A stretch of 56,837 nucleotides of DNA, counting the filler, from Bipalium vagum (lineage: Eukaryota), in assembly GCA_037834085.1 (NCBI GenBank). It is 3 parts of 3 records of this genome, joined end to end, with 100 filler letters (N's around TTAATTAATTAA, not from the genome) between each part and the next. Parts side by side here need not be neighbours in the genome. Positions count along the whole stretch, not along the records: positions 18,241 to 40,121 come from JBBMKC010230190.1; 2 more parts are not named here. One strand, 5' to 3'. Below the pieces are notes generated by a model that saw only the letters and a program-made list of their open reading frames with translations, had not been told where the DNA came from and ran no database searches. The position numbers and the translations under genes are program-made. Shown one piece after another: positions 1 through 56,837 of this stretch (the stretch's first letter is position 1; each line of letters starts with the position of its first letter).

Positions 1-859
1 ACAAAATCATAGTTTTTACAACGTGTTAAAATCAAAAAGTAGTCAATTTTGATACGTTGGATGTTCTAGTGTTAAATTTAGATTAATAATAAAGTAAGAT
101 GATAAAGTAATTTATCACAAATAATTATGGTAGTGACACCATATTTACGAAAGAAACATTTCAAGACAAGATGATTTAAGATTAAATAAATTCTATTTTA
201 GAATGAAGAATTATGAGATATTTGTTCACGCTCTTAGTCTTCACATTATTATAACAGTATGTAAATCAACTAAACTCACTCATAAATTTCGAATATCATT
301 GAATTCAATATATTATTTTTATATTTTTCTTCTTTGAAGTAAACGTTTCGGAATCACATTAGGATATCCGTTTAAAATTAAAATTTATAAGAATAAATAA
401 ATTAGAACTAATTTTGTAGATGAATATTTGGAAAATTTTTATTTGCGTAATATAATTTTTTAAATAGACTAATACATGTAATGAATTTTATAGCTTTTTT
501 TTAATTAAGATACTTCTTGCCCAAAAAAACTTTACAAAATTGACATGAAATTTCAAGATTATAACTCTTCTTAAAATATAGTTGAGTAACTTAAAATTGG
601 CGACTTTCATTTATTACCTGTACTTGTTTAAGTTAACTATCCAAATTAACTTTTAAAACTGAAAAGATCTTAAAATATTAATTTCAAAATATAAAAGAAA
701 TTAAAATAATGAAAGTATGGCTTATATTTTTTATCCTAATTATATATAAAATTAATACAGAATATTCCATCAATGACCGAATAACAAGAAATATTTTTTT
801 AATGAAGAAAAATGTATCGAGTTCTTTCTATTCAAAATATATTTAGAAATATAATAAAA

Positions 860-1330
860 ATACGATATCTGCCACAAACTTTTTTCTTTAATAAAAAGTG
901 AGGTTTGTGGTGTTGTGGTACTTCCCGGTGTAGAAATACAAAGAATTTTCAAAAAGTATCATTACAATATTCGAGATACAGAAAATTCAATATTCCAAAA
1001 TATTAATGCTGTTATTTGTGGTTAACAAAATATGTACCGCGCCTAGAATGAAAACCAGTGGCCACAGTTCATACAAAATTTCAAAATGCGAAAAGATCTT
1101 GACAAGTGGTTAGCAAAACATTGATGATTTTGTGATAGGAAGATACAATATCATAGTCGAAATTGATGATTCAAAATTACCCAAAAGAAACTATAATCAT
1201 GGTCATCAAGGGAATGATTAATGGATCGTTGCTGGATTAGATCAAATGGCAAACAAAACAGTTTTTCTTATAGATATTAATGAATGTGGCTCTGAAATTC
1301 TCGTCAATTTTATAAAGAAAATTATTAGAC
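860..1330 (+). mobile_element. Merlin/IS1595-like (ISXO2-type) DDE transposase remnant
   Basis: Degenerate frame reads IGRYNIIVEIDDSKLPKRNYNHGHQGND*WIVAGLDQMANKTVFLI, matching the Merlin motif IGG..IVEIDESK..KRKY.RG....WV.GG; contains stops and frameshifts. Ends approximate. Confidence 0.75.
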
Positions 1331-1599
1331 TATCATATACATATTAAAATTTTTTTAAATAATTAATATATATGCAATTATTAAAAATTCTATATAATTT
1401 CGAAAACTAAAAGGAGTGATAAAGAATTAATTATATCGTATGTAAAGATATATAATGATGAATTTGTGTATCTTTCTCAAGAAAATTTATATTATAATAT
1501 TTTTGATATTTTTTTAAGCATGATAAGAAATATTATGCGGGTTATCATCGGAAATGTAAGAGGTATTATATGTATATTGATTTTTGATATCTTTTTTAA

Positions 1600-2390
1600 A
1601 GGTAAGAAGCATAGTCTATATATTCAATAAAAACCTGTAACACAAATGATTAAAAAGGTCGAGCAAAGCTTTATAACATGAATTTAGGACCAATATGTTG
1701 TGATGGTCGTTAAAGCATTAAAATCTGCCAATATTCCATTGTACAAGTTAAATAATCCGGAAATAATTAAAATGTTTCAATATCTTGGTAAACCTCCCAA
1801 TTTCCAAGTAATTTTCTTGTGAAAAAGAACCATCAATAATCGATATAATTCAAGCATTAGATAAAAATTTTCAAAATATCATTTCAAAAAGTTCTTCACT
1901 AAAGCAATCGTCTTTGATCAATTTTGTTAATAAAAATTAAATATTGACTGCTTTTTATAAATCCTCTATAATTTTGTACCCCTATATTTTGAAAAAAATG
2001 TTCAGCCCAACATTGACAGGTTTCCACTGTACATTAATAATTTTTAACAACTATGACCTTGTGACATTTTCAATATCTAAATTAAACTTCACCCATATTT
2101 GCCTATTTTAATATGGATAAAGCCAAAACTTGAAAATATGTTGAATGATATTCGAATTTGAACAATTGTTAAAGCAACTCTTTTTGGTCTTGAGATTTAA
2201 ACTTTGTAAACAAATTAAAAGGTTAGTAAGGTTGACAGTGATGAATGTTTTTATGTTTCTACATTCATCATATAAATATAACAAAGTTCAAAGTTTCATT
2301 ATGTCAAAAGATTAACCAGATCTACAACCTTTTATATAATTATACATGTTTCTTCGTGGTCGTCGAGATTTTGATATATTCGAGTAATTA
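1600..2390 (+). mobile_element. hAT-like (CGGBP1-related) transposase remnant
   Basis: About 1700-1800 translates VVKALKSANIPLYKLNNPEIIKMFQYLG, the A..SANIPL.KL.N motif of CGGBP1/hAT-type transposases; the rest is heavily decayed. Confidence 0.5.
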
Positions 2391-2659
2391 AAATATTAAT
2401 AAAGAAATATATCCCGTCGTCGGAGTAATAAATTATTTTTTTGGAATAAATTTATCTCGGGATGGAGATAAAGTTAGAATTAAAGGGCTATTGAAGGAAA
2501 TAGCCGTCTCAAAGCTTAGAGATTTGTGATCGTAGAACAATCTCTATCTGTATATAAACAGACGCCTATTCCCAGAAAAATATTAAGCCAAATAAAATAG
2601 TGTGAGCAGATTTATTGGTATTACGAATTTTGAATGAATAATTTTGCAGAGATTATTCA

Positions 2660-3560
2660 TTGCCGTAGGAGAGAACATTTCAGTGAGATTTTTATTTTTA
2701 TGAAGGCAAAGCAAAAGGATTTCACAATGGGACCCAAATAATGCTAGTAAACTTGTTAACTCGATGTATGATGTCGAAATGCTTTTCTCGGAAATTTCCA
2801 ATAATAGTTTAGGTTCGAATTTCTTTTTGGATTTGGACCTAACATGTAAAGTAGTCATTGAGACAGATCCTAGACAAACTACTCGAGAACTTGTCGAGAG
2901 GTTCAAATCCAGTCACATGACCATATGAAATTATTTACTTTTTTTAAATAAATAGATGTAGCAAATGGACCTTACGTAAACCTAGTCTTGAAAACATGGC
3001 AATACGTATTATCCCGAGTCTAATGTTTTGTGCAAATCCAATAGAGTGCTTTCGTTGAAAGAATCCTTACTTTGGATGAGAAGTAGATACATTTCAAAAA
3101 TCTCTGCAAAAATGGTAGTGGTTAAGCCCTGGTAAAAAGTCAAATCTTACTCCAAAACCGAAGAAACATAGAGTAAAAGCAATGTTGTTGCTGTAGTAAA
3201 ACACAAGTGGTTTAGTTAACTTTGAATTACTTAATCCTGATCAGGTAGTCACAGGTGCTCTGTACACAAAACAAATAGATCGCGTACATCAAGCGTTTTC
3301 AATTACAATACAAAAATAAATTTTATATCTAAAAATGCTAGACTACATTTAGCAAGAGATGTTCAGGAAAACCTTTTAAAAGTAGGTTGGAAATTTCTGC
3401 CTCATCCGCCTCATCGGACTACCATTTATTCAGATCAATATTGTACTCGATGGCTAGAAAAAATTCAAAATATTGAAGTCAGACTTTGGATGCGAAAAAG
3501 TATTGATATTGGAGAAAATTGTCTTTTAGATTAATATAAATATATTTTATTTTCGTTCTA
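2660..3560 (+). mobile_element. mariner transposase pseudogene
   Basis: Fragments ETDPRQTTRELVERF, WLSPGK, FELLNPDQVVTGALYTKQIDRV, GWKFLPHPP, DYHLFRS across shifted frames. Confidence 0.75.
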
Positions 3561-3719
3561 AGAATTCGTTTTTTCAAAATATTCGCATTTCTAACTTACT
3601 AACATATTCTACAGTTAATTTAAGTAATTTTCAGTTTTTTAATAAAATTAATGTTTAAATTTCGGAAAAATATTTTTAATAACTTCAGTTTTTTTCATTA
3701 TCGATTTCTAATTAAGACT

Positions 3720-4360
3720 TGAAAATTTGAGATATTCCTTAAAAGAAATTAAAGTTCTTATAAATGCGATGTTTATGGAAAACATGTAATATCTCAGGAC
3801 ATACACGAGCGTTGGTTTCACCGCTTTAAAAGTAATGGTTTCAATTTGAGGATAAAGAACGCCCAGGCCGTCCTTCCAAATTTGAAAACCATGATTTACA
3901 AAATTTATTGGATGAAGATGCCTGTCAATCGCAAAATCAACTTTCCATAAGATTAGATGTTACCCAGCAAACAATAAGCGCGCGCTTACAAGATATGGGT
4001 AAGATTTTAAAGGAAGGAAATTGGATGCCTCTTACCACAGGACAAAAGAAAGTCTTTCTTCCATCGAATATTGTCAAGAGATGAAAATTATATTTATTTT
4101 GAAAATCCCAAACGTACGAAAGCATGGGTTAACCCAGGTCAACCATCTAAACAAACTGCAAGACTCAACCGCTATGGAAAGAAAACAATGCTTTGCGTCT
4201 GGTGAGATCAACAAGGCGTGGTGTACAATGAGCTTCTCAAAACAGGTGGAAGAAGTGTCTGGATTACAATAGCCCTTATTTTGAATAAATTATTTTTTAT
4301 TTTTGTTTCGAAATTACCGTGCTTCCGTTATTAAAAAATCCTCATTTATTTGTACCCACT
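3720..4360 (+). mobile_element. mariner (Mos1-like) transposase pseudogene, internally deleted
   Basis: WFHRFKSNGFNLEDKERPGRPSKFE...QQTISARLQDMGKILKEGNWMP and ENPKRTKAWVNPGQPSKQTARLNRYGKKTMLCVW*DQQGVVYNELLK. Confidence 0.85.
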
Positions 4361-4906
4361 ATATTTGTAAAAACTTAAAACTATCAGAAAAATTATTATT
4401 AATTAAATTGGCTTTTGGGAAAATAAAAATCTCAAGAAGAAAAGAAAAATTACAAATGTTTATATCACATTACATGAAATGAAAATTAATTAAATTAAGA
4501 AATATATAATGTAATTAAAGTTATTACAAACAATTGGTATTTTAGTTTATTTATATTAATACATAATCAATAATTTGTTAAATGCTTTATCGCCCGGAAC
4601 GATGTTAACATCCTATAGACTTTATACATTTTGATTATTAGAATTACAATTCTTAATAATTTTTAATATTTTAAACAATAAATTAAAAAATAAATTTATA
4701 AATAATTAAAATATTAAATTAATTATATTTATCGATTTTTGGAAATTTGTATAATATTAACATTATATTTATCGATTTTAGTGAAATTTGTATTTTATAA
4801 ATTTCTTCAACGATAATTCCCAATTAATATTATTAAATATAATCTTTAGATATTCTTTTAATTCTAAATATGTATATTTTGATATTTATGTTAATATTGT
4901 ATTTAC

Positions 4907-6606
4907 AGTCAGATTCGTCTAATATGATCTACTAGGGACTATCTTCGAATTCATAATAGACAAATTACAAAAAGCAAAAACTTAAAATTACACAATCAAA
5001 AGAAATTAGATTTATTATATATTTTATTTCAAACCAAAAAAGGATTCCAGACATGTTTGCCTAAAATTCCTAATAATTTGAGGTTCGATTTCAGAGGCCA
5101 TTTTGTTAATCGAATTTGAATATGTTTTTCTTTAGTCTTTGTCGAAATACAAGTACTTCTGAACCATTTGCAGACAGAATAAAATTTCTTTGTTACTTTG
5201 ATGAATAATTTCCATATCCCCATCTTCATAATCTTCATTCAAAATTGTCTCTTTGTCATTTTTATGTGAAATTAAATTTGCAACCTCATTTCATAAATCA
5301 AGTATAATTTTCAAGTGATCATCACAAGTCAAATAATCGGAAAATGATTTATTTATATTTAGGAGTTTATATCAAGTCATCAAAAATAATTGAATGTGCT
5401 ATCATTCATTTTATGTACTTCCATCGGACTGCCATTTTGAATAAATGGTGTCGGGTGAAAGCAATTAATAATTGTTAGTTCTTAACTCTGAATCCCATGA
5501 TTGACATAGCATATGTAAAGCATCTAGCAAATATAATATCAGTTTCATAAAATATTAATATTTTTTCTCTAAGTAGTATTAGATGGCAAAAATACATTGT
5601 AACATTTTTTAGTGATACATTCATAGGGTGACTTGGACAACGATCTAGAATTAGTGCAACCTTCCGCTTCATTACGTTCTCTAAGTTTTTAAAATACTCA
5701 ATGAATATGGCCTAAGTCATCCGTGCTTTTTGATTGAATTTATACGTAACTGGTAAATGTATGTAAAAGCATTGTAGTTTTCCAAATTTTTCAAAAACCA
5801 TTAATGGAAATTTATTTCCAGACATTGATATTGCTACTAGAACAATGATTCGCTTTTTGAATTTTTTTCCTCAGTGAACGCTTTCCTTTTTAAAAGCTAA
5901 TGTTCTATTAGGTCGTCACATATGAAATGTCCGATTTTAAAACTAATTTTTTAAACTACTATAATTCACTTAATATTTAACATTTGCAACTTATTTAAAT
6001 ATCATTTTGAAGCGCTAAATCTGCAGAATCAATATATAATATTTGTTTTAAACAGTGAATTATTTAAAATAATTTTTAGACGGCATGGGAATGATATTAA
6101 AAAATACTGAAATGCGAACAATTTCCTATTGCATATTACGCAATCGGACATTTCATATGTGGCAACCTAATATCTGATGTAAGAAGCCAGAACAGTACAA
6201 ATTCATTATTATTTAAAATGACTGTCGAATAGTATTTAGATAAAATATCTGGCAACATAGTTTGTCACACATTTTTCTACTCAACATTTGATATTGCAGC
6301 TTCCATCGATTAGTCCAATTAATTTCACTTGGTTATTGATATCAGTTTCATTAAGTTTCCTTGCTAGTCAGATTGCCTTTGCACTTAGAATTTCGCCGCT
6401 TAAACAAATTTCTAGTTTATTAGAACACATATTAGAAAAATCGTGTAAGCAGAGCTTAATCTCTTAAATTAAATTCAGTTTTTAAAATTCTTTTAATGGA
6501 AATTGGTAATCATTGATGTTTTTGATTTTTTCAAGGTTTGTAATTTTTAAAAAGCTTGCCAAAGCCATCTAATTTCATATAAGACGCACTTATATTTGCC
6601 GAACTG
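4907..6606 (-). mobile_element. pogo/Tigger (CENP-B family) DDE transposon remnant
   Basis: Minus-strand fragments LFWLLTSDRTLAFK, KRIIVLVAISMSGNKFPLMV, KARMT, RKVALILDRCPSHP; both ends start TA-CAGT with an imperfect shared CGTCT.ATATGA motif. Confidence 0.7.
5908..6170. mobile_element. mariner-type MITE (263 bp) nested in the pogo remnant
   Basis: 29-bp TIRs TTAGGTCGTCACATATGAAATGTCCGATT / AATCGGACATTTCATATGTGGCAACCTAA (2 mismatches), TA target duplication at 5906-5907 and 6171-6172, no coding capacity. Confidence 0.9.
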
Positions 6607-6984
6607 TACTGGATTTTATTATTCATTGTTCTCATCTGATCTTAAAATACAGAAAAAATGATATCTCTAATATTTATCTTTCTTTAAAATGATAAAAAAT
6701 TCTAAAGCTAGTGAAACTTAATTTAAACAACATATTTAAACAATCTATAATTTTTTTAACAAGTTTTCAATATTGATTATTCGAAAATTTTTAATAAAAA
6801 ATAAAATAATTTATTAAATTATTAATTTTGAAATGAATTTAAGAAAAATTATAAAAACAATATAAACACGAATATTAATAAAGAAAAAGTTAAAAGATTA
6901 TATTCAGTTCAGCTAAGAATTTTTATTGATGATATTCCTTTCTTTCATATCTTCATCGACTAAAATAAGAAATATCTATAAATT

Positions 6985-7693
6985 TTAGAATTTATTTATA
7001 TTTCTTATTACCTCTTGAATATTAAATCCCGTAATGGACTGAATAACTCCGGGTAATCTTTCCATAATATCCAGTATCTCTTTTGTTAATTTGGAAGCCC
7101 CAATTTCTCCTGACCCCGTGCATATCATAGATATTTTATCACAATTTGCTATGGGCGCAGCTACCTCCGCTGCCAGCTGGGGCAACATATCCAGAAACAT
7201 GTTTAACCTAGCAGCTTCCTGAAATATAATTTTTGTTAAATTTCTAAGAGTGATTTTATTTGAAAGCTTTTCAAAAAAACTTTTTAATTCACTTTAAAAG
7301 TTGGACTTTAAAAAAATCTCTAATGGTTTTTAAGTTCATGTTCACTTAATTGTACAAATGAATTTGAGAATAGTTCCTGTCTCAAATTCCTGAATTTATT
7401 AAATCCCAGTTTTCTACCTTTCAAGACATTTTCGAATATAAATAAAAAGAATTGGTGCTTTATTATAAGTGTATTCAAACAGTGTTAATAATTTGGGTGA
7501 AACCAATTAACAGAATTATATTCATACATTTTTTAAAAATCTTTACAGATTTTTTATATTATTAATATATATAATTTAGTTCATAATTTTAATAATAAAT
7601 AAAGTCAGCATCAAATTGGAAACATTTAAATAAAATTTAACATTCAGAATTTGATTTTAAAAAATTTAAAAATTACAAAAACATTTATTATTA

Positions 7694-7735
<42 letters not shown>

Positions 7736-10700
7736 TACTGGCTATTGCAGTTTTTGTTTAAATTAATCCACCATTTAATTGTTTTAATCGTCGTTACTAT
7801 TGCTTCCCATAACTGTTCCCATTGATTTCAAATTTTCATGATATACGACACCTTCCATATCCCACCAAATACAAAGTATTACTTATAATAATTATTTACG
7901 AAGAACCCTGATGTCTGTCCTGGGCTGCCAAAATTAAATTATTATAATATCAAATTAATTATATATTATCAATTATAAATTATAATTATCTTTAAATATA
8001 TTATATATTTCGAACTGGGCGCTATCAGACTAGCCAAAATCACCATTTGAAAATTTTCGAAACCAATGTTGGCACTTATTGACTTTTAATACGCCTCCAT
8101 ACACATCACAAATCTTCTTTGTTGCAACGGTTGCATTAACACCTGATCGAAAATGAAACAGTATGCAATGACGTAAATGTTCCTCACTTGGTTGATTCTC
8201 AGAATAATATATCTCATAATATATATAAACCAAACACTCCATAATAAAAATAATTGATTTCTTATGAGTACTCCTAATATATATTTCATAGAAAAATCAA
8301 AGGAGTAATGTATTAAGGAATGATATATTAATGAGCATAAAAAAGCTGTCTTAGGAAACCAATAAAAACAGTAATTATTGAAGCTGGAAGTTTCTCGGTA
8401 ATGTACTGAATAAAAACGGTATACAAACAGATCTGTCAAAAATAGAAACAATCCGGATATTTACTCAACCAAAATATGTTAAAAACTTAAGAATTTTTTT
8501 TGGAAATATGTAAATATCAATCTTGTTTCATGATTGTTCTTAAATTTATTTAAAGGATTTTAAAAGTTAATTTAGTTTTCTGAGTAATTTATAACAAAAT
8601 AACAAATTAAAAGAATAAATTTAGTAAATTAATAATGTACAACATATTTATATATAATTAAAATATAAAGGTATTTTTAAAAATTGATATACAGGGTGCG
8701 TCAGCTATTTGAGGACAAAAACTGTTAAAATATATCAGGATAATTATTTTAGTGGCACTAAAATTGATTTGCAATATTTACTGATACATTAAATAATTAT
8801 TTTTTAATTTAGAAATGGAAGAGATAACTTTTGAATTAACACAAGAAATGAAAAGGCATACGGTTATTGTTGCATTAGCCGACAGATCGTTTGTCAATAA
8901 AATTAGAAAAAAATGTTTGACATCTGATCAAAATCTTTCCTCTATATCTAAAAGAAAAACACATTCCTCATGTTCAGACATTGTCAGAAATGTTAATTTT
9001 GTTTACAAAAGGATGTTATTCATGAAAGTCCCGGAACATCAGTGAGAGAAATTGCCAATCGACTATCGGTTTCTGAGTCAACAGTAAGACGAACGGTAAA
9101 CAATGATTTAAAATGCAAGTCCTACATCATGAGAAGAAGACATTTTGTATCCGCAAAAAGCAAAGAAAAACGTTTAATCCAGTCGAAGTTTATTTTAAAC
9201 AAACAAGCATCCTGATCATCCAAACATGCTATGGTTCTTTTCTGATGAAAAACTTTTTACTCAAGATCAAAAGGTTTATAGGAGGAACAACCGATAGCTG
9301 TACTCCAGTGCTTCTGAAGTTCCTAATGTTATTCACACAAAGTTTCCACCATCTTTAGTGATATTGGGTGTTGTGAGCAGCTAAGGTCATGCTATGCCTC
9401 CGTATTTCTTTCCACAGGAATTTAGAATTAATGCATCTTTTTATATCGAGTGTCTGGATACATATGTGAAGCCCTGGATTGAAATAGTTGCCCACGGAAG
9501 TCCTTATGTGTTCAACAAGACCCAGCTCCCTGCCATACAGCATTAAAAACACAAAAATGGCTATCTAAAAAAATTTTAACGACCATGTAACTCCAAACTT
9601 ATGGCCACCTATCTCACCCGATTTAAATCATTTGGACTATTTCGTATGGGGAGTCGTAGAGAAGGAGACGAACAAACATCCTCATAATACCAAAGATTCA
9701 TTACGGGCTTCTATAAGTTCTGCTACAATAAATATGAATAAAAACCATTTGATTGTGTCTTGTAAGCTTTTCAGAAGCCGTCTTGAAGCTGTAATTGACA
9801 CTGAAAGCGATTTTACTGAATAAATAAAACTTGTGTACTTAAAACAAATAAAGTTTCTAATATTGCTTAAAAATATACATTCTTTTCATTAAAAATAGTA
9901 CTTACCTTTAATATCAATTTTTGTCCTCAAATAGCTGACGAATCCTGCATTTATATCCCACTGTTTGATTAAATTTGTTTAAATATTTTGAATTTGTTGA
10001 TCACTTAATAAATTACTTTAAACGACTTACTGTTATGGATTCCAAATCGATAGATGTTAATAGGATATATTTTTCGTCGCATTGCAAAAGACAATGGTAT
10101 CAAAAGGTACTGTACGAAGACATATATGGACATATGAACACTAAAAATGGTTATTGGAACAATGTAAAATGTTATATGGTTTAATGAGTTTTAATTTGAG
10201 ATTTTCGGACAAAAAAGGAAAACATGTACCCAGATAATAAAAGAAAAAATGATGGATCAGTAAAGCATGGATGTGGAATTAGTAATGATATTGGGTTATT
10301 TTGGAAACAATAAAGTTGGAAACTTGGTCTAAATCAATGGAATTCTAATATATATAGATATTTTAGTTCACTAAGCGGTTCCAAATTGATTGGGTTTAAT
10401 TGATCAAAATTTTATTTTTCAACAAGATGATAATTTGAAGCACCCATCAAAATTAAAAGGTTTTGAAAGGTTAAGAAGCAAATAGGTGGGATAGAAGTGA
10501 ATTGATTCAATTCCATAAAAATCGATTTAGTCTTTACTTACAAGGGTTTTGTTTTGATTCCTTTACTGGTTAATAATAAAATAATATTTTTATAATCATT
10601 CAAAATTTTAAAATAAATTAAATATAAAATCGTCTATAAAAATTAAACCTATTTTTTTATGTGAAATTTTTATTTCCCGAAGTTTTCAAAAATAATCATA

Positions 10701-12523
10701 ACTACATTATTATAACATTATAAAGTATCACACGATGGACTCTTTTTAAACAAATGAAAAAGCTAAGGTTTCTCACCTCATATTCTTTCCAAGCTTCAGC
10801 CTTCAGTCTCATCTGCATAGCATCGGCTTCGGCTTTTAGTGAAATCGTTTTGGCTTCGGCTTCTCCTTTCAGTCTAATTTTTTCTGCCTCAGCCTCGGCC
10901 TCTCGAAATATTCGGTTCATTTCTGCTTCACCCAACTTTTCCAGGCGATATTTTTCAGCGTCAGCCGTTTTCCGGATAGACGCTTCTAAATGTTTATCTT
11001 GTCGTAAAATTTCTAATCGTTCGACTTCTATTTTTCTTATTTTTTCAATGACCTTTATTTGCATGTCTTCTTCTTTAATAGACTGTTTCGTTTTTGCTGC
11101 CTAAAATGGTTATATATATAATTATTATTTGTTATATACATACTTGAATGTCATAAGCAAAATCAGATTCCGCCCTTCTTGTTTGAACTTCTCTTTCAAA
11201 GTTAGCTTTTTTAAGTTCATAGTCTCTTGAAGATTTTGCAATTTCCACATCATTACTACACTGGGCTGCTCTTTTTAACTGTTCAGCAATTGCTTCTTTA
11301 ATCCCAGACTCCTTTTTGGCCTCCGCTTCTCCTATTCTAGCATCTCTCTTAACCTGTGCAGTTCTAGCTTCGCCTAGTGCTTTTAAATATCCCTAATGTA
11401 AGGAAAACATTACTTATTATTGTATTATGTGAAACAAATCATTAAATAATAAATAATCATTAAATAATAAATTATCATTAAAATAATAAATAATCATTAA
11501 AATAATAAATAATCATTAAATAATAAATAATCATTAAAATAATAAATAATCATTAAAATAATAAATAATCATTAAAATAATAAATAATCATTAAAATAAT
11601 AAATAATTATTAAAATTATTAAATACACCTCATCATCCTGTATATCTTTTAATGTATAACTGACAACACTGATTCCCATATTAACCATATCGGATGAAGC
11701 TACTTCGAAAACGGAACTGGAAAACTTTTTACGATCTTTGTAGATCTCCTCCACAGTCATGTTACCCATAATAGCTCTTTGGTGAGCTTCTAGCGTTTCT
11801 TTGGCAATGTCTCGTATTTCGTCTTCTGTTTTCCCTAAAAACTGTTCACAGGCCGTTGCCAACATGATTTTATCCGACCCATTTATTTTTATCTGAAATC
11901 CAATTATTACACCATAAAGTTCTTTGTTATACAAGAATTTTTAAACGTTCAATGACTTCACGAACTTTCCGAACAGGATGTTTACGTATCCAGTCATGAT
12001 GATATTACATTACAATATGACCACAGTTTTCCAAGTAACTTACTAACCTGTGCCACTCCAGTCACAGTAACAGGAACACCTAACTGCGTATAGATTCTTG
12101 GACTTGTTATTATTAATGTCATCGTATTTAGAGATATTCTAAAATGAATAAATTTAATAAAATTGACTTTCCATCAATTATATTTTATAAAATGTTGTTT
12201 ATGTTATAATAAAGGTATTGGTAATGATGGCGATGAAAGTTATTTTGATAAAGATCATTCACACTACTATTTGTAGGGGTTCTTTATCGTACATATATAA
12301 TACAGGTTAGAAAATAAGTTAAATAAGAGTCATTAATAAAAAAAAATTATACTTCTGCAATTTGTGTATTAGGGGCCAAACAAATTTACGACCACCAGAT
12401 ATCATTACAGGTTTCCTGAAAAAACACCCTTTTCGCCATTTTATTATTCAAAACTCAATTATGAACCCTACCTGAAATGACCATGGCTTCATTAGGTCCA
12501 CAAACGATAAATCCCCAAGTCAT
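6985..12523 (-). CDS. FLOT1: Flotillin-1 (SPFH/band 7 family); exons 12523-12472, 12428-12353, 12138-12048, 11892-11629, 11392-11144, 11100-10777, 7218-6985
   Basis: Spliced product [19 protein letters not shown]...ISLNTMTL...[14 protein letters not shown]...ACEQFLGK...[25 protein letters not shown]...[18 protein letters not shown]...EA-rich coiled coil...[13 protein letters not shown]; all introns GT-AG with consistent phase. Confidence 0.95.
7770..8476 (-). mobile_element. mariner remnant in flotillin intron 6
   Basis: [30 protein letters not shown]...[13 protein letters not shown] and a separate [13 protein letters not shown] fragment; TIR-like end near 8450-8476. Confidence 0.75.
8692..9947 (+). 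mobile_element. Tc1/mariner DD37D (maT-type) transposon, near full length, pseudogenised
   Basis: TIRs CAGGGTGCGTCAGCTATTTTGAGGACAAAAA / TTTTTGTCCTCAAATAGCTGACGAATCCTG; WFFSDEK...QQD..PCH...[16 protein letters not shown] with about 37 residues between the second and third D after frameshift repair. Confidence 0.85.
10050..10470 (+). mobile_element. Tc1-like transposase fragment
   Basis: SVKHGCG and [14 protein letters not shown] motifs (cf. TVKHGGG, FQQDNDPKHTS). Confidence 0.6.
11436..11615. repeat. Minisatellite, 18-19 bp unit AAATAATCATTAAA(A)TAAT, about 9-10 copies, filling flotillin intron 4
   Basis: Directly visible tandem array. Confidence 0.9.
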
Positions 12524-13759
12524 TGAAAAACAACGAAATTAGCTTAATCTTAAATATGAAAAATTACCAAATGATTTTAACTATTAATATAAATAAATCA
12601 TCAATGAATATATGTAAACTCGTTTTGATTGGATGATAATTAGCAGTCTTTAATATTTGTAATTAATATTTGTATTGGATAATTATTATAATCTGCATAT
12701 AAAATACCGGAAAATGTATGAAAATTTTAGCTAATAAAATTCTTTAAAAGAAATTAGAAATTTTATATCATTCCTAAGGTTTAAGGGAAATTCGTCATGA
12801 TAATTATAAATCAAAAAAATAGAATTTAATATTTTAGGTAGAAATTCCTATTTTCTTTGAAACTTCGAAACTTTTATTAAATTTTCCAAATAAGAATATT
12901 GTCCAAGTTTATTAAATTGACTTAAAACGGAAAGATTAATATTATGATAAATATTGTTTGATTTTCAACCTGTAATAATCATTATAATAAAAAATAATAA
13001 TAATAACAGATACATATAATATTAATAGTAAAATATTAATATTAACAATAAAATTAAATATTTTTGTTAATCTCGCTTCTGCCATTTCAGCAGAAAAGAT
13101 TATTTCCACGGCCAACTGGATTTATAGGCAGATTTTGACCCCCATAGGATTAGAGGGAATTCAATGATATGCAACTGCTGTATCAGATTTGATGAAAGAC
13201 AATTCTGAGAAAGAGCAGTTATTGATTTTAAATAAAAATATAAAATAAATAAATGAGTTAATAAATATATACTGGGGGTTTCAGGGAGAAATATCAAAAC
13301 TTTACCGAACGATTCCTTGATTAAATCTAAGCAAGAATATTTAATCAACATATGCCTGATTTTCAACCGTTGCCGAAATATTGAGTGTTAAAGTTACTAA
13401 TAATTGTGTAACATAAAACCTACAAGTATTGTTTTTTTAATAATTCAATAAAATGATCGATTAATAGATTGCCATTTAAATTCACTAATAAAGAATATAG
13501 TGATAAGATCTTTTTAGACTTGTCCACATAAAACTATTACAAAATTGTTTCTTAATAATTTCTTCATGGCAGACTACTAATATTGGGCTTATTAAATTTA
13601 ATAACAATAAATAGTTTGATTGCAAAATGTCGACTGACACTTTTTGGTTTTATCAATATATTTATATCATAAGTGCGAAATTTAAATTGATTTGATATAA
13701 AAAGGTAATTCAGTTATCCACAATATTTTAGTTTTTTAAAAATTATTTTTATTGGTTCA

Positions 13760-14400
13760 ATTAGACTTATTTGAAAAAGAAGATTATGTGATATGCTAGA
13801 AGCCGAGTTGAACTTTTGTGATGTTACCGAAATAATGCATTTATCAACCAAAAATCTGCAAAAGTAGTGGACAGTTCAGAAACAAAGGAAACTGTGATAG
13901 GCAAAGTGACCAAGTAGGCAAGGAAAATCAAATGTATAGCAAGATGCTAGTTGTAAATCGCAGAAGATGAAAAGGAACAAATTCAAATCTATGGAATTTG
14001 TCGGCAGAGAAGGGATTATAGAAAATGAGTTAATATGCTCATCAGAGACAGATAAACAAAGGGTTTTAAATGCAGGATATGATTCATATCGTGCAACTGT
14101 GAAAATTCGACAGTGTTATTCTTATGAGAAATCGTTTAGCTTTCGTAAGGGAACACTTATAATGAAATTCTGAACAATGGAGATCTTTTCTATGGATAGA
14201 TGAGTCACACTTCACACTTGATTTCAACGATCATCGAATCCTGGTAATGCCCCTGAAAAATGAGAGATTTGTAAATTGATTTTTTAAAAACCTTGACCGG
14301 AATAGTTGTGGAAGCGTCATAATTTGGTTTGGCATATGACGAGAGGGTCAATTGTCAAATAAAAATATGATGGCTGATACAATTGTTTTGTGGAAATCTC
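13760..14400 (+). mobile_element. Tc1-like transposase remnant
   Basis: W.DESHFTLDFNDHRILVMPLKNERF and GSVIIWFGI fragments. Confidence 0.55.
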
Positions 14401-14689
14401 GTTTTATAATGTTATAATTTTTGTGGACAAGTATATAATGACTATTGGAATGGAGATGTTTTGAAAGAATCAAAACATTACGAAAAACGATATCCAGTGA
14501 CGAATATCAGATCAAAGAACAATTTTATGTGTTTATAATTCATTGCGAGCAACTGGATCATTTTCAAAACAGAAATCTTTCATAAAAAAGCACACTACAG
14601 GGATTTTAAACATGTAATTTATTATATTGATGTTATCATATTATAAACGATTAATTCGAATGCTTCCAATTTAACAAAGATAAACAATG

Positions 14690-14937
14690 CAATCCACGAA
14701 AAGCGTCCAAGATTGGAAAATCTGAAGGCTGTTGTCTACCAACACGACAATACCAGACCTCATATATATATGACTTGACATTGACACTTTGACAATAAAC
14801 CCCAGAAGTTCTACAAACGTAGCATCATAAATTTTGTGGAAAGATGGAGAAAGATCATTAATAATAATGGTGAACATAATTGATTAAAATTGTTTCTGTC
14901 AATAAAAAAAGCGCCTGAATTTTCCTGCCAACCAATA
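14690..14937 (+). mobile_element. mariner 3' fragment with TIR
   Basis: IHEKRPRLENLKAVVYQHDNTRPH, followed by a TIR-like end TTTTCCTGCCAACCAATA. Confidence 0.65.
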
Positions 14938-15282
14938 ATTGGTAGTTGGAATTACGAACATTTTTAGAATTTTTTTCATAAATTTACTTTTAGTCAAATT
15001 TGCTTTATTAACTACTACATTACTGTACAAACAAGTACCTTGAATGATAAACAGATTTAGTATTTTTATTACTTAATATCTCAGAAAAGGTTGAAGATCA
15101 TATTGAAATTTAATAAATATTAGTTCTCGTGAATATTATTTGCTTTATTCAAGGAATTATATTGTAGAACCTAACCATACAGAAAAATATTAAGTCAGAT
15201 AAGCGTAGCTGATTAAAATTAACATATTAGCAATATTGATCAAACACTTCACAGTTATTTAAGGATGCAAATTATTCAAGTA

Positions 15283-16261
15283 TTAGGTGAGTCAGAAAGT
15301 AACCTCGTTTTTCTAATTGTTAAAATTAATTGCTAATTATTGATAATTTTATTGTTGTTTTAATAATATTGATATAGAAATATTTGAAGCGCAAAATTTG
15401 AAGTATAAGAAGTCATAATTATTTTTTAGATTATAATTTTTATAATTCAATGGCTACGTTTGTCCCGACTAAGCAAAATGTCCGAAATTGGCTCCTGTAC
15501 GAATGTCTTCGTGGATCTACGGCCTACTAGCTGCCGCTAATATTAATGACGTAAATAAAGAAGCCATTAATATTTGCCAAGCACAGGAATGGTTTGCCAG
15601 ATTCAGGTCTGGTGACTTCAATCTCAATGACCATGAAAGAAGTGGACGTCCACCAACGACTGACGACGCATTATTGAAAGAACTCACAAGTAGCAATTCA
15701 CGATTAACGACTGAACAGGTGTCAAAAACCCTCGGCTGCAGTCCTACTACAGTTAAGACCCACTTACATATGATTGGAAAGTCATTTAAGGTAGGTGTTT
15801 AGGTACCCCATGAATTGACCGAAAAAAATAGGGCTCTTTAGACTATCTGTTTGTCAATCACTGATTCTGAAAAACAACAGTGATCCGTTTCTTCAACGTA
15901 TTGTCACAACTCGAAGATCACATCTAAAAAAATTAAAGACTTAGGATGGAAAGTTATGGCTCACCCACCATATAGCCCAGACATTGCTCCAACCGATTTT
16001 CACCTCTTCAAATCTTTGCAGCACTTCTCGTCTTGAAAAAGATTTCAAAATGAAGATCAGATCAAAAAGGAGATTCAATCATTTATTGAATCTAAATCTT
16101 CCTCATTCTTTGAAAAAAGGAATGAAATGCTTGGTTGACAATTGGTAGGCTATAGTAAAAAATAACAGCGATTATGTGATTGATTTATGATAAATTTAAA
16201 TGTAAAAATTTGTAAAATAAAATTTTGTGATAAAAACGAGGTTACTTTCTGACTTACCTAA
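15283..16261 (+). mobile_element. Internally deleted mariner element with intact TIRs
   Basis: TIRs TTAGGTGAGTCAGAAAGTAACCTCGTTTTT / AAAAACGAGGTTACTTTCTGACTTACCTAA (1 mismatch), TA flanks; WFARFRSGDFNLND.ERSGRP, VPHEL, HPPYSPDIAPTDFHLFKSL; central catalytic region deleted after FLQRIVT. Confidence 0.92.
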
Positions 16262-17609
16262 TATTAAAACAGTATAATTGATTCAAACTCTTAATCTTCA
16301 GTTTTTTCTAGTAGACCATGACTTACGTCCTTAAGCGTATTCCATGCTTCTGATTCATCTGCATCAACTTAATCTTCAAAATCTGATCCGCCTAGGTGTG
16401 GCAGATTTGTAAACCAACGAATTTTACCTTTGCATCACTCAATATTGTAAATTTTATTTTCGGGTACTGAAAAGATGGTTTCTAATAATTCAAAGCCTTT
16501 ACAAACTTCTTCAAGAATATAAATTTATATGAAGAGTTGGCAGAGTATTTTTATGTTTGTTTACATGTGGCAAATTAATTGCATTGAAATCCCAGGTTCC
16601 CAGATGACTCGATTTGACCAGTTAGATCTTATGTAATGTTTGCATTTTGCTCTTAACTATTTTTTAGTAATTAAAAAAGTTAAGCAAAAAATATATTTCT
16701 GAAATATAATCATTTATCTGTAATTAATAGTTTTATATTTATTTTTATTATATATTTTTATTTTACAGCTCGGACTATTAATAGTATAATTAAAATTAAA
16801 TGATTCGTAAATAATTAAATTTTACTTTCATTTCATTTTCTTGATGACAATTTAAAATATTTCTAAAATTAAAAATAAATAAAATTACTAAATTAAAATT
16901 ATTAAATGTAAATTCTCTTATATTTAAAAGTAATATTATTTTTCGTTCAATTTCACAAAAATATGTAATAAAATTTGACACGGAAAATATTTTATTAATG
17001 TAATTTTTATAAGAGTTCAATTCAGATTATTTAGTTTTTTTTATTTACCTTTTTTTACTTATCTTTTCACCAATTGTATCGTATACATAACACATGGATA
17101 AAACATTTTTTTTCATAAATTTATGAACATTTTATACATTTATTGAACTAAACTATCTAAACTTACAAACGTAATATTCTTATAATTTCTAATTATTTAA
17201 TAAATTTAGTTTGAAATGGGTGCAAAAATAAATTTTGTAAGCAAAATATTTCAGTTATTTAAACAAACTCATCTTAAATTGAAATCTCTGATATTAAACC
17301 AAAATTAGCGTAACAGCTGCTGATATCTTGGGACATCATAAACATTTTTAAAAAATTTATTTTCATAATTAAACTCAAAAATTTTCAAGAATATTCGAAC
17401 AAATTTTGGTACTGTATAAAAATATTTATTCTTTGTATTTCTTTGTATAAAAATATTTTACAGGTAATTTGAATGTAAAAATATTTCTATTTTTCGAAAT
17501 TACTGCGAAACTGTCACTTTGAACATCTATAAATACCTGCACTTGGTTTTTATATACCACGCCACTGCTTCTTATTGAAAATCTCTTTACTTTGAACACT
17601 AATTTTTTT

Positions 17610-17643
<34 letters not shown>

Positions 17644-18074
17644 TATAATAATATTAACCTACGTTGAAAATTTTAATATTTTTGTTTAAATAATATATCG
17701 TGTTGATTGATTGAAAACACGAATTCAGATGGTAAATAAAAGAAAATTCAACCAAGTACAATGAAGTAAATCTAGGTAAAAAAGGTAACACATTATTAGA
17801 TGTATTAAATGGGGAAAATATACGTGATATATCATGAAAATATGTTTCAATTGGCACAGTACAAACTGGTCCAAAAACAAGGAAAAATTTTTATCATTTT
17901 TATATATTTATCGAAAGAATTAATTTTACTCCTTCTAATGTATATAATTCTTTTGGAAACTTATTCTTATTTAGTGTTTTTATTCAAAACTTTAATAATA
18001 AAAAATAGTTTTGATCTCCGCTGACTTTTACTGAAAATAAAAAAACTAAATAATTTTTGTTAGTGAAAATTAAT

Positions 18075-18140
18075 CGGAGATACCGGGATTCGAACCCGGG
18101 ACCTTCACATGCGCATGCACTGCTCTAACCGCTGAGCTAC
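18075..18140 (-). tRNA. tRNA-Ala-like pseudogene or tRNA-derived SINE head (5' end lost in gap)
   Basis: Minus strand GTAGCTCAGCGGTTAGAGC (A box/D arm)...AGGTCCCGGGTTCGAATCCCGG (B box/T arm) TATCTCC; the anticodon arm is 1 nt short and non-canonical. Confidence 0.65.
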
Positions 18141-18490
18141 NNNNNNNNNNNNNNNNNNNNNNNNNNNNNNNNNNNNNNNNNNNNTTAATTAATTAANNNN
18201 NNNNNNNNNNNNNNNNNNNNNNNNNNNNNNNNNNNNNNNNAAATTAATAGTAGTGAACTTTCCATGAATGCACGAAGTTGTGTACCCAGCCGAAACCGAG
18301 TACGTGTTTCAGGTGATTACAGGGTCGATGCGCTCCCTGTAACCACCCTAGCCCTGGGTCGGCTTTTACGCGGCTATCAACCAGCGTATCCCCCAACCCT
18401 AACCACAGCCGAATTGGTCCCTATTCAGGTTAACAACTCCATCACGAGAAGGTTTTGGCAATGGACTGACCCGGGCAGGCCCGTTTTTTT

Positions 18491-19648
18491 GAAAAAACCA
18501 TACGCTCACAATGTTTACTTGATATTGATAACCAAGCTTCATGAATACTCTCAATGAGTTCTTCAATATAGCGAACTGTTTTCCTTGTCACATTCTGCTT
18601 CATTATACTCCATATATTTTCAATACAGTTCAAATCTTGACTTTAAACAGGCCATGGTACAATACAATCGTCCATATTATGATCATGTAACCATTGCTGA
18701 ACTTTTTTTGATTTATGAACAGGGCTAATATATATAACAATTTTGAAATCTGGGATTTGGAATAATTCAATAGATGGTATTAAGGAGTTCTCTAATGCCA
18801 TAATGAAGTCATCAGCCTTGACATTATTACTGAAGACATGAAGAACACCAGCACCGCTAAAAGTCATTGTGCCGAAACCATGACAGATTTTTTTCCACCT
18901 ACAGCCTTAATAGCGACACAATCTGGATTCCATGTATCTGACGACAACCTACGAACAACGACGATTTTGAGGAAACAAGGCAAAGGAGCATTCATCGGTC
19001 CAGATAATTCGATTCCAATCTTCTGCTTGCCAGCTTAATCTACTGGAACACCATTGGATTCTAGCCCGTCTATTACCAACAGATAACATGGGAACTTTAT
19101 AACTAGTCCTAGCTCTAAGTCCGTACTTAACCAAAATTTTGCGGACATGTGATTCTGATATATTAATACTCGATGCTTTCCTCAATTCTGCCGATGTTGC
19201 ACAACGATTCTGTCTGCATAAACGATATAAGTATCGTTCAATTCGGAAAGTAAATAGATTTGGACACCCAGACCTAGGACGATGTTTGACCATTCCTGTT
19301 TCTTCAAATCGTCGGATTGTTTGCAAAACACATGTCCTGGATACTTGTAAAACTTCGGCTATCGCTTCTTAGTTGTTCCAACACGATTTGTCCCAATAAT
19401 TTGCCAGTATAATGAATCGTCTATTGTTCGTTTACCCATATAAATTTCTAAATAATAAAATGATATTTTAAATGATTTAACTTAATAATAAAAGATTTAA
19501 TGTTAAGTGATAAAATTTAAATTCGAAAAAATAAATCATTAAATGAATAAAATAGCTTATTAAATGAAATATGAAAATGATAAAAATTGATATAAATGAA
19601 TTACAATTCAGTTTTATACGGGGTGTGTTAAATTTAAAATCATTACTG
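18491..19648 (-). mobile_element. Tc1-like DD34E transposon pseudogene, 3' end interrupted
   Basis: RRFEETGMVKHRPRSG, WNRIIWTDECSF, SPVHKSKKVQQWL, WPV*SQDLNCIENIWS; 5' end TA-CAGTAATGATTTT at 19650. Confidence 0.88.
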
Positions 19649-19825
19649 TACAATCAATATATAAAATTAGGTTAATCATTTTTATTCTAAGCTTAAATAT
19701 TTTCAGTATAATGTATTCAATTTAAGTAATTTTTTTATTTATATTTATATTTTTTGAAATTGTAATCATTTTATAATCAATATTTTTATATTTCTTATTA
19801 ATGTAATTTTTTAAAATAATTTAAG

Positions 19826-22800
19826 CTGCTGCAAGTAAAAAGATACTGACTGAAGTTGCAAGAATTGGACATGATTTCGCATTTGGGTCTGAAAAGTCTG
19901 ATTTATTTGAAAGAATTGTTAACCAGCTACCTGTCGTTTTCACTTTACAGGATGAATACGGTGACACGTATGTGNNNNNNNNNNNNNNNNNNNNNNNNNN
20001 NNNNNNNNNNNNNNNNNNNNNNNNNNNNNNNNNNNNNNNNNNNNNNNNNNNNNNNNNNNNNNNNNNNNNNNNNNNNNNNNNNNNNNNNNNNNNNNNNNNN
20101 NNNNNNNNNNNNNNNNATCAAGTTAGATTTTTCTTAAAAGCTGTTATAATTTCCTCTTACGTTTATTTTTTTAGTTCTTATGCTTATTTTATAATGAAAA
20201 ATTTAATGCAAGTTGGTAAATTTACATTTTATTTTATTTAAATTTAATTTTTATATTTTTTATTATTGATTTATTTTTTTTAATTTAATTTTTTTAATTT
20301 GGCAAAATTTCAAAAAACCGATTCTATAGTTTATTTAAATTTCTATATGGTTTTTAGATTTTACCAAATACTTATTTTCTTAAGATAGGTACGTGATTAA
20401 CTTTTTTAGACCCCTTAACAATGCAATACTCAAGGGAAACGTGGCACAGGCTTATGAAATTTTGCGCATTGTCAAAGAACATTGTTCGTGGGCGCTGGAT
20501 CTGATGAACACAAGTGGTCACACTGCACTGATTTTGGCTCCAGCGTGCAAGGTTCCAGCTGAATTTGTGAAGTCTCTATTACTGGTCGGTTGTCGTCTGG
20601 ATATGTGGGATGACACAGGAAAATCTTCCATTATCCATGCGATAGAGTACCAGAATATAGAAGCTTTGTATGTTTTACTGGAATACGGTATGCAATAGGT
20701 CGATTAAGCATTATTCTGATATTTGTTCTGGCAGTGCAACAAACAAAGATGACCTATCTTCTGTCAAGATTCTGCACCAGTTACTATACACCACTGCAGA
20801 TCGCAATCATGAGCTCATTTAAAGCGGGAATAGAAATGCTTTTGGAATTGAGAGATTATAATGGGCATTATTTAGTAAATGTCAACGAGATTGGATTGGG
20901 AAGTGAGGAGACGGCGTTGCATACTGCTGTTAGCCATAGTTGCGACGTTGAAATACTAAAAATGCTCCTAAAAAGATCGGATAGTGAGAATAAATTTTAC
21001 ATTTAATTTTCTTTCAAAATTTTATAAATTAGTTAATTTTTTATTTTTCAAATTAACATTGGCCTAGTTAAAAATATTTTATTGGTTCGGATACGTTTAT
21101 CTGAAAAAAATTATTTGGAAAGTTGCTAAATATGTTTTTACGGAATTTTTCGTTTCAAAAATTCTTCAAAATCAAATGAAACTGAGAATGTCTTATATTA
21201 AGAATCAAAAAGAAATTTGTTTTAATATATAAAAATATTATATTAATTATGTATCATATTTGAATAATTTTCAAGAAGTTTAATAAAGATCTGTATTATT
21301 TAAAAAAAATAAAGGGCTTTTTGAAATATTTCATATATTTATAAAAAAGACTTCGTCAAAAGTTCAATGACCGATTTCTTGATGGTTTATGATTCATTTA
21401 TCAATAGATCTTTTACAACATTGAGTATAATTTTATTTTTTAAAAATAGCAATCATTGAGGCTATTTCTGAAACAAAATCTGACATATATTATCGCTATC
21501 TTATCAGCAAAGGTTGACAACAAAATTTTGGTACCAGAAATTTTCAGCAATTGTATTTTGATTTTCATCAAAATTTTAATTTGCTGAAATATATTATAAC
21601 TCCATAAAAAGTGGTATAAGGTTATAAAATCTGGGGGCCAATTAACATCAATTCGCTGACAGGTTACGCGACCATTAAATGTTCTTTGTAATAGCCATAT
21701 GGTTTCCTTGACCTTCCACTTATATCACAGACAACCAATGTCCGATTCCGTGTCGTCATTGACATCTGAGAAGCTGAACCGTTTTGTGTACTATTTTGGC
21801 CAAGTTTCTAGAACGGGTTGCGTTATGGAAAGTAATATTTACTACTGGTCTGTGTTATATCCCATAGCAATAAGCAATCAGAAGGTAAGTTTATATAGGT
21901 TCAGAAATCCTATTGGTTTAAATAAGTAATTGTAGATGGCGCAATAAACCAATAGGTAAAAATTACATTTCATGCATGGACTGTTTTTATTCGATATGCG
22001 AAAATCATTAAAGGAAGTGCATTAAGTGTTTGTGGAAACACCTGAAATTATTGTACTATTCGGATACAGCTCCAACATATTTTCATTTATTCACTTCAAC
22101 GACACATACTCTAGATGATTTTCAAAATTTAGTATCTAATTGGATTCATTCAAATGGAAAATCATTTTATTGTCGCAGAATATCCATGTTGTCAGATTGA
22201 TGTGAGAAAGTCATTTTTGAAGATGGTAAATAATATCTATTTTTCATAAAAAATATATTATAAGTGGTTTAAAAGGTTTAAAATTAATTCACCTTTCTAA
22301 TATAATCAATTTTTATTTCTGATTAATTTCGGAAAGACTTTTGTAATGAACGACAAATAAAGAGTCGATCGTTTATTTTATAATAATTATACTCACTTTG
22401 GAAATTATTAAAAGATCATTATTTTAGTTCTTGTTAACAAATTAAACATGTGCAAAGAAACGGCTTTAGATATCGCTATAAAAATGAAGTCAACGCCAAT
22501 AATTGATGTGCTGAAAAGCTTCGAAGCGATTGCCCAAAGTAGTAATCATATCGAAGCGGATAATGTTTAGATTTTAGATCTTTAGCTGTCTTATTTTATC
22601 ATTTGTTTTCTATAGATAGAAGAATCAAGTGATGACGAAGATCTGGATGAAATCATGATGAATTCTTCTGAACCTATTCTTAGTCCTGAAATGGACCGTG
22701 AGTATGATTCTGTTCCATCGGTAAATGCAATAACTTGCTCAATGGAGGACTTGAGCTTGAAGGGTGAAATAAAAGTAAAAATGATTGACATTTTAATAAA

Positions 22801-23032
22801 CTCGATTGGACCGTCACTGACAATTAGTGAGTTGAGGGAGATTGTGAAACCGAATTTTCGATCGATTTTCAATAAATATGGAAATACATATGAACATAAC
22901 AAGAAAGATGTGAGTCAGTTGCTAGATCGATTTAATTGTTTACCGGATTCGGTCGGTGTTCTCCTACAAACGTTAGAAAATATCGGACGTCAAGATTTGA
23001 AACATAAAATTCTAACGAATTTCATACATTAA
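19826..23032 (+). CDS. Ankyrin-repeat protein with acidic tract and C-terminal death-domain-like region (IkB / NF-kB p105-p100 C-terminal-like), 5' partial; exons 19826-19967, 20410-20687, 20735-20983, 22428-22564, 22616-23032
   Basis: Spliced frame gives LQDEYGDTPLNNAI, GHTALILA, GKSSIIHAI, YYTPLQIAI, EETALHTAV, KETALDIA (about 6 ankyrin repeats), then EESSDDEDLDE and SVGVLLQTLENIGRQD; GT-AG junctions in phase. The first exon seen begins in phase 1 without an ATG. Confidence 0.8.
21590..21860 (-). mobile_element. Tc1/mariner DD41D (rosa-like) fragment in ankyrin-gene intron
   Basis: ETIWLLQRTFNGRVTCQRIDVNWPP...HFLWSY resembles the F.GR.IS..GDVNWPPRS..L...DFFLWGY signature. Confidence 0.6.
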
Positions 23033-23872
23033 AATTAATCGATGTACTTGAAACTTCAAAACTTATTGGGAACTTATCTGACAAATTTTCACTTAACAAT
23101 TGTTTTATCGTTAATAATTTTTATATGCTTCTATATTTCCGAAATTGTAGCTTTGAAAATTAGAATAATCATTTTCATAAAAATATATGATTTAAATTTT
23201 AAGAATACTTGTATTGAATTGTGTAGTTGTAAAATTTAATAATGATGAATAGCATTAACCTTGCCTAAAATTAAAATTTTATAAATGAAAAAATTACACA
23301 GTTGTTATAAATTTAACAACTTTTCAATAATGTCAATACTTTCCAATCTCTTAGTTTTATTATGATTTTTATTTAAAGACGAGATCTTAACGACTAGCGG
23401 TAGCCTGGTAAAGCCATCAGAAAAGCTACGAGTCTCAACCTAATAATATTGAGACTCTAAAACTATTTACAAGGGAAAGATTTACTTGATCCTCAAGTGG
23501 GCAAAGGCAGTACCACTAGAGTATTAATGTGATTTTATATTGATTTTAATATTTAATTTAACATGGTTTTTAATTTCATTATGTGATCGAGAAGATGTAA
23601 ATGTGAACGTTTATAGATCTGTTTGCTTAATTAACTAGTGGATTTTTAGATGTACCTTGCTAAATTTTAAGGATTTAGGAAGGATTTAGAAAGCGAAATC
23701 TCAAAACTTACAGAAAATAGACTAATTTTTAGCAATGAATTCGTAGCTGAATTTTTCAGATTTGTGTTTAGACGCGACTTCGTTGATTTTGTTGAGACTT
23801 GTCACTGAATTCTTAGGGCTTATACATTCCTTGGTTTCAACTTTATTTTAAACTGGTAACAATTGTTACTAT

Positions 23873-24230
23873 TGTTCAATATTTAGGGTATCAAATTTAT
23901 ACCTGACTCCAAAAATCTTAGCTGGTGCAAATCAAAACAATCAGTAAAGCAACACTTGTATTTATACCACACCAAAATAAAATACAATACACTGAGATTC
24001 AAAGAGATAATGCACAAGCTTGGGATCACAATAAAATGTCTGAAATGTTCCACAAATCTTACACTATCTGATCACAACACAGAAATAATTAAAGTATTGT
24101 TCAATCGAATATAATGTTTTTAAATCAAATACAATAATGATCAAAAGTTACTCAATACATGTAAATCAAAATGTTAAAGAAAAGAACTCTGCAGTTGACA
24201 ATAATTGTAAGCACGTTTTCTGAGGGTTGA
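23873..24230 (-). repeat. Probable 3' LTR of the adjacent retroelement
   Basis: Lies immediately downstream of the env-like ORF, ends in ...TGAACA on the minus strand, and has a diverged same-orientation copy at 35563-35850. Confidence 0.6.
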
Positions 24231-24234
24231 AAAT

Positions 24235-25122
24235 CTACTGAAATCCCTTTGCTTTTGTCACTATGCATTCCTTTACTTGAGTTCTCCGGAATTCCGTTTC
24301 TTGATAGATGTGATATTCGACATCAGTCTGCTTCATTTTGGTGGGATATGCTTCTGGGCATTCCTCTAGACCCATTAGCGAATATATTTTTCTGATTTTC
24401 GGTTTACTAAAATCGTAGGCCACTAAGGCATTTCCTCTGTCCAACATATTCATAAACATGAACATGATTAATATCATCATTGGTAGCCACATATTTGATG
24501 GCTTTTCTCGCTCTGATCTCTGTTGCTCCCTTCTACGGCTATATGGAGCTCCTCTAAGTTGCTCGTAATCTGAATCGTCTTCATTTCTTGTCTCTCTTGT
24601 ATATTCACGTCTACGATTCCTTGGATCTGTTTCTCTTGATTTCTGCTGTCGCTCTGATTGCTCTTGCTTTGTGAGTAATAATCCTTTCCATCCTTGATGT
24701 AATTTGAGCCATGGACTAAAGAAATCATTTATCTTCTTGTTAGCTTTCCTTACTAACAAATCTAGACTCTGTTCTCCACCCTCTTTATTTATCTTTAATA
24801 ACCTTTGTAATAACATCGTAATACCAACTAAAACTTTTTCTTTATCTACTGCTTCTTCTACTAAGTATCCTAGAACCAAATCATCACTAATATTACTCGA
24901 TTCATCCACAAAATCTTCAATATCGATAACGACCTTTTGCATTTCTTCAAAAATGTCCCGAGTTAATTTATCTGGTGGTTCTCCATCCTCATTTAGCGGA
25001 TCCATCAAGTTGATTAATTGTTTAATAATGTTTTGGTCATCCATTGTTTCCATATCATAATTTTCTTCCTCATGCTGCTTTCGATATTTCTCCGCCAGTT
25101 TTATAAGAAAGTGTCTTCTCAA
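24235..25122 (-). pseudogene. Retroelement ORF ending in an internal signal peptide and the truncated N-terminus of a chuvirus/gB-like envelope glycoprotein
   Basis: 295-aa ORF; hydrophobic MWLPMMILIMFMFMNM..GNA then LVAYDFSKP...YSLMGLEECP...YHIYQ...QVKECIV, matching the L.AYDC...SL..V..C...I...Q...V..C.V pattern of jingchuviral-type glycoproteins. Confidence 0.65.
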
Positions 25123-25129
25123 ACTATCT

Positions 25130-25907
25130 CTAGTTTCTGCTCTGATACCGGGAGTAGCAGTCTATCCCTCCTTGGTCGACCAACCGGATTACTTTCGGGT
25201 CTAGTCTCCCTTACTTTTGCTTGACAAGTGTTACATATGGTCTTATCTCTACTACTTCATCCTGCATCATTCCGTAACGTCATTTGATATTCCCGCTTTA
25301 TCTTCTTCACTTTCTGCCAATATCACGTCATCAGAATCCTCTACTAGTTGTCTTTGATCTTGTCTAGCAGCGATGAGTCCATCCTGCAATGTTGTCTGTA
25401 CATATTGCAGTACTTCAGTTTTTCTTTGGTCTATTCCAATTGACCCTTGTACTACTTCGGGCTGCTCTGATTGTGCTAACTTTGCTTTTTGTTGTTCTAA
25501 TACATTAGACGGGTTAGTCATAACTTCTCGGTTTAGCAGACGAACTGGGCGGCCTCTTTCATTCACTTGTGTTGCTATTATAATAGTGGTTTCATCTGCG
25601 TTACAACCACACTCCATTAAATATTCATTATCATCGAGTTGTTGGCCTAACCAAAGAATTACTATTACCCACTGATTTCCCATAATCTCTTCTGCCATTT
25701 TTCTCAATTTTTTACCTGAGTACAGTAATGCAACTTAAGATCAATTTCCTTACAATTCAGCATCCTAAATTTAACTTTCAATGGCCTCATTTCAATTTCT
25801 GTCCTTCTAACATATCTACCGTATCTTTTTATCAATAGCCTTATTTCTGCTTGATGTGGACCAAACTCCACTAAATACGGTTTTACTTCCTTTATTACTT
25901 TTTCCAT
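25130..25907 (-). pseudogene. Frameshifted retroelement accessory ORF(s) of unknown function
   Basis: Abutting ORFs 25907-25704 and 25707-25267 with the same purine-rich composition as gag and env; no recognisable PR/RT/RH/IN motif. Confidence 0.45.
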
Positions 25908-25972
25908 TTAACGGAGGTGAGATTGATATCTCCAAAATTTGACTAAACAGCTTTGAGATCCTTTCCTGATCT

Positions 25973-27000
25973 CTAGGTATCTGTTTCCTGTTTTATTGAA
26001 AGTAGCAATGGTACAGATACCGGTTTTAGTCTATTTACTTCTCTATCCGACTCATCTCCTGAAAATGCATTTATTTTTGCCTTATTACTGAAGGCTAACC
26101 TTTTGACAGGCTTGATTTCTTCAGTATGAACGCATGATCTCACCATGTGTTCATACTGGCCACACATAAAACATTGAATTTTCCCGACAATGTAGATTAC
26201 CTCTTTGCGGTGGTTTCCTTGACCAACAATCAGTCTCCAAATGATCTCGTTTATGGCTACTCTTGCATACCTTGACTCGGCAATCTTTAGCCTTATGCCC
26301 ACGAATCTGACAATTACTTCATGTAATATCTAAGCTACTACCTCTACTAAAATCTCTTTTCAAATCTGGACATTTTGATGCCATGTCACCTTTTTTATTA
26401 CATTTAAAACACCTTCTGTCTGAACCTCCATACTGTTCCTCATTACCTCTTCTAGACCTTTCTGGTCTTTTAATCAATTCATACACCGTGTTCCTTTTTA
26501 ATCCTCTCATATTCATTCCCATTTTCTTTGGTTTCTGGATTAATTCATCATAATCCTTATATTCGAATAAACTGAGTGCTACCCGCAACTCCTGACTCAT
26601 TCCGATTTAAAACTGATCCTCAAACAACTTCCTTATCTGCTCTCTTATCACCAAATGCACGCTCTGCCAGTATTCCTAACTAGTAGGCAAATTCACCAAT
26701 CATTTCATCTCTTCTCTGCTTTCTCTGCTGAAACATCTGTCTGTTCAGCCTTTCCAGTTTCCCTGGAATCAATCGACTAGTCAAATCTGCTAGTAACTGT
26801 GCCCATGTCATATTCGGCTTCAACTCTACATCTTTGTATGCACTGCTTGCCATACCTTTTAGATAAATGGGCAATCTCTGAATCATTCTGGCATCATTGT
26901 AATCGAAGGCTTCAGCCATTCGTTTGTACTATGCCATAAAAACAGCGAACTCCGTTGGTTCTCATTAAAATCCTTTATGGGCAATTTTTAATAGGATTCC
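25973..27000 (-). pseudogene. gag: Ty3/gypsy-like Gag pseudogene with four CCHC zinc knuckles
   Basis: AEAFDYND...LPIYLKGMASSAY...TWAQLLADL...RKQRRDEMIGEFAY*L (retrotransposon capsid pattern), followed by knuckles CFKCNKKGDMASKC, *SNCQIRGHKAKDC, CKSSHKRDHLETDC, CFMCGQYEHMVRSC. Confidence 0.85.
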
Positions 27001-27344
27001 CTCTCAAAAGACTCTATCTTAATCTCCTCAACAATTCTCTGTTTATTCCTTGTAAGTACCGTTTGAACCGGGTACTTATCCAAAATCACAACAGGCTAAC
27101 TAGCCTTTAATTAAAACAAATAGCTTTAAAAGCCTTAAAAATCCAGCCACGCGAGCTTCACAATTTCAGGTACAGCTCCCTGAGCTTTTATAAAATACAG
27201 CCTCACAGGCTCGCAAATTCTCTCTCTAGCCCACGTATATCACGTCGAGCCGTTCAACAATTATATGTTGGCGCAAACCTACCCCTTAGCGTACCTGACC
27301 TTACTAAGGTTGCTATGGGCCTAACTATAGAGCTCGCAATTTGA

Positions 27345-27563
27345 TTATTAGTTTTATTCCTCCCTTTAGGAGGATCCTCCAATTTTGGAGAAGGAGACCT
27401 AATTTGAGAATTATTTTCTATTTTTGGAGGAGATCTCTTTTTAAGAAGATTAGCTTTTATTTTTCTACTTTTTAAAAAATGTATATTTGTATTTTCATGT
27501 CTACTTTTATTTTTTTATAAAAATAGATTTTTCACAAAATTCGCAATACCATTTTTCAACCAT
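27345..27563 (-). pseudogene. Small C2H2 zinc-finger ORF of the Polinton/adintovirus-like element
   Basis: MVEKWYCEFCEKSIFIKNKSRHENTNIH followed by a frameshifted Ser/Pro/basic tail; similar to the ORF at 38937. Confidence 0.55.
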
Positions 27564-27677
27564 TTTTAATTTTAAAATTTATTTATTTTAAAATAAAGTA
27601 ATTTTTTTTGATAAAATTTTTAATACTCACCCTTAGATTTTCATCTATTTTCGAGTAATTATAAATAATTATATCAT

Positions 27678-29593
27678 TCAGATTTTCATGTTGTTTTTTA
27701 TTTTATTTGTATATGGTTCAAATGTAAAATTTTCTATTAACCATAATAAATCTTTAGAATAAGATTTTAAATCTTTTTCTTCTAAGTTATAATTTTCAGC
27801 TCTTAAAAATATTTCATAATATTTTTTTTGTGGAAATCTATTTTCAATTTTATTTAATTCTTCATTAGACAAATTATTAAAATCGTTTCTTTTGGTTTCC
27901 ATTTTTTAAGAAAAAATTACCCGGTTTTTAAAATTTATTTTAAATTTTTCATTTGGATATTTTTCTAATACATCTTTTAAATATAAATGAAAATCATACT
28001 TTGATCCGTTATAAAAATATAATGGTATGAAGAAGTCTTTTAATGATCTATCATTTATATTACATGAAGAATGTGCTGCTTTTCTATATTTCTCATTTAG
28101 ATGCTCATGGTCGGCAACTTTATTGTCTTTACTTTGTAAATACAATTTTTTTGTATCTTTTAGTATTTTATTACAATATACACAAGTGGTTGAAATAATA
28201 AAATTAATTTCATCTTCTTCATTCATAATTATTGATTTATTTGAATATTTTATAATATCTGTTAAGAATTTATTAATATCAACTAAAAATGTTATATAAT
28301 CGTTTTTTGTATTTACCCTAAAAAATTCATAATATTTTGATTACAACTAATTCTGGATAATTACTTTTTAAATAAATTCCTAATGATAAAGTTATTTGAT
28401 TGATTTCACCATTTATTGTTTTATTAAATGTTTCAAAATCACCATATAAAACAAATGGGATTTTATTTCTAAAATAGTAGTTTTTATATCCATGATAATC
28501 ATCAGAAGGAAATATAGCTTTAGCTTCTTTAAATTCTTGACATAAATTTGTGTTTTTTCAATAAATTTTCTGAATAATATGAATTTAAACATTTTAAATA
28601 TAAATAATTATTTTTGGATTTGATGTTGGCAAATTTAATCATATTTCTTCATAAAACCCAATGATTTTTATATAGTATTAAATTGCATTTTCTATCTTCT
28701 ATTGAATGTTCAGAATTGATGGGTAGTATATTTTGATTATCATCTACTTCAAAAAAATTGACTAATATTATTTTGTTTATTAAATTTTATATCATGAATT
28801 TTCATTGGAAAATTAATATCTCGGATATTTAATTCATTTATAAAGGGAATATAATTATTTAATCTTTCTGAATGATCTTCTGCTGGATGAAGATAAGCTA
28901 TAATGGAATATAAAGACATTAATCATCATTATTTTTAATATTTACAATATATGAAGATTTAAATGGTAATTTTATATAAGAAGAGCCCACTAATGATTGA
29001 TATTTAAAAAAATCTAATTTTAATAAATTTATAAATTTAAATTTCCATCCAGATCCTTGTAATTCTTTTTCCTCGATAAAGGTTTTTAATTGCTTCAAAT
29101 TAGATATTATCACATTTTGAATTTCATTTCTATCTATTATTCTAGTTGGTTGAGAATAGAATTTATATGTTATTTCTTCATTATTAATTGAATTAAAATA
29201 ATCACATTCGATTATTATTTGATATCAAAATTTTTGTTTTTGTTTTTCAAAATATTTATTAATTATATCCATTAGTTCTTCCTCAAAATGAAATATTAGT
29301 TTCATTAATTTTTAAAAATAATTCTAATTTATTTTTCAAAATTTTTTATTTACTATAACCATATTTTTTATACACAGTTTTAAATTTAGAATTTAGATTG
29401 TTTAACATGATTTCATTTACTACTTTTTCTTTTGGTAATTCATTAAAAAAATATTATTATTAAATGAATTATCTCTATGAAGTTTAGATTTATTATGAGA
29501 AATTAAAGCTGTTTTAGTTTTGAAATTTTTACAATATTTTTATTCACAATATAATTCCTTCACTTTGGATTTGCTTTGTTCGGTTTTGTTCAT
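27678..29593 (-). pseudogene. Protein-primed family B DNA polymerase (Polinton/adintovirus type), N-terminal half, decayed
   Basis: N-terminal zinc finger, GSGWKF...GSSYIKLP...IVNIKNNDD, Exo I PFVLYGDFET, endonuclease VII-like insert C..C...VADHEHLNEKYRKAAHSSCN, Exo II FYNGSKYDFHL; many stops and frameshifts; polymerase palm motifs not seen. Confidence 0.85.
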
Positions 29594-30094
29594 TTTTTAT
29601 TTAATTTTTTATATATATTTTACTTTTCAATATATATTAATTCAATAAATGAGTACTGATAATATGATAAGTAGTGGAAAAACAAAGATGAAACTCAAGA
29701 CTTAAGATTTTAAATAAAATTCGTTTTTAATGTTCTTAAAGTCTTTGAGTCACATACATGTTATGAGTAGTATGGAAATAAATAAAATAAATCGAAATCA
29801 AAGCTGTAATTTTTTATTTATATCTGATATCCAATATCTTTAAAACTATTAAGTTTCCGAATAAACCTCTATTTTTTAATTTTTAGTAGAAAACGATCCA
29901 ACGAAGTTGGAGTTGCGAACCAATGGTTTAAAAAACGATTTAGTTTACTTTATTTCTAAATTGAGTTGTGGTTAAATACAATTGAATGTTGCCCACTTAT
30001 TTCCATATAAGTGAATGGATTTTCAGCATTTTTTCCATGGATTTTAATATGGTGGACCCCCTATGAGCGGTGAATGAGTTGAAAATGATACAAA

Positions 30095-30413
30095 TACACG
30101 GTTGACCTTGAAATGTACTTTTATGGTATATGCTACATTGAAATGTACTTTTATCTAGGGTATTTGGTTTAATAATTCTTTTCGCCACTGACGCATGTAC
30201 CAAAATAGTTCCACGGCGTGAAACTCTAAAAATCTATATATTTATAAAATTAATTTAAACTATTCTAATGATGTAAGACTTTAACATAATAATTTTATAC
30301 ACTCACATACACACATACAAATAAATATGTACATACACACATACACGATTGACCTTTTAGGGTATATGTTACCTTAATAAAATGTACTTTTATCCTGGGT
30401 GTTTGGTTTAATC
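30095..30413. repeat. Diverged direct repeat pair (about 75 bp) with internal AAATGTACTTTTAT sub-repeat
   Basis: TACACG.TTGACCTT...GGTATATG.TAC.TT...AAATGTACTTTTATC..GGGT.TTTGGTTTAAT at 30095-30173 and 30342-30412. Confidence 0.6.
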
Positions 30414-31578
30414 TTTGTTTTTTTCAATACTAGGGATATCATTTAATATAAAAAAAAAGAATAGAATCATAAGTGATTGCATTTTTCTTGAGGAAGGATT
30501 TTATGATGAACAAAATATTATTTTCGACTTATCTTCGAACAATGTTAGAAGAGAATCCAGATTTATTGAAAAATCTATTGGGTTAGCCAAGGGCACATCC
30601 CTATGAACCCTGATAAAGACTATATGTTAATGACCACAAAAGGGTCAGAACTTAAATAATAAAAATAAAAATAATAATTAAATAATAATTTTCGTTTAAT
30701 TAACAAGTGCAAAGGTTATTAAAAGTAATATAGATAAAAAATATTCTATTTTAACAAAAAAAGAATCTAATCTTGACGTGCATCGACGCTGACTTGTCAA
30801 GAATCGATTCGGGTCTACAAAGAGGGAACGAATTGAAATTTTGAATTAGGAAATTGGTCATTGACATTACCCAGCGATAAAAAAGTGAATTGACATTCCA
30901 GACTGGTTGATCGTCTGACCAGAGTGATATTTAAGGAGTCGAAATCCGCAGTGGATTGCCATAAAATTCTTCGAAGGAAACTACTTCATAAGAAATTGCT
31001 GTGTGACCATTGGATTTTTACAGTATTATAATAGAATTATTTATAATCTGCTACAATTACATTTACAAGATATGCAAAAATTGAATTAATTGATTTAAAA
31101 CTATTTATTCCAGAATTACATCCAAAGTCAGCATAGAATGGTTATTTCAACACGAATAACAAACAGGATAGTATCTCAACATCTGTTAAATTATTGAAAC
31201 CCTATATCTTTTAATCTTTAGATACATGTTTTAAAAAGTATTTCAGATCCTGGCTGAATTGAATTTGATGATGTTTTTTATCAAATTAATGAAAATAAAT
31301 ATCTATTAAATTATATATATATCGCGAAAAATAGTTTTTTTATAATTATACGGTTTTCGCTTAACTCTCTTTATCTTTAACTTCATTATTGAAAATTTTA
31401 AAAAAGTTTAAAACCTAAAATTGACTCCAATTTATTAATGAAAAACCATGATAATGATAATTATAATTTATTATTAGGAAGTTATTACTTTTCAAATAAT
31501 TGTTTTAATAAATTCATTAAATAAGTTAAAGTTATAATAAATGAACGTTGCAAAATTTTAAAGAAAATTTATTGTATT

Positions 31579-34500
31579 ATGCCTGCATTTATAAATTTTT
31601 TTTTGCCATGTTTAGTCATAGTAATTATACTTGTGCATAATACTTCAGCACTTTCTTACTTTTTTGAAGTAATTAATCATTTTAAATTAAATGAGTAAGT
31701 ATTATTAAATAATTTACTTTAAATTCTTTTGTATTACACTTTAATTTATTTTATAATTAGTTTCTAAATTCAATATGAATTTATGTAATTTTTTATAAAA
31801 TTGTTTGTTATTTTTAGTTCATAGAGTAAAATTTGCGGTAATTAGATTGATAAATATTTAATTAGTGGTTAATATATAGAAGTATTCTTTCAATATTTAA
31901 TAATAACTTATTTTATAGGTTACCAAACATATTTTCCAATCTTTGGCTACATAGTTTATCAGCAACTATACTAGTGAGTGCAGCTCCTTTACTAGTAATA
32001 TTTCTTATTCCAGATCTTAAAAATCATCAAACACTATTAAATATTCTTCTTGCCTTTGCCGCTGGGGGTTTATTGGGTGATGCATTTCTACATTTGATAC
32101 CTCATGCAATTGATCCTCATGACCATGATGATTTTCATTCTCATCATCACGGTCATAAGGAAAACGATCACGATCATGTTCACGGACATGGGCACAGCCA
32201 CAATAATCACTCGAAAAACCTGGTCGTTGGACTGTGGGTTGTTGCTGGAATCATGTCTTTTCTATGTGTGGAAAAGTTTGTCAGATTGGTCAAAGGTGAA
32301 CATGGACACAGTCATCATCAAAATGAATCTATGAACAATAACAAAAGGATATCACATGGTGAATCTAAAAATCCAGAAACTGAAGTCAGGCTGAGAAAAG
32401 CGAAAGAAAAGTTCACTAAGTCAAAAGAGTCCAAGCAACATGACTTAAGAGATCAGAATCAAAACATAAAAATTTCTGGATATTTAAATCTTGTAGCAGA
32501 TTTTGCTCACAACTTCACAGACGGCTTAGCCATAGGTTAGTTAGGATTAGTTAAGTTGATTGACAGAACATTTTGTAAAGTTGTTATATTTAATCAATTC
32601 AGATTAGTTATTGATTCTTTTTTTCATATATGAAATATATTTGAAAAAATCACTAAACGATTATCAATATATTATCGATTATTATAAAAGAGATTGATCT
32701 GAATTTTCACAAAAATGTGTTCTTGGAAAATCGAAAAAAAAATCTTACCAATATATTTTTCATTAACTATTCAAAACTATTTACTTATATTTAACAATAT
32801 TGTCTTTATTTTCAATTTTTTTTCAGGAGCGTCGTTTCTGGTGAACAAAAACGTAGGAATTGTGACCACGATTACAATTCTATTTCACGAAGTACCACAT
32901 GAAATTGGTGACTACGCAATTCTAATTCAATCGGGCTGTTCCAGAAAGAAGGTGACGTTTTTAAATTGCTAATTATTATGCGGGATTATATTGATTTTAT
33001 GATCACAAGGTGGTTATGTGCTCTAACTATTTTCTCATTTAACAAGACGCGAATCTAATGAGCATATGTTTTTAATCATTATTAATTAACTAATTATTAT
33101 TATTAATAAAAAGAAAATTAAGTTTTCGTGAGATCACTATTAATTTACATTAGTAAGAGATTCAGCTTTAGTTTAATTCGTTTGTTGACGAGAGATAATT
33201 CTTATTTTTGTCATTCAGTTCTTCAAAAGCTCAATCAATTTTTTTCCGTTTTATTTTTAATTGCGCTTAACTATAACTACAAAATCCTAACTTTCTGTTT
33301 CAATTTCCAACTTTATTTCGTTGGTGCAGGAATTTTTAGTCTTATGTTAAGGAAATTGGTTAGAGTTTAATTATTTTTATATAATTCCCTCTGGAGAAGT
33401 TAATCGTTATTCTTAAAGTTTAAGATTTTATTATCTAATAATGTCAAGTATTCGCTTACATAATTTTTTATTCCCATCGAGTTTCCTAATTAACTAATCG
33501 ATTTAATTTTCAATTGGTTATATAATTGATTGCACTGACAATTGGTTTAATTCCTTCAGACTTGAACTGATAAAAAATATCTTTTTAGTATAATTAGTGG
33601 TAATAATAATTATTGCTAAGTATATAAACATCTTTACTATGGCGTATGCAAACAATGATGACGCTAGAGTAAATTATTTCAAATAAAAGTATTAAACTCA
33701 AGACTTAAAAATAAACTATTAGAATTAAAATATTATTTCTAAAATTCTACACATCGGGTCTGTAGGGGTTAAGTGTTGCAAATTATGTTACACTTATTTT
33801 AATACCAATATATAGTAAAATTAAAATTCTGTTTTTTGAGTTTCTTAGTGGGAAAGGTTAATCGATGAATTATATCAACATTTATGAAATTTATTTTTAT
33901 TATTATTACTAAATTTATAAAAGGATTTTTTAATGAAATTTTCTTTATATTTTTGGTTTTTAAGGTGATCGATTGGTTATGGTTAAACTTTTCATATTGA
34001 AAGAATTTATGGCTGTTACATTTCGATATTTAAGTTGAATATGGGAGTTAGAAATAGGATGTTAATTTCCAAATAAAAAGATTATTAATCTAAACACGTT
34101 TTATCATCTTATGTAATTCGGTAAGTAATGTGTCATTTTTAATAAGCAAAAATTCTATACTTTCCAAATGACCTAACACAATAAATCGTCAAGACAAAAT
34201 AAAAATATTATTAAATAGAAAATTTGTTCAATATACATTTTTTAATTTCGATCTAAAAGTTAATTTATCCAGGTCTTTTTTCACTAAATTCTGTCATCAA
34301 AATAGGATATTTTCCCATTTGATATTAAATAAGTTTTTTGAGGATTCATAAACAATTATGAAATAAAATTGAATTATTTTTGTCTTTTTATCGATCTTTA
34401 CTATAGGCAATTTTATTGCAATTGATTACGGCTCTGGGAGCTATGCTGGGAACAATCCTCAGTTTATTCGCAAAGGACATTGGAACAAGTTCCACCTGGA

Positions 34501-34658
34501 TTTTACCCTTTACAGCTGGTGGATTTATTTATATTTCTACTGTTTCTGTTTTACCTGAATTGTTGAAAAGTCATTCTCAAATTCGTCAATCGGTTTGTGA
34601 GATCATTGCAATGATCACTGGGGTCGCAATGATGGTTCTGATTGCTCTTTTTGAGTAA
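31579..34658 (+). CDS. SLC39A7: Zinc transporter ZIP7 / Catsup (SLC39A7, LIV-1 subfamily); exons 31579-31694, 31919-32535, 32827-32951, 34407-34658
   Basis: Signal peptide, SAAP..., [21 protein letters not shown], His-rich loop, [67 protein letters not shown]; GT-AG introns in phase. Confidence 0.95.
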
Positions 34659-35562
34659 CTTGAATTTTGTATATGTAACAATTTTTATTTTGCTTATAAT
34701 AAGTGGATTACAATTTGAATTGTTTTTAGTGTCAGGTCTGTGTTATAGAATCAATAAATTCCTATTTCATTGTTTTTTGATTTTCATTTTTATTGAAATC
34801 ATTAAAAATATTTTTCATTTGCTGGAATTTTATCATTCTTTATAATATAAAATTATTGTTTGATTAAAACTAGATATACAGATGTTGATTGTCTAAAGTG
34901 ATCAAATTTGATTCATTCAAGAAAATTGAAGTTCTTGTAAAGAAAAGGTTACAAATCAATTTAAAATCACTAAAAACTTAAAAAATATAAACTGCTCAGA
35001 AATATAAATTTTTTAAACACTTCGATTACATTACCGCAAAGCTTGTTTCATATATTTCTATTACAATTCTTGAAATTGATAATTTGTTATATTGCATCAG
35101 GTAACCACCCATGGTTTTTTATAAATCTATCAAACATTATTGGAATGAAGGCAAATATTTTCTGAATTCAGTCTAACTGCTTTCATTTTTTATCAGAGTA
35201 TTAACCGAAGTATGTCTAAATTTATATTTAGAAAATGAGATAAAACTCGAACTCCAAATTCATAGATCTCACTTAAATATGAACACTTAAAAATATTTTG
35301 CTCAAGCTTGTGATTTTTTAGCCGTTCAATGCATTCAAAACTTTTCGAAATCGGTTCATAATTTTTGTATTTCATATTCTGTCAATTATCAAAATAACTT
35401 TTGGTGTATTGAAAAAAAATGAACTGGTAATTTTAATGTTATTTATTCTAATTACATTAGAATCCGCTTAATGTAATAACATTGGGAGCTAATTTTGAAA
35501 ACATTTACATTTTTAAAACTTTATCTGCTATCCCATTTTTAAAAAAAAATTCTCATTAAATG

Positions 35563-35850
35563 TGTTCACTATTTAGTGTATCAAATTTAGACCTGACTCC
35601 AACTTAGGTGGTGCAAATAATAACAATCAGTAAAGCAACAATTTGTATTTATATCACACAATCATAAAATATACAGAATGGTAATCGAAAGTCTGGGATC
35701 ACAATTCTAATGTCTTAAATGCTTCACAAACCTTCCACTACTTTTCAAAGCACAATACAACCCAATAACAATAATTATAAATAATGAATATAATGTCTCA
35801 ACAATAATGTCCAATAAAATCAATTATTATACAATCAAAGTTCAAATAAA
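35563..35850 (-). repeat. Diverged second copy (solo LTR-like) of the 23873-24230 repeat
   Basis: Shared TGTTCA.TATTTAG.GTATCAAATTTA.ACCTGACTCCAA, TGGTGCAAAT, ACAATCAGTAAAGCAACA, TTGTATTTATA, TGGGATCACAAT, GAATATAATGT blocks in the same order. Confidence 0.7.
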
Positions 35851-36816
35851 ACAAAAAAAACAATATTAATAATTACTTTAACAAAAAAAAAATAAAGATA
35901 AAAGAAAATTGAAAGTTCTTACGGTTTATCTTCCGCTAAAACTAATGAGTTATCGCCTGAGCCCTAACGGTTGTTCACTGATTCTAAGAAGATGTTAAAA
36001 ATATATTATTTAGAAGGAGAAGCCCTAAACGAAATGAAGAAATTTGATCAGAAAAATTATGATTTATTTAAAGAAGAATCATATTAATTTTTCCTCATCA
36101 TATGTTTATTTTCTAATCAAATTTTTTAAATTGGAGAAAACTCACCCGAAAATATTGGATTATGGCCTATCAGTCTATTTTGTGAAGAAGAATTTCACAA
36201 TTATCAAAGAAATTTGCAAAAAAAAAATTGGTAAATAATTTAGATAAACACTTTGAATAACAATTCTATTTATAGTAACTTTTGTGGAATGCCATTCCAC
36301 TTTTTACTCTTATTCTAATTTTTTTAATGAAATAAAATTTTTGATTTTAAAAATATATAATAAAAAATTTAAGATAGTTAATTAGAAAAAATTAAAAAAT
36401 TTTTATTAAAAAATGTCTACAAAAATCAATGAAGAGAAGTTACAAAAAAATTGAAATAGGGAAACCAAAATATATAACATTTAATGGAGAACAACAATAT
36501 TTAGGTTAAAAAATAATGAACGAAGTTAAAGAAAAAATTGAAGATCAAAATGATGAACAAATATCGTACAAATTACGTACCTTTCCAACACATTCACATT
36601 TTTTCTATAATTCAGAAAAAATATTCAACAATTTTTCCATCAACTAGTAAGTATGAATTTAAATTTAATTCAAAAGATATAAAAATTTATGAAATCCTAA
36701 TTTTTAAAAGAAATATATTTAAAAGTGAAATGGAAGAGATTGAAAAAAAAGGCTCTCAATTCTTTACAATGTAAAATACTAAAAAAATCTTTATTTTTCA
36801 AAATTTATATTAAAAA

Positions 36817-37370
36817 ATGAAAATTGAGACAAGTGCACCTTTTGAAAAAATGTATCCAAATTTAGAAAATAAATTTATTAATGAAGATGAAAATTTTGAA
36901 TCTGGTAGATTTTCAAATCCTTTAATAGATCAACTTGAAAAAATTAAAAATTGAAAATTTTATGAATGAAAAAAAAGTTTTAGAGGACTTATTAACACAT
37001 TATAAAAAATTAAAATATAAATATACTAAAATAGATTCACATTTAAAATTAGGAAATATTATAATTACTGGAATTGTTGGAATTGGTACAGCAGTTTTAA
37101 CAGGTGTTTCAACTTTGGTTTATTAATTTATATTCCTGTTGGTACTGGAATTTTTGAAGCTGTAAATTTATTTATTTCTGAAACAATTTCTAAAAATCTA
37201 ACATCCACAAGAAAAAAATTTATAGAGAAATTTGTGAATCTTTAGAAAATTCAATTAGTAAGCTTTATATTTTTCAAATGAAAGCATTAGAAGATAAAAT
37301 ATTAACTAATGAAGAAATTGAACAAGCAAAAATAACTATTAATGATGTAAAGAAAATATTAAAAAAATAA
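36817..37370 (+). pseudogene. Adintovirus/Polinton-like small transmembrane protein, frameshifted
   Basis: SAP..KMYPNL start, hydrophobic IIITGIVGIGTAVLTGVSTL...IPVGTGIF, and KALEDKILTNEEIEQ, a pattern I recall from animal Polinton-like virus gene blocks. Confidence 0.55.
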
Positions 37371-37399
37371 AAAATGGAAATATTATTGAAAATGTTAAA

Positions 37400-37790
37400 G
37401 ATGAAAAAAAGAAAGAGCTAAAGCGAAGCTTGCACGAGACTACGTCTCAATTGAAAAATGAACGGTGGATAAAAGAATTTAATGATAAAGATTTAGTTTT
37501 ATATTTAGACTTCAAAAAATTTGTTAAAGGATCTATGAAGTCATTATATATAAAAAGTATTCAAAAGAAATCGAATGAAAACAAGAAATAAAAAGAGAAG
37601 GAGAAGATTATAAAATTTACAAACCAAAACATTCTCTTGATCAGTTTGTAACTTTAAGCAAATATTTAGCATCTTAAGAAGCAGGGCATGATAATTTTGA
37701 TCATTTAATTTAAAAAATTTTAAATAAATTAAGAAAACAAAAAAATTAAAGAAAAAAATTATGATAAAATAATAAAAAATATGACTTAGT
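37400..37790 (+). pseudogene. Polinton/adintovirus-like uncharacterised protein remnant
   Basis: LSKYLAS*EAGHDNF...ILNKL resembles the L.LL.AS..AGN/H motif protein that precedes capsid genes. Confidence 0.45.
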
Positions 37791-37815
37791 TTCTGATTTA
37801 ATTTTTTCCTAAAAA

Positions 37816-38350
37816 ATGAAAGCAGCGACTCATGGTCTAGACAACTCTGTTGTCGTTTTACAAAAAAATCAAATCTTTTATCTAAAAAATTTTCAACATC
37901 ATTTGTTGTACAAAGTAAAAATTCTGATATTACTTTTAAATTTCAAACTCCTTTAGTTCTTGATCCTAATTCTAACTATGAATTATCATTACTTTATTTT
38001 TCTACTTTTAATTCAATTTTTAAAATTAATGAAAACAATAAAAAAAATAATTGTAAAAGTTACAGATAGTAAACTTAAGCCACAAACTAAAAATATAAGT
38101 TAAACTCCAGTGCATATGAAACTGAGAAAATGTCAAAAGTTATTGAAAATGTATTCAAATATGATAAAAGTTTAAAACCATTAAAAGAAAAAGAATATTT
38201 TATAAAAATAAAACCAAATCCAATTTCTTTAAATTATCTAATGAAAATATCAAAAGGTTGGTTTGTTCAATTTCCTAAAGAAAATTCTTTAGCTACCATT
38301 TTAGAATTTGAAACTGAAAAAACTTATACGGAAGGAATTCATAAATCTAA
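37816..38350 (+). pseudogene. Minor capsid (penton-like, single jelly-roll) protein, N-terminal part
   Basis: FQTPLVLDPNSNYELSLLYFSTFNSIFKINENN...AYE...IKIKPN...NSLATILEF...YTEGIHKS fits the Polinton penton pattern P+.L...YE+.L..F...NSI.NI...NN...G.YE...S+..+LGF....Y..G.H.S. Confidence 0.7.
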
Positions 38351-38354
38351 TATT

Positions 38355-38611
38355 TTTCAAACAATCCTCAATTATCTTTATTAGAATTTCAAAATTTATA
38401 TTCTATATTTTGTTTTGATTTGAAAGATCAACTAGAAAATTTATGTTTAAATGGAGCAGCAATAACTTTATATATTTTAAAAGATAAAGATTTTAAAGGA
38501 AAAATAAATGTAGTTTTATTGCAAGAGCAATTTATGGAAATAAAATTAAAAGGAGGAAAAATGTTTAATATTGAAACAAAAGTAAAAAGCAATTTGAAAT
38601 ATATTTTTTGA
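38355..38611 (+). pseudogene. Major capsid (hexon-like, double jelly-roll) protein, C-terminal fragment
   Basis: NPQLSLLEFQNLYSIFCFDLKDQLENL...ITLYI...VVLLQE resembles the P.LS..EF...YPIFVFDLS.Q.E.L C-terminus of Polinton-like MCPs. Confidence 0.55.
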
Positions 38612-38754
38612 AATTTTATATTTTTATAATTTGTTAAAATTATTAAATCATATAGTAATTATTAATTTTCTATAACTTATTTTTATTGCCCTTTTTAAGA
38701 TATATTTTTTTAATTTTTATAAATTTTATCTTTTTTATTTTTTTAAAAAAATTA

Positions 38755-38920
38755 ATTTTAGTATAGGTATACTAAGAAATATTTTTTAAATTGTGGAGTT
38801 GTTAGGTAGGGACATTTTATGTCACTACCTCTCATATTTTTAAATCAAATATTTTTTTAGTATAGGTATACTAATAATTATTTTTTAATTTTTCAAGTTG
38901 TTAGGTGGGCTACATTTTTA
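38755..38920. repeat. Two direct repeats (99-bp period), each with the near-palindrome TAGTATA-GG-TATACTA
   Basis: Palindromes at 38759-38774 and 38858-38873, each followed by AGTTGTTAGGT.GG. Confidence 0.75.
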
Positions 38921-38936
38921 ATTTTCTTATTAGAAA

Positions 38937-39675
38937 ATGGTAGATAATTATTTTTATAAATTTTGTAATAAATATATTTCAAAAAATAATAAATTGAATC
39001 ATGTAAAAACTAAAATACATATTGAAAATATAAGTCTAAGTAAAGTAATCTAAGTAAGGAAGTAAATCAGGAATTAAGTAATGTAAGTAAGTAAGGAAGT
39101 AAGTAATCTAAGTGATGTGAAAATAGCAGATGATAAAATAAGTATTGCAATAAATGATTCTTTAATAAATGAATTAAAGAATGAAATAAAAGAAAAAACT
39201 AATGAAAAAAATCATTATAAAAATCTTAATAAGGATAAAGATGAAAAAATTATTCAATTAAATAATATAATTAAAAATTTAGAAGAAACGAAAATTAATA
39301 TTCATGAAGAAAATTATGAAAAAATAAAACTATATAAATTAGAAATACAAAATTTAAAAAATATTATAAAAGAAAATGAAGAAAAACTTTTTTTGGTGGT
39401 AAAATTTCATAATTCCAAGTTAATAATATACGAAATAATTTAGAAATTAATTTAAACAAAAAAGATAATATAATAGATAAATTAAAAAATTATTTAAATA
39501 ATTTTTAAAGAGAATATAATGATTTACAAAAAAATATGAAATTGAAAGATTGCAATTTTTAGAATCTAATAAATCTATTAAAACAAAAATTAAAAATTAT
39601 AAAAAAGAAATTTATTATCTTAAAGGAGAATTAGATAAGACTGAAGAACTTCTGAAAGTAATGAATTATGGGTAG
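38937..39675 (+). pseudogene. Zinc-finger, low-complexity and coiled-coil ORF of the Polinton-like block
   Basis: MVDNYFYKFCNKYISKNNKLNHVKTKIH (degenerate C2H2), AAGT-rich repeats at 39030-39112, then K/E/N-rich coiled coil (ORF 39117-39443). Confidence 0.5.
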
Positions 39676-40244
39676 CTTTGTCATTAGAAATGACACCATT
39701 TTTAAAATATTCTTCTGGAATAATATTAAATATTTTTATACTCTTGGTTTTAATTAACTCTATTTAATTCTGACATTTTTCACAATGCTTCGTTCTATGC
39801 AATATACCTTTGCTTCTTAAAAATTTTACTAATTCATGCGTCATTTCTGTACTTATGTTAAGATCCTAAGTGGGTGGTTAAAATGATGTTAAAGGTTGGA
39901 GCTTGGGCTTAACTTAGATCTCAACGGTTGAAGGTTGCAAAAGATTGTGTTCGTAAAAATTATTTAAATGAACTAAATTAACGAATAGGTTTAATACTTT
40001 TATTGAAATCGAATTAAAACTTTATTTTACAAATGAGTGATAAAAATTTATTAATTAAAGTTATTATTTATAAAAATCCTCTCGCTCTTAGGCTCAGAGG
40101 TCCTCAGTGAAGAAAAACAAANNNNNNNNNNNNNNNNNNNNNNNNNNNNNNNNNNNNNNNNNNNNTTAATTAATTAANNNNNNNNNNNNNNNNNNNNNNN
40201 NNNNNNNNNNNNNNNNNNNNNTTACGTAATAGGAAAAGAACCAG

Positions 40245-40323
40245 TAAATCGGTTAATCCGAAAAATCGGATATTACGAATTTTTTTGTGGCAATAGGCAA
40301 TTCGTAATATCCGGACTAAACTG
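40245..40323. mobile_element. Terminus of a pogo/Tigger-like element or MITE next to a gap
   Basis: Inverted repeat GGATATTACGAATT / AATTCGTAATATCC ending in ACTG followed by a (TA)n run. Confidence 0.55.
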
Positions 40324-40354
<31 letters not shown>

Positions 40355-41609
40355 AGGAGCAACTAGTGATTTTTATTCAGTAGCATGTCATCTTAAAATA
40401 TTTTTTAGATATGTTTAGAATTTAATTTTATTTTTAGTAATATTTAATAATAGAAGATTCGTCATGATTGACAACTGACCAATCAGAGACGCTAAAATGA
40501 ACTGCAAAATACTAAGTGTAAGCCAGCGACAATTCATTATTTTTTGCCCAGAAAATTATCCGAAAAACTGTATTTTTTATTGATAATTTTATTTTGCTGT
40601 CTGTGGTATCCCCTGACACAGCTTTTAATTAAAGAGTGTGGTTATTGAGACTGCCTGGTAAGTTTGTCGTTTCTGTGTACTGCCGAGCGTTGCAGTTTAT
40701 TTGATAGTGACTGCCTATTGCAGTTTCATTATTGTAAATAAAAATGGTCATTTTATGTAATAAAAATTTAGTGTTAGCTTTAGTGTTTTTGTTAGGTAGT
40801 GAGATAACGAACTCTTTAGGTAAGCCCACCTCAATCTCAGTGTAGGTAAGGTGAGCTGAGCAAGAGTGTTGCCAATATATATATTTATTAAAGATTTTTA
40901 TAGCATTGTAGATCTATTTGTGTTATTATAATTACTACTACTGTATGATATACTAATAAAAATTTTTCATATTTTTCATATACTTAAGTGAACAATTAAA
41001 AGCAGAAAACCGTAAAATAATTATATACAAAAATTGCATAAAATCAACTAAAAAGTTACAAAACTATTTAGTTCAACTAAAAATAAACGAAAGAAGTTTT
41101 CATGTATTATATATAATATATTTATTACATCGTTTTTAATACCAGAAGATTAAATAGTTCAAATCACAATTATACATACTGCTATAATGTATAAAAATTA
41201 ATTCAATATGTAAGATTGATTTTATTATTTAATCATTTATTATAATTAATATTGATTAATAACATTAGTATTGATAACTTTCTCTTGAATTCTCGATTAT
41301 ATATAAAATGACCTATTGATTGTATCTAAACTTAAAAATAATTTAAGTTTAGACACAGAATATCTGTTAATATTGATTTAACATGGATAAAAAACATAAA
41401 AATTATTTGACTTTTATTATTTTCTGTAATTAGAATAGGATTTTCTTAAAATGAAACCAATCCTAAGTTAAAATATCTTCTAAGATTTAATTATTTTAAT
41501 TCAGTAATTTTATTTAGCATATTATTTTGTTAAAATTAACTATTGTTTTGTAAATTTTTCAACTACCCTTATATGTAATATTGATTAAATTATATTTTTA
41601 ACTTTAATA

Positions 41610-49920
<8,311 letters not shown>

Positions 49921-51146
49921 GTATACATGTAAATTGTATTAACAAGGAATTCTATTAATTTTCTTTTTTATTTATGTCATTAATTTCATTTGATAAAAGT
50001 TAATGTAGGAAAAAGAATTTTAAAAATTATTTTTATTTCAAATTTTTTGTGAATTCGATTTTTTTAATATTTTATGAAAGTCAATATTAGTCAATATTGA
50101 CATTATTGAATATTCTATCTTTTGTAGTGAAGTAGCACTTGTGAAAAAAATCCTAATTTTTTATTTTATTATTATTATTATTATTATTATTGATTTGTTC
50201 AGTAATGAATTTTACTTTTCTAATCAGTAAACATTTTTACTCTTGATAATGTAAAATATATTTTAACAGTCCATTGTATATTTTAATCGAGCAGAAAGCA
50301 AGGCTGTGATTTCTTATTCAAAGAGCTTCGTTCACACAAATAATCTCAATATTACGTAAAAAAGATTGTGGAAAAGAAATTAATCTGATTCTTAATGGGA
50401 CGTTTTGTCATGTCAAACTTGCCATATTCCATTTAAGAAACAGTTTTATGAATTTTGAAAAGGTTTTTAAAATATTAATAGACATTGTAAAAGTTCATAA
50501 TCTGCTTCTAATTCTTTTTCAGTTTCTGTGCATTAAATCAATTTAATCTAATCCTGTTATTAAATACTCTTTATCTCAATCAATCATTAATTATTATAAG
50601 TTTTTATCGCGGTTCGAAAAATATGAGTTTTGAGAATGAATAAAAAGTTTTCCCATGATTAACTATTCACAATTTTAAGTTTGTTTTGAATTAATAAAAC
50701 GTTTTAATATAATTATAATAATAATAATTATTATTATTATTACTTTCAAAAGCCAATCAAAGCTATTAACAAGCCGATTTATTTATTTCACACAATATTT
50801 TCAATTATGGCACTAAGACATTTTCAAGGTTTCATCCATAAATAATCATTAAAGAAATCTGACGCAAATTCCGTTGCAAAACGATGAAATAAGATTGACA
50901 TAGCAAAGACTTCATTCGTCGAGAGGAAACTTATTTTCATTCATGACAATTATTTATTCAAATGAGTTGCAAATCATTTTTCATAGACGTTGATAAGTTC
51001 AAAAATATTTTCCATTGTCTAAGTATAATTTTCAATTTTAATTATTATCTCTTATATATTTCGTAATAATGATGTATTTTCCTGTTTGTAAACTCTTTCT
51101 ATTTCATTCCATGTCACACAAGTTCAATTCTATGTTTTTTGGTATA

Positions 51147-52862
51147 CATTCAAACATGGTCAATATGAATCTTGTTAAATGTGAGCATGTCTCAATATGA
51201 TCTTATAAGTTTAAAATTAAGGGAAAATGTGATCTTTTTGAACAATGGACATTAATTAGTTTAAAAGAAGTAGTTTCTGTATTTTATTTTAAAACCTGGT
51301 CAATATGAACAATATTTCTTTTGTTTAAATAATAAATATTATCTGCCTATTATGAATATCCAAAAGATGAGTCAACAATGAAAAAGAAGAGATCTATCCA
51401 TTGAAGAGAAACGTAAACTATTAGAAATATTTGATAATTGTAAAGGTTATTCTCAACGCTTTCTTGCATAAAAATACAATCTTTCATTGGGGCTTTTAAA
51501 CAATATTCTAAAATTTCGAAATTAACTTTTGTATCAGACTTAAATAGCTGACAAAAAAGAAAATCACATTTGCGAAGGGGACATGAAATCGATTTTATGC
51601 TGTATGAGTGGTTTCATATCAAGAGATATATTAGCATCACTGGCGATATATTTCAATAAAAGGCATTAAAATTTGCAGAGTACTTAAGAAATCAAGATTT
51701 TAATGTTTCAAAAAGAATTATCCGTGAATCTATGATCGTAGCCTAACTTTATATATTCTCAATTTTAAAGATTTGTACAGGTCTAAGTAACACGAATATA
51801 AAGTTAGGTGTTTTTAATTGTGGTGAAACTAAACTTTTTAAAAATGTTCATTAAACAGAACATGCAGAATTTCTAAAGAAGATAAGGCAAGCGGTAAGTT
51901 TTTCAAAAATCGAATCACTGTCTTTTGGAATTAACATACTAGGTTAAAAATTAAAGCCATTAGTAATAAGTGAATCAAAGAGACTTCATTTCTTTAAAGA
52001 TTGTGAGACAACAAAGATAACTGTTATTTTTGGAATACAAGAGCTTGAATGACGCTATAATTTTCTCAAGATTGGCTAAATAATTTAAGCAGGGAAATGA
52101 AAACATCGGGATATAGAATACTATTATTGTTCATAACGCACCTGTTCAACCTAAAGATATTGAAATAAGTAACATTGGATTTCTTTCCACCAAAGACGAT
52201 ATCATGTATTCCACCTCTTGACCAAGGTATTATATAGGCTTGCAAAGATAATTATAAGAAGTACTTAAGTACGTCAATGAATTTTGACTTAAGTAATCAT
52301 TTTGAGCTTGAAGAGTGGATAAAAAAGTGATTTGTATCAAATGCGAAAGCATTTGTCAGTATAAGACCTACAACTATCTCTAATGATTTTAAAAAGTTAC
52401 TTACAAATGAACAGGTTGATGGATCTTCATTTTTTGATATTAATGCCGATATTGATAAACAACTTTTATTGGATTTTGTTGAGAAATAAAAGAAGAACGA
52501 TTTCGAAGAATTGGAAAGAGTTGAAGATGCATGTGTTTCAAAGTTAGAAAACACATTTGTGACTTGATAGGAAACCTTTAAAGATATTTGCAAATTGTAA
52601 TCTTCCAGAATAGACAAAAATAGATGAGTTAATTGATTTTATTCAAGGAGAAAAAGAATCTTGACAAGTGAAAATTATGTACTAATGAAAGGAAAGAATA
52701 AATTTTATAAAAGAATATTATTTATTATTTTAATATTTTTATTATTTCAATATTTTAGTATGAATTTTAGTATGTAATATCAGTTATGTAACGTTTGTTC
52801 ATATTATTTTTCACGGGAGGAAAAATCCGAACGTTAGTGCTCATATTGACTAGGTTTGGCTG
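51147..52862 (+). mobile_element. pogo/Tigger transposon pseudogene with TIRs and subterminal repeats
   Basis: Ends CATTCAAACATGGTCAATATGA / TCATATTGACTAGGTTTGGCTG, motif repeated at about 51292; LYEWF, KALKFA, VFNCGET, KLKPLVI, PPKT...PLDQGII fragments. Confidence 0.8.
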
Positions 52863-54259
52863 TCATCTATATTGTGTAGAAATTTCGTTATACTCTTGCT
52901 AATGATTTAAAAGTTCTATGACAGAGAGAAATTTCAAACTTAATTTCTATCAGTGGTAACTACTACACTGGGTTTTATGCTTTAAATTACTGTCTAAATT
53001 AACTTAATATCATAAAAGGTGATCTTTTAATTCGGAGTCAAAGTTGACATTGATAATATTTTCTTATTAGTTAAAATTGATTTAATGTGTAAAGGTTTAC
53101 TTTAATTACTTTTTTATTCCTTTCTATTTCACAAAATCTTCTTGATTGTTCGATCACCATGTTGGTACCATGTTATTTCTTTTTTATAATGTTTTTCTCC
53201 TATACATCTTTTCCTAGTCTCTTTACTAATATCTTGTTTGAGGATTCTTGTTTCATATTTATTGTACTCTGCTGCTTTCTCTTTCGTTTATCAATTATTT
53301 TAATTTTCTTTGCTTTTTATGTTCCGCTTATTTAATTCAAATTGCTGAAAAAAATTTTATTTATTAGCTTTTACACCAAGTTCTTCATATTTTTGATTTC
53401 CTGTCAGATCTCAATAAAATTTCAAAGACAGATTTTCAATTAGTCTTTGAAGAAATTAAAAATTATTATGTCGATATGGATTTACGTAGATATTTTGATA
53501 ACGTTTTTTCTTAAATTCCACTTATGTAAGTGTTTCATTCATGCTTGGTTAGCGATATATTAAAACTCTTTTATTTATTACTTCTTTTTTTAATTTTTTT
53601 AAATCTCATATTTTTTTATTTAATCTCTTGATAAAAATCAAATGTATTTGTGATGCTTGGACCGAAAAATTGAAATCAATTTTTATGCTTCTGAGGAAAA
53701 TTTGGTAGTTCAATCATAAATTTTATTTTTCCATTTGTATCTACCGAAATTCTGTACGTATTTTATGGCTGTGTTGCAGATAGATTCTGTTGTTATTTTC
53801 TTCTTTCTCTTTACGATTTAAAAACTCTGAGCTTTTATTATCATGTGATTTATAGCCATAAATATTAATATGTACCATAAATGAAATTTTAGGTTCATTG
53901 TCAGTTTTAATTCTAGTCTGTTTTCATTGGTAAAAAAGTATTATTTCTTGAAAATATGAAAATTTATTATATAGGTTACACCTTAGATACCATACATTTC
54001 CAATTGTTTAATATAAGACCTAATACTAATATAGTACAATAATGATACAATAATCTATTATGTGTATAATTATTAATTATAATAATTATTTCAAAAAAAT
54101 GAAGGAAAATTGAATATCAGATGAACAGTTTAATATTTAAGTAAAAATGTTGTTTGAAAATTTTTCTTACTAAATGTGTAAACAATTTTTTTGGGTTGTA
54201 CGGATCCATAAAATTATACAATACCTTCAATATATCTTTGTCACCTTTTTATCAATACT

Positions 54260-55400
54260 AGGCTAATTGTAAAGTTCGTGGAAAATTAAAGACAAGTTTT
54301 AAGTTAAGAAAAATTTATTTATCAAAGTATTCTCCCAAAAATTCAATGAATTTATTCAATTGGCTCTCTAATCTATTTATCCCGTTCCTAAAATAATTTT
54401 ATGGAAGCCCTTCAAAATACTCATTTACATCTACTGTAGCTTCAATGTTTGGTAGAGAACTGTTTGCTACGTAAAAACTTTTTTGGATTTGGTAATAGAT
54501 TAAAATCAGTGCTATTTTTGGAGAATATGGTGGATATTCCAATAATTAATAATGTAAACCATTCAATTTGGTCATTGAAAGGATACATTTGTGAGCTGGC
54601 CCATTGTCTTGAAAATTTTCTAGGTCTTTTCTCTGGAATGTTGGCATCTAATTGATTCAAAAGGCATATGTAATATATTAACCTGTTATTTTTTTACCGA
54701 TTTGAAGGTAATTAATTAACAAAATATCTTTAGAATCCAAAAAAACAAATGCCATAACTTTTTTTTGATGATTTCGACCATTTTTGGTGTTCCGTAGCTG
54801 AACAATGGGACTAAGTGCACTCTATATTTTTGCTATCTTAAAAGAGCATCATAATAGTAAATCCAGGTTTCATCATTTGTTACAAAACGATGTTTAAAAT
54901 CAGTTTTATTCTTTTAAAAAGAGACCCAAATGTTGGATAGATGGTTTTACTCGACGTGCTTTTTGATCAAAATTTAACAAATGTGGCAACTATCTTTTTA
55001 AAACCTTAAATGTTGCTTCAAAATGTAGAAAACGTGTTCAGTTGAAATGTCCATGGCTCCAAAGATTTGAATCAAAGTCAATTTATGGTCATTCATCACC
55101 ATATCACTTATGCTATTAAAAAATTGTTGTAATATTGGACTTGTGGGTCGTCTAGGACGATAATCATATTCAATGCTTTCTCGTTCACTTTGAAACATCA
55201 GAGCTCACTTCTAAACTATGCATTTTGATGGTAGCATCACCTAATACTTTTACCATTTAATTATCAATTTTTATAGGGTTTAAACCTTTTTTCAAAAACA
55301 TTGATTACAGTGCGATTTTTGATTTTTACCATTTGAATAGTTCGACAACTTTAAACTGTATTAAATAAAAATGAATTTGTCAAATGACCTTGGCATCTTA
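54260..55400 (-). mobile_element. mariner (irritans/Himar-like) transposase pseudogene
   Basis: RESIEYDYRPRRP, RFVTNDETWIYYY, KKVMAFVFLDSKDILLI, EKRP, TDFNLLPNPKKFL, GEYFDK*. Confidence 0.8.
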
Positions 55401-56089
55401 TATGAGTTAAATGAATAATGAATTTTAAAAACTTCAAATAATTTATAATAGTTATAAAACTGAATCAACGGTGAAGCTCCATGACCTTTTTCCATTCAAT
55501 CGTAAAACAAATTTGATTTCATTTTCATGGCAACATCAAATTAAATTTCTGACTATAATGAAGTTTTTTAGATGGAAAAATAAATATAATCAGAGGATAC
55601 CATATCTTAACTTTAAAATGGATCAAAGTAAACAAGAAATTTTGTGTTATTATTAAGAAAGATATTGAGTAAATTTTAATGTTTTCTTTTATCTTTAAGT
55701 TCCAAATTACATTTGATTAATGTATCACAATATCTTTATTCTTTCTCTTTTATTCTTCTTGATTTGTGTTGTCAAAAACCCTTTTTTCAGTTTTTTCATT
55801 TTATCCTTCCAAAGCTGATTTTTTATTTATTGATTCATTTAATATCTTTTTGTGAGATTATTCACCTAATACAATGTTTCTCTATTAAATCAGTATTGTT
55901 TTTAATTAAGTCGCTTCTCATTTGATAAAGACCATGTTGCAATCAATTAAGTCACTACTTCATTTGATAAACTCAGTGTTGCTTTTGTAAAGGTTAAAAT
56001 TAATTTGTTTGAAAATCTTATCAGGAAATTTAAATGTATCAGCTGAAAGGATTTTTATATAACAATAATATTACATTGCAATAGGGGCA

Positions 56090-56460
56090 TGCAGGTCTTT
56101 CTACAAAAAAATCAAAAGAAAATCTGTAAGTCTTGAAATTAGAAGACGTGTGATTAGTCTAAAAATGGATGATATTAGAAGTAGTGTAATCGCTAGAATT
56201 CTTGGTATTGCGTGAACTATAGTGTCAAGCTTCTTATCTAATGACTAAGAACAAGCAAATATGAGAGTCAAAGAAAATATCATGGCAAATTATTCATTCA
56301 GCAAAAGAAGACATAAGCTAGTGAGTAGATGAAAATAGTCTACTCACCACATGGTTTTAGATTTTTTTAAACTTGAGTTACATCAATCAATTTAAAGCAT
56401 GTACATGACAAAAAAGGATAAGATCAACTACATCAGTTCAAAATCAAGATACCGTGAAGT
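56090..56460 (+). mobile_element. IS630/Tc1-like N-terminal HTH fragment
   Basis: SLEIRRRVISLK...SSVIARILGIA*TIVSS paired-like HTH pattern; heavily decayed. Confidence 0.35.
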
Positions 56461-56837
56461 AAATGGAGAAAATTTCCGAGATTTGTATTGAATTCCCTTT
56501 ATTGATTATAGTTATGCAACATTGAATTAATAGACCGAAAAACACTAAATCATATTTCATTTGATTAATAAAGATAATAAAAATTACTTAATAAGCAATT
56601 CGAAATTAAACATGTTAAGCAATCACTATATTAAGATTGATAATTGATCATGCTTATTACAAATGCATAAAGGGTTACTAAATTACTAATGTACAGGGTG
56701 CGTGCGATATTTTCGGAAATAAAATGAAAAAAGAAAAACAAATATAGCTTTTTTATTTTGTATTATATAAATGTAAATCTTTCATTGATTAGATAGTTCA
56801 AAGCATATTTAAAGGTTCATTCAATAAAACTTCCTTC

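Follow-up and report, generated by a model that had tools for sequence, protein, structure and literature searches.

Organization of the locus

The analyzed stretch of DNA (56,837 nt; hereafter the window) is AT-rich, with a GC content mostly of 0.2–0.3, and consists of intron-containing animal sequence. It contains genes for a flotillin and a ZIP transporter (Pfam, E 3e-35), as well as mariner-like fragments and assembly gaps; an Rfam scan of bases 1–27500 gave no matches. The AT-richness is compatible with planarian genomes, for which more than 70% A/T is reported in the available text of the sources consulted (among PMC8532177, PMC11410931 and PMC13238120), and is not specific to planarians. 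The flotillin forms a long branch, with 52–64% identity to the 120 matches listed, none of which is labelled as a flatworm.

The element is a broken copy of 3.5 kb, and all of the features given below lie on the minus strand. Along this strand, the order is a broken gag, CCHC-like zinc knuckles, a helical domain, a ubiquitin-like domain (UBL), a Bcl-2 fold, a signal-like segment, a stub of an env gene and a repeat. Pol (PR-RT-RH-IN) is absent from this copy. A previous reading made from the sequence alone (the sequence-only reading) had overlooked this absence, together with the ubiquitin-like and Bcl-2-fold domains.

At the 5′ end of the copy, the segment 27000..27340 is probably a leader or a degraded gag N-terminus, an assignment suggested by a shift in composition and by self-blastn, which detected no copy of the 3′ repeat there. 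Upstream of it lies AT-rich foreign sequence, and a 5′ LTR corresponding to the 3′ repeat is absent.

The env stub and its relatives

The downstream part of the element is occupied by an ORF of 308 aa, counted from stop to stop (24235–25161), which holds the Bcl-2 domain, a hydrophobic segment and the env stub. The hydrophobic segment (24427..24492; hydropathy maximum 2.15) resembles an internal signal peptide, and in each of the 13 relatives printed hydropathy analysis located a similar segment ahead of env. The stub itself (24250..24426) represents the first ~60 aa of a truncated ectodomain of the Monjiviricetes/chuvirus (gB) type. Residues 229–302 of the ORF match PF24664 (Monjiviricetes_fusion) with an E value of 2.7e-4 and 19.5 bits, below the 27-bit cut-off.

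A phmmer search of 1.84 billion proteins with the last 90 aa of the ORF, a check of the kind proposed in the sequence-only reading, gave 38 matches at E≤0.001. PF24664 was found in 21 of the 22 matches that were scanned (20 above the cut-off); the 22 included P0021, which was rejected as a spurious repeat protein. When aligned to the env family, the 60-aa stub scored 68.3 bits, against 11.6 bits for the best of 40 shuffles. The chuvirus-type start that had been proposed to follow a signal-peptide-like stretch is thus well founded, and the copy probably has, on sequence grounds, the chuvirus-like env after a signal peptide that is found in GAG-ENV-POL errantiviruses of the HSV/gB type. A class III (gB) fold of the ectodomain may be assumed by analogy with the elements of PMC13524379, as far as its available text describes them; a PDB sequence search with P0015 gave Bcl-2 rows exclusively among the best 60 of 85. 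The observation that some 64 aa survive, with Phe in place of the first Cys, also held: this Cys occurs in at least 90% of 14 rows and in 13 of 13 printed relatives.

Env homology ends at ~24250 in nearly all alignments. Even the closest env match shares no more than 53% identity, and the close matches consist entirely of unnamed metagenome proteins. A quick env tree of 24 rows, from which most short matches were left out and in which the window row fills 14% of the columns, placed the window with P0002 (86) in a group of 14 rows lacking starred support; this group holds most of the rows that bear the additional domains (cargo) described below.

Pattern searches of metagenome contigs yielded at least two relative loci (L001 and L002) from at least 593 matches, while viral contigs (72 pattern matches) and genome contigs (13 pattern matches) contained no confirmed relative. 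Likewise, no relative emerged when the env stub served as query in a word-based homologue search (one candidate).

Gag and the nucleocapsid region

The gypsy-type gag capsid region (26487..26997), interrupted by stops and a frameshift, was delimited by tblastn against relatives. Positions 26997–26487 align to aa 62–230 of L001 ORF1 (30% identity, E 3e-12), and the gag regions of P0011 and P0020 also align, in agreement with the minus-strand gypsy-style gag noted earlier. The alignment to the L002 gag is weak (E 0.005), and the latter is itself a weak match to Ty3_capsid (E 0.027); a Pfam scan of the window gag gave no direct match to a gag family. Downstream, Pfam matches and translation revealed a nucleocapsid region (26132..26411) with up to four CCHC-like zinc knuckles, some of them degenerate, two of which match zf-CCHC weakly (E 0.0026 and 0.02, below the cut-off). 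Judged by these features, the copy possesses the capsid and CCHC parts of the gag of a Ty3/gypsy LTR retrotransposon.

The last knuckle is separated from the block of helical and ubiquitin-like domains by only ~140 nt, and the Pfam scan identified no MATH domain between the knuckles and the UBL.

The helical and ubiquitin-like domains

The ubiquitin-like domain is preceded by a small conserved helical domain (25788..25992, in two frames; alignment A5), which is helical in the predicted model of the relative P0004. A possible identity with the TFIIS N-terminal domain, considered on account of a resemblance, was unsupported by a PDB sequence search, which gave no convincing match (best E 0.0046).

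The ubiquitin/SUMO-like domain (25561..25790), frameshifted near 25710, was recognized by alignment, by a profile and by a model of a relative. It aligns to L001 (E 2e-12) and P0004 (E 8e-11). A search of the PDB with profile A2, built for this domain, retrieved ubiquitin, SUMO and ISG15 (best E 2e-5), and L001, which was left out of profile building, matches the profile at E 4e-30. The predicted model of the P0004 domain agrees with the fold of ubiquitin (Z 10.1, rmsd 1.3, 73 aligned). The window copy therefore has a Ubi/SUMO-like domain upstream of its BCL2-like domain, as described for Burro/GYPSM1 (see below).

The predicted Bcl-2-fold domain

The segment 24667..25056 is predicted to encode an uninterrupted Bcl-2-fold domain in frame with env. 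Its AlphaFold2 model consists of seven helices (pLDDT 82). In a structure comparison with VIA, rows 1–34 were all Bcl-2-fold, and the best of them (Z 13.1, rmsd 3.1, 131 aligned) sits close to VIA's caution line for helical folds; the first row of an unrelated fold had a Z of 6.5. The rows shown by Foldseek for the same model were all of the Bcl-2 family, with E values of at least 4e-3, and the best score in an Atlas comparison was 0.77.

The same domain is located just upstream of env in 8 of 40 family proteins, from which the Bcl-2 profile was built. L001, not used in the profile, is an independent ninth carrier (E 2e-25). A search of the PDB pointed to the same family: the best 60 of 132 rows obtained with profile A1 were all Bcl-2 family members or viral homologues (best E 5e-5). 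PF00452 (Pfam Bcl-2) was matched by eight of nine members at E≤5 (best 2.5e-5), the ninth being the window's own domain, which gave no Pfam Bcl-2 match. A word-based homologue search with the profile returned three proteins, all already in the family set.

The domain contains a BH2-like motif, W..HQGW (W-x4-GW), and the distance from this motif to the env start is 56–97 aa in the nine rows having it. In the column of the BH1 motif NWGR the window reads DKEK, and all eight aligned rows reaching BH1 are non-canonical. The BH1 glycine is required for BH3 binding.

The predicted fold is like that of viral Bcl-2-fold proteins (KSHV Bcl-2, ASFV A179L, and vaccinia N1, A52 and B14; Z 6.7–11.9). Unlike these, the modelled domain belongs to the polyprotein of a retroelement, in which it immediately precedes the signal peptide of env.

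Gene order, pol and cargo of the relatives

Analysis of the relatives revealed that pol follows env in this family. A protease is located downstream of env in 7 of the 22 scanned relatives and RT-RNase H-integrase in 3, while an RT upstream of env was found in none of the 22. The protein P0040 and the 2,693-aa ORF of L002 also carry both a protease and RT-RNase H-integrase downstream of env. The order gag-env-pol is seen in L002 (with gag, env, PR, RT, RH and IN all in one frame), P0004 and P0020. The family is therefore of the GAG-ENV-POL type, and a gag followed by env without an intervening pol, as in the window, is its normal arrangement. Since the relatives are organized as Gag-Env-PR-RT-RH-IN, pol most likely lay downstream of env and was deleted here. 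Everything past env residue ~60 is missing from the window; the equivalent part of L002 amounts to about 2,090 aa.

The pol of the relatives is of the Ty3/gypsy type. PR-RT-RH-IN with a gypsy-type RT is present in the env relatives P0016, P0024, P0029, P0040 and L002, and the Pfam set of the relatives is that of gypsy; none of the families that we took to be BEL/Pao markers appeared at E≤0.01. Of the sequences in the PDB, that of Ty3 comes nearest to the RT-RNase H of P0016 (E 4e-89), a supportive observation, as the list contained no BEL/Pao entry for comparison. Because the window copy has no pol, its assignment to gypsy rests on gag and on these relatives.

The linkage of gag and env, which the sequence-only reading had expected elsewhere if the two belong together, was observed in relatives: L001 has its gag, knuckle, helical, UBL, Bcl-2 and env parts in the same order as the window, and P0011 has gag, UBL, Bcl-2 and env co-linear in one ORF. 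With the PF24664 match and the Ty3/gypsy pol, this upholds its identification of a gypsy-type element with a chuvirus/gB-type env. In P0012 the Bcl-2 domain, env and a protease are joined in one ORF; a Bcl-2 domain together with RT in one ORF was found in none of the sequences fetched.

The cargo is modular and differs between relatives: (i) P0011, P0032, L001 and the window have both the UBL and the Bcl-2 domain, (ii) P0004, P0024 and P0037 have the UBL only, and (iii) the gag-containing P0020 and L002 have neither. P0040 (4,844 aa) carries ankyrin repeats and no Bcl-2 domain in the predicted protein; its ankyrin domain, at aa ~1836–2020, is intron-less and shares ~40% identity with a host gene of the window that does contain introns.

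Comparison with published elements

Two published groups of elements combine features found here. Chary and Hayashi (PMC13524379), in the available text, describe 1,512 env-bearing gypsy elements across metazoa, with F-type and gB-type env equally widespread in Ty3/gypsy; 114 gypsy elements were retrieved with chuvirus-like BEL/Pao env baits. Elements of GAG-ENV-POL order occur in Nematoda, Bryozoa and Platyhelminthes, and a table includes six HSV-type elements of Schmidtea mediterranea. The available main text of that paper makes no mention of Bcl, ubiquitin, ankyrin or Burro. Its HSV/gB-type GAG-ENV-POL errantiviruses are like our relatives in having a Ty3/gypsy pol and a chuvirus-like gB-type env before it; they are intact copies, whereas the window element is a broken remnant. 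The relatives have env between gag and pol, and the window itself shows env after gag with no intervening pol.

The second group is Burro/GYPSM1, giant gypsy-like LTR retrotransposons of Dugesiidae planarians, which Arkhipova and Yushenova (PMC6431247), in the portions available, attribute to Jurka 2007 and Grohme 2018. They are about 30 kb in size, with an ORF of about 4,900–5,100 aa and MATH, BIR, ankyrin and dUTPase cargo. The order is a gag with 2–3 knuckles, a Ubi2/SUMO-like domain, a BCL2-like domain, an in-frame env and PR; the env matches mononegavirus glycoproteins and lies between gag and pol. For these elements, which also have ankyrin and BIR, a role in apoptosis and ubiquitination was put forward as a proposal only.

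The window copy has several CCHC knuckles, a Ubi/SUMO-like domain and a BCL2-like domain directly upstream of an in-frame env, in the same order as in Burro. The element is thus built like Burro, as judged by the published description of domain order, and is a candidate member of that group. Unlike Burro1, the copy lacks MATH, BIR, Smc, dUTPase, ankyrin and pol, and it is deleted downstream of env; according to the available text of PMC6431247, ORF1 of the D. tigrina Burro is also without MATH. The ankyrin repeats of Burro have a counterpart in P0040 and none in the window copy. The literature searched yielded neither a record of Burro-like elements from hosts other than Dugesiidae nor a link between Burro and the gB-type GAG-ENV-POL errantiviruses.

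The same papers bear on novelty. A capture of Bcl-2 in such an element, which might have been considered unreported, is precluded as new by the Burro description in the portions available of PMC6431247. The suggestion that the locus represents an undescribed endogenous retrovirus family, with a capture not previously reported, could not be sustained, as both gypsy elements with a gB env (PMC13524379) and the Burro order (PMC6431247) are published in the text available.

Interpretation of the locus

We conclude, with a probability of roughly 85%, that the locus is a decayed remnant, likely a dead copy with an internal deletion, of a Ty3/gypsy LTR retrotransposon that is Burro-like and of the GAG-ENV-POL type.

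The part of this picture that is most open to a different account is the 3′ repeat. The T-rich repeat at 23873..24150 (upstream edge approximate), which ends in TGAACA, was detected by self-blastn and is a possible 3′ LTR; a second, diverged copy at 35563..35870 may be a fragment of a solo LTR. The segments 23873–24081 and 35563–35754, 11.7 kb apart, are 77% identical over 211 columns (E 1e-35), and a 23-nt core of the repeat has two matches in the window and none in 100 shuffles. The repetitive nature of the segment, as claimed previously, was thus borne out; its identity as the LTR of this element is putative, since self-blastn of the window revealed no matching 5′ copy upstream of gag. Neither a PBS nor a target-site duplication was identified at the locus. 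An LTR of the env-carrying element is a plausible label for 23873–24150.

It is also quite possible, if less to our liking, that the Burro-like remnant comprises the coding part only and the repeat comes from another mobile element, inserted into env or brought there by rearrangement; neither LTR of the Burro-like element itself would then be present. The missing 5′ copy is in accord with such an origin, as are the low identity of the two copies, their gradually fading upstream boundary and the ~100 nt without an assigned feature that separate the env break from the repeat. Against it, the repeat lies on the same strand as the ORFs, where an internal deletion would put it, and both copies finish sharply at the same TGAACA, that is, with a common 3′ end in CA.

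That the locus belongs to an undescribed gypsy lineage with an independently captured class III fusogen appears improbable. The modest identity of the nearest env match and the lack of named proteins among the close ones would fit such a lineage, and the flotillin, at no more than about 64% identity among the 120 matches listed, suggests that the host and the lineage may be unsampled; yet the combination of gypsy with a gB/chuvirus-type env in GAG-ENV-POL order and the six S. mediterranea elements (PMC13524379, available text), as well as the Ubi-BCL2-env cassette (PMC6431247, likewise), are already published.

We regard as very improbable a domestication of the 308-aa ORF, in which the Bcl-2 fold and its membrane anchor would serve the host as a regulator of apoptosis or immunity. 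This is the sole long open frame to have survived while gag and the UBL are broken, and Met codons lie in frame ahead of its Bcl-2 fold; ~920 nt could plausibly have remained open by chance in a moderately old copy, however, and the env Cys has been lost.

Anakin, which Dezordi reportedly described in 2020, is said to be a mosquito BEL/Pao element with a chuvirus glycoprotein. It shares the env family of the window element, with a BEL/Pao backbone instead, and we know of no Bcl-2 or UBL cassette in it. An Anakin-like BEL/Pao element, or the chance insertion of a chuviral glycoprotein EVE beside an unrelated gypsy gag (such EVEs often adjoin fragmentary LTR elements without capture, according to the available text of PMC10084718), is scarcely credible here, given the co-linearity in P0011 and L001, the single ORF shared by the env stub and the Bcl-2 domain, and the Ty3/gypsy pol of the relatives, on which, rather than on the window copy, the apparent lack of BEL/Pao pol and gag markers was judged. 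The available text of PMC10084718 reports no clear gypsy capture of a chuvirus-type glycoprotein in arthropods, a view superseded by the later PMC13524379.

For the Burro-like element that we favour, a mechanism may be envisaged. The active ancestor would have made one long polyprotein, cut by the protease of the element and by host signal peptidase. Gag would have packaged the RNA, and the internal signal peptide would have directed env into the ER, where it may have formed a gB-type fusogen, a trimer serving spread from cell to cell, leaving the hydrophobic segment as a C-terminal membrane (tail) anchor of the Bcl-2-fold domain. The Bcl-2-fold and ubiquitin-like domains would likely have dampened host cell-death or innate-immune signalling; we give any such role of the cargo domains somewhat less than an even chance. 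Because the BH1 NWGR motif is lost, a non-canonical interaction, by analogy with poxviral Bcl-2-like proteins, seems more likely than classical BH3 binding. In the window copy, a deletion of at least ~6 kb, by comparison with L002, would have eliminated pol completely and the greater part of env, and later mutations would have inactivated gag. On its own, this copy can neither produce an envelope nor transpose.

Significance

As a dead fragment of an already described kind of element, the single locus is of little weight. Its value lies in joining two strands of the literature, Burro and the gB-type GAG-ENV-POL errantiviruses. The predicted structure also lends model-based support to reading the "BCL2-like" motif of Burro-type elements as a complete Bcl-2 fold, and this small, uninterrupted domain renders the proposal of a role in apoptosis and ubiquitination (PMC6431247, in the portions available) directly testable.

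More tentatively, and with more doubt than conviction on our part, Burro-like elements might extend beyond planarians as a broader clade of enveloped retroelements in invertebrates, whose host-derived cargo can be exchanged, and the window copy would be one from a non-dugesiid host. The cargo would comprise a Bcl-2 fold that lacks the BH3-binding motif and has the env signal peptide as its tail anchor, a ubiquitin-like domain, and IkB-like ankyrin repeats obtained from spliced host mRNA; together these would serve immune evasion in the manner of large DNA viruses. If the host is indeed a non-dugesiid, the known range of Burro-like elements widens.

Genomic surroundings of the element

The position expected for the 5′ LTR of the Burro-like remnant is occupied by degraded, very AT-rich ORFs (27678-29600, minus strand), whose motifs we take to resemble those of the protein-primed DNA polymerase B of Polintons/adintoviruses; a Pfam scan of these ORFs returned no match. 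Host genes in the window include those encoding flotillin-1 (6985-12514, minus strand) and a ZIP7-like zinc transporter (31866-34658, plus strand), as well as exons at 41970-47506 (plus strand) that are presumably calcineurin-like, as judged from their motifs. Several Tc1/mariner fragments are located between these three loci.

An ankyrin-repeat host gene with introns and a weak death-domain match, which we infer to be IkB/p105-like, is present at 19825-23032 (plus strand). It ends approx. 850 bp from the element, a proximity that is probably due to chance.

Organization of related elements and possible origin of the ankyrin cargo

In the co-linear metagenomic relative (L001:61-4266), a single stop codon stands between the ORF carrying the Bcl-2 domain and that of env; it may reflect a mutation or an error, or serve as a readthrough site. 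Among the proteins related through env, P0024, a UBL-env-pol polyprotein deposited under a Flavobacteriaceae MAG, almost certainly originates from animal DNA binned into a bacterial genome. P0004, P0012, P0016 and P0040 contain multiple tandem aspartic-protease domains (up to seven stretches in P0040), some of them downstream of the integrase, and their C termini are extended by long regions that include hydrophobic segments.

The P0040 retroelement polyprotein also carries an intron-less ankyrin domain with 36-42% identity (E 3e-27) to the ankyrin exons of the host gene, and the similarity runs unbroken across the first intron of that gene. This gene is a candidate for the donor family of Burro-type ankyrin cargo, which would have been acquired via spliced mRNA.
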